Assembly: GCF_963921235.1 (NCBI RefSeq)
Contig: NC_086108.1
Coordinates: 69,256,001 to 69,320,000 of the forward strand
Direction: 5' to 3'
DNA length: 64,000 nucleotides
From: Mobula hypostoma
Lineage: Eukaryota
Shown here: positions 1-64,000 of the stretch, piece after piece
How the letters are laid out: each line of letters starts with the position of its first letter
Numbering within the stretch: the stretch's first letter is position 1
Made by a program: the position numbers and the translations under genes
Notes under the pieces: model-generated
Seen by the model: only the letters and a program-made list of their open reading frames with translations
Told to the model about the DNA's origin: nothing
Databases searched by the model: none

Positions 1-299
1 ATTTATAAAAGTTTGTCAGAACTTGTACTTTGTGTTCCCCACTACCATTTATAAAACCCTGGTGCTTATAAGCTGATTGTGGTCGCTCCTGTCATGGATA
101 AATGCATCTGTGACAGGTTGGATGTTCTCTGCTTCTCTCACAACCTTTGGCCTAATTAGGTATCAGTATTCTTCACCTGGTTGGCTGATGGTGTGAGGAT
201 CCCCAAGCTGAGGTCATTGTATATATAATAAGCATAATTAATAGAAAAAAATGGAAATGTAGCAATTAGTGAGGAGGGTGTTCTTATGCTTCTAGAGTG

Positions 300-1125
300 T
301 ATAGGTGGGTGAAATTGGTAGACATGTAGCAAACTAATCCAGAGGAATTCAAAAATCAATCATTTTGACAAGAGAAGTGAGGAAGGTGACATACATTGTT
401 ACGGTGTTAATGGGTGGATAAACAAAAATTTGGGGTGCAAATTGCTCAAAGTTTTAAGAAGGTTGGTAAAGCTCTTGAAAATAAACAGAGGGGAATTTGT
501 GATTTATAAATGGAATTGGAAGAACAAAGACAAAATTGTTATAAAACTTTATAAGTCACTAACTAGGGTGCAGTGCTTTGTCCAATTCAACACACAACTT
601 TCAGAAGGAGATAATAATCTTTAAGGGAGCACTGACAATAGCAGATGAAGCAGTAAATTGGATTTGACATTGGCTCTGTAGGAAAGCCAGAGACTGGTAG
701 AGCAGATGATTGCCTCTAACTGGAAGCCTGTAACTTGTGGTATGCCGCAGGGATCGGTGCTGGGTCTGTTTGCGGATGGCACCAAGATTAGGATGTAGTG
801 GACAATGATGAAGTCTATCAAAGCTTGCAGTGGGATCTGGATGAGTTGGAAAACTGGGTGAAAGGTGAAATGTTTAAGGGGAACATGAGGGGAAACTTCT
901 TCACTCTGAGAGTGTGAATTGAGCTACTAGTGGAGGTGGTGGATGCGGGTTTGACTTCAACACTTGGGAGAAGTTTTGATAAGTACATTGCTGGGGGTGG
1001 TAGGGAAGGCTATGATCCAGGTGCAGTTTGATGGGACTAGGCAGAATAATGATTTAGCATGGACAAGATGGGCTGAAGGGTGAAGGGCCAGATTATGAGC
1101 TGTAGTGCTCTATGACTCTATGTGA
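300..1125 (+). mobile_element. Decayed CR1-type LINE fragments
   Basis: RT remnants (GMPQGSVLG, FADGTK) and a 3' tail ctctatgactctatg. Boundaries approximate. Confidence 0.7.
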
Positions 1126-1539
1126 GGGACTTGGTCTGTGATGATAGCATTATTGGAGAAACAGTTTTTAATGTAGGGAAGCTAAGGGAGATGCAAACAA
1201 AGGGTTAAAAGTTGATTTGATCTGGAATTCACTAACTGTGATGTGGGTGATGATTTTGTTTGCGGTTGAAGGAAACTGGATTTATTCTTAAACTGGAAAG
1301 ACCTGCTGGCTATTCATACCATCTTGTACAGATAATTACTGATCATTTGGAGTTCTCTAACATTTTCTGTTTTAATTTTGGTTTAAATCATCTATTTCTG
1401 GTTTCTTTCTAAGAAAAAGTGGTGAAAAAGTCTCATCTTAAACTAGACAGTCCCCTAGATAGAGCTATTAAATAACTGGTCCGTGAATGGACAGCAGTGA
1501 CAGGTACAGGTAATGGAGCGGACAGTGGGTTTGTGTTCT

Positions 1540-2260
1540 GCCATTGGGAAACAATGGCCACAGACTCCGGTCTCACCCTCACCGAAATCCCCAACAGATA
1601 GCAAAAGCTGGTTCCATCTTGTCATAACATTTCCGTGGGATCTTTTCATGCTGCTGTGGATCGCTGCCATATCTCTCAATTTAATTTTTTCCATTGCATC
1701 AGAACAGTAACCCAGCCCACATAATTGTGGTTTCTTTGATTTCAGTAAAGAACAAATGACACATTGTGCACAGGGATTTGCCAGCATCATTGTCTTCCCA
1801 TGTTTGTAGGCTGCTACTGACTATACTCATCTAACTGTAAAGGCTTCCCTTTAAACACCTCAATCTTTTCATGAGCAGAAAAGGTTTCCATTCCCTGTGT
1901 GAAGTTTATCGTGAACAGTGGGAGAAGTTTCTTCCGGTGAATGTCACCTTTCTGGGGAGCACACATGACTCTTCCATCAGGCAGGCAGACTTCCTGATAG
2001 TTTCAATGGCTGACACTTCAAGAAGGAATGGATCCAGGAGAAAAACAAGGCATCGCTCCACTTTCCAAGTGTATTAATACCAGTGTGTTCTCCAACCATA
2101 GCCAGGGAATGCAGTTGCAGCAAGAACAATGGGATCATTGTGGAAAACGTAGATTCCTGAAGAAGCAGTTTTGTCTGCATCATTTTGGAGAGCAGTACAC
2201 TGCATAGAAACAGACGTGGAGATTTTGTCATGTGTTTCACAGCTTTGCCAATTGAAGACA
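1540..2260 (+). pseudogene. PIF/Harbinger (HARBI1-like) transposase fossil
   Basis: Collinear motifs across frameshifts: GSFHAAVDRCHISQ, GFASIIVFPCL*AATDYTHLTVKA (cf. GAIDCTHI), SRKGFHSL, GSTHDSSI. Confidence 0.75.
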
Positions 2261-2607
2261 GTACTCAAAACAGGAAGAGAGGAGCAAGGAGACCGAGATT
2301 CTGAGAGCCAAGCACAGAGAAAGAAGGAGGAAGTTCAACTCCAAACTTCAACTTCCAGCTGCTCACGTGAAGTGAGCGTAGACTACACAGGATGCGTAGA
2401 AGTCAACAAAATAAATTCCCAAATGTAAACATTGTAATTCATAACATTGAGATGCTACATCACGATGTAGCAGCCAACAGAGCCCAGATGCACATAAAAT
2501 CTCTTAATAATACCCTCTTGAAAATAGGAGACTGGTTAACTAACAGGTAGCTGGAGTTGGCATAAATACTGTACGTCTTTTCCTTTACGCCAAGTGTAAT
2601 TCATTAG

Positions 2608-2844
2608 TATTGTGTATATAATATCTGAGTAATCTGCATGTGTATATATATTGCTTAAGCATTCTTGTTCATTTCAATAATTCATTATGGGTTATATGTA
2701 TAAATACGTGAATTGCGTACGCCATCATGCTACCTTGTGATACTTGTGCGCCTCACTTAAAATAAACCCGAAGTTAGACTCATTTCGGATTCCCATATCT
2801 TCTGTTTGAATTAGTGTAATGTTTTGAAGTTACAAAACATAACA
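2608..2844 (+). mobile_element. Probable solo LTR inside a decayed CR1
   Basis: Imperfect terminal inverted repeat tattgtgt...acataaca, internal TATAAA and AATAAA. It interrupts CR1 RT sequence. No clear TSD. Confidence 0.45.
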
Positions 2845-3634
2845 GTGGAGTACCCCACAAGGATCATTGCTGAGTCTTCACCATTTAATGTCTATATCAA
2901 TGACTTGGAGGAATCATTTAGTTGTTGACAGGTTCATTGAGGACGCAAAGAAGAGTGGGAAAGTCAGGTGTGAAAAAGTCACAATAGTTTGCAAAATCAC
3001 ATAGGTGGGTTAAATGCATGCGCAAAAATTTGGGCATTGATTTTGTAAAATGGAGAAGTGGAACTTTGTTTTAATGGTGAGGGGCTACTAAGTGTTGTAG
3101 GATCTCTGACTTCCTACCTATTACATGTAGGCAAGGTAAGTGAGTTGTAAAATAAATGGAGTGCATCAATCTTTATTGTGAAAAAATAGAGAAGAATAGC
3201 AGTAATGTCTTGATATAATTTTGATAACATACCTGAAGTACTGCATACAATTCTGGTCTCAACTGATTTGTAGGCAGTTCAGAGAATATTAACTAGGTTG
3301 CTTTCCAGGATGAAAGTTTGCATATGAGGAAAGGTTAGACCAAAACACATTAAATTTAGAATAGAAAGTTAATCCCATAGAATAAAGGTTCGAATTGGCT
3401 CTGAAGGACGGTGTGACTGTCTGCATTATTCAGAGCTTCATAACTGGAATAGAAAATAATGTGTTGAATGCTTAGACTCATAGGGTGATAAGTAAGGACC
3501 CTGTTATGTCAAGGCAGAGGGTACAGGGTTAGGGTAGAGGCATATTTGTAGGAAATGGAGGAATTATGGATGAGGACAGCATTGATCGTAGAGGAATGGA
3601 ATCCCCATTTTCCTAAAAAAAAAGAGGTTATCTT

Positions 3635-4278
3635 ATTTTTTATGCTCTGTCCGCCAGAGAGAGCAGGATCTCCCAGTGGCCACACAGTTTAATTCCACGA
3701 CCCATTCCTATTCTGATATGTCTATCCATGGCCTCCTCTACTGTAAAGATGAAGCCACACTCAGGTTGGAGGAACAACACCTTATATTCGGTCTGGGTAG
3801 CCTCCAACCTGATGGCATGAACATTGACTTCTCTAGCTTCCGCTAATGTCCCACCTCCCCCTCGTACCCCATCCATTATTTATTTATATACACACATTCT
3901 TTCTCTCTCTCTCTCTCCTTTTTCCTCCCTCTGTCCCTCTGACTATACCCCTTGCCCATCCTCTGGGTTCCCCCCCCCACCATTGTCTTTCTCCCTGGTC
4001 CTCCTATCCCATGATCCTCTCATATCCCTTTTGCCAATCAACTTGCCAGCTCTTGGCTCCATCCCTCCCCCTCCTGTCTTCTCCTATCATTTCAGACTTC
4101 CCCCTCCCACTTTAAAATCTCTTACTATCTCTTCTTTCGGTTAGTCCTGACGAAGGGTCTCGGCCCGAAACGTCAACTGCACCTCTTCCTAGAGATGCTG
4201 CCTGGCCTGCTGCGTTCACCAGCAACTTTTTATGTGTGTTGCTTGAAATTCCAGCATCTGCAGATTTCCTCGTGTTTG
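3635..4278 (+). mobile_element. Penelope-like element 3' end (GIY-YIG C-terminal region plus pLTR)
   Basis: Encodes SPVATQFNS...LRLEEQHLIFGLGSLQPDGMNIDF. 13-bp TSD aagaggttatctt at 3622-3634 and 4279-4291. Inserted into an older antisense Penelope-like remnant. Confidence 0.85.
4142..4179 (+). ncRNA. Minimal hammerhead ribozyme motif (one helix I mismatch)
   Basis: TAGTC-CTGACGA-AGGGtctcggCCC-GAAA-CGTC-AACTG. Confidence 0.7.
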
Positions 4279-4354
4279 AAGAGGTTATCTTGGATGTCCT
4301 GGAATGGAAAACCTCATCCTGCAAAAAAGATGCAGCAGAGATGAAGGAAGAAGA

Positions 4355-7300
4355 ATCAGATCAAGTTTAATATCGCTGGTGTATGTCATAAAATTTGTTG
4401 TTACGCTCCAGCAGTGCATTGCAATACATAATAACAAAAACTATAAATTACAGTAAGAAGTATATATATTTTTAGAAGTTAAGTTAAATATGTAGTACAA
4501 AAAGAGAAAAGAAGTAGTGAGGTAATGTTTATCAGTTCAATATTCAGAAATCTAATGGCAGACAGGAAGAAGCTGTTCCTTAATTGGTGAGTGTGTGCAC
4601 TTTCAGACTCCTGTACCTCCTCCATGATGGTAGAAATGAGAAGAGGGCATGTCCTGGGTGACGGAGGTCCTTAATGATGGCTGCTGCCTTTTTAAAGGTT
4701 CAAAGGTCAAATTTAATGTAAGAGAAATGTATACAATATACATCCTGAAATGCTTTTTCTTCACAAACATCCACAAAAACAGAGAAATGCCCTAAAGAAT
4801 GAATGACAGTTAAACATGAGAACCCCAAAGTACCCCCCCCCAGCTCCCCCCTCCTCTGTGTAAGCAGCAGGAAGCAACAATCCCCCCTCCCCGGGGCAAA
4901 AAAATGCCCATCGATACCATCATCGAGCCCAAGAGTGTGCTGAACAATAGCAAAGACACGGACCAAAGTTACCCCAAAGGCTTTGCATTTCATCCGACAT
5001 TTGAAAAACCACAGGTTCTCTCTCTCCCTGGCAAGGGAGAGAGAGGTGTCCCCCATTTTCACAACAAGCGGGAGACATAACAACAACCTGCTGGTTTATG
5101 ATGTTAAAAGTCCGTTTCATCGCTTTTTTCGAGCTCTGTGTCCAAGGATCGCAAAGATCTCGGGTCTTCAGGCGACAGCAAAAGATTTTTCGGCCTCCCC
5201 GATGACACACAAGTCTCCTGCTGTGACACCGACCCTCGATCCGCCCGTCTCCAGAGCCCCGAGATCTTAGGCTTTCGAACACGAGACTGTCAGGCCAAAC
5301 CCTTGGCATGTCGAATAATGGCCAGTCGTGGAACCCCGAGAACGGGTCCCATTCCCGCAAAGAACTGAAGCCTACGTGTAACTCCAGATCAGGGTCTTCA
5401 AAAGAACCCTGAAAGGGAACAATAAAGATATTAAAGGTGGAAATAAAGCTGTTTCTGAAGATGCAAGCAAAGGAGTGACCGTTAGGCGCCATGAGCCCTC
5501 CTAAACTCTGCCATCAGCTGATGCCTTTTTGAGACATTGCTCCTTGAAGGTGTCCAGGATGCTGGGAGTCCAGTGCCCGTGATGGAGATGGCAGAGTGCA
5601 CAACTTTCTGCAGCTCATTTCAATCCTGTGCAGTACCCCACCCCTGTACCAGGTGGTGATGCAGCCTGCTAGAATGCTCTCTGCGGTACATCTATAAAGA
5701 CTTGCGAGTGCCTTCGGAGACATACCAAATCTCCTCAAACTCCTGAAGAAATATAGCCTCTGCCATGCCTTCTTTGTAACTGCATTGCTATATTGGACCC
5801 AGAAGAGATCCTCAGAGACCCAGGAACTTGAAATTGCTCTCCATTTCTATTTCTGATCCCTCAGTAGGGACTGGTGGGTGTTCCCTCATCTTATGCTTTC
5901 TCAAGTGCACAATCAATCCTGTAGTCTTACTCATGTTCAGTGCAAGGTTGTGCTGCAATACCACTCAACCAGCTGACCTGTCTCGCTCCTGTACGCCTTC
6001 TCGTCACCATCTGAAATTCTGCCAACAATAGTTGTGTCGTCAGCAAATTTATAGATGGTATTTGAGCTGTGCTTAGCCGCACAGTCACAGGTGTAGAGAG
6101 AGCAGAGGAGTAGGCTAAGCACCCAGCCCTCATCCTTAAGGTGAACCAGTGTTGTTTATTAGAAAGATGGAGGTGTTATTTCCAATCCGCATGGACTGTG
6201 GTCTTCCAGTGAGGAAGTCGAGGATCTGTTTGCAGAGGGAGATACAGAGGCCCAGGTTTTGGAGCTTTTTGATCAGAACTGAGGGTATGATTGTGCGGTA
6301 GTCAATAAAGAGCAGCCTCACGTAAGTATTAGTATTGCCCAGGTGACCCAAGGCCGCATGAAGAGCCAATGAGATCTCATCCACTGTAGAGCTATTGTGG
6401 CATTTAGGAAAATTACAGTGGGTCCAGGTGCAACCGGGGCCTTTCACCTTGTGAGGGTTCACCCTCTTGAAAGACATTCTGACGCTGGCCTCCAAGACAC
6501 AGATTACAGGGTCACCTGATGCTGCAGGTATCCTCATAGCTGAAGTTTTATTCTCCCTTTCAAAGTGTGCAGAAAAGGTGTTGAGCTCACCTGGGAGTGA
6601 AATGTCACTGCCATTCATGATGTCAGGTTTCACTTTGTGGGAAGTAATGGCCTGAAAACCCTGTCAGAGTTGACGTGCACGGATTCCACCTATAACCTCA
6701 ATTGGAATTGTTCTTTTGCTCTTGAGGTAGCCCTCCACAAGTTGTACCTGGCCTTCTTGTATAGTCCTGGTTCACCAGACTTGAGTGCTACAGATCTAGC
6801 CCTCAGCAAACTACAAATCTCCTGGTTCATCCGCAGCTGTTGATTTGGGTATGTAAGGTTTTTATTGAAGGCACACACTCATCCTCACAGTTTTTAATGA
6901 AATCAGTGACAACTATGGCATACTCATTCAGACTTGAAGATGAATCCCTAAATATTGTCTAGTCCACTGACTCAAAGCAGTCCTGTAAGTGCTCCTCCCC
7001 CTCCCTTTTCTATCCTTTCTTGGTCCTCTCTACTGCTGCTGCAGTCTTCAGTCTTTGCCTATACTCTGGGAGTAGAAGTACAGCCAGGTGATCAGACTTT
7101 CCAAACAGTGGGCATGGGATGGCATGGTAAGCATTCTTGATGGGAGTGTAACAGTGGTCCAGTGTGTTGACTCCTCTGGTTCCACAAGTGACATTGTTGG
7201 TGATAATTAATTAGGGACTTTTTCAGGCTGGTCTGGTTAAAACCCTCCAAAGTTATAGGAAAGGCATCAGGATGTGTTGTTTCATGCCTGTTAATCACGT

Positions 7301-7470
7301 CGCTCAGTTCATTTAGAGCCTGAGGTGGAACGTACACCTCTACCAGGATGATGGCTGAAAACTCCCTCAGCGGATAAAAGTGGATGACACTCGATCACTA
7401 GATGTCCCAGGATGGGTGAGCAGGACTGGAGATGAACTGCCACATTTGTGCACCAAGAAGAGTTAATCAT
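4355..7470 (-). mobile_element. Degenerate Rex1/Babar-like LINE, interrupted at 4698-5505
   Basis: RT motifs VRLLFIDY and KFADDTTIVGRISDGDE, with endonuclease remnants near 7100-7460. Confidence 0.8.
4698..5505 (-). mobile_element. ~0.8-kb non-autonomous retroelement, copy 1
   Basis: Shares its 5' end (atggcgcctaac...gcttgcatctt) and 3' end with 19640-20465. No recognisable coding motifs. Confidence 0.7.
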
Positions 7471-7479
7471 AAAGCATAC

Positions 7480-7690
7480 TCCACTTTCTCTGTCCTTGAA
7501 ACTTTGAACTGAGAGAATTGAATAGCATTCTTACACGTGACAAGGTAGGAAGAGGTATAGTCAAGGTAACTGCGGGAGTCAGAGTTTGTGAAAGGTGTCA
7601 ATAGAAAATGGAAGCAAAGATCAAGAAAAGGGAGAGAGGTGTCGAGAGTTGAACTAGGTAAATTGGTGCACAGAGTAGAAGATGGAGGCA
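7480..7690 (-). mobile_element. Penelope-like RT fragment
   Basis: SLPFLDL...SYLDYTSSYLVTCKNAIQFSQF. Confidence 0.7.
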
Positions 7691-8390
7691 AAATGAGGGA
7701 ATAACTTTTGGGAAAAGATGAGAAAACATACCTGTGTATCAGAAAATGAGAAACTACCAGTTATTAAGGAGCACAATGAAGGAAATCATAAGAAGTTGGG
7801 AATTAAGGAATACAGTAAAGTAAATCTTCAAAAGTAGCTTCTTGGTTCAACAGTGAAATTCTAAGGGTGCAGAATTCAACATGATTTTGCTCCTTCAGAA
7901 TTTGCATAGGATCACATTTTCTCCGGTCTTCGTGTACAATGCACAGTTTTATTCTTCATACAAAACTGCATTGTAAAATTTTTTTAAAGATTAGAAAATT
8001 TTACTGCTACCTTAGAGGTTAGAAAAATTCTGAAAAAATGAACAAGTTGGAACTTGCTCCTTTTGTGAAAGGAGGTCCACAGGAATTCTTGAATGAGCAG
8101 ATAGAATGTTCAAGGATAGTACATCATATATTTCAATTTTATAAGAATAGATCAGGACAACGATTGAGGCAAAACAGTTGAACGAACATCAAATTTATCT
8201 AAAACAAGAAGTAGAGAGTAAGGAAAGGAGGTTATTTAGAATGAATTAGTTATTTTGGGATTCATGACGATCGATTTTTGGATTCTCCCAGAAGAGAATA
8301 CAAAAAACCAAAGATTATAAAAACAACATCATTACTCATCAGTTCCTTAAAGATGCCAAGAGAAATAACTCAAAATAATGATTAGAAAGT

Positions 8391-11300
8391 CTGGGTGGCC
8401 ATTCCCACTGCATCATTTTACGCACATACCTGGAGGCCTTAAACTTTGCAGTTTTTTCATGTAGTTTTTGTAGTTTTTTTGGCTAGTCTATACTGATATT
8501 TCATTTTCTTGTTTAATTATACGGTCTGTTGTAGGTTAACGGTTTTCTTTATATATACCTGTTTTTTCTTTGTATTATATCATTTTTGCTTTAATCGGTG
8601 TACTTTTTACTCTTTTACTGTTTTATAACTTTAGCTGATCTTTTTATATATACACTTTTTTTTAGTGAGCATCTATCGGAAGTCATGGGGGTAGATCTAG
8701 TGCTTGCTTCTTTCTGGCTAGTCTATCTTAGATTTAGCTTTGAGGTTACAGGGTGGGGGGTGGGGGGGCTTCACTTTTTAGTTTTTCTTTCTTCTTGGGC
8801 TATTTATATTATTGAAGTATTTGTCGCGTCCTCTTTCTCGCTATCTCATGTTTATTCTGTTCCCTTTCTGGGTTTGTGGGTTGAACCTATTGTCAATCCT
8901 CCTTTATTTGAGGGTTGACTTTAGGGATTATGGAGTCTGCTATTAATTTTGTCTCTTGGAATACTAATGGTCTTAATCATCCAATTAAAAGGGAAAAAAT
9001 CTTTAAAGGATTCCGGAGACTTAAAGCACATATACTATTTTTACAAGAGACCCATGTGCGGAGGGGGGACAGATTACGTTTTTTTAAGTTCTGGAAGGAT
9101 CAACACTTTCATTCGAAGTCCAACGCCAAAATTCGAGGAGTTTCTATTTTTATAGATCCCTCAATCACTTTTGTGCAACACGATATTATTTCTGATCTGA
9201 ATGGTAGATTTCTATTGGTTAGTGGTTTACTCTTTAATAAAGAGGTAGTTTTGGTTAATGTCTATGCTCCAAACTTGGACTGTCCAGAATTTTATAAATC
9301 ATTATTTAATTTGTTCCCGAATTTGAATGAGTTTTCACTAATCTGGGGCAGAGATCTTAATACTTGTTTATCCCCATTATTGGACCGTTCGACTCTACCC
9401 AATAAATCCGCAACCTTGATTAATTCATTTCTCTCAGATTCAGGATCAATGGACATTTGGCAACTTTTGCATCCCCAGGAAAAAGACTTCTCTTTTTTTT
9501 CACATGTTCATCATTCCTATTCAAGAATTGATTTTTTTTTTATTGACTCTCATCTTATTTCTTCAGTGGTTAAATGTGAATATAACTCTGTAACCATTTC
9601 GGATCATGTTCCACTTAAGCTTTCTATTAAAATATTGGCCAATACACAAAATAATAGACAATGGCATTTTAATTCATTGTTGCTTCAGGACTTGTATTTT
9701 GTTAACTTTATGAATGAACAGATTGATCTCTTGTTTACAATTAACTGTACAAAGGATATATCCATAAACACCCTTTGGGATACTTTTAAAGCTTGTATCC
9801 GTGGCCAGATCATCTCGTACTCTGCTGCTTTGAGGAAAAGGTTGAAGGAGGAGGAGTTGGTTCTTGTGGACAAGATTAAGGAAATTGATAAGAAATATGC
9901 TACAGCTCCCTCTGAGAAGTTGTATAAACAAAGAACTGAACTTCAAATGGAACACAGTTTATTACTTTCATCCTCTATTGAAAATCAATTAATGAAAACA
10001 AGAAGCGAATTTTATATACATAGTGACAAAGTTGGTGAACTATTGGCTAATCGGTTGAAGACTATACTAAATTTCAAATTAATCAGATTTGTAATCAAAA
10101 AGATCAACTGACATTTGATCAAGCTGAGATTAATCAATCCTTTTTTGACTTTTATTCCTCTTTATATCAATCAGAGTCTCCACGAGATTCTAAACATATG
10201 TATGACTTTTTAGATAACCTAGACTTCCCTAAGATTTCACACGATATATGTTCTATGTTAGACACTTCCTTTACCACTGATGAGATTAAGAATGTTATTT
10301 TTTCTATGAACCTGGGGAAAGCTCCTGGTCCTGATGGGTTTACCGTGGAATTTTATAAATTTTTTGCATCCTCATTAATCCCTTGGCTATTCAGGGTTCT
10401 GGAGGCCTCATTAAAACTTGGTAAACTACCCGAATCCTTTTATAGAGCATCGATCTCTTTAATATTAAAGAAGGATTTTTATATATATTTCAGGCATTAC
10501 TGATTTTTGTTCCAAAATCCTTTTTTGACAAAGTTGACTCTAAAATTTCTTCATTTATTTGGCACAATAAAAACCCCAGACTGGGTAGAATACATCTACA
10601 GAAAGCTAAGAGAGTTGGAGGCTTGGCATTACCTAATTTTAGATTCTATTATTGTGCAATTAATATTCAATACATGAAATTTTGGTTACTTGATCAAGAT
10701 ATACTATCCATTCCTAATTGGGTAGTATTGGAATTACAATCTGCTCAGGGTTACGCACTTGGCTCCATTTTAGGTTATTCTCTTCCTTTCGATTTGAAAC
10801 GCCATAAACGGGTTTGTAACCCGATAGTTAAACATACCTTACGCATCTGGTTTCAATTCCGAAAATTTTTTGATCTTAATCAATTTGGGCTAACGATTCC
10901 TATTTTAGGCAACATATTCTTTCCCCCCTCTTCTACGAACCATGCCTTTCAAATTTGGAAGACCAATGGTATATCACGGTTTTTGGATTTATTTTTAGAT
11001 GGCTCCCTTATGTCTTTTGAACAATTATCTGTCAGATAGAACTTACCAAGAATACATTTTTTTAGATATCTCCAAGTTAGAAATTTCCTAAGTACCATAC
11101 TTTCTTCCTTTCCGGCGTTTCCCCCTACATATATTTTAGATATTATAATTAACCTTAACCCGTGTCAGAAAGGTGTAACAGCTATTATTTATAATACTAT
11201 CATGAAACTTAGGATAGCTCCATTCGATAAGATTAGGTCCGATTGGGAAAAGGAATTGGGTTTTACTATTTTGGCGGATGACTGGGCGCATATTTTACAA

Positions 11301-12193
11301 CTAGTCAATACTTCCTCTATCTGTTCCAAACATTCCCTAATTCAATTTAAAGTTGTTCATAGAGCACATATGTCTAAAGATAAATTAGCTCGTTTTTATT
11401 CTCATATTAACCCTCTTTGTGACATGTCATGGGGAGATAGCTTCCTTAACTCATATGTTTTGGCCCTGTCCTACTCTGGAAATTTTTTGGAAAGACATTT
11501 TTAATATTATCTCAAAGGTATTGAATACAGATATTTCTCCCCATCCTATTACTGCTATCTTTGGATTACCTAAAATTTCCACTAATCTTTCCCCTTCAGC
11601 CCATAGAATGATTGCATTTCTTACTTTAATGGCAGAAAGATGTATTTTACAACATTGGAAGAAGATTAACGCCCCAACTATGTTTTTTTGGTTTTCTCAA
11701 ACGATACTATGTTTCAATCTGGAAAAAATCAGAAGTAATCTTTATGATACTTCAGTTAAATTTGAACAGACCTGGAGATCTTTTATTCAACATTTTCATT
11801 TAATGTAACTTTTTTTTTCTCTTTGACCATATTTACATTCCTTTCTTGGTTTTTAACTGTTATTAATGGAGGTTGGGTTTGAGGACCTGATTGTTTAAGT
11901 TGTTTAAGTCTACTTGGTACCTCTTAGCCCATTGCTTTGCTTTGTTTTTTTTAGATTAGTTGCACGGTGGGTTTTTTTTTGGGGTCTTTTTTGGGTTTTT
12001 TCTTCTCTTTATTGATATATATGGAAAATTAGTATACTATTATATTACCTCATTATTTTATAACTAAACTGCACTGCTTGTACATTTTTATGTATTAATA
12101 TCTCTTGTAAATTTATATCGCAACAGTGTATTAGTTTCTATATGTTTTACCTTTTGTGTACTAATTCAATAAAAAGATTTAAAAAGAAAGAAA
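8391..12193 (+). mobile_element. 5'-truncated L1-clade LINE with internal RT deletion
   Basis: APE endonuclease (VSWNTNGL, LQETH, NVYAPN, SRIDFF, SDH), KAPGPDGF, C-terminal zinc knuckle (HMFWPC), AATAAA plus A-rich tail. Likely TSD agaaagt. Confidence 0.92.
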
Positions 12194-12848
12194 GAAAGTG
12201 GACATTACTACGGCAGGAAATGGTTAAGAGAAATAGCTTAGATCCCTTTAAACAAAAGTTATGTAAGGATTTCACAGAGATGAGAATTAAAAGACACTGA
12301 AAATTTGACACTTTGAATAAGTTGAATGAAACTGCATAAATTTTATGATAAGTAAGGGTACAAGCATAGACCAGTTGAAGAATATGACTCTTGTGAGGTG
12401 TGTGTGAGCTCTAGCCAGATCAGAATAAGTTCTTCACAGTCATAGACCTGAAACATTTTCCAGACCAGATGAAAGGTCTCAGCCCAAAACTTTGACTGTT
12501 CATTTCCTTCTTTAGAGGCTGCCTGATCCACTGAGTTCCTCTAGCCTTTTATGTGTGTTGATTCTGAAACATTGACTGCTTATCTTTGTTCAGAAGTTGC
12601 CTAATCTACTGTTTATTTCCAGTATTTTCTGTTTTTGTTTCAGATTTCCAGCATCTGCAGATTTTTATTTTCAAAGATTATATACTCTTAAAATATAGTT
12701 ACAGAATTACATGTATTTTGCAAACACTGTCTGTAAAGGATTTTTTTTATTGCAGTTTAGTAATTGGAGATTGATAAGAACTCTGAAGAGGAACAACAGG
12801 AAACAGGGAAAATGTAATTATAATTAAGACATTTTTTTTTATTTATAG

Positions 12849-12985
12849 GGATAAACTATGGTGCAATGCACCAGGAACTCCATATAATTATGTTGAAGTA
12901 ACTCTACAAAACCTTGGTGAAAATAAAAAAATTATTAAAATGGTTAATATTGAGCCACTTAAGTATCGAGGATATGATCCTTCAG
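12849..12985 (+). CDS. Internal exon A of unidentified EGF/TM membrane protein gene (ectodomain)
   Basis: Polypyrimidine tract plus TAG acceptor and GTAAG donor. Open frame DKLWCNAPGTPYNYVEVTLQNLGENKKIIKMVNIEPLKYRGYDPS. Phase 2 to 1, compatible with the EGF exon. Confidence 0.7.
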
Positions 12986-13639
12986 GTAAGGTGATAACAA
13001 AATTTATTTTCAGCTATTCTAAGTGGTATTTTAAAAGACTTTATGTGCATATAAACTCATTTTTAAATTGATATTTAACTTAAGCATGCATATTTTAAAA
13101 TTCCTTTTGTTTCTCAAATTGAGATGAGCAATTTAAGAAAATGTCTCAGTTTCTAATGGATGTAAACGGGTGTTGTAGGGAGAAATGCAAAATACTGTTT
13201 TGGTCAAGGGTCCTATGTTACTGGCGTGCAGGTCTGGAAGCATTGTCCCTGTCAAGCTTTGGAGTGGTGGTTGGGGTCCTGGCGGAGAATCTTCACTTAG
13301 AGTTGAGATTAGAAATAAATTATTGTGGGAATGTTGGTGCATGGGCAAAAATTAGATCTTCATAGATTAGGAAGGAAGGATACTTTCCATGATGATTGAT
13401 GGTGGGGTGTCAGTTCACCAAGAGAAATCAGGCTTTCAGTGAGGAGCAGTGATCATGTTGAGATTGATGTGCTCATTTGGAACCTCTACTTAAAGAGGGA
13501 GAGGAGGAAGAAAGGTTGGCTCAAGTTCCTATAGAATGCAGTATTCAACTCAGGGAACTTAGTAAAAGTGAATTTTCAAAAAAGTAGATGCTGGAAATCT
13601 AAAAAAAAACAAAATTGTCTGGGAATGTTCGGCAAGTCA

Positions 13640-13995
13640 AGTTCAAGATGATAATCAGAATCAGGTTTATTATCACCGGCATGTGATGTGAAATTTATTA
13701 TCTTAGCAGCAGCAGTTAATGCAATACATAATCTAGCAGAGAGAAAAAAATAAATAATAATAATAATAAACAAGTAAATATATATTATGTACAGTATATT
13801 GAATAGATCAAAATATGTGCAAAAACAGAAATACTGTATATTTTTTTTAAAAAGTGAGGTACTGTCCAAAGATTCAATGTCCATTTAGGAATCCGATGGC
13901 AGAGGGGAAGAAGCTGTTCCTGAAACTCTGAGTGTGTGCCTTCAGGCTTCGGTACCTCCTACCTGATGGTAACAATGAGAAAAGGGCATGTGTTC
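13640..13995 (-). mobile_element. Rex1-like LINE 3' end fragment
   Basis: (aatcag)n tail and 3' sequence shared with the other copies in the window. Confidence 0.65.
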
Positions 13996-14974
13996 AAGCT
14001 AGAAAGAATGGTTATGCTTTTGAACAGAGCCAAATCAGCTTTCCAAAGTATAAAGCCCTACAGATTTATCTTACAAAAGGCATTCTATTCTCACCACTTT
14101 GCATCAGTGGATAAAAGCAACAGTTATGTGTATTTATAAAGCATCCATTAAAGTGGTAAAAGTGTTCCATGACATTTCTCATTACATATTATTAATTACA
14201 TATTACATACTAATTACATCTTATGACAGGTGACCAACAAAGGTTTTAAAATGTAACGTAAAGAATGAAAAACACCTGAGAGACAAGCATAAGATGGAAA
14301 TGCAGGTCTTAGTGTTAAACAACTGAAGTGTGGCTGGATGCTGTCACACAATTAAAAGCTTGATTGCATAAAAGGTCAGACTTGGTGAATCAAAGATCTT
14401 GGAGGTGTGTGAATGCTAACTAGAGGGAGTGAGGTCAAGGGAAGGGTAGAAGATAGCAAACATACAACAGGGTTTGCTGAAATTGGAGTGAGGTGGAAAA
14501 AGAGAGAGGACAACTTATACGATGTAAAATCGAACAAGAGAGAAGATTCTCTGAGAGGGCACTTTAGCTAAATTTCTCTCATGGTGTCTGTTTTCCTGCA
14601 CTCTTCAATTGTCGGTATATGTTGCCTTTACTAAAAAATATGTGTATATGTGTGTATGTATGTGTATATGTACATTTAGTATATGAAAATAGTAAGTTAG
14701 GTTTCAGGATCAGGCTAAATGCAGAGCAGGCCAAAGGAGAAGGTATTGAAACTCCTTTTATAAAATAGATTTTTAAGGAAAAATTAGGGAAAGGAATTCC
14801 TTAAGTTTGGGATGGTAACTAAAGGCCAGTTATGGAGTGACAGGATTAGGGAATATACAAAATGAGAGATGTACAGTTGATGACTTGGACTGAGGATATT
14901 CCAGGGATAGAGAAGATGGAGATCATGTCTATTTAAAAAGGCTGAAATTTTAGACTTGAGGAATTGGAATACAT

Positions 14975-15375
14975 TGCCATACCCCCACCATGCAGGCTAT
15001 GGTCTCTTCTCACTGCTTCGATCAGGGGGGAGGTACAAAAGCCTTAGGTCCCACACCACCAAGTACAGAAATAGTTATTACCTGCCAACAACCAGCCTCC
15101 TGAAACTTTGCTCACCTCAGCGCTGAACTGATTCCACAACCTATGGACTCACTTTCAAGGATACCACAACATGTGTTTTCAGTATTATCTATTATTATTT
15201 TTGTATTTATACATCTTGTCTCCTTTTGGACATTGATTGTTTACCAATTTTTATTTGTCTGTTGTTTTTCATTAATTCTATTTTATTTCATTGTTATATT
15301 GTGAATTCCTACAATAGAATGAATCCCTGGGTAGTAAATGGTGATATATATATATATATATATATACACTTTGAT
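14975..15375 (+). mobile_element. Rex1-like LINE 3' end fragment
   Basis: Same 3' coding and UTR sequence as 36280-36700. Confidence 0.65.
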
Positions 15376-17439
15376 CTTCGAATACTGGCAAAGGACAGAC
15401 AGCCAACACTGCAATAATGAAATCTGAAACTGAGAGACAGTTTCTGCCTCAGATGAGCCAAGGTGGACAGTTGGTGTGATAGAAATAGGTCATTATGCGC
15501 TGGAAAGGAATATAGGTTCAGAATGTGGTTTGAATGAAATTGGATATTGAATTTCAGGACTGTTTTGATTCATCAGGGGGAGAATAAGGATATGAAAGAT
15601 GGAAGTCAGATCATGGTTCAGCAGGTGAACCATTAATGAAGTATGACAATGAACATTGAAACAAAGAAGTAGTTATTAAGATTTGGGAAATTTCATAGAG
15701 GGTGCATAGGAAAGCAAGCTGCTTTAGAGGGTTTGCAGGTGGGTGATCTAACAAACTAATTTTTCATGGTTTGAACTTCGACTGAAATAACAAGAGGAGC
15801 TGGATTATGTCAGATGGAATAGTCAAGGAGTTAGCTGTGACTTTGGGAGAACAGAGTATGTGGAAGTGGAGGAGAATTTAGTCAACACAGCCAATTCAAT
15901 AAAAAGAGAAGAGGCAAGATGAGTTGAAATGATGCTGCTGGAAACTGTCACCAGTGAAGAAAAAGATTAATGACCTCACTACTGACGCAAGTCAATGACC
16001 AAAGTATTAAATTCCAACTACCAACAACTGCATAGCTAAACACAAGAACCTGCTGCTACCACAACACTCTGTCACAAATCCCACGGCTTACACACCCAGC
16101 TATTCGCATTGCAGGCATATCGTACAGTTACATGTCTTCCAAAACGCTCATCCTTTGATAACAAACTATCACCAACTATATCAATAGAGTAAATTAGTTC
16201 TGCCCAAACATATTATAACTTTCCTTGTCCGTAGAGTGGTATTTTATTACCGTATTCAAAATCATTTGAGTTTCTTCCAGAATCTCGTGAATTTTGGAAG
16301 ACGGTCAACAATGTTTTAACTGGTACAGCGGCAAGCTCTTCATAACTGTAGATGACTCCAGCAAAGCCAGCTAGTTTGTTAGGTTTTCTCCCTTTAATTT
16401 CTCCAGTACCATCTTATAAATGTTACTTTAATTACTCAACATCATTTTAACTTTTGTTTCCCTTATCCCTACAACATTTAGTTTATTGTACTCAAGGCAA
16501 GAAGAAAATGTGGTTAATGCCTCAGCCAATTCTTTCATTCCTTATTATTTCTCATGCCTTTGCTCCTAAAGGATTATGCATTTACTTATTCTCCTTTATG
16601 CATGGTTCTAGAACACCTACAGTATTTTTCTCTACTTCTGTCCTGTATTCTATATAATCTTTGTCCTTTTTAATCAATTTTGATCATTCTTTGCTATCTT
16701 CAAGAAACACTCAAGTCCTCACATTTGATACTGTTACACAAATGTGGTACCGTGAAAATCCAATAATCAGGCACCCTACAGTTTGTGGTGGTGTTGCACT
16801 GCCATATTTTCCAGACTATTGGATGGCATTGATTTCTCCCCCCAGCCACCCAGTCCACTTTCAATTTACCACGTACGCCTTGTTCATCCATTTGTGCGTG
16901 TCAGTCTGGGCCTTCGTAATTTGTTCTGCTGCCTGATACACCATTTCTGTCCCTAAATAATAATATTCAAGGTAATATCTATTACTGGTCTGCTTGATTA
17001 ACCAAGACTGTATGCAGTTCAAATGTCTTCTTGCTAGCCTGCTCTTGTTGGCAACATTGCAAATCTATTTTTCTCTATTAACACAAACATTAACTTTTAT
17101 TGTTAGGTGCAGACAATAATTGCTCCCACATAGTTTTTAGTTTTCAAAGAAATATACATTTATTGAGAATTATGAAATATTTATTTTAGTGTTTGCTGTT
17201 GAATATGTGCAGATAAACATTTCCAATACTTTGTCAATTCCCTCTAGCATCTGCTGAAGTAATTGGCTTTATTTAAGTTCAGAGTTCCAGTGTCAGATAG
17301 GCCTGCGCCATTTTCAAACTATGAATACAAACTTGTATTTATCATATGATGCTCATTTTTCTTTCCTAGAGGTTGCTTGCAAATTAACTCTCATTACACA
17401 AATTAAGGTCCAAAGAAACCTGTCCTCACATTAGAAAAA

Positions 17440-18672
17440 AACATAGAAACATAGAAAACCTATAGCACAATACAGGCTCTTCAGCCCACAAAGCTGTGCT
17501 GAACATGTCCTTACCTTAGAAATTACCTGGGGTTACCCATTGCCCTCTATTTTTCTAAGCTCCATGTACCTATCCAGGAATCTCTTAAAAGACCCTATCA
17601 TATCTGCCTCCACCACCGTCACCTGCAGCCCATTCCACGCACACACCACTTTCTGCTTAAAAAGATCTTGCCCCTGACATCTCCTCTGTACCTACTTCCA
17701 AGCACCTTAAAATTGTGCCCTCTCATGATAGCCATTTCAGCCCTGGGAAAAAGCCTCTGACTATCCACACGATCAATGCCTCTCATTATCTTATACACTC
17801 CTATCAGGTCACCTCTCATCCTCCGTCGCTGCAGGGAGAAGAGGCTGAGTTCACTCAACCTATTCTCATAAGGCATGCTCCCCAATCCAGGCAACATCCT
17901 TTTAATTCTCCTCTGCACCATTTCTATGGTTTCCACATCCTTCCTGTAGTGAGGTGACCAGAACTGAGCACAGTACTCCAGGTGGGGTCTGACCAGGGTC
18001 CTATATAGCTGCAACATTAACTCTCATCTCCTAAACTCAATCCCACGGTTGATGAAGGCCAATGCACCGTATGCCTTCTTTACCACAGAGTCAACCTGCA
18101 CAGCAGATTTGAGTGTCATATGGACTCTGACCACAAGATCTCTCTGATCCTCCACACTGCCAAGAGTCTTACCATTAAAATTATATTCTGCCATCATAGT
18201 TGACCTACCAAAATGAACCACCTGACCCTTATCTGGGTTGAACTCCATCTACCACTTCTCAGCCCAGTTTTGCATCCTATCAATGTCCCGCTGTAACCTC
18301 AGACAACCCTCCACACTATCCACAACATCCCCAACCTTTGTGTCATTGGCAAATTTACTAACCCATCCCTCCACTTCTTCATCCAGGTCATTTATAAAAA
18401 TCATATAGGCATCCCAGAACAGATCCCTGAGGCACACCACTGGTCACGGACCTCCATGCAGAATATGACCCGTCCACAACCACACTTTGTCTTCTGTGGG
18501 CAAACTAGTTCTGGATCCACAAAGCAATGTCCCCTTGGATCCCAAGCCTCCTTACCTTCTCAATAAGCCTTGCATTGGGTACCTTATCAAATGCCTTGCT
18601 GAAATCCATATGTACTACATCTACTGCTCTATCTTCATCAATGTGTTTAGTCACATCCTCAAAAAATTCAAT
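17440..18672 (-). mobile_element. CR1-type LINE, 5'-truncated, relatively young
   Basis: MDFSKAFDKVP, KFANDTKVG, LVRPHLEYCAQFWSP; (acatagaa)n tail. Confidence 0.92.
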
Positions 18673-19639
18673 CACATTGGTTATATAGAATTTTGCTCCA
18701 GAAAATGCCCTGGATAATTGTTGTGAACTCAGCATGATCACTACTTCTGCCAGTTTGATTTACAGTTATGGAGTTGCAAAGCGTAGAAATGCTGTAAAAC
18801 TCTATAACTGAGGCCGATCGTGTCTAGGTCGACCATCATATCCATGGTTGAATACTGATGTTCTCGATCTGAGGTTCTTCAGAAGTCAAGAGTGAGGCAT
18901 AAGACTTGTTGCTTACGTCCATTTTTATTCAATGCTAAAAGAACAAAGGAATGTGGAAAGTGGGATAATGAGGATCATGAGTCTAGCAACGAGACAAAGA
19001 CAAAAGAGACAAAGAGACCAATCCAAACTGGTTTGGTCCTCTTATGCCAGATTGTTGATAACAGTAAATTCCATTTCCAATTCCATTGCTTAATTAACCA
19101 ATAAGATAGCCTTTTTTCAAGTAATGTGAATGCCACCACTGAACATAAATTGTCTCCAGAAAGAGGCAACTGCAAACATTAAAAACACACTGAACGATCA
19201 CTGAACAATTTTATAATTACATAAAAATACAAACAAGCATAAGAAAGTTCAATTACAAGGGAAATAAGTTATACAATCCAATCCAACACTGTCTATACTA
19301 ATTCCACTTGCTTGCATTAATTCCATATCATTCTATCCCCCACACAATCCAGTAATCTCAAGGTGCCTATTCAATGTTACATTAGCAGCTTAGACCAATC
19401 ATAACACACAACTTTTCTGTTTAATAGCAATTTCAGCACTTGATATAAAATGAGTTTGAAGAAGCCTTGTATATGATCACTAAATCCATGAAGGATCTCT
19501 GTATCTTGGTACATTTACTTGTTTAAATTATATTAATTACCTTGGAGCTGTCGAAACTAATGGGTTTTGAATGACCTGTTCTCCTGAATGATAAGAAAAT
19601 GCTAGTGTAGAGCCTTTGAAGATACCTGTCAGTGTTTTT

Positions 19640-20465
19640 ATTGTTTCAAAGATATATTTAATGTCAGGTAAATGTATACAATATACATCCTGAAACTCTT
19701 TTTCTTCACAGCCATCCATGGAAACAGGAGTGCCCCAAAGAATGAATGATAATTAAATGTTAGTACCCCAAAGCCCCCCCCCAGTTCCCTCCCACCCACA
19801 CGTAAGCAGCAGCAAAGCAACAATCCTCCCTCCCCCACCAGCAATAGAAGCATCAGCGCCCCCCCCACCAAGCACTCAAGCGGCAGCAAAGCGTCAATAA
19901 AGACACAGACTTGCAGTACCCCAAAGACTACTCGTTCACTGGTAATTCAACATACCACAGGCTCTGTCTCCCTAATAAGGGAAAAAGAGGTATAACCGTT
20001 TCACAGCGAGTGGGGAGACATAACAAACAACTCGCTGATTTACAATGTTAAAAAAACAATTGCGTCACTTCTTCCGAGCTCTGTGCCCAAAGAAATTGGG
20101 TTTCTGGGCACACAGCCAGCAGCCAACTTGCTGCTTTTGATCTTCCACCTCCCACGACACACCAATTTCCTGCGGAGGCACCAATCTCGAATCCGCCCGC
20201 CTACAGAGCCACGAAATCCCCAAACCCTGAAGGCGCGCTAGTCTTCTAGGCCACATCCTTGGTATATTGAATAGTGGCCAGGCGTGAGACCCCAAGAGTG
20301 GATCCTATTCCCGCAAAGAACCAAAGTCAGCATGTAACTCCAGGCCAGGGTCTTCAAAAGAACCCTGAAAGGGAAAAATAGAGATATTAAAGATAGAATT
20401 AGAGCTGTTTCCAAAGATGCAAGCAAAGAAGTTGCTGTTAGGCGCCATTGTCTCCTAAGCTCCAC
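19640..20465 (-). mobile_element. ~0.8-kb non-autonomous retroelement, copy 2
   Basis: Homologous to 4698-5505 at both ends. Confidence 0.7.
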
Positions 20466-21099
20466 CACCTTATATTAAATAATATTGTTATTATTTATTC
20501 ATTCAAGTAACATTATTAACCATACATAGCTGCCTGCTGAGATTGGGAAAATATTAGACCTCACCAATATGGTTGATTCTTGAGCCACACTGAGGCAAGA
20601 ACAGCAGATAGTTTTTCACCTGAAGGATATTAGCAAGACGGGTTGGCTGTTTTAAACAGTTGGCAGCGTGATTCAATGGCAGTTTTCACTAGTTGGCCTG
20701 AGCCCGAAATCAGTAAATTTTCCACCAGGCCATGTAAGATGTAAAGAAAACTAGGTCAGAAAAGATGTGGAATCAGAATCAGCTTTAATATTACTGGCAT
20801 ATGTTGTAAAATTTGTTGTTTTGCAACAAGTGTATAGATTGGGTTTGAATTGAAAATGAATGGAGTTTGACTTCAAGTTCCAGAAGACATGTTGATGGGG
20901 GCTTATCATGGAAACATGCCTGAGATGTTTTGTCAGAAAAAAGCTTTGTTTTCGGTTAAAAGTAACAGTTTTTTTAAAATGCCTCTGACATTCATAAATA
21001 TTTTTTAATAAAGCATTAAAATTGATGTGAATTATTGGATCATCTGAAAAAATAGTTAATTAAAAATCAAAACATATAAAATAACTACTTCATCTACTG

Positions 21100-21990
21100 C
21101 ACAGAGTCTTGCCATCTTCAGAAGTTTCTGATGACTCTGCCATTGTTGGATGCGTCAGCAAGGGAGATGAGACTAAGTACAGGGCTATGGTAGGAAACTT
21201 TGTCACATGGTGTGAGCAGAATTATCTGCAGCTTAATGTGAAAACGACTAAGGAGCTGGTGGTGGACCTGAGGAGGGCTAAGGCACCGGTGACCCCTGTT
21301 TCCATCCAGGGGGTCAGTGTGGACATGGTGGAGGATTACAAATACCTGGGGATACAAATTGACAATAAACTGGACTGGTCAAAGAACACTGAGGCTGTCT
21401 ACAAGAAGGGTCAGAGCTGTCTCTATTTCCTGAGGAGACTGAGGTCCTTTAACATCTGTCAGACGATGCTGAGGATGTTCTACGAGTCTGTGGTGGCCAA
21501 TGCGATCATGTTTGCTGTTGTGTGCTGGGGCAGCAGGCTGAGGGTAGCAGACACCAACAGAATGAACAAACTCATTCGTAAGGCCAGTGAAGCTGTGGGG
21601 TTGGAACTGGACTCTCTCACAGTGGTGTCTGAAAAGAAGATGCTGTCCAAATGCATGCCATCTTGGACAATGTCTCCCATCCACTACATAATGTACTGGT
21701 TGGGCACAGGAGTACATTCAGCCAGAGACTCATTCTACCGAGATGCAACACAGAGCGTCATAGGAAGTCATTCCTGCCTGTGGCCATCAAACTTTACAAC
21801 CCCTCCCTTGGAGGGTCAGACACCCTGAGCCAATAGGCTGGTCCTGGACTTATTTCCTGGCATAATTTACATACTATTATTTAATTATTTATGGTTTTAT
21901 ATTGCTATATTTATACTCTATTGTTGGTTGATGCAACTGTAACGAAACCCAATTTCCCTCGGGATCAATAAAGTATGACTATGACTATAA
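21100..21990 (+). mobile_element. Rex1/Babar-like LINE 3' portion
   Basis: SDDSAIVG, LQLNVKTTKELVVD, YKYLG, LYFLRRLRSF; AATAAA plus (tatgac)n tail. Confidence 0.88.
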
Positions 21991-22589
21991 CATTCCAAAC
22001 ATTGAAGTAAAATAAGTTTAAAAAAAATAATCTACAGAATGTGGAAGACAATAATTCCTCATTGAAATGAATGGTGTCTTAGGTACCATCTGAAACATTA
22101 CTGGACACTTTCAAGGACTCTTCATCTCATATTCTCAACATTAGACACTTATTTATTTATTTATTTATTGTTGTTATTTTGTTTTTTTCTTTTTGTATTT
22201 GCACAGTTTGTTGCCTTGCACATTGGTCAATTGTCTATCTTGTGTATGTTTATCATACATTTTATTCTGTTTCTTTGTATTTACTGTGAATACCTGCAAG
22301 AAAATGAATCCCAGGGTAGTATATGTGTCATTTATGTACTTCAATAATAAATTTATTTTAATAAGAGTTGGTTGACCATTTTTTCAGCACAATTCTTGGG
22401 GAATCCCAGCAAGATCAGGTTCTGTTACTGTACTTATTTCTATGGATAAATTCCAGCAAATCCTTGGGAACATTAGGCCATGACCAGCAAGAGTTGAACT
22501 AGTCATGTGATGAAACAGGCTATATATTTATATATATTCTGTAAGGTGCTAAAATGTTATGTGATTTTGATTTTACAGAAGGAGATCAT

Positions 22590-23845
22590 TTAAAGTTCAA
22601 AGTAAATTTATTATCAAAGTACATAGAAGTCACCATATACAACCCTGAGATTCATTTTCTTATGGGCATAGTCAAAAAATCCAATAACCATAATAGAATC
22701 AATGAAAGACCACACCAACAAGGCAGAAAAACAGTGTGCAAAAGATTACAAACTGTGCAAGCACAAAAAGAAAGAAGAAAAGAAAATTATAATAAATAAC
22801 TCAGTAATAAATATCGAGAACCTGCGATGAACAGTCCTTGACAGTCCATAGGTTGTGGGAACAGTTCAGTGAGGGGGCACGTGAAGGTGAGTGAGGTTAT
22901 CCCCTCTGGTTCGAGAGCCTTATCATTGAGGGGTAAAAACTGTGAACCTGATGATGTGAGTTCTGAGGCTTCTGTACCACCTTCCTGATCACAGCAGCAA
23001 GAAGAGAGCATGACCTGCGTGGTGGGGTTCCCTGAAGATGGATGCTGTGACAATACTCCATGTAAATGTGCTGAACGGTGGGGAGACTTTATCTGTGATG
23101 GACTGGGCCATATCCACTACTTATTGTAGGATTTTCTGTTGGAGGGCATCAGTGTTTCCATACCTTGCCATAATGCAACCAGCCAATATCCTCTCCACCA
23201 CACATTTATAGAAGTTTGTCAAAGTTTTTGATGCCATGCTGAAACTTTGCAGACTCCTAAGTGTGTTTCTGTGCTTTCTTTATAATTACACTTGCTGCAT
23301 GTACTGTGCCCAGGACAGGTCCTCTGAAATGACAACACCGAGGAATTTAAAGTTGCTAACCCTCTCCACCCCGATCCTCCAATGAGAATTGGCTCATTGA
23401 CCTCTGGTTTCCTTCTCCATAAGCCAACAATCAACTCTTTGGTGATGCTGACACTGAGTGAGAGGTTGTTGTTGTGGCACCACTCAGCTAGATTTCCAAT
23501 CTCCCTCCTGTATGCTGATTCATCCCCATCTTCAATTCAGCCTAAGTTAGTGGTGACGTCAGCAGCTTACATATGGCATTGGAGCTGTGCTTAGCCACAC
23601 ACTCATAAGTGTAAACTGATGAGAGTGGGGGATGAAGCACACAGTCTTGTGGAGCTGTGCTGATGGAGATTGTGGAGGAGATGTTGTTGCTGATCTGACC
23701 TGACTGGGGTCTGCAAGTGAGGAAATCGAAGATCTAGTTTCACAAGAAGGTACTGAGCCCAAGGTCCTGAAGCTTAATGAGTAGCTTTGAAGGGACAATA
23801 GTATTCAATGCCAAGCTGTAGTCTATAAAGAGCATCATGATGTTT
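22590..23845 (-). mobile_element. Degenerate Rex1-like LINE
   Basis: RT remnants homologous to 5500-6300 and the shared 3' UTR. Confidence 0.75.
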
Positions 23846-24570
23846 TAATTTTAAATCATGAAGTAGATGTTGTATGTTACAGAATCATTGGAAGTGACTT
23901 ATCTGATTCCTCATCCTTTTAGGAATTCAGCCAGTAGTACATCATCATTGCAGTTAATTGGGTATAAACCCAGCCCCAGATTTTCATAAATTTGCAGAGA
24001 TAACTGATGATAATCATCTTTGACTATTCTATCACATATTTTAACAATGTAGTAGTATCCAAATATAAATCTTGGAGTCAAAGTGTCAGAGGCCCCACTC
24101 ACAAACTTGCACTTTCTGAATTTGGCATTCCCCAGAACTGCAACAGATCTGGACTTCCATGATCAGTTAATGTCATCCTAAATCTTAAGGATCATGCTCT
24201 TTCAAAATCAGGAAATGTTCCCATGCCTCTGATTGTACTACCTGTGTGAGAATGATTGTAGAGAGTCATAAGCTGATCGAAGCAATCCATGCACAAATCT
24301 TTAATGAGTCCATCCTGAATCCATATTTCCAGCCTAATGTTCTTTGTTTGACTGGAGGATTTCTAGGACTGTTCGAAGAAGGTTTATTAGTGAAGCAGGA
24401 AGGAAGAAGAAATCCAATTGAAACAGATTCCATTTGTAATCCTTGGCCTTTAAGCTTTGCTTTCCCAAAACCTAGTTTTTTGTGTTCATCTCTTCCCTCT
24501 TATATATTAGAAGAATATTTAAACTATTAAGAACAAATTATAATTTTTTAATTTTTTTTATTTGCTTTAG

Positions 24571-24708
24571 TAATTAAGGAGAAACATGGTTGTGATGCTC
24601 ATCCATGCTTGAATAATGGAAAATGTGTTTTAAGGCCAGAGAGTTCACTTGGATATGTGTGCATTTGCTCCCCTGGATATTCTGGAGACTTCTGTCAATG
24701 TGCTGCAA
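24571..24708 (+). CDS. Exon B: EGF-like domain
   Basis: tttgctttag acceptor and gtaagt donor; symmetric phase 1-1. CDAHPCLNNGKCVLRPESSLGYVCICSPGYSGDFCQ has canonical six-cysteine EGF spacing. Confidence 0.93.
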
Positions 24709-24848
24709 GTAAGTAGTACAATTTTTTAACATCATGGCTTCTAGTTTATGTAATTATAAGTGTACGCATGTTTAAATGTAAATATTTTAATCCTTGAAAT
24801 AGACGTTTACACTTAAATGCTGAAAAGTTTCTCTGCTTGTCTTTGCAG

Positions 24849-24954
24849 GTACAAATAAATCTGCATCATCGGTTATGACTACTGGATGTATTGTGATACT
24901 GCTTCTCCTCATTGCACTGGGCTACCTGATTTACTTGCATTTTTTCAGGGACAG
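24849..24954 (+). CDS. Exon C: transmembrane helix
   Basis: ctttgcag acceptor and gtaaga donor; phase 1 to 2. Reads STNKSASSVMTTGCIVILLLLIALGYLIYLHFFRDR, a hydrophobic run followed by basic residues. Confidence 0.9.
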
Positions 24955-25701
24955 GTAAGAAGTTTCATCATGACCTCAATTTATCTTGGAGCAATAGAAG
25001 TGGTCAGAAGTGCCCTGACCAGGATATTAAATTTTTTCTTTAACATTGTAGGAAACATTATCCCTCAGATGAAACACCAACAATGGATCAACAACCACAT
25101 TCCAGAATGCCACCCAGAATGCATAAACCGACAGTTTTCAGACCCAAGGATCGAGAATCACCTGCACAAAATGTTTGTAGCCAGCTTTCCAATAGCCTTC
25201 AATTGCATTAACTTCTGCTAAGTATATTTGTATAATTAACAGTCAGTAAGCTGTCTTCTTTTAATCTTTCAAAGTTTTTATTTTGGATGTGAATGAAATG
25301 CTTTCCTTTAAGTCAGGGTTAACTTAAACTTCATTTGTAAAGTTAATGTTTTGATCATTTGGTGTAAAATAAATGCAATTAATCCTCCTCACACAAGCCC
25401 AATAGTTCAAACTGGCAACAGAGGTCACCCCAGTGAGTCAGAAATGTCAAATAGTCTCAGCAGGATTCCAGAATACTTCTATCAAGCCTTAACTGTTCAT
25501 GTTAGGCTTTGATTGTTCACCTTTTGGCAAACAGTTTTTTTGTTCCACCCATCAGAAGTATCGTACAAGAACACTGCTTTCGGATTAAATAGCTATCAAG
25601 TCAAACATCTATTTAAATTCTATTTACAGAACCAACATAATTCTGTTATCAAGATCCCTGGATCATTTCAACAACTAATTTTCATACCAGACATATCTTC
25701 T

Positions 25702-25879
25702 GCTTCTGCAGTAAGATTTGAATTAAAATCTTTTTTTAGTTTGTCCCATAAAACATTACATCATGAGGAGACAAGAAAATGATTGTGCCCTTAATTTAGA
25801 AATTTAATAGACAACTTTGGTGCTGCTTTAAGAGCCAGAATGTTGATAAAATATTCATTTAAAAAGGTTGAGATCAATC
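25702..25879 (+). repeat. Direct repeat copy 1 flanking the HERO-like element
   Basis: Near-identical to 26993-27164. Confidence 0.92.
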
Positions 25880-26992
25880 TCGTTACTTGTTACATACACC
25901 TGTTAGGGCGCATTCTCCAGATACCTTATAAGGTAACCGTGGCCTTCAGCCAGGAGCAGATGTCATCAGGTGGTTCCCAACTTCACAGAGTGTTTTGACC
26001 CTTAACCACGACACTCTCCAGTTGGTGGGCCAGCAGTGGTGGCCAAATCACTGCCCATCTGCTCCTGGCTTCCAGCTTCCCTCCTCTCACCTACTCCAAA
26101 TCCAACAAGAGACTCGTTCTGCCTCTTCCCCCATCCTACGAGTTGCTTGTTTTTTGCTCCTTTTGTCCAGGCCCAGAGCTGACAACAACTGCCATGCTGA
26201 TTTGGCTGGGAAACCTCTGCAGCCGATCTCTACAGGGAGCAACCATGCCTGCCATCCCTTGTCTTTGCACTCCTGCACTAAGGGCTGGTACTTCAAGCCC
26301 TGTCTTTCATGGGCCTCTTCCCACCCCTCCTCCCACGGCACGGTCAGCTCAACCAGAATTATTTTCCTGTCTTCAGTTGACCACAGTACAATGTCTGGGC
26401 ATAGGGTTGTGTGCACCACACCCAGGAACTTCAACCACCTTCCCACATCGACCCTCATCTCCCAGGTCCTGGCCGTTAGCAGCAGATTGGGCTTTGGTTG
26501 TTTGGTTACAAAAGGTCTGACTCCCTTTTTGATGAAGGTGATGGCCTTCCTCAAATCTGTGCCAGCCGTCCTCTTCTTGCTTCTCTTTCTCTAGTGTGTC
26601 AGCAAGAGCCAGAAGCATTTTATCATGGCGCCACCTATAACGTCCTTGAGGTAGAGCTGTTTTACACCCGGACAGTATATGTGCCAGTGTCCCCTTTTGA
26701 CCACAGAGCTTACAGTTCGAGTCCTCTCTCATCACCCATGTGTACAGATGTAATGGTGAAGGAAGGGTGTCATACACAAATCGCAAGAGGAAGGAAATAC
26801 GGAAGGGCTCCAGTCTCCATAACTCTGCCCATGAGATCCTGCTCTTGGGCAGATCCCATTTTGTCCAGGCACCCTGAGACCCGTGTTCCACTGCCTTCTC
26901 TTCCTCACGGATCCGTACTTCTGCCTCTATCATGTCTCGCGTTATGCTTGCATTTCCCCAATGCTGGAAGTGAACTGAGCCAAGGCCTTGCC
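25880..26992 (-). mobile_element. HERO-like non-LTR retrotransposon (restriction-like endonuclease), 5'-truncated
   Basis: CKLC-x7-H-x4-C knuckle, RYRWRHD, and PDIVLWS...LVELTVPWEE (PD-(D/E)xK type). Confidence 0.88.
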
Positions 26993-27164
26993 GCTTCTGC
27001 AGTAAGATTTGAATTAAAATCTTTTTTATTTCATCCCATAAAACATTACATCATGAGGAGACAAGAGAATGATTTTGCCCTTAATTTAGAAATTTAATAG
27101 ACAATTTTGGTGCTGCTTTAAGAGCCAGAATATTGATATTCACTTAAAAAGGTTGAGATCAATC
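26993..27164 (+). repeat. Direct repeat copy 2 flanking the HERO-like element
   Basis: Near-identical to 25702-25879, with a few substitutions and a small indel. Confidence 0.92.
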
Positions 27165-27421
27165 AAAGATATGTATGTAGATAGATTTGTTATTTATTTG
27201 ATGGATATTTTTGAAGAATTAACAGGGAGGATTATTGAGATTTTTACGAAGTTTGACATGGATTTTAGAAGGTGGACGAGATCATGATGGGGAGAATGAT
27301 AAATTTAAAATTATGATGAATTAAAACATTCTTAGTTTTATATAATGTAAAGTATTACTTTGTAAATATAATCTTTAAATATTTGTTGGAAGAACCAAGT
27401 TCTGCACCTGGACCAAAGGTA

Positions 27422-28750
27422 TCTATATACTACTAAAACTCTCATGCTCTGTTTGTCTGTTTGTGACCTCCATTTAGAGCAAACAGTGCATTACAGCGGC
27501 ACTACTTTTGGCTAAATCGGCTTAAAATGCGCTAACTTACAGAATGCTGGCAAAGTTCAGGGTTATATATTCGTGCTCACTCACCAAAATCAACAGCCCC
27601 GCTTTCACCTGAGAGCCGATGTCAGCCATGACAGAAACCGCAACGCAACACCACGATGCATGCGCACGGCCAGCCTCAGCAGCACCTCACGATGCTCACG
27701 GCAGCGACACCAACCACAGCAAAAGGGCAAGGCAGCTCTATTTCGAGCGGTCACATTCTGCTAATCACCATCAGCATTGTGCAGGATTGGGACAGATCAA
27801 ACTGCGACCCATCAATAAGAGATAATTAAATCTTATTGTAATGACATACTTTGAGACAGGCATCAAACCCTTTGCTGCAGAAAGGACAGCGGTGACTATA
27901 TTACGTCCATTTCAGAGAGCGCCAACCACATCATCAAGAATAATCAGCATCCTGGAGGCTTTGGTGTTACTGCTTCGTATCTTCTATCCAGCATTAGGGT
28001 AAAAAAAATATGGACAGCCAAATTATGCCACGTGGAAAGAGAATGAGAAGGGGGACATTATGGTCAAGAGATGACGCCAAACGTCGTCGGGAAGCAACAA
28101 GGAGAGGGAGAGAACAAGAATCGGATGACGCCAGGGCCACACGACTCCACGATCAAAGAGTCAGGACAAAAAAGATGAGAGAAGAAGAGACAGAGGAGGA
28201 GAGGCATGCACGTCTCCAAAATGACAACAGCAGGCACAGAAGGAGGAGAGACAAAGAGGCAAAGGAGCTGAGAAATGCACGTCTCCAGGATCAGAGACAA
28301 ACAGCAAACAGCAGAATAGCTGAAGAGACGGAGGATGAAAGGACTGCACGTCTCCAGAATGACAAAAACAGGCACAGAAGGAGGAGAGAGGAAGAGACAA
28401 AGGAGCTGAGAAATGCACGTCTACAGGATCAGAGACAAAGAATAAACAGCAGAAGAGATGAAGAGATGTCGGATGAAAGGACTGCACGTCTACAGAATGA
28501 CAACGAGAGGCACAAGGGTGGCAGATCAACCAGAAATTATGCCATCAAAAGTGTCCTTCTTTAAATGAGGAGGAGCTATATTTGCCTTGCTACACATCAT
28601 TCTTCTTTAATAAACTGAGGTTTTCTTCTTCAATTTCCAAAGCAAAGCGATACCAGTAGCATTCAGGAAAATTTAATGTTCATTCTGGTCACATCAGACT
28701 GCACTACCCTTCTCTCAAAGGGTGCCCCATCGGGTCACCCCATTGTCTAG
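27422..28750 (+). mobile_element. Non-autonomous Helitron
   Basis: 5' a|TCTATATAC, 3' CTAG|t, subterminal hairpin GGGTGCCCC-ATC-GGGTCACCC (28720-28740). Inserted between A and T with no TSD. Confidence 0.88.
28010..28564 (+). CDS. Helitron-borne ORF with six 23-aa STPR-like repeats
   Basis: Repeats such as ETEEERHARLQNDNSRHRRRRDK at 69-nt period (28118-28531). Uninterrupted 184 aa; AATAAA at 28609. Confidence 0.7.
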   Translation: MDSQIMPRGKRMRRGTLWSRDDAKRRREATRRGREQESDDARATRLHDQRVRTKKMREEETEEERHARLQNDNSRHRRRRDKEAKELRNARLQDQRQTANSRIAEETEDERTARLQNDKNRHRRRREEETKELRNARLQDQRQRINSRRDEEMSDERTARLQNDNERHKGGRSTRNYAIKSVLL

Positions 28751-29649
28751 TATACAATGAAATCTAATACATTCGACAGAGTAGGCACAGTGAAATTAAA
28801 ATGTTTCATTCTTGACATTCTTCAGCCAGGCCATTTTCTTCTGGGGACCAAAGGAAAGGATACACTGTCTGTGAAATTGGCTGCCCTAATAAAGGAGGGT
28901 TTTTCTGTTTGCAATGAGCAAAGTGTTGCCTCCTATCTTTCCTTAGTAATTGCTGCTGCTCAGCCTGGCCTCAGTCCTCTTCTCAATTTTCTCCAGAACA
29001 AGTGAAAATCATAGAAATATACTTATGATCAACCAGTGACTTAGTCCTGACAAGATGGGGAAGAACTGTAATACTCCGCACCTTTTAAGTGATCATTAAA
29101 AGGCTTTTTAAGTGGTGCTTTAGTAAGTCTCCAAATTGTAGTATCTAGCAAGAACATAACTCCTTTATCAGGCATTCCCTCACACTGAGCGCAGATTAAA
29201 CAACTGCTTTTCCTCAAGATCCCACCTTGATTCCCTCAGCAGGTAATTGCAACGGACCGTAAAGCTTGAAATTGCTCCCAAAGAATTATTAGTCCTTAAA
29301 ACTTCAACATCTGGAGGAAGAGCTTTGTACATTAATGTTATGTAATCAACATTATTGTGCAGATGTAACTGTGAATCCACTGTTATCTGAAATTGTATAA
29401 ATGTGGCATTGGACGGGAGAAGCGTTGGAGACAACACTCTGCTCATTGCAAATGGAAAAGCCCTCCGCTTGTGGACCTCCTTTATTAGGTCCACCAGTAT
29501 AGGCAGTGTATCCTTTCCCTTAATCCCTGATCCATCTCACAACGTGCCATCACATTCCAATTAAGGCACCCTGGGTATGAGCCCCAGGTGGAATAAGGAA
29601 AATGTGCTTTTTTACTCTCCCTTAACTAATTAGTGGGTGGTAATGCTAT

Positions 29650-29862
29650 AACAGGGCCGGCTGGGAGTGGAATGACATCCGTACCAGTCTTTGAGGTGAG
29701 TGGCCCCGGTTTGAATCTGGCCGGCTCCTTGCATGCTTTCTACCCGTGCGGAGCTGAGCATCAAGTTAGCAACGTGGCCTCATAAAAAAACAGACAAGTA
29801 CTAAGGAAACAGTAAAGGTTGCCACCTGATGCACCACAAGGCACAGAGAGGAATAACAACAA
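29650..29862 (+). mobile_element. Probable tRNA-derived SINE
   Basis: B-box-like ggtttgaatct and an (aac)n tail. Confidence 0.5.
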
Positions 29863-30275
29863 TGTTAAGTATTGTCAGCAGAAGCAGCCTTAAAAAAGGC
29901 CATCCTTAAGCAAACAAAACCAATGAATTTCTTCTCAATTGCAGCCACAGGTATAACAATAATTAGTTTTCTTAGTAAAATGCTCATAACTAGATTTAAC
30001 TCTGTTGGCACATAATTCCTTACTTCTCATAGCAAAGTGTTCAATTCATCTACATACAATGAAACAGGATCATTTTGTTCTTACTGAAATTGCATAATTT
30101 GTGTTGACCAGATTTTCTTTTGGTACCTTTGTTGATTTTTAATCGTTAATATTCTGTTTTACCTGTGGTCCTTTAGATTAGATTAGATTCAACTTTATTG
30201 TCATTGTGCCGAGTACAGATACAAAGCCAATGAAATGCAGTTAGCATCTGACCGGAAATGCAAAGAATAGTGTTA

Positions 30276-31011
30276 CAGTCGGCGCTCCTTATCTGCGAGG
30301 GATTGGTTCTGAGACCCCCCACGGATACCAAAAAACACGGATGCTCAAGTCCCTTATTTAACCTCTCATTGTGGATGGACTTTAGGATCCAGGGCAGCAC
30401 AGGACCCGCCGCCCTCAGTGTTTCTGATCCATTGACTTATAATACCTAACACAATGTAAATGCTATGTAAATAGTTGTTATACTGTATTGTTTAGGGAAT
30501 AATGACAAGAAAAAAAGTCTGTACATGTTCAGTACAGACACAACCATCGTAGCTCTTCTGGGAACGCTGATACTGCCTCGGCATCAGCCGATGTTGATTC
30601 TCCTGGTGATCTTTAAGTTCTTGAGGCTGTAGCGCTTTACATAGCCAGCCAGCCATCCCTGGCACTAATACTTCCATGAATTTCAGCTTCTTTCTGCTTT
30701 ATTGTGCGAATGCTTGATTTGTATGGCTCACTTCGGAATGTGACATGCCACTTTTCAAAAAAAATCTAATATTTCTAATTTCTCGGCAAGAGAGAGCACT
30801 TCACCTTCCCTCTTAGCCTTTGAGGAATTGCTTTGACCAGGTAATTGCTTTTTAGGAGCCATTTTTTCACAGAAACAAAGTAGCAAATGAACGAGACGCA
30901 AGGCGAACAATGCTCGAACAATGAGTGCTGGAGAGAGAACTTCCAGATTTTCCTGATTCACGGTTGGTTGAATTCGTGCATGCGGAACTCACGGATAAGG
31001 AGGACCGACTG
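30276..31011 (-). mobile_element. Internally deleted pogo/Tigger-like DNA transposon
   Basis: TIRs cagtcggcgctccttatctgcgag and ctcacggataaggaggaccgactg, TA TSD, N-terminal MAPKKQ...LSLAEKLEILD. Inserted in a LINE 3' end (about 30175-31120). Confidence 0.85.
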
Positions 31012-31479
31012 TATTTACAAAATAACTGCGAATAAAAAGTAAGTGCTACAGCACACAAATATAAAAGTACTGAGACAGTACAATATAGGTGCAATACTGC
31101 TTAGCGCTGTGATGTGATGTGAGGTAAATGTTTAGGATTTATTTCTGCAATTTTTTTCAGTGCTTCAATAAAAATCAAGATTAACAAGTGCTGTTCTTCA
31201 TTTGCACTTTTCTGTATTAATAATTCCATATCTTTTGAGCCATCTACCTTTATCTTGAAAGGTACTTGGCTTACTTGCTTCATAGAGTTAGCATTAATCT
31301 TATGATATTCAGTTTTGCTTGACCAGCTAAAATTTGAGTGAATGAATTAAGTCTGCCCAATGGGCTCTGTCAGATAACAATTATACTCATCTCAAGTCAG
31401 CAGAGTATTCTTTATGCAAGAGAATGACAATTTCATTGTTTTGTACATGGCACAAGGAAGCAGTTTATTCAGTTATAAT

Positions 31480-33440
31480 AGAATCAGAAATTGGAAGAGG
31501 AATAGACCATCTGGTCCATTGAGCCTACTCCACTATTCAATAATATCATGGCTGATCTGGCCTTTCACTCAGCCCCACCTTCCTGCCTTTTCTCCATACC
31601 CATTAATTCCCCAACAATGCAAAACATCTAATTTACTGTGTCTTAAATATATTTAATGAGGTAGCCTCTATTGTGGACAGAGAGTTCCACAGATTCACTA
31701 CTCTGGGAAAATCAGTTCCTTCTTAACTCTGTCTTAAATCTACCCCCCCCCCCAAAATGAAGATATGACGCCTAGTTCTAGTCTCACATACCAATGGAAA
31801 CAACTTTCCTGTCTCTATCTTATCTATCACTTTCATAATTTTGTATGTTTAGAAACATAGAAACATAGAAAATAGGTGCAGGAGTAGGTCATTCGGCCCT
31901 TCGAGCCTGCACTGCCATTCAGTATGATCATGGCTGATCATCCAACTCAGAACCCTGTACCGGCCTTCTCTCCATACCCCCTGATCCCTTTAGCCACAAG
32001 GGCCATATCTAACTCCCTCTTAAATATAGCCAATGAACTGGCCTCAACTGTTTCCTGTGGCAGAGAATTTCACAGATTCACCACTCTCTGTGTTTCTATA
32101 TGATCCTCTCTCATTCCTCTGAATTCCAGCAATTTTAGTCCCAGATTACTCAATCTCTACTTGTAGGCTAACTCCAGATTTCTGAATGAACCTGGTTAAT
32201 CTCTGCACTACCTCCAAAGCTAATACTGTATATTTTTTCTTAACCAATCCGCTATTCATGCTAATACATTACCCCTAACTACGCGCATCCTTGTCTTATG
32301 AATATGTCTTCTATGCGACATCTTATCAAACACCAGCTGGAAATTCAAGTGTACAAAATCTACCTGTTGCCTTCTATCCACTGAGCTCATTATATTGTGG
32401 GGGAATCTAGGACAAGAGGGCACAGCCTCAGAATACATGGATATCCCTTTAAAACTGACAGAGGAGAAACTTATTTTGCCAGAGGATGGTGAATCCGTGG
32501 AATTCAATATCACAGACAGCTGTGGAGGCCAAGTAATCGAGTGTACTGAAAACTGAGGTTGATAGGTTCTTGATTAGTAAGGTCATCAAAGGTTACAGAG
32601 AAAAGGCAGGACAATGGAGTTGAGCAGGATAATAAATCAGCTCTGATAGAATGGCAGAGCAGACTCAATGACCGAATAGCCTAATTCTGTCCCGAGGTCT
32701 TATGATCTGTTCTCAAAAAGCTTGTTATTTTGTCAAACAGGACCTGCCTTTCCTGAATCCATGCTACATTTGCCTGATGGAACCTTTTTTATCCAGAAGT
32801 TTTGCTATTTCTTTCATAATATTAGCTTAGAGCATTTACTCAACTACAGATGCTTAGCTAATTGGCCTATAGTTATCTAACTTTTGCCTACATTCTCTTT
32901 TAAATGTAATATTTGCTGCTTTCCAATTTGCCAGGGCTTACCCAGAATCCAGAGAATTTTGGTAAATTATCTTCTATAACTTCTGCCATTTCTTTCAGTT
33001 CTAGGGATTCCATCAGGACCAGGGACCAGTACCTTTAGGCTCAGCTCCTTAGTGATAACAACTGTATCAAGGTCCTTACCACCTATCACATTCATAACAT
33101 CTATGTACATTTGGCATGTCAGAAGCAATCTTTACTGTGAAGACTGAAACAAGATAATCGTTCAAATCCTCGGCCTTTTCGGCATTAACCAATATACTTC
33201 AGCCACCATGTCCCTGCTGGTCTCATCTTTGAAGGGACTTGTGCTCACTTTAACCTCCCATGTCTGCCTTATATAATAAAAATTTTTACAATCTGTTGTT
33301 ATATTTTTGCTAGAGTACTTTCAAAATCTATCTTCCCTTTATTGCTTTCTTAGTGGTTCTTTATTGCTTTTTAAAATGTTCCCAATCTTCGTTTTCCACT
33401 ACTCTTAGCAACTTTCATGAGCTTTCAGTTTGATGCCTTC
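31480..33440 (-). mobile_element. Nested CR1-type LINE fragments (includes a younger insert at ~31850-32090 and a + strand piece at ~32395-32710)
   Basis: CR1 3' ends with (aaacatag)n tails and RT remnants (VDFVHLNFQLVFDKM). Confidence 0.75.
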
Positions 33441-33449
33441 CTTTATTTT

Positions 33450-34115
33450 TAGATTAGATTATGAGGACACTGAGTTCTCGTTTATTTTCATTTAGAAATG
33501 CATGCATTAAGAAATGATACAATGTTCCTCCAGAGTGATATCACAAAAAAAAAGGACAAACTAAAGACTAACACTGACAAGACCACATAATTATAACATA
33601 TAGTTACAGCAATGCAAAGCAATAGTGTAATTTGATAAAGAGCAGACCATGGGCACGGTAAAAAAAAGTCTCAAAGTTCCGATAGTCCCGATAGCAGGTG
33701 GCAGAAGGGAGAAACTCTCCCTGCCATAAACCTCTAGGCGCCGACAACTGCTGATGCATTGGAAGCACCCGACCACAGCCGACTCTGGGTCCGTCCGAAA
33801 ACTTCGAGCCTCCAACCAGCTCCTCCAATACAGCCTCCCAAGCACCATCCTCTGCCGAGCGCTTCGACCCCACCCCGGCCGCCAAGCAACAAGCAAAGCT
33901 GAGGAATCGGGGCCTTCTGCTCCGGAGATTCTGGATCACACAGTAGCAGCGGCAGTGAAGAAGGCATTTCAGAAGTTTCACCAGATGTTCCTCCATGCTC
34001 TCACGACCGTCTCCATCAAATCAGGATTGTGCACGGCAACCTACTTGACAGATTACAGACATCATTCACCGGAGTGGCTGCTGCACGCTGCGTCGCACCG
34101 CCATCTTCTCCTCCT
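33450..34115 (-). mobile_element. ~0.65-kb non-autonomous retroelement
   Basis: CpG-rich; 5' end ggagaagatggcgg; 3' (aatct)n tail. Confidence 0.65.
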
Positions 34116-34439
34116 CCATCACGTTATCCAAGGGATGGCTCTTCCTACCCTTAAATGTCCTTGCTTCTAATGAGAATATACATTTGTTGAACACTGAAAA
34201 CTCACTTGGAAAGACTTCAGTCTTCACAGAAAATCCTCCTTCATCCCACTGTAGTCTCCCTTGTTTAGGTAAAATGCACTGGTTTTAGATTGAACTATTG
34301 TAATTGAAATTCAGTTTATACTGTGGTCACTCTTTCCAAGAGGATCCTGAATTAGGAGATTGTTAATTTTACTTGTCTCATTGCACAGGACAAGATCTAC
34401 AAGAGTCCAAAGGGTCCTTTTTAGTTTTCAAACTCCAGG

Positions 34440-35160
34440 GAGTGTTACAATACAGAAATGGACTCTTCAGCCCATCTGTACCAACTCTTTCACTGGTACT
34501 TGGCTTGTAGCCTTCTGTGCTTTGGTGACTCAAATACTCACCCAGATTTAAACCAAAAACTTAAATATTGTGAGAATACCTGCCTCCACCACCCACTCAA
34601 GTTGTGCATTCTGGATTCCAACCACTTTCTGGGTGATAGAAATTCTTCATTAGATCCCCGGTGAACCTCTTACCCTTGCACCCAAAACTTAAGCCCTTTA
34701 CTTATTGACACTTTTGCTGTGGGGTAAAAATTTCTGTTAATTGCTCACCCAATCTCCAAGCATCTCCCACTCCAAGGAAAACAAACACAACCCATACAAT
34801 CCTTCCTCATAACTACAACGTTATATCCCAGACAACATCCTGATGTATCTCCTCTGCACCCTTTCCAATGCAATCACTGCCTTCCTATCACTGGGCAAAC
34901 AGAACTGCATACAATACTTCAGCCCAACCAATGTTTTACAAAGTTGTACTATGATCCCCATGCTTATATGCCATGCCCTGCCTAATGAAGGGAAGAAATT
35001 TTTAAGCCTTCACCATCTAGCTACTTGTGCTGCACAAATAAATAAGGGGATAGATAGGCATGCACCATGGTCCCTCTGTTCCTCATATCCCACGATTAAT
35101 TGTGTACTGCATGTTCCATTCTTATTAGACTTGCCAAAATGCACCATCTTGCACTTCAAT
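34440..35160 (-). mobile_element. Decayed CR1-type LINE
   Basis: Homologous to the 17440-18250 segment. Confidence 0.7.
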
Positions 35161-35359
35161 TCCTTTCTTGCGTTTATTTAGTTTACACACAAATGTATCT
35201 ATTTTAAGTCTTAACTATAAAAGATAGCATTTTCTACTCTAACCAATTTTTGCCGAAGTCCTAAGGTGTGCAGATACAAGTGCAAATATATACAACATAA
35301 TAGTTACATTATCGTTTTTATAAAAGCTCTCACGGCACACTTTGCATTTTTACCTGAAG

Positions 35360-35399
35360 GAAGAAAAACACTAAGTGTATTGAGTGTTTCATGATAGAT
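35360..35399 (+). CDS. Exon D: candidate 40-nt juxtamembrane micro-exon
   Basis: tttgcatttttacctgaag acceptor (weak AAG) and perfect gtaagt donor. Phase 2 to 0 exactly bridges exons C and E. Reads KKNTKCIECFMID. Confidence 0.6.
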
Positions 35400-35689
35400 G
35401 TAAGTTCAGTGCTGGTGTTATTTTGGTGCATTATATTAGCATTTTCTCCAGCATTTCTACCCTTTTATAATACCGAAACCAAAGATGGAAAAATTGGATA
35501 ACACCTGATATCAGCATGGAGATTGTAATGAACAGGTATAGATATATGGTGCCTGTTCAACCATATAAACTGCCTTTCTATTTGGGCTCCTTCAGTAGCC
35601 AAAAGGAGATAACAGGGTGACTGTAGTGAGAGAAGAGATGGTAGATAATGTTTGCACCTTCTGCATCTTGTAAATCAAAGGACATTGTG

Positions 35690-36700
35690 TGCTTAGCCCT
35701 ATACTCTACTCACTTTATACTTATGACTATGAGGCTAAGCGCAGCTCCAATGCCAAATTTAAGTTTGGCAAACGACACCACTGTTGTTGACTGGATGACA
35801 AATCAGCATATAGAAGGGGGGCTGAAAATCTCGCTGAGCGGTGCCACAGCAACTGCCTCGTACACAATGTCAGCAGGACCAAGGAGATGACTGTTGACTT
35901 CAGGAGGGGGAAACCAGAGGTCCATGAGCCAGTCCTCATCAGGATCAGAAGTGGAGAGGGTCAGCAACTTTAAATTCCTCTGTGTTACCATTTCAGGGAA
36001 TCTGTCCTGGATTCATCATGTAAGTGCTATTACAAAGAAAGCTCAGCAGTGCCTCTACTTTCTTAAAAGTTTGCGAAGATTCAACATGTCATCTAAAACT
36101 TCGACAAAATTCTATAGATGTGTTGTGGATATTGACTTGTTGTGTCATGGCTTGATATGGAAATTCCAATGTTCTTGCATGGAAAAGCCTACACAAAGTA
36201 GTAGATAAGGCCCAGTCCATCGCGGGTAAAGCCCTCCCCACCATTGAGCATATCTATACAGTGCTGTCACAAGAAAGCAGCATCCATTATCAAGGACCCC
36301 ACCATCCAAGCCATGCTCTCCTCGCTCTTGCAATCAGAAAGAAGTTCTAGGTGCCTCAGAATCCACACCAGCAGTTTCAGGAACAGTTACTACCCTTCAA
36401 CCATCAGGTTCTTGAACCAGAGAGAATAACTTCACTTGCCCCATCACTGAATTTTTCCCACAATCTAAAGATTCCCCTTCAAGGACTCTTCATCTAATGT
36501 TCTCAATATTGTTATTTAATTTCTTTTTTTCTTCTCTTTTTATATTTGCACATTTTTTTGCATATTGGTTGTTGTCTGCCTGGTTTAGTGTGGTCTCTCA
36601 TTGATTCTGTTATGTTTCTCATATTTACTGTGATTGCCCACAAGAAAATGAAACTCAGGATTGTATATGATGAGGTATATGTACTTTGAACTTTGATTAC
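35690..36700 (+). mobile_element. Degenerate Rex1-like LINE 3' part
   Basis: VERVSNFKFL, KKAQQCLYFLKSLRRF, and the shared 3' UTR. Confidence 0.8.
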
Positions 36701-36799
36701 AGGAAGAGGTAGAACTAACTGATGAGATAGAAGAATTGGTATGAGAATACCTAATCAACTTTGATGTTTACGGTCACACTTGTTCCTTCAGTCTCTGTC

Positions 36800-37500
36800 A
36801 TGGCTGCTCTCATTATGACTATTACTCTCTCCTCTTGGAGGTCAGATGATACAGTTAGTTATATATGTCCCCTCTTGGCTTCTTGGAATCAGCTACAGTA
36901 CATGCCATTTTGACCTGAATGAGAGAGTGAAAGGCACTTGTTTACATCTTGCATCGTCTTTGGATGATGTAGCTGTTGTGATCAGTGTTGTTCATGTTGT
37001 GTGCAAGCTTCTTTATGTGATATGAGGGTTGTGGTAATAGTAATTAAATGTGCAGAGACTTGTGGCTGTTAAGTCCCACCTGCGATTGTTAGGAAATTAT
37101 TCATAGTTGATTGATGAGCGTGTGGTCTATTGAACAAATTTTTGACGGGACAAGGGATTTGAAGATGAGTTCACAGATTTTGTTCATGATCATTGAACAA
37201 TTTTGTGCCCCTGCATCTTTGACCCTTGGGGTTGCACAATCATAAAGATGGATGCGGAGATAAATGTTAAGGTAGTGGAGGTGCACCTTCTCTCTAGCAA
37301 GACTTCTATTGCTAAGTCACAGCCATTTGTGGATATATCTTTTTCATGTGTAATGCTCCTTTTTATAGCTAATAACAGTAACCTGTGGAATGACTTTCCA
37401 TCACACGATGCAGCCATAATCCCCCTCTTCTTTATGATATCAGTGGAACCAAATTTGCTGAAGTTTAATCAGCAATTGATTCACATGCATACGTGTACCC
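36800..37500 (-). mobile_element. Old Penelope-like RT fossil
   Basis: Weak frameshifted resemblance to the LNYxSxHPxxHKxS thumb motif near 36980-37060. Confidence 0.4.
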
Positions 37501-38104
37501 CAGATAGCTGAAGACACATTTCTACGTCAAAGCCCAAAAATTGGAGACAAACTTTACAGGAATAAGGAAAGAATATTGCAAACAGTACATGGTAGAATTT
37601 TGTAAATGTCTCCAGCTAACATCTAGTGATGCCAGAGATTGATTTTTGTTAACCAACATGTTAAAGGATTTGAGGCAAAAGTGAGTATATAGAGTTCTCA
37701 CAGATTAGTTGTCCCATGATTGAGTAGTGGAATAGACTTAGAAGACTCATTTTCTATCACTGTCGTAAGAAGTGGATGAAGACAAACAGGTCTACCAGAA
37801 GAATTGAGGAACTAGAATGAGTACTTAATATCTTGGCTCAACATTAATTGAAACGAAGTAATTAAACATTTTCTTAATGGCAACAGGGTTGCATATGTAT
37901 ATTTAAAATTTGAACAAGCTAGACCTGACACACTTAGTGAGAACACTCATGTTTTAGGTGCTACGAGCAACTGTATTATAATTTTTTCATCTCTTGTTGA
38001 AGAATGCACTCATAATGCAATCACACTAATACAGTTACCTACTGAAAGTTTATACGTGGTTAGCTAAAGTACTGATAATCTGATAAATTGAGGAGAAAAG
38101 GTGG

Positions 38105-38390
38105 GCAGTGACGGTAACATAGCAGTTAACCCAATGCTCTTACAGGTCAGGGCGTTCCAGAGTTCAGAGTTCAATTCCAGCACTGTCTGTAAGGAGTTTG
38201 TAGGTTCTTCCCGTGTAATGGGTGGGTTTTCCCCACATGCTCCGATTTCCTCCCACAGTCCAAAGACGTACCAGTTAGTAAGTTACTTGGTCATTGTAAC
38301 TTGTCCTGTGGGTTAATTGGGTTTGTCAGGGGTTTCTGGGGCAGTGTGGTTCGAAAGGCCAGAAGAGCCTGTATCACTAAATAAGCAAAT
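38105..38390 (+). mobile_element. V-SINE-like (HE1-type) tRNA-derived SINE
   Basis: B-box-like gagttcaattcc and V-domain-like gtgggttttccccacatgctccgatttcctcccacagtccaaagac. Confidence 0.75.
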
Positions 38391-38597
38391 AAATCAAAAG
38401 GATAGCGACCCCCACCCATTATATGTACTGTATCATACCAAGCAGGAAGCTTTGAGCCCCTGACCATCATCAGAAATGCTATGTACAAGGTAATAGAGGA
38501 CCTTGCATTACTAGCAACACAAAGAATTAGAGATATTGAAATAATAAGAGATGATGTCACCATATCTAAACTTTATATTCTCAAATTTTGTTGCCAG

Positions 38598-38745
38598 GAT
38601 GAACAGAAAAATGTTAGGTTTCAAGTTGAAGCAATGCGAAATGACTTTGAAGAAGGCGATAGAAGTCCAAAACAATGTAATGTGAAGTTGAGAGAAAATC
38701 GTGCCTTTACTGATATCACAAAAGCTATCCCCAAATTTTCGTCAG
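38598..38745 (+). CDS. Exon E: cytoplasmic
   Basis: ttttgttgccag acceptor and gtaatt donor; phase 0 to 1. Reads DEQKNVRFQVEAMRNDFEEGDRSPKQCNVKLRENRAFTDITKAIPKFSS. Confidence 0.7.
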
Positions 38746-40679
38746 GTAATTTACATTAGAGGTATTTAGGATGTTTGTTTATGCTTTAAATATAAAACAT
38801 AAAAAGGTATAGGGAGGGGTTGAGCAAAAGCTCCTCCCAGTGTGAAACTGAAACTCTAGAAATCAATTTCTTGTAGATCGTTTCACACTATAATCCTCCA
38901 CATACCATATATCTGCCCTGCTAGTCCAGGTATTCAAGTTCAAGTTTATTGTCATTTGTCTGTACATACATACAACCAAACAACACTCCCCTGCACCACG
39001 GTGCTCATGTATCACACACAGCACATAAAACAAATCATTACCACAAATTGAGTTAATAAAATATAATTCAAAGTGCATGGAGTATGCAGCAGAAGTAAAC
39101 AGTAAATAGCTTGCTGTCCTAGTGACAAGCTCTCGATTGTGACACGGTGTCCATTAGTCTCACAGCCTGAGGGTAAAAGCTGTTACCCAGTCTGGTAGTC
39201 CTAGTCCTGATGCTCCTGCTCCTGATAGTAGTGGGTCAAATAGATTGTGGGATGGGTGGTAGGGATCCTCAACAATGCTTTGGGCCCTTCATCTACAACA
39301 CTCACAGTAAATGTTGCAAATAGTGAGGGAGGGAGACTCCGGTGATCAGGTGCTTTCCAACTGAAAAGTAAAATAATGTCATGGGACTGTCACTCAAAAC
39401 CACTTACACATATATACATAGTTAAATTTAAACTGACATTTAAAGATGCTTTGCAATACCTCATTACGAGGGAGGGGTGGGGGATGTTTGGGGAATGAAA
39501 TTAAGGAAAGCAAATAGAAAGGGAAAGCATAATTTTAAATATAGGTCAGGTCGGGTAAATGCACCACGAAGCATACAGAACAGAAAGATATCGGTTTGAA
39601 ACTCACAAAAGACAGAGATGATGAAATTAAGTGTTAAGCAGTCACAGTATAATCAGTACCATCGTTCCCAGGCTAGAAAAAGGCAAAAAAAAAATCACAT
39701 GGACTAGAAATTTATTTGCCTCATACAATATTTGTGCAGGTTACAAATTTAAGTTCTCCATTTAAGGACATACTGTATATTATACAAATGCAGCTTAACT
39801 GCTTGCTTCATGTATCATATACAATTCTAGATAGCTATTCCATGCCTGTGATATAGAATGACCAATGTTATTTAAGACATTGGCACACACAGATGACATA
39901 GGTCCTCGTGCAATGACCTCCAATTCAATGTGATGAATTTCCAAGAGCAATACAAGTTATACAAGCAATACAATTCTCTGCAACTTCTTTGGTTGTCAGA
40001 ACTGTGCTTGTGTACGCTATAGCCAATTGGTTTCTTAAACCTCCTCTGCCTTTTAATAAGATCACACTGGTCTGACTGCAATTGGACCTCCCATCTATTA
40101 ACAGTAATCTTTCATCCCTTTACCTGTCATAAATCTGTCCAGGTATGCACTAAAACATTCAGGCTCTTGATTCCATAATACTGCAGGGAAGAGTATTCCA
40201 AAGATTCACATCTCAGAGGGAAAAAATTGACCTCATCTTTACAAGATGAGTGTTACCTTAAACACTCACACCTAGTTCCATGTTCTCTCACAAGGAAACA
40301 CCTTCTGCACGTTTTCAATCAACTCCCTCTCATTCTTCTAAACTATGGCAGTTACAGACTTAGCCTGTGCAACCTTTCCTGATATGACGACTACTAGTAT
40401 AAGTTTTATTGGTCTAGTAAAACTTATCTGGGTTGCTTCCAATGCATTAGCATACTTCCTAAATATGGAGATCAGAATCAGAATCAAATATGGAGACCAG
40501 TACCAAAAACAGTGCTGACATAGTCTCACCTGTTTCCTATATAACTGAAACATAATCTCCTTACTTTTATATTCAATTATCCTGCGCACTGGGATAACTG
40601 ATTCCTCTGTATCTTCAGAGCCATGCAATTCCTCTACATTTAGATAATATTTCATTTTTATTTTTCTGGCCATTCTTTT

Positions 40680-42300
40680 TCCGGTCACAGGCCATGTTCA
40701 TCTGTCCTGTTTCTGGCTTAGGCGGGAAATTAGTTGGTCTTTTCACTCCCTTCTGGACAAATGCTGCTGGTGTCAGAGCATTAGTTGTTCTAGGAGGCAA
40801 GGAGTTGGTTGCTATCCTGTTGGCCTCAATCGCCACTGCCAGACTCTTCAAGCTTGATTGTGATGCCATGTGTATCTGCCTTGTATGAGGCTGGATTTGC
40901 AGTTTGCCAGGATATGCTTGAGGGTTGCTGGACTCGGGCACAGGGCACAAGTTGGGTCCTCACAAAACCACTGACGGAGGATTTTTGTGAGGGAAGCACA
41001 TCACATGTAGCTCTGATGAGAAAGCCAAGTCTGATTGCTTCCATCTCCCATATGTCCTTCCAGCTGATTTTCCTCCTCTCAATACTTTCCCACTGCATCC
41101 ATTGCCCCTGCTTAACCAGGGAGACAGCCTTTAAACTTCTGTCTACCTCTCCTTGTCGCCATTCTTCCTTGACAACCATCTTCCTTCGCTTTGGAATTGT
41201 AGCCTTGTGCCAGGTGATCACTTGCTGCCAGATCAAATCCACCCTGTCCTGTTAGACTTGCCCCACAGTGTCTCAATACCTAAGGACTGCTGTTGCTTGC
41301 TGCAGCATATCAGCTGGGGTCCATTTATGCCCAGTTGATAAGGTGCGAGCAGTGTTACTGATGATCTTGTCACGAGAGTCTTTGAGTCTCATCTGTCGAC
41401 ACACCTTCGAACACTTTAATTCCTCTGTATGGCCGGTGAAAGGTAATTCAAGGACTCCTTTATGGTAACCGATGTTACTGATGGGACACCGAGTCATTTC
41501 TTTACGAACAATGTGATGGTTCACTCGAGCTCTTCACGGTTGTTGATAGGACCTTGTAGACAGTGAGTGGCCACATCACCCGGGGTAGGAGTCCAAACTG
41601 TAACACCAGAGCTTCAACCTCCCGGACAGCATGGTCTTGTCAATGTTATCCAGGCCACTGGTGATGTGTTGCTTTAGTTGCTGCGCCTCCTCTTTGTCAT
41701 GAAGCTGGCATCGTACCATCTACCCAGGCTTTTGACAGGCCGTTCAGACACTGTTGGAAATGGGTCATCACCAATGAAGAATTTTATGTCTTTCAGCATC
41801 CCCTTGACTATGGAGATGCTTCGTGACTTGCTGGGTTTGATTTCCATTCTGGCCAACTTGATGTTTTCCTGCAGCTTTCCAAGTAGTCGCTTGGTGCATG
41901 CTACAGTAGTAGTTGTTATATTGCCCATGTATGCCCTAATAGGGGGAAGACAAAGTCCAGCACTTGTTCCCTCACTGCCTATCACCCATCTTGAAGCCCT
42001 GATAATGACCTCATGGCCATTGTGAAGGCCGGGGTGATATAGTGCAACCTGCCACAATGCCTCCTTCCAGTCCCTGCCATGTTGCTGTAAAATCTGCTGT
42101 TGTGAAGCACAATTGCAGGTCCTGACAGTACAGTACAACATCATCAGCACTGTGGTGGGCTCTGGTATCTGGAAGAAATCAAATGCTTTCTGGTGGGGTG
42201 CATGGGGAGTTGAGCCAAATGCATTGGTGAGGTTCAGGAAAGTCACAGATTTCTTTTGTCCTTTTGTCCTAGCTGCTTGGATCTGGTGCCATAAGGGATG
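40680..42300 (-). mobile_element. Second, more decayed HERO-like retrotransposon
   Basis: FLNLTNAFGS, IKPSKSRSISI, VKSLGRWYD, RLGFLIRATCDVLPS. Confidence 0.85.
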
Positions 42301-43062
42301 GGCCATTCATAAATACAAAACTTAGAAAGCTTCCTGAAGTATGTTTATATCAGATGCTTGTGTAGTCAGATTGTTTTCTGCGCTTACAGAGAAATTATTT
42401 TGGGCATGAAAACAGCTGTTAGATCTATAGTTATAAAATATTTAATAGTTTCTACTGAAGAATCGGTTGTTGGCAGGAAATTTAATCAAAGTTCAAAAAA
42501 TTTTTAAGTTTGGAATGAACAAGAAAAAAATCACTCTGGTTGTGGGGAAAGAAATGATATCATCAATTTAAACGCATCACGCAAAGAATGTGGACTGTTA
42601 GAATATTTCCCCACAAGAAAGTTTAAGAGAGGCACAACTACTTCATTCAAGGGAAATATAGATAAATATTTGAAACAGAGGAAGATATGGTCTCATTTGA
42701 GACAGGATGTGAACTTTGACTATAACAGACATTAGTCCAATATGCCATAGTTCTTTGACTTCTCCTAAATTCTGGAAGAAATTATCATTCCCATCACTGA
42801 ACATTTTTATGGTGTAAATTTATCACCATCTGTCTCAACCTTGCTTCTGCAATTATACACCTACTTTATCATTACACCTGAGAGTGCATCATGCTGTCTT
42901 CAGGCAGCAAATTGTAATAGCATTTGATTCCAGTCACAAGTTATTTATGTCAAGCCGAAATTTTTCTCTCAAAGGTTTTAGTTTTGAAAAATAAAAGATA
43001 GAACAAAATAATTACTTACTTTGCCTAAAACTAAATTTTAAATTATATATACTTTTGTTTAG

Positions 43063-43823
43063 CTGCTGGAAAGAAACCCCCAGAAGACCATAACTCATGG
43101 GCGACCCAAGAACCAAACGAAGAGAAGACTCAGCCAACATCTGGAAACAGCTGTCCATGGAGTGGCCAAGCTGGTGTTCAGGATGAGGCCCCAAGTGAAT
43201 ATTTTGTTGACAGCATGCCATCAACTGACTGTGAAAGCAATGCAAATAAAAAATTACCACCCAGTTCCCGATCTGATTCAATAAAATCTCCAGTTTTAAA
43301 AGAAGATGACGATTTTGAAAGCACCAGTAGCTGCAGTTTGCCTGGCAATACATGGGAGATGCCAAGCCCAATGGCAAATGAGGACTTACTCGACAAAAAG
43401 CTTAATTATTTAGTGAGCATTGATAAACTGAAATCTACAACAGATAAAGAATTCCAAAAAGGTGACCTTCCTACACAGAAGGACTTCATAAATGAATACT
43501 GCTCAGAAACTCCTTCGCAAGCCCTTCTGCAGTACAACCACGATTGTGATACAAGTAGTCAGTCTTCGGATAGTTGTTGTTCATGTGCTGAACAATCAGC
43601 ATATTGTGCTCTAAATAACATTTCTTTACAAGACAACTGTGATACCCTTGTTTTCATTCCAAGGAGACCAACAGCCAGTAATCTACAACAAGAGTGCGCA
43701 GTACAGGGTTCCAGCACTGAAGATTCACATGTAAAGGAGCAAAAACTAGTCCTCCCTCGGCATACCAAGAGTGGTGCAGTCATTTATCGACTTAGTGATC
43801 CTGCAGCTGAATTCAAAGACTAG
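43063..43823 (+). CDS. Terminal coding exon F: Ser/Asp/Glu-rich cytoplasmic tail
   Basis: acttttgtttag acceptor, phase 1. 761-nt open frame (contains ORF 43215-43823) ending in TAG. No repeat-like content; followed by an AT-rich UTR. Confidence 0.82.
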
Positions 43824-43955
43824 TTGTAAAGTGGTAGGTCACTGAATCACTGAACTGATTGGAATGGTGCAAGAGATCCATTTTACTTATTTAGACTTTA
43901 TCAATGGCAATGAAGACAAAATATAAAATAATTTTATAATTTCATTCTTTATAAA

Positions 43956-43961
43956 AATAAA
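43956..43961 (+). promoter_or_regulatory. Candidate polyadenylation signal of the host gene
   Basis: AATAAA about 130 nt after the stop codon, with T/GT-rich sequence downstream. Confidence 0.5.
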
Positions 43962-44159
43962 ATGTTTACTGATGTTTCTATTTTGTCAAAAAATAGACAA
44001 GACGTGTTCTTGTACAGTATGTGTATGTTATGGATTCTGGTACCCAGAAATCAACTGAATGGTGAATTTCCTCTTTTAACAAAGAATGGCAGTATCTGTA
44101 TTTTCTTCTCAACCAATACCTAATTGATTATTGCATCTTGCATATTGCATCTGAGAACA

Positions 44160-44500
44160 AAACCAGGGCTGGGACTCCAGTGCAGAAGAGAGAGAGAGCC
44201 ACATTGTTAGTGGTCATCCTTCAGATGAGACGATAAAAAGTACCCTGTCTGCTCTGCTTGATGAACGTAATGATCCCGTTGAGTTACTTTGGAGAAGATC
44301 AGAGTGTTCTCAGTGTTTCAGGAATGATCTTTCCTTAACCACTATCACTAAAATAACTGATGTTTTTTTCTGAGAGCTTATATGTAAATTGACGATCATA
44401 ATTTCTGCAATACATCACTTCAAAGTACTTCACTGATATTAAATCACTTTGGAATCCTCCAAGGTTTTGAGAAGTCCTTTATAAATGTACGTTTTTCCTT
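44160..44500 (+). mobile_element. Ancient DeuSINE-like element
   Basis: ctccagtgcag...ccttcagatgagacgataaaa...ccctgtctgctc...gatccc resembles the Deu domain. Confidence 0.6.
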
Positions 44501-44899
44501 TATCAAAATCACACAGCTCAAAATGTTTCTAAACAGCCATTCCCACAATTTTATTAGTGTCTGTGCACAATGAATAAAATCTATTTGTAATTAGAAGAGG
44601 AACTTCACTTTTGCTATGAAAAGCAGAATCTGTATTTTAAATAGGTTTAACCTTAAATGTTTGGCAGCACTTAGGAATGCATTCTCTGAGAGCTGAGCTT
44701 TGTTCCAGGTTTTCAGCACATGCTCTGTGATACAGAAACAATGAAGCTACTGTGTGAAATTAACCCTAACCTTTTCAAGTAAATGTTTAAACCAATTTCT
44801 AATCAAATAATGTATTTCCATCTGCCCATTCCTCCCATTTTCGCTCTTCCTTATCCCTTGTCTTTTAGCTTGTAATCATATCTTCCTCTGCGGTCCTCT

Positions 44900-45760
44900 C
44901 TCAGGACCGTGAATGACCAGCTTCCACTTCAGTTTCATGGATTTTTGAGGTGACTGATAAGGGCAGTGTGAGACCTACAGACTCTGTCTCAGATAGGGTA
45001 GGGGTGTTTGATGGGGCAGCCATGTGGATAGGTTAAAGGCGATATGTTCTTTCCATCATTTACAGTAGGTTCTTGATGCATGGTCTCAAGGTTCTCAATG
45101 TCAACGTGATTGCACAGTCACTGCTCTGAGTAGTCATGGGCCATGGATTCTCAGGAGTTAGAAATAATGTTGCACTTTTTTGTTGAGGTTTTGAGAACTC
45201 CTTTGAATCTCTTCCTCTATCTCTGCCTGTAACCTGTTGTCTTCATAAAGCCCAGAATAAAATGTTTTGTTTTGAGAGTCTTGTATCAGGTGGACAAGCA
45301 ATGTGGCCTGTGCAAATCAAACCAAATGAATGCATTGATGGCTTTCTTGGTGGGAATGCTAGCGTGACAGAGAATTTCTTGTAGTTCATATCCTCCTGAT
45401 GGACTTAGAGCATTTTGCAGATGGAATTGGTGATATCCCCCTCGTTTGTGGAGGTGTTTGCTGTAAGTAATTCAAGTTTCAGAAACATGGAGGACAGTAA
45501 TTAGAGCTGCTCACTAGATCCTGAATTTTTTTGCTAGGTTTGAGATCTTGATCTTTAGACACCTTTCATTAGAAAGCTAAAGGCTGTGCTGGTGTACTGA
45601 AGACAGTGGTGAATTTCATCACTGGTTTTTCTGAGAGATGACTTCCAATATATCGAGAGTGGCCCACATTTGGCAGGATTTTGTTAGGATTTTAATGGCA
45701 TTAAAAAAAAAGCTTTAGGCTTATGCTCTTGTATACATTAAATTAATGAGGATACTGAGT
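44900..45760 (-). mobile_element. Decayed RTE-like LINE
   Basis: Weak resemblance to RTE 3' coding region; no intact ORF. Confidence 0.4.
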
Positions 45761-47335
45761 CTCTGAATGTGTGTCTACACAAGCACACCTGTGTACTATG
45801 GTTCTAATAATGAGATTAGTATAACCTTTGATCTGTGTGGTTGGGGCAGTTTCCGTTGTCTTACAGATCAGTTCCAGTACAGAGGAAAGCTTCTTGGAAG
45901 TGAAGCACAGCAAAGTGAACAAGTTTTATTTTTGTCGGGGCGGGGGTGATATATTTTTACTTGCCGCAGTCTGCAGTGATATTAGATCTGTTGTAGACCT
46001 ATTGGTTAAGATCACGGCTTGATCCTGAGGTGGATGCAAATTGAAGCTGAATTTCTGCCATCAGCCAAGTTTGAGGAGGCTGCCCCGGTCGCTCTTGGTT
46101 CAGAGTTAAAGACGATAGTGAGTCAAAAAAGGCCATCAACAGTGGATGGTGGTGCACCATGCATTTTACCTCCTTGTAGTTATCTCAGAATCAGAATGAA
46201 AATAAGATTTATTATCATGGATATGTATTGTGAAGTTTGTTATTTTGCAGCAGGTGTAGCGTGCAATACATAAAAATAAATAGTGCAAAAGAGAAATAAT
46301 GATGTATATGTAATTAACATTTCTTATCAGCCTCCTTACAAGAAATTATATGAAAACTGGATTTAGAAATTGTTTGGTGCTATTTTCTAAAAGGATTGCA
46401 ACTTTAAACAGTGTGGTGTAAGCATTCACACAGTAGTACAACACTCATGTAATATCATGGTGTTTCAGTAAGAAAATTTCTCATAATCACTGGCATTAAT
46501 GATACATACATCAACGCCAGCTACTGGAGAGGGATGATTATTTGGAAGTGACTGTTCTTCTGGAGAGCAGAAATTATAGGAAGATCAAAGAAATTGATTG
46601 ACCATTTTGCTCTCAAGAAGAATGTCCTTTGTTCAATGTGGCCAAGGCAAAGGCAGCCCTCAAGACTTAACTGTATGTGATATTGATAGATGTCCATATT
46701 AGCAACATAACCCACTATGCTGACCAGTGTCTCAGAAATATATATTGCAAAATTCATCAAGGCAAATTCTCACAACTTATGGCTCCCCCAGTGTATAACT
46801 TATTCACATAAACTGTTTTCATTACCTTTTCCCCATGTTCTGCTTGAACCCATTGCCCTCGGCCTAGTGTGACTCTCCCTTTGTTAGTCTTGGTGAGGTT
46901 CTGGAGCCTCTGAAGACAGACAAGCAATTTGGGTAACACCAGGTGTATGCACAGCTGTTACTTGTATTGTGCAACTAACTAGCAATGGAGAAATGGTTCA
47001 GCATTGCAAGATATTTCCTGTGACCTCTGGCTCTCAAACAATACACTCTCTTCTTGCCAAGGCACCCAAGCCTGCTTCCTTAATCAACAAACCAGTTTAC
47101 ACCTCACAGCCTGGAGCCAGCCTGTCAAAAGCATAAACACTTCAAGCATATTCCAGAGGACTTCTGTACCTCAGAGCCTGGAAGGGAGCCAAACCTCCAG
47201 CATCTTCTCATAACTAATGGTAGGGTTCCTAGATGTATGTGAAATTCCATAAAACTTAGAGCTATTGGTGGTGTGTGTCTTTTGATTAATTGTTCTGGTA
47301 ATTTTTCTTTGCAAGCAATTTGTAAATTTGTTGCA

Positions 47336-47617
47336 CAAACACGAGGAAATCTGCAGATGCTGGAAATTCAAGCAACACAAACAAAATGCTGGCGGAACAC
47401 AGCAGGGCAGGCAGCATCTATAGGAAGAGGTACAGTCGACGTTTCGGGCCGAGACCCTTCGTCAGGACTAACTGAAGGAAGAGATAGTAAGAGATTTGAA
47501 AGTGGGAGGGGGAGGAGGAGACCTGAAATGATAGGAGAAGACGGGGGGGGGGATGGAGCTAAAAGCTGGAAAGTTGATTGGCAAAAGGGATACAAGGCTG
47601 GAGAAGGGAGAGGATCC
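47336..47617 (-). mobile_element. Penelope-like pLTR fragment
   Basis: Reverse complement of about 4010-4278 at high identity. Confidence 0.85.
47433..47470 (-). ncRNA. Intact minimal hammerhead ribozyme motif
   Basis: Minus strand reads TAGTC-CTGACGA-AGGGtctcggCCC-GAAA-CGTC-GACTG: full core, helix I, helix II, palindromic ACGU and GUC cleavage triplet. Confidence 0.8.
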
Positions 47618-48279
47618 ATTTGTCATCTCATGCTGACTGAGGCAATTTAAGTGGCTATTAGATTCAGCTCATTGTTCATGTTGCTCTACTGGTTACTTTT
47701 GCATAACCAAGAGTCAGCTGGCTGCTTTGGAATGTTTGTGTAGCGATCACTTCACATGCCTGTATAAATGGATACAAACTCCACCCTGTCATATTGCATC
47801 ACAGAAGTAAAAAGTCCCATTCTTATGTGATGTTTATCCATTCTTCAGGAAATTTCACAGTTATTCAAATGAGAGGACAGTGAGTCATTTTGGGATGTGG
47901 ACGAAGATGCCATGTCATCAGGTTAAATGGAATTGCACAAGCTACTTTAGACTCTGCTATCAAAGAACTATCAGTGCTACGAGTTGCAACCCTACAGCAC
48001 AAGATAATCTTAGCGATAATAGCGGAGGTGTAAATGATTCATCAGTTTATGATGGTGACTTACTGTGGAGGCACGGTTTTTTTAGTAATTGAATATAAAG
48101 TGACATCCTGAAAGCTCGTCGCCAGTGAACATTGCCACTCTATTTTGTGGTTTTGCTGCAAGTTGTGAAACCTCAGAAATACAGTCTGTTTCAGGCCTTG
48201 CAGTTGCGAGACATATGCCATTCAGAAGTTACTGTTGGAAGAAGAATATCAAAACTTGGTCGAAAACAATAGGAAAGTT

Positions 48280-48990
48280 GCGCTTTTTTTAACAGCGAGA
48301 AATTAAAAGATGCCATTATTAGAGGGAACTGAGATACATAGTATCCTTATCCATTGAAAGTTAAATGAAGATTCAACAAGCAATTAATAGAGCACACAGC
48401 GTATTGGCCTTTATTGCAACAGCATTTGAGCGCAAGAGGAGAGATGTCTTGCTTCAATTATAGAGATCTCTGGTGAGATTCCATTCAAATATTATGTCAG
48501 ATTTGGTCTCCCTACATTAGGAAGTATATACTGACAAAAGAGTGAGTGCAGTGAAGGATCTCTGGGTTGATTTCTGGGTTGGCTCGTCTATTGAATGAGG
48601 AGAGGTGAAGCAAACTAAGCCTGTACTGTTGAGTTAGACAAATAAGAGATGATCTTATTGAAGATTACAAAGTTACTAAGGGACTTGACAAGGTAGATAC
48701 AAAGTTGATGTTTCCCTGGGCTGGACTGCGGGGAACCGGGATTCATAATCTCAAAATAAGGGTTTGGTCATTCATGTGATAAATGAGATATTTCTTTGCC
48801 CAGTGAATCATAAATCCTTGGAATTCCCTAACTAAGAAGCTCATTGACTGAAGACAGAAACAGGGGTTGATATATTTTAAAATATTAATGAAATAAAAGG
48901 TTAATACAGTGGTACAGTAAAGCAGCTGAGGTAAATACACCTATGACTTTACTGAATGGCAAAGCAGACAGAATTGCCTGTCTGATTCTA
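48280..48990 (+). mobile_element. Decayed CR1-type LINE 3' part
   Basis: Homologous to the other CR1 3' regions in the window. Confidence 0.7.
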
Positions 48991-49329
48991 TTTGTTATGT
49001 TCTTAGAAGTATTGAGATGGATGTATGTACTTGACGACATGCTCTTTTGCTGAGCGCCAGGACTTGAGTGTAGCTTGCAAACTATGATGTTTGGTATATA
49101 ATTGCACAGATAAATGTGCGAAAAAGTTTGCTTGACTGCGTTTTCAAATGAAACTGTAAGGATGCTGTGTTTAATATTTGATTAGCTAAAGCGCTGATGA
49201 TTTATACTTCTAACTAGATATTCCACTGAATCAGGAGGTAATTATTTGTGTTAGTAATGAATAAAGTGATTACATGTCTCATTTCTCAGTGATTGGTGTA
49301 CATTGTGTGAATACCCAAAGGGCAAAAGC

Positions 49330-50300
49330 CATGGATGAACTGGGAGATTCATAGTCTGCTGAGGGCTAGATCTGTGGCATTCAAGACTGGTGATATAGAA
49401 ATGGACAAGAAATCAAGGTATAACCTATGGAAGGCTATTTTAAAGGCAAAATAAAAACAATTTTGATTGAAGCTAGAGATGGAATTGGATGCACGTCAAC
49501 TCTAGCAGGGTTTGCAGGCCATTACTCCATACAAAGCAAAGCCTAACATCATGAATGGCTGTGATGCTTCACTCCCAGATGACCTCAGTGCCTTTTATGC
49601 ACGGTCTGAAAGAGAAAATAAAACTACAGCTGTGCGAATCCTTGGAGGAGGCACACATGAGTGAAATAAATCAGCTAGTTAAGTGGTGTCGAAACAACAC
49701 CTTGCACTCAAGGTAAGATCGTGGAATTGATTGTGGACTTGAGGAAGGGGAAGTTATTGAGGGATCAGATGTGGAAAGGGTGAGCAGTTTCAAGTTCCTA
49801 GCTGTCAACATCTCGGAGGATCTGTCCTGGGCCCAACATATTGGTGCCATTACAAAGAAGGCATGAATTTCATTCAGAGTTTGTGGAGAATTAGTATGTC
49901 ATGAAAGACACTCACGAGTTTCAACAGATGTACCATTGGGAATGTTCTAATTGGTTGCATCACAGTCTGACATGGAGGGTCCACTGCACATGATCGGGAA
50001 CCTGCAGAAAATTGTAAACTCTGCCGGCTCCATCATAGACACAAGCCTCCCCAGCATCCAAGACACCTTCAAAAGGTGATACCTCAAAAAAGGTGGCAGC
50101 CATCATTAAAGACCCCATCACTCAGCACATGCTGTCTTCTCATTGGAACTATCAAGGAGGATAAAGAAGAGATGCACTCAATGTTTTTGAATAGCTTCTT
50201 CCCCTCTGCAGCCAGATTTCCGAATAGACAATGAACCCATGAACACTTCCACAGTATTTTTCCCTCTTTTTCTGAGCTACTTATTTAATTTAATTTAATT
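49330..50300 (+). mobile_element. Rex1-like LINE with internal deletion
   Basis: Homologous to 6520-6840 joined directly to post-RT sequence. Confidence 0.72.
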
Positions 50301-53300
50301 TGTTTAATATCAATATCACTGCCCAATGGAGGGCACTGAACAGTGAGATATTTAAAAGAAAACAAAGGACCACATCAGGTTCTGCCCTGACCTCTACATC
50401 TGTGAAGTTAGCATGTTTTCCCTGTGATAGTATAAATTTTCTCCAGTGCTCCAAATTCCTCCCATATCACAAAGATGGGTTGGTTAGTAGGTTAATTGGT
50501 TGGGTGAGTGTCAATGAATGGCAAAAGAATCATCTTGTGCCTATGAATCATCTACACATCCACTATTATTGCTAAAATTGTCCAGTACTTTGGAGTTGTC
50601 ACTGGCAGTACTGATTGTTCTCTGATGGCAGACTCCAAAGAGGCCTATGTAACTCCATTTGGCCTCATGACATGGACTGAGGTAATTGCTCTGAAAGCTA
50701 GCAATGGGCTGAATGACCTCTATGCCATAAGGAGATACCATATTGTTCTGATCCTAATAATCCTTAACTGATACAACTGCAAATGTTCACATATGGGCCA
50801 TTTGATGAGCACCAATAAGATTTACAAATTGAAAAGACAACTTTGATTAGATGAATTCAAGATGATACAGGTATTGTTACGTGTGAGAAGTGACAAAGAA
50901 GATTAAGGTTCATATTTTTGCCAAGGTTTCTCACTGATAATAATGATATTTTGAGACAGGATCTTTTTAATGATCAATTCCAGTGTGTCACTTTCATCCT
51001 TGGGCATTCCACTGTGAATGTAGGTTGACTGTAATTAGTCCTTTAAAAGTCATTGCTTCTGAGCAATCAGCATTAGCAAAAGTTAGTTAAACTGTAAGTG
51101 AAGAGTAGCTGGCACTTGTCTGATCTGTGTGGTTGAAAATCTTGCAGGTGATGAATCTTGGACATTCACTTTATTTCAGGTTGCAATCAATTTTGTAACG
51201 GATCTTTTGGATTAAAGCAATACTTAAGTAGCTGGGGTTCTCATTAGGGTAGTTATTAAACTCTTCTTGATTGAACAGAATAATTAGCCCAAGCACTGAT
51301 TTGAAGTGCTGACAATGTTAACAATATGGGCAAAGATTCCCAGAAATGTACAACGTTGCTTCATCTGTCTTCTTGGGACTTTCAACAGAATAGCATTACT
51401 TTGGGAGAGTGATAAGAACAATATGCCATACGACATTTAATGCTTTATTTTGTCAGTTTACTGACAAGAGATAGAAGAAACATTTCTCTGATTTTCACCA
51501 TCCACTAGTGTTTAATTTATTCTGTCACTGATCTCGCTGCTTGTTTTCCATTGTTTCTCTAGATAGCTATAGTGGCAGTATTTAGTGACAGGATAAAAGA
51601 AAATGTAGCTGTTTCCCCAGTCACCAATCTTTTCAGCCTCCAAGTATCTCCTTCAACATACACATTGGTTTGTTGCCACTATGTTCTGGATTACTGTGTT
51701 ACAATGCTGGAACATGAATGAAGGACCTGTGGCCAAATCGTCGTCATCATCATGAATTATGCTATTTCTTTTCTTGATGCTCCCAATGAGGTACCTCAAT
51801 CATCTACTTCTTAGCCATCTCATAAGATTTAAGTAATGATGGGATAGCAGTATCTGAGAAACTCAAATTTCTCTGACTTTAGCTTTTACAGTAAAAGAAC
51901 CATATAGAAAGCCTACTTTTAGCAACATTTGCAGGAAGTTTTGATGGTGGATTTTCATTGGATCTTGTATGTTTTATGATGGCTTGGCATTCATTAGGAT
52001 CCTTAATTTTATATTTATTTATTTTTCTATTGTTTTCCCAATACTTCCCTTCAAAAGAGTGCTCCATTCTAGTTTACTGATCATTTGTCACTTGATAGCT
52101 TTGTATGTTACCTCCAATAAGAAAGTCTACAACTCATTTAGTTTCGGAAAATAGGCTAAGGACTGCAGGTATAGGTCAACAAACAAGCATTCCATCCCAA
52201 TTCCCCTCCTATGATGAGAAATATCCATCTTATGCTTTTTTTTGGACAGAGATTTTGCTCCTACTTGAACAATTTTAATTGCTTCTTTCCAAAATGTCAG
52301 TTTGTCTCAGTAGAATCATTCCTACTTCTGAGTCCAAGGGTAGTTGTTTCAGCTCCATTCCAACATCAGCAAGTTATTGAATACCTGAAGATCATTACAT
52401 TGTTCCATACATCATGCTTCAAATAAGATGATATCCTGTTCTTAGGACTAAGGCTACTTCCTCACTCAGTGCTACCAAAAGCATATTAAAAACCATATAT
52501 CATGGCTATCTATAGCACTACTGTGTATAAATTGACTGCTTACTTTCATGATGATTAAAAATAAAACTGTATTTTGTTGGTTGTGAAGTGATTTTGAAAT
52601 GTTCTGATAATGTAGGTTCCTTCTCTCCCACCATCTCCTCTCCTCTGTCATGGCTCAGATGAAAGCACTCACACCAGAAACTTGAGCAAAAACAAAAGGA
52701 GTAAGACTCTGGTAGTGCAGGGAGGGCTGCAATGCCAGATGAGGGGTTGCTCTGGTGGTATATTAAAATCCAGAATTGCTGCATGCACTTTCAGGTGACA
52801 TAAAACATTACCTTATAGAGTCATTGGATAATTCAGCACAGCCATAGGCCCTTTGATCCGATGAGTGCCCACGCTGTTCCCACGTACCACAGCCATGTTG
52901 CAAGCTCTGTACTAACTTTACAGTGTACTGCTAACTTCTGCAATTTCTTTCGCATTTCTTGTTCAAGAAGCTGATAGTCGCATCAGATATGATCGACTAA
53001 CTCAGGAAGATGGCCTTTATTCACAATGCGCCGCTTTTTCTACACTGGGAACCCCTGCTTCCACAGTCTATGGGATGCTCATTATTTTTGCCTGAGTTAC
53101 CCCAACCACAAACTGTTTGAGCTGCTACCATCCAGGAAACGCTACCACAGCATTAAAGCCAGGACCAATCGGCTTCAGATCAGCTTCTTCCACCAGACCA
53201 TCTGACTGATTAATTCACGCTGACACAATTGTATTTCTAAGCTATATTGACAGTTCTGTTGTATATCTTGCAGTACATACTATAAATTACTATAATTTGC

Positions 53301-53518
53301 ACATTGCACATTCAAACTGAGACATAATGTAAGGAGTTTTACTCCTCACCTATGTGAAGGATGTAAGAAATAAAGTCCATTCAATTCAATTCTTGTGTTC
53401 AACCCATACCCCTCCAAGCCCTGAACCATTCCGTGCCCCTCCATGTACCTATCCAAGTACTTTTTAAATGACACCATTGTACTTGCCTCAACCACTTCTT
53501 CTGTCAGCTCATTCCATA

Positions 53519-54204
53519 TGAGGGGTGATTGATAAGTTTGTGGCCTAAGGTAGAGAAAGATGTGTTATGTGGCTCTTGTTACACGCACACAAAGTTCAAC
53601 CCTTTGAGTGATTATGCAGAAAGTTTGAAGTTAATAACTCATCAGGGGCAATTGATAAGTTCGTGGCCTCAGGTCGAAGGAGATGAGTTATTAACCTCAA
53701 ACTTTCTGCATAATCACTGAAAGAGTTGAACTGCATGTGCATATAACGAGAGCTGTATAACTCATCTCCTTCTACCTATGGAATTTGTTGCCACGGGCAG
53801 CAGTGGAGGCCAAGTCATTGGGTGTATTTAAGGCAGAGATTGATAGGTATCTGAGTAGCCAGGGCATCAAAGGTTATGGTGAGAAGGCGGGGCAGTGGGA
53901 CTAAATAGGATAAAATGGATCAGTTCATGATAAAATGGCGGAGCAGACTCGATGGGCCGAATGGCCTACTTCTGCTCCTTTGTCTTATGGTCTTATGGTC
54001 TTATGGTCTCCTTCTACCTTAGGTTACAAACTTATCAATCACCCCTGCTGTGGACGCTTTCTGGAGGTCCAAGATCTGTATGCTCCACGACTGCTGGACT
54101 AAGTATGTAAATGTAGGAGGGGACTTTATTGAAAAATAAATGCGCTAGGTTTTCTCAAATTGACTCCTTCTACCTTAGGCCACGAACTTATCAATCGCCT
54201 CTCG
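53519..54204. mobile_element. Mariner-like MITE with nested TIR copies, inserted in a CR1
   Basis: TIR (t/c)gaggggtgattgataagtt(t/c)gtggcctaaggtaga, TA TSD, internal TIR-like copies near 53643 and 53760-54047. Confidence 0.8.
53778..54007 (+). mobile_element. Young CR1 3' fragment inside the MITE
   Basis: (tcttatgg)n tail and TSD ctccttctacct on both sides. Confidence 0.85.
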
Positions 54205-56272
54205 TATTTTGCCCCTTAGGTCCCTTGTAAATCTTTTTCTTCTCATCCTAAATCTATATTCAATATTTTTGGAGTCCCTTACTCTGGGGAAAGGACTGTT
54301 GATGGTACCTCCAGTGTGGCTGACCTCTCCCTATAAATCAGACTCTTTAGTCCTGGTAAAATCATCGTAAACCTTCTCTGTACTCCTTCCAGTTTAACTA
54401 TGTCTTTCGTATAACTGGGTGACCAATCTGAACAGTACTCAATGCGTGGCCTAATCAACAACATGTACAACTGCACATAATGGCTCAACTCCTTTACTCA
54501 GTGTCCTGTCTGCTGAAGGTCTGCATGCTAAACACATTTCTCATCCAACCTGTCTATTTGTGATGCCACATTCAACAATCTAACCACTTGAACTCATAGG
54601 CCCCTCTGTTACATTACACTCCCTTACGCCCTACTATTCATAGTATTAGCCCTGAGTTGGTTTGACTTTCCAAAATGCATTACCTTACGCTTATCTGTAT
54701 TGAAGTCCACTTGCCACTCCTTGGCCCACTTGCCTAACTGATCAAGATTCCCTTGTAATCTATGATCATTTTCTTCACTCTCAATAACAATTCCTAATTT
54801 TGTTTAATCCACAAATTTACCTATCAAACGTTGAGCATTGGCATCGGAATTATTGACATACATAACAAATAACAAGTGTCTCAACATCAAGCTCTGTGAC
54901 ACCAGTGACTGTACTGCCTTCCCCTTCCCACCCTCTGCTTTCTACCTAACTAGTTCTCCATGGATTCTGTGGGGCCAACCTTTCCAGACCAGCCTACTAT
55001 GCAGAAACCCAGCATTAGTTTGAGAAAGAGGAAGGGAATCAACACAAGCCAATCTTTTATCTATCAACAAACATCACCAAAAAGCACACCATCCTGCCAT
55101 GTTACAAAGCAATTTGTTGGAGCTTATTGCATACAATTAAGCTACCAACTTTCCTGCAGTTTAATAGTGTCTATATTTTTAAAAGTTGGTGGTTCAAAAG
55201 CACTTGGCATATCCTGGGATTTTAAAAAGCATAACCTATATGAAGGATTTTCTTCCAAGCTTCATATAGATTCAGCAAAGACTTTTCTTTTTAATCAATG
55301 GCACTAAATGCTATAGTGAGATCATCAGTTATCACTTCAGTTGAAGGCAACAAACAAAAAAATGATGTGTACACCATAGTTTTTCCAACCACATAGTGCC
55401 AGCATTGATAGTTTTTTTGCCATAACTTTTCTTTAAACTTCTTTATTTTTGAGGTAAATAATTCATTGCAAAAATAACAAAATGCTCATTTGAAAAAGAC
55501 ACATTTTGTAGTGTGGAGATACAGCATGAGTTGTAAATTTCTGAAAACTGTTCCACTGTTTTGTCTGTCAACCTTGTGATCCTCCATATGACTGCCAGGA
55601 AATTCAGTGCCGGAAAATCGGTGCTGTTATTTAACTTTCTCATTGCCTTTAACTTTAAAACTAGCTACCAATCATAAAATTTTGAATGAAATCTACATAA
55701 AATTAGTGCAAATCATATTCGGAAATCTATATTAGGAAGTTGATCTTTCAGTGCATTGGGCAGACAGTCAAATGATAAAACTGAAAGCATAAACAGCACA
55801 GATTGATAAGTACGAAACTAGACAAATATGACACCAATAATATGCTGTTTGGAAACTGGCAGGCAAATATAATCATTTCTTATCAGCATATGTGATCTCC
55901 TGCAACTTGCTATTCTTTGAATAGCTGTCATAGTCTTCAAGTCATGAATTTAAGAAACAAAAACAAAACCTTCTCAGTAAACTATCTTAATCATTTCTTT
56001 GCTCTATGTTCCATTGGTTAAAACACTGAATAATGTCTTGCAGATAATTTAATGATCTATTAATAATCCTCAAGCAGCCAATTCAGCACTATGTTAAATT
56101 TAATTGGTTAAGAAGATAAACATTATTTTTAAAAAACCTAGATGCCCTGCTGATCTTACTAAATGGCTCTCATTTTGCAATTACAGCAATTTGTAATGGA
56201 AAATTAATTGAAGCTGCAGCATAAAGATCTCTAACCAAGATACCTAGCTCCAGAAAATTCTGAGATAATATG

Positions 56273-57839
56273 CAGTGCCTGTTGAATGTTTTCATGTTTT
56301 ATTATTTTACAACATTGAATCACAGTGGATTTAATTTGGCTTTTTTTAGACATTGGTCAACAGAAAAAGACTCTTTTGTGTCAAGGTGAAAACAGATCTC
56401 TACAAAATCATCTATATGAATTACAAATATAAAACACAGAATAATTGATTGATAAGTATTCACCCCTTCAAGTCAGTATTTTGTAGATGCACCTTTGGCA
56501 GCAGATACAGCCTTGAGTCTGTGTGGATAGGTCTCTATCAGCTTTGCACATCTGGACACTGTAATTTTTCCCCATTCTTCTTTACAAAACTGCTCAAGCT
56601 CTGTCAGATTGCATGGAGATTGTGAGTGAACAGCCCTTTTCAAGTCTAGCCACAAGCTCTCAATTGGATTGAGGTCTGGACTCTAACTTGGTCACTCTAG
56701 GACATTAACTTTGTTGTTTTTAAGCCATTCCTGTGTAGCTTTAGCTTTAAGCTTGGGGTCATTGTCTTACTGGAAAACAAATCTCTCCTACGGTACATTT
56801 CCCTTGCAGACTGCATCAGGTTTTCCTCCAGGATTTCCCTGTATTTTGCTGCATTCATTTTACTCTCTACCTTCACACAGCGTGATGCAGTCTCCACCAC
56901 ACTTCACAGTAGGGATGGTATGTTTATGATGATGTGTGGTTTGGCCTATGCTAAACATAGGGTATAGTCTGATGGCCAAAAAGCTCAATTTTAGTTTCAT
57001 CAGACCATAGAACTGATTTCAGCATCTCCCACATGGTTTCTGGAAAATTCTAGTTGAGATTTCATGTGAGTACTTTTTCCAACAGTGGCTTTCTCTTTGC
57101 CACTCTCCCGTAAAGCTGTGACTGGTGAAATACCTGGGCAACAGTTGTTCTATGTGCAGTCTCTCCCATCTCAGCCACTGAAACTCCCCCAGAGTTGTCA
57201 TAAGTCTCTTGGTGGCCTCCCTCACTAGTCCTTTTCTTGCATGGTCACTCAGTTTTTGAGGATAGCCTGCTCTAGGCAGATTTACAGCTGTGACATATTC
57301 TTCCCTTTTCTTGATGATTGACTTAACTGTACTCCAAGGGATATTCAGTGACTTGGAAATTTTCACGTACCCATCTCCTGACTTGTGCTTTTCAATAACC
57401 TTTCTGTGGAGTTGCTTGGAGTGTTATTTTGTCTTCCTGGTGTAGATTTTGCCAGGATACTGACACACCAGCAGTTGGACCTCCCAGACGCAGGTGTATT
57501 TTTACTACAATCAATTGAAACACCTTGACTGCACACAGGTCTCCAAAAACAGATCTCCATTTAACTAATTATGTGACTTCTAAAACCAACTGGCTGCACC
57601 AGTGATGATTTGCTGTGTCATACTAAGGGGGTGAATACTTAACGCAATCTATTATTTTGTGTTCTATACTTGTAATTAATTTAGATCACTTTGTAGAGAT
57701 CTGTTTTCACTTTAACATGAAAGAGTCTTTTTCTGTTGAACAGTGTCAAAAAAGCCAAATTAAATCGACTGTGGTTCAATGTTCTAAAACAATGAAACAT
57801 GAAAAATTCCAAGAGGGTGAATACTTCTTATAGGCACTG
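56273..57839 (-). mobile_element. Tc1-like DNA transposon with ~200-bp inverted repeats, defective
   Basis: CAGTGCCT...AGGCACTG termini and long IRs. Transposase remnants ISKSLNIPWSTVKSIIKK, SPDLNPIE, WLDLKRAV. Confidence 0.92.
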
Positions 57840-58539
57840 TATCTGCCTTACTTTCTCAGCCTTAATTTAACCACACTTTTATTTATTTCTGTCTCCCTGG
57901 AATGGAGATCTGATTTAACTTTATTTGCATAATAAAAACTAGATACTGGCCAGCTAAAATGGTTAATTCCTGCTAGAAAGAAGCTAATTAACAATTGTTC
58001 CAAAGGCAAACATATTTTTCTAAATAGATCAGAAACTTTCCTCAGTGGGACCAGACATGCTTCTCTGCACACTGAAAGTGACATGCTCCATAACTCCATA
58101 ATTCTTCCGCTAATACGTTTATTACCACAGAATAAATGATGCATTTCAGCTGGAACTGATAATTCTGTTCTTAATCAAGAAATCCATTATCATCAGAGTA
58201 AATGAAATCAACAACCCTTAGCTTGATATTGGAATTCAAAGTTAACTTATCAAAGTACATGTATGTCACCATATACAACCCTGAGGTTAATCTTCTTGCA
58301 GGCATGCTTAGTAAATCCAAGAAAGATAATAGAATCAATGAAAGACCGCACCCAACAGGACAGACAAGCATCCAATGTGCAAATTCAAAAATAGATAGAT
58401 AAGTAAATAAGCAATAAAGATCGAGAACATTGGATGAAGCATTCTTGAAAGCAGGGGTGCAGTGCTAATTTTTGAGGTGCCGGAGCCGACAAAATGCTTG
58501 CCATTTCCTAAATCCTCTCTCTCTCTCACTATATATATA

Positions 58540-58618
58540 TGTCACACCCAATTTGTGTACCTGCTCATTTCATGTACTGGACAACTTCCTTGAGCAGGTA
58601 CACAAATTGGGTGTGACA
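58540..58618. repeat. 79-bp perfect-TIR mini-element in a (TA)n tract
   Basis: 28-bp perfect inverted arms tgtcacacccaatttgtgtacctgctca with a 23-nt spacer. Confidence 0.85.
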
Positions 58619-58864
58619 TATATATATGAGTAGGGCTTCTTATAATGTCAAGCACTAAACCAAGATGAAAGAAATATATGCATTCCAGAGCTCCACAGAA
58701 ATATAGTGATAGTTAAGACATTAACAAGATTTTAGCCTATCACTACATTTCAGTGTATAACTGGTACAATAAAACATAAAACTTAATTTAATAAAATGAC
58801 AAAGTATTACACAGTTGCACTCACTAATATCATAAAATATAATTATCAAGCAAGTAAAGAAAAA

Positions 58865-58995
58865 GATGAAGACAGCAGCCAGAGAACTGGAAATGAATAC
58901 CAATGAATTGATCCACTTGACCCGAAACAGGAGTGTGTGGGCCATGGCAGTCAAAGCTCAAACTGGGCATAGCACCTGATGATGATGATGATGAA
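58865..58995 (+). mobile_element. RTE-type 3' end fragment inside the hAT
   Basis: (gat)n tail. Confidence 0.5.
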
Positions 58996-60929
58996 AGAAA
59001 AAGACGGTAATCATGTATTTTACCAATTTGAAAGTAATCACCTACCTGCCAATTGTCACCAATGAGAAGCTTCACAATAATTTCCTCAAAGGGTCAGGCG
59101 TAAAATGTGTATGGGGGTCTGAAGCAACTCTTTTCCTGGTGTCATCTGCTGATCTGTGGTGCCACAGCCATGATGTGACATACAGCTCAAGATTCCACTG
59201 AACTAGAGGAGGTCCGTGTAGTTTAACAAACATAAGTGCTGATACATGAGTTATGAGAATTCTTGAGCGTGTTGTTGTTATTATCAAGTTCATGTGACTG
59301 AATCCTCTCTCACACTCAGCAGTACTAATAGGAATAACTTGTGAGCAGCTCATTAATGGGCGTAAACCTTGGGGGATGCGGCGTCCATTATCCTCCACAT
59401 AATCTCTGAAGGCATTTATTACAGAGGAAGAAGAAAGCTTAAACCTCTTACAGAGAGATGATATTGCAGCTTCTCCATAATTAGGCGGTATTTCAGCAGG
59501 CCAGTTATCTTTATCAAGGAAACACATTTCATTTAGCAGGGATTTATACATACTTTGAGGTTTAGAAGTTTGAGAACCTTTCAAGAATGTTGCCGTGAAC
59601 ATACAGTGCTGCAAATTGTTTATAAGACTAGTAAGAAACTGTAGATAATTAATGGAGACAATTTTGTTGTTGCTTGTTAAGGTAATTTCTCCAAACTTCC
59701 CCTTTTCAACTGCCTCTTGAACTTCTAGAGTTTTTGTACCAGGTTGCTGTTTCAGTCCACGCAGTGATATTATACTCTGTTGGATCAGTTTGTCTGCATA
59801 AACAATCGTAGTAGTGCGATTCTGTGAATACTCTGACAGTGAACCAAGTTCATGCAACGTGTCATACATTAGAGCTAAGTCCAATAGAAACTGTTCTGAA
59901 GAAAGTCTTTTCAACAGACCTTCATAGGTATTTCTGTCACTCCCAGATCTCGTTTCATCCTTTATTGCTGTTTCAAAATGAAAAAACAGTGTTTCATAAT
60001 TTTGCCACACCGCTGAAACTGTTCGAAATGAGCTAGCTACCCACCTGTGCCCAGAACACGGCCTATTTTGCAAATCTGTTGTTCTAGTTGAGAGGCACTT
60101 TCAGACAGTTCCTTTTGATTTAGAGGTGATCTACTGTAAACAGAGTACAATTTGTCCATAAATGATTGAAAATGATTTATTCCATGAACTCTCTCACCGA
60201 ATCACCTACTGCAAGTTCTAATCTGTGATTAAGACAGTGCCAAATTATCATGTCAGGGTAATGTTCCTTGAGAATTGTAGCAACACCAGATTTGACACCA
60301 AGCATTACGCTCGCCCCATCACTAGCAAATGCTACAAGGTTCTGTTTCAAGTAAGAGGCATCAAATCCATGGTTATTGAGACAGTTCAATAGATGCTTTG
60401 CAATATTTGCTGCTTTCTGATCAGGCAGTTCAATTAGATCTAAAAACATAAAATGGGGATCACCTTCCTTATCACTCTCACATTTGAAATAAACTATTAG
60501 GGCGGTCTTAATGCTCAGGCTTGTTGATTCATCAATGAGAACAGAAAACTTGCCATGTATCTACTTGATATGCTGGAAAATTTTCTTTTTCACATTAATG
60601 GCTATGTGATTAATTATCTCTGCAGCACTAGTGCGGGAATGCAGTCCAATTCCAATGTCAATACCATTTTGTTTTGAAGTTCCAGTAAGCCAAAGTGATC
60701 AGAGTATGATCATTCTGAGCTAAATAATATGCAGAATGAAAAATTGAACAGGTTGCCTTTAATTGTGAAGCTTTCATGGTGTCACATAATTTTCCAAGAG
60801 CATCTTCACTAGCTATATTTTCAACACTTAGAGCATCAGTGTGAGCTTTTGATAGTTTGTGATCAACAATTTTTTTCTGAGAGACTTCAAGTGTGTACTT
60901 TGATTGGCTCCATAATAGGATACTTGGTA

Positions 60930-61378
60930 CATCTGCCATGCCAATTCTCCGATGATCTTTAAGTTCTTGAGACTGTAGAGCTTTACGTAGCTAGCCAACC
61001 ATCCCTTATTAGCCTTAAATTCCTTCCTCTCGCTCTCCTCAACCCCCTCACAGTAGTGCTCATAGAGGCCAAGTGCTTTTTCACACATAATTGTGCCATC
61101 AACAGGGATATGCTTCTGTGACATGCCACACACTTAATGCTTTCTCAGTCTTTGCAAGCACTTTATCATGAACCAGAGAGACCATTTTTGCCTTTGTAGG
61201 GGTAGTACTAACACTTGCACGAATTTCAGCTTCATTCTGCTTTATTGTGTGAATGCTCGATTCATTCTTAGCGACCTTACAGCCCACTTCAGCAAGCGAC
61301 ATGCCACTTTTCAAAAGATCTAAGATTTTTATTTTCTCAGCAAACAATGCTCAAATAACGAGTGCTGGAGAGAGACTG
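60930..61378 (-). mobile_element. pogo/Tigger N-terminal (HTH-psq/CENP-B-type) fragment inside the hAT
   Basis: EKIKILDLLKSGMSLAEVG...NESSIHTIKQ and FKANKGWL. Homologous to 30590-30940. Confidence 0.85.
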
Positions 61379-61939
61379 AGGATCTGTGAAATGGCAGGAA
61401 TCTACAGCAGGGTATGCTGGGGCAATGGGTCGAGTGAGCAGGAATTTCACAAAACAGTCACAGCTCCAGGATTTCACCAAAGACGATCAAATATCCTAAT
61501 GTTATTAGTGGTATTTTCCCCACCAGCCACCACCCCCTCTCCTCAACCCCCATTTCCGTAAAATTCCCTCTATTTAATATGCGGCTGCTATTAAAATCCC
61601 CACTTGTTTATTTTGACTTTTTTTTACAGAGGCACCGGAGCACTGCTCCGGTGAGCTCCAGCAGCTCTGCACCCCTGCTTGAAAGTGAGTCCATAGGTTG
61701 TGAGAACAGTTCAGTGATGGGGCGAGTGAAATTATCCTCTCTGGTTCAAGAGCCTAATGGATGGGGGGTAGTAACTGTTCCTGAACCTGGTGGTGAGGGT
61801 CCTGAGGCTCCTGTATCACCTTCCTGTGGCAGCAGTGAGAAGAGAGCATGGCCTGGTTGTGGGGTCCTTAATGATTTTGTTGAAAACATTTTAAGAATAA
61901 TTTTAATGAATAGATATTACAATGATTGGGCTACTACTT

Positions 61940-62690
61940 TGAACAACACACACGAAATGCTGGAAGAACTCATCAAGTCAGGCAGCTTCTATAGCGGGGA
62001 ATAAACTGTCAACATTTCAGGCCAAGAGTCTTCATCTGGATTGGAAAGCAAGTGGCCAGAAGCCAGATTAAGAGGGTGGAAGGAAAGGAAGGAATACAAG
62101 GTGTCAGGTGAGGGGAAGGTGGGTGGGCAAGGGTTGGTAAAGTAAGAAGCTAAGAAGTGATAGGAGGACGATGTAGAGGACTGAAGAAGAAGGAATCTAA
62201 CAGGAGAGGACAGAGGACAGTGGACAGTGGAATAAAGGAAAGAAGGAGGTATGCACAGCTGAGGGAAAGAGAAGAGGAATGAGAAAAGAAAGCAGGGGAG
62301 GAGATGTAATTACCGAAAGCTAGAGAAAGGATGTTTATGCAATCAGGTTGGAGAATGCTCAAACAGAATATGAGTCGCTACTCTCCAATCACAAACAAGA
62401 GAAAATCTGTTGATGCTGGAAATCCAAGCAACACACACAAAATGCTGGAGGAACTCAGCAGGCCAGGCAGCATCCACGGAAAAGAGTACAGTCGATATTT
62501 CGGGGTGAGACCCTTCCGCAGGACTGGAGAAAAAGTAGATTTAAAAGATAGGAGGAAGGGAGAGAGAAACACAAGGTGACAGGTGAAACCTGAAGGTGGA
62601 GGGATGAAGTAAGGAGCTGGGAAGTTGATTGGTGAAAGAGATACAGGTCTGGAGAAGGGGGAATCTGATAGAAGTGGATTCTCCAGCCCT
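61940..62690 (-). mobile_element. Two adjacent Penelope-like pLTR fragments
   Basis: Homologous to 3800-4278, with mutated hammerhead motifs at about 62006-62042 and 62489-62526. Confidence 0.75.
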
Positions 62691-62747
62691 GTATTTGATT
62701 AAAATCTTTAATCATAATATGACATTTTGGAGCACTTCACATACTAT

Positions 62748-63570
62748 AAACTTTGTGAACCCTGTAGAATGTTCTCTATTTCTGCATAAATATGACCTAA
62801 AATGTGATCAGATCTTCACATAAGTCCTAAAACTATATAAGGAGAACCCAATTAAATACCTAACACAAAAAATGATCCAATATTACATGTGTTTGTTGGA
62901 AAAGGTATGTGAACCTCTGGGATAATGCCTTCTACAAAAGCTATTTGGAGTCAGGTGTTCTAATCAATGAGTTGAGATTGAAGGTGTGATTGTAGAGCTG
63001 CCCTGACCTGCAAAAAAGACACACAAAGTCAGGCCACTGATAGAGCCTAGTCTTCTCAAGAAAGATCTGTTTATGTGCATCATACCTCATTCAAAACAAT
63101 TTTCAGAGAACCTTAGAAGAAGCATTGTAGAGATGCATCAAGCTGGAAAATGCTAAAAAGCATTTCTAAAGACCTGAGTGTTCATCAACTCACAGTAAGA
63201 TAAATTGTCTATAAATGGAGGAAATTCAGTACTGTTACTACTTTCCCTAGGAGGGGGCATCCTGCAAAGATCACACCAACAGCACAACGTGCAATGCTGA
63301 AGGAGGTGAAAGGGAACTCAAGAGTAACAGCAAAAGACTTGCAGAAATCTCTAGAGCTTGCTAAAGGCTCTGTTTATATGTCCACTATAAAAAAAAAACA
63401 CTGAACAAGAATGGTGTTCATGGAAGGACACCATGGAGGAAAGCACAGCTCTCCAAAAGAAAACATTGCTGTACATCTCAAATTTGAAAAATACCACCTG
63501 GATGTTCTACAATGTTTCTGGGACAATGTTCTGTGGACAGAAAGGACAAAAGTTGAACTTCTTGGCAGAA
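62748..63570 (+). mobile_element. Second Tc1-like element, 5' half, cut by a CR1 insertion
   Basis: Frameshifted HTH region and FWDNVLWTERTKVELLG. Confidence 0.85.
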
Positions 63571-64000
63571 ATAGAGCATTGAGTATAGGAGTTGGGATGT
63601 AATGTTGAAATTGTATAATGCATTGGTGAGGCCAAATTTGGAGTATTGTGTACAGTTCTGGTCACTAAATTATAGGAAAGATGTCAATAAAATTGAGAGA
63701 GTACAGAGGAGATTTACTAAAATGTTGCCTGGGTTTCATCTCCTAAGTTACAGAGAAAGGTTGAACAAGTTATGTCTTTATTCTTTGGAGCGTAGAAGGT
63801 TGAGGGGGGACTTGATAGAGGTATTTAAAATTATGAGGGGGATAGATAGAGTTGACGTGGATAGGCTTTTTCCATTGAGAGTGGGGGAGATTCAAACAAG
63901 AGGACATGAGTTGAGAGTTAAAGGGCAAAAGTTTAGGGGTAACATTAGGGGGAACTTCTTTAGTCAGAGGGTGGTAGCTGTGTGGAACGAGCTTTCAGCA
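63571..64000 (+). mobile_element. CR1-type LINE 3' region running off the window
   Basis: LVRPNLEYCVQFWS and RRLRGDLIEVFKIMRG. Confidence 0.9.

Follow-up and report, generated by a model that had tools for sequence, protein, structure and literature searches.

A 1.33-kb non-autonomous Helitron with an open reading frame of STPR-like repeats that likely stems from a RepHel transposase gene

For the Helitron Helraiser, it has been established that the left end and the hairpin-CTAG terminator mediate mobilization in trans, and its hairpin is situated 11 nt before the 3' end (PMC4778049). Non-autonomous families of canonical Helitrons (HLE1) are already known, and the same is true for the presence of STPRs in Helitrons. 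The hallmarks of STPR domains are a tandem period of 23 residues and the residues Glu1, Thr/Ser2, and Arg9, and in the silkworm protein FMBP-1 the contacts to thymine are made by Met13, Ser14, Tyr16, Ala17, and Leu21 (PMC4856987). Outside the Helitrons, small P elements often encode repressors, e.g., the 207-aa KP, and are present in multiple copies in wild flies (PMC7776569; PMC5602686).

The window, i.e., the whole analyzed stretch of 64 kb, contains a short Helitron that touches on all three systems (Table 1). It has the ends of a canonical Helitron, lacks the enzymatic domains of a transposase, and contains an open reading frame (ORF) for a protein that consists largely of STPR-like repeats.

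Ends, content, and copies of the element

The sequence-only reading of this DNA had proposed complete Helitron termini that enclose 1.33 kb without Rep or helicase, and both parts of the proposal were confirmed. The TC (27422-27423) follows an A at 27421, and the hairpin and the CTAG (28747-28750) precede a T at 28751. The hairpin has a folding energy of -8.2 kcal/mol (z -2.96), and one of 200 shuffles was equally good. Rep, helicase, and the Cys motif were not matched within the element by tblastn with 13 related proteins, including four full-length RepHels, and the repeat region alone aligned; Pfam gave no Rep or helicase match either. In the 64-kb window neither a RepHel remnant (tblastn) nor a second copy of either Helitron end was found. 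Scans of metagenome and viral contigs for the Helitron end pattern gave no match, none of 170 candidates was confirmed in a RepHel scan of viral contigs, and an Rfam search gave no match.

The uninterrupted 184-aa ORF that had been described is indeed present (28010-28564, no internal stop), and so is its own AATAAA at 28609. The start has to be revised in part, because the ATG at 28010 opens the frame, but the relatives share the second ATG at 28025. While the ORF frame is free of stops, the other five frames over this region contain three to nine stops each. A chance ORF was ruled out by the stops in these five frames and by the existence of homologs. The ORF region has a periodicity of 69/138 nt. 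The reported retention of CpGs also held, with an observed/expected ratio of 0.57 in the element versus 0.27 across the remaining window. It was rejected as a sign of function, because youth suffices as an explanation and C>T and G>A changes are numerous among the copies.

Table 1. Features of the Helitron and domain matches elsewhere in the window (positions refer to the window).
Feature	Position	Strand	Evidence
Non-autonomous canonical Helitron (HLE1), 1,329 nt	27422..28750	+	termini; loose contig ends in X1 and X12; empty site in X12
Left end, TC directly after target A (27421)	27422..27446	+	sequence; contigs leave at 27421 (X1) and 27420/27421 (X12)
5' non-coding part, putative promoter and 5' UTR, differs among copies	27447..28009	+	without long ORF
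Candidate splice acceptor, pyrimidine run and AG (27990-27991)	27970..27991	+	sequence
184-aa ORF; start shared by relatives is ATG 28025	28010..28564	+	translation, alignment with relatives
Five complete STPR-like repeats of 23 aa plus a truncated sixth one; homology to the RepHel N-terminus	28118..28513	+	profile search, alignments
Putative degraded RepHel C-terminal motif with the stop codon	28520..28564	+	stop-anchored profile test
AATAAA, 44 nt past the stop; putative signal, likely the transposase gene's own	28609..28614	+	sequence
Subterminal hairpin core, one bulge, 10 nt ahead of the element end	28720..28740	+	folding
Right end, CTAG before target T (28751)	28747..28750	+	sequence; contigs leave at 28751/28752 (X1, X12)
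Decayed L1-type element, Exo_endo_phos	8912-11808	+	domain match
RTE/Rex-type fragment, ALKBH8_N match	21085-21828	+	domain match
Tc1/Sleeping Beauty HTH	57019-57423	-	domain match
hAT dimerisation domain	59072-60990	-	domain match

The evidence for a family stems from contigs of four of the 23 listed sequencing runs, i.e., X1 and X15 of organism A, X12 of organism E, and X19. X1 and X12 are DNA runs, while the assignment of X15 and X19 to RNA is a guess, and both may contain DNA; no silent control stretch was compared. Two X1 contigs match the left and right junctions and their flanks without a single difference. Organism A thus carries this very insertion and may be the source of the window; it is no independent sample. 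In X1 the depth is 11.4 and 12.9 in the two flanks and 3,409 to 72,703 in the bins of the element, the ORF bins have 975- to 3,216-fold flank depth (median 2,016), and in X12 they have 120- to 335-fold flank depth; summed contig depth is not copy number, and the "thousands" of copies that these values bring to mind are presumed.

At the two ends of the element many contigs run out into different surroundings. In X1 there are 68 loose contigs at 27421 and 100 at 28751, with a flank agreement of only 0.36-0.42. In X12 there are 87 on the left side (48 and 39 at 27420 and 27421) and 105 on the right side (75 and 30 at 28751 and 28752), and the flank agreement over both runs is 0.36-0.45. In addition, organism E has an empty site. 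In X12 contig record 9, positions 27418 and 28751 are separated by just six letters, the last three of which equal 27419-27421, and thus the flanks are joined without the element and without a target duplication, next to a 3-nt indel. The shared ends, the many different flanks in two organisms, and the empty site in E substantiate the multi-copy, non-autonomous family that had been postulated. The loose ends at 27421 and 28751 and the empty site also define the boundaries of the element independently. Two trivial alternatives were discarded, chance termini on the basis of the empty site and a single-copy deletion on the basis of the many different flanks.

In X1 the share of contigs that continue into unlike sequence is 0, and coverage extends over all of the 1.33 kb, which makes the short form with the ORF region the apparent main form of the family. 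Copies vary in repeat number and by internal deletions. Other copies have alternative 5' internal segments or deletions at 27571-27905, with 18 contigs at 27648 in X12, and shorter forms without the ORF were found in X19, with skips of 804 and 1,026 nt. Among the forms of X19 without the ORF is one of about 330 nt (region 27683-28710).

The neighborhood of the Helitron is rich in further elements. A 5'-truncated non-LTR retroelement fragment with a zf-RVT match, which we take to be HERO-like, occupies approximately 25880-26992 on the minus strand. Direct repeats of about 170 nt with 94-100% identity border it on both sides (25702-25879 and 26993-27164) and may represent a target duplication of unusual length. 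Another, decayed retroelement fragment (40826-42306, minus strand) resembles the one at 26-27 kb and has a weak RVT_1 match, but no flanking long repeats. Just to the right of the Helitron, inverted arms with 85-88% identity (28844-28933 and 29427-29527) suggest a MITE-like element at 28844-29527. An open frame of 262 aa rich in Ser and Asp (43035-43823, plus strand) has a weak match to RHEX (DUF4692; E 0.0067) and is possibly a host exon.

Relationship of the reading frame to RepHel transposases

The ORF product matches the Pfam family STPRs (PF21107) with an E-value of 3.4e-5, as had been anticipated, but its score of 24.6 bits is under the gathering cut-off of 27 bits, and therefore the repeats are termed "STPR-like". 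Similarly, five of the six 23-aa repeats that had been counted are complete, but the sixth leaves the pattern after about residue 17-18 of 23. Glu1, Arg6, Arg9, and Leu10 are each present in six of six repeats (24 of 24 positions), Thr/Ser2 and Arg20 in four of six repeats each, and repeats 2-3 and 4-5 represent a duplication of 138 nt. FMBP-1 is the only solved relative by sequence (E 0.014). Four of its base-reading residues, i.e., Met13, Ser14, Tyr16, and Leu21, occur in none of the six repeats and the fifth, Ala17, in one; the replacements are polar or basic residues. Because the thymine-reading residues are nearly all replaced, the AT-rich preference of FMBP-1 is not transferable, and the ORF product is predicted to hold on to the DNA backbone in the manner of an STPR domain, with a base preference that cannot be deduced from FMBP-1. 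In the structure model, which is helical, interruptions are present only where repeats 1, 2, and 4 begin (pLDDT 80.8, pTM 0.41). A Foldseek search with this model gave no matches, and an atlas search matched the ORF to STPR clusters at 0.88, which is a lead only. If it is made, the protein is predicted to be a basic, nuclear DNA binder built of helical repeats, without catalytic parts.

A search of the full protein collection yielded 44 proteins, 41 of which were new, and the STPRs family is matched in 34 of these 41. Two of the 41 contain STPRs and Helitron_like_N (PF14214) within one protein, and the strict RepHel Cys motif is found behind the repeats in eight of 47 homologs. Five of six long RepHel-type proteins align to the ORF through N-terminal repeats, in three of eight genomic RepHel frames repeats of this kind lie upstream and in frame, without an intervening stop, and the N-terminus of Helraiser aligns with the repeat region of the homolog P0052. 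These fusions, proteins, and loci bear out the earlier statement that similar repeats occur at the N-terminus of some Helitron proteins. Since RepHel-type proteins and loci carry such repeats in the same frame, the front of the ORF is, as judged from the alignments, the N-terminus of RepHel. In the close relative P0002, which is a contig product, the repeats run into the start of the RepHel Cys motif. The protein encoded by the ORF is itself absent from the collection of 15 billion proteins, which was searched from the first and from the second Met. A further homolog, P0034, is a 751-aa model that contains THAP, STPRs, and OTU together, and thus has STPR repeats beside Helentron-type domains.

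The sixth repeat ends at about residue 168, and the last 14 residues resemble the C-terminus of RepHel. For comparison, a profile of RepHel tails was derived from 72 metagenome loci and four proteins, which gave 35 distinct tails, 33 of which were used, and 13 columns. Thr, Asn, Val, and Leu of the ORF tail are in register with this profile, and the invariant Asn is situated nine residues before the stop, the commonest spacing (17 of 35 RepHel tails). The tail scored 5.3 bits, which was matched by one of 2,459 stop-anchored segments of the window and by 11 of 20,000 shuffles. With one compensated one-base shift the score was 12.9 bits, a value that was reached by none of 150 control segments (best 5.7). 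Both scores are below all of the real RepHel tails, which had leave-one-out scores of 14.5-38.3 bits. The distance from the stop to the end of the element is 186 nt, compared to 173-464 nt in the six of 35 loci for which a hairpin-CTAG end was found, and three of these six have a polyA-type hexamer between stop and end. As an alternative, the tail could be a partial duplication of the start region, since 11 nt that surround the start codon are found again in the tail region, at a chance level that is not low. Two X19 contigs have a loose end at 28514, at the putative junction described below, which by eye resembled the strand that precedes the RepHel tail, but it scored -1.4 bits and is one base out of register; this is within the top 1.7% of random 9-mers, while real RepHel tails scored 7.3-21.2 in this test.

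Alternatively, the autonomous parent might have a distinct accessory ORF for the STPR protein, complete with stop and polyA signal, which the mini-element has simply kept. HELIANO lists STPRs among 20 domains that are stably carried by HLE1, 17 of which are in separate ORFs (PMC11417382), and the weakness of the tail match to the RepHel end would also fit. However, in P0002, the closest relative, the repeats are followed by the RepHel Cys motif, fusions in the same frame occur in proteins as well as in loci, and the tail resembles the RepHel end beyond chance. Therefore, an accessory ORF is an improbable source of the repeat protein.

Instead, the ORF likely consists of the two ends of a RepHel transposase gene that were joined in frame, although the parent is reconstructed and the tail match is weak. 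One in-frame deletion, with a junction at about 28514-28520, would have removed the Cys motif/zinc finger, Rep, and helicase, and would have joined the N-terminal STPR-like repeats to the last dozen or so codons of the transposase. Start, stop, and AATAAA would then be those of the transposase gene, inherited by the mini-element. A full-length partner would copy the mini-element in trans via its left end and the hairpin-CTAG terminator, and the ORF would ride along as a passenger, with no selection on the short protein. In summary, this non-autonomous Helitron probably arose by an in-frame deletion in RepHel, is likely copied in trans, and likely carries the ORF as a passenger. Such a passenger ORF would exemplify that a Helitron deletion can leave a complete-looking mini-gene.

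Relatives in snake genes

The proteins closest to the ORF product are P0002 and gene models of Thamnophis (XP_013920868), Ahaetulla (XP_058029734), and two Crotalus species (XP_039192464 and KAK9405686), which are named RBM25-like, ZC3H13-like, or hypothetical. In repeats 1-4 these closest proteins are 59-71% identical to the ORF product, versus at most 44% for all other homologs. Over their first 124 residues, the three complete snake models share 62-68% identity with the part of the ORF that begins at its second Met and ends with repeat 4. The same three models have one common junction at residue 173-175, which is followed by a host-type half, whereas P0002 enters the start of the RepHel Cys motif at this point. 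The second half of the snake protein matches no named family; we presume, as an unsupported assumption, that it is the linker of a SCAN-zinc-finger gene.

Judging from the gene models, the snake gene likely represents an exonised Helitron piece at a single locus and not a mobile element. Its origin may be a splice that connected an old Helitron insertion to a host gene, before the split of colubrids and vipers. Because the identity between colubrids and vipers is 79% in the Helitron-derived part versus 68-70% in the host-type half, the greater conservation of the former suggests selection. The closeness to the snake proteins indicates what the module can become and has no direct bearing on the function of the mini-element. 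Host uptake of the module is likely in snakes, and with it the question of where host factors acquired their STPR domains becomes testable. As a passenger, the ORF of the mini-element scatters a ready-made exon for a predicted DNA binder over many sites.

Horizontal transfer of Helitrons has been reported in lizards, snakes, bats, and lamprey (PMC2997563). The host genome of the window is vertebrate-like, and its repeat types would fit a cartilaginous fish. If the host is indeed a cartilaginous fish, the closeness to snake proteins would point to horizontal transfer. In the literature searched, which comprised few subscription papers and had Repbase and Dfam outside its scope, neither a mini-Helitron with a repeat-only ORF nor such a snake gene was found. 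The mini-Helitron family may already be catalogued, while the exonised transposase piece of snakes is likely unreported.

Maintenance and possible role of the short protein, and comparison with known systems

The sequence-only reading had also suggested that the family may spread a stand-alone DNA-binding protein that assists, competes with, or represses the autonomous partner. A maintained stand-alone gene was not supported, because the intactness is expected by chance, a frameshift is common, stop and AATAAA are likely inherited, and there is no discrete transcript among the contigs listed. Compared to the family majority, this copy has at least seven private substitutions in 1,329 nt. One of those listed is in the ORF, which is not significant, and it changes the conserved Thr2 of repeat 3 to Ala. 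An intact frame of 555 nt is expected by chance with a probability of about 0.54-0.73 at 0.5-1% divergence, under assumed rates. Because the copy is near the family majority, its intact ORF is unremarkable. As stop and AATAAA likely were inherited from the end of the transposase gene, their presence would need no selection.

A family-majority stop or frameshift in the ORF is not among the variants listed for X1 and X12, and the 6 nt that are commonly deleted at 28039 leave the frame intact, in agreement with the snake form, which is two residues shorter. A +1 frameshift after 28167 accounts for 15% of the depth in X1, 29% in X15, and 1% in X12. Of the places listed, 136 in X1 and 218 in X12, 63 and 115, respectively, are C>T or G>A changes, which is consistent with a decay of methylated copies. 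The 138-nt duplicate contains 13 non-synonymous changes at 111 sites and four synonymous changes at 27 sites, a ratio of about 0.8 derived from only 17 changes. The duplicated repeats have diverged near-neutrally.

Contigs of the two putative RNA runs, X15 and X19, span the whole element and have loose ends into varied flanks at its termini, while the flanks of this particular copy are covered by neither of them. The AG after a pyrimidine run that had been proposed as acceptor at 27991 is present, but no splice joint ends there among the joints listed for the putative RNA contigs, and X19 records 26 and 27 cross 27991 unspliced. The one GT..AG joint among those listed, from 28159 to 28334, was rejected as a splice event and assigned to a deletion, because it also occurs in the DNA run X12. 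In organism A, the X15/X1 depth ratio is flat, with 0.077 in the 5' part, 0.076 in the ORF, and 0.070 after the AATAAA. The X19/X12 depth ratio is 0.109 in the ORF versus 0.060 in the 5' part and 0.048 after the AATAAA, but here different organisms are compared, and depth cannot rank the parts. The coverage pattern fits read-through or DNA carry-over, and contigs cannot reveal ends or strand. A spliced or discrete mRNA was not seen among the putative RNA contigs listed.

A host function of this copy, i.e., its domestication as a DNA-binding gene or exon, is highly improbable. The likely exonisation of the same module in snakes and the intact frame with its possible acceptor speak for it. However, the site is empty in organism E, the copy is one among very many, and its flanks are missing from both putative RNA runs. 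Furthermore, the one private substitution listed in the ORF strikes a conserved residue, and the protein is absent from the 15-billion-protein collection from either start.

In analogy to KP, the short protein might also be made and selected, bind Helitron DNA, compete with the transposase, and thereby damp or steer transposition. This would help to explain the abundance of this deletion form, and the anatomy of KP is alike, namely, a small, internally deleted multi-copy element that encodes an N-terminal DNA-binding part (PMC7776569; PMC5602686). When the first 489 residues are removed, Helraiser fails to bind ssDNA (PMC4778049), and its N-terminus is the part that aligns with the repeats of P0052. 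In addition, frame, start, stop, AATAAA, and all 24 of the Glu1, Arg6, Arg9, and Leu10 positions are kept, the closest relatives, those of snakes, are preserved as coding sequence, and the ORF bins of X19 are, relative to X12, about twofold deeper than the bins of the 5' part and those after the AATAAA, albeit between different organisms and with a depth that cannot rank parts. On the other hand, the near-neutral divergence of the duplicated repeats, the common frameshift variant, the ORF-less derivatives, the flat depth ratio in organism A, and the loss of the Cys motif together with the remaining N-terminal domain argue against a regulator, and no paper was found that shows binding of Helitron DNA by the repeats alone. 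Broken copies are compatible with a protein that acts in trans, and hence none of these observations is decisive. Taken together, regulation of this kind is unlikely, and the passenger ORF remains the preferred reading.

If the short protein is functional, it would represent a route of self-regulation that is undescribed for Helitrons in the literature searched, and it might serve as a brake in gene-transfer tools based on Helitrons. An extended version of this idea is unlikely to hold in full. It would comprise a first KP-like regulator of a rolling-circle element, made of repeats only and selected for Helitron binding and for tuning of its partner, which crossed distant vertebrate lineages, a subfamily that gave snakes a DNA-binding gene, and Helitrons as a recurrent source of STPR domains for host transcription factors.

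Compared to known systems, the mini-element is most simply described as a non-autonomous HLE1 of the Helibat/Helraiser type, with which it shares the TC...hairpin-CTAG ends, the insertion between A and T, the high copy number, and the lack of RepHel (PMC4778049; PMC11417382). It differs from them in that its apparent main form keeps an open 184-aa frame, likely composed of the N-terminal repeats and the last codons of the transposase. The N-terminal repeats of Helitron RepHels (Helraiser, PDB 7lcc) are likewise 23-residue repeats with Glu1, Arg6, Arg9, and Leu10, and the start Met-Pro-x-x-Lys/Arg is common to the ORF and to RepHel N-termini, while the identity to non-snake homologs does not exceed 44%. 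In contrast to the RepHel transposases, the repeats of the mini-element are followed by no Cys motif, Rep, or helicase. The snake gene models share four repeats with the ORF, but then contain a different segment and the host-type second half.

The STPR domain of FMBP-1 of Bombyx mori (PDB 5d23; PMC4856987), a type of domain that also occurs in ZNF821, has the same 23-residue period and the same Glu1, Arg6, Arg9, and Leu10. The two-residue linker plus 21-residue helix per repeat of FMBP-1 is predicted at three of the six repeat starts of the ORF product, whereas, as described above, its thymine-reading residues are absent with the exception of one Ala17. The KP element of Drosophila is likewise a small, multi-copy deletion derivative that has retained the N-terminal DNA-binding part of its transposase as an ORF (PMC7776569; PMC5602686). 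However, KP is a P element with cut-and-paste transposition, a THAP domain, and demonstrated repression, while the element described here has Helitron ends and no THAP match in Pfam, and therefore the similarity between the two is an analogy only.
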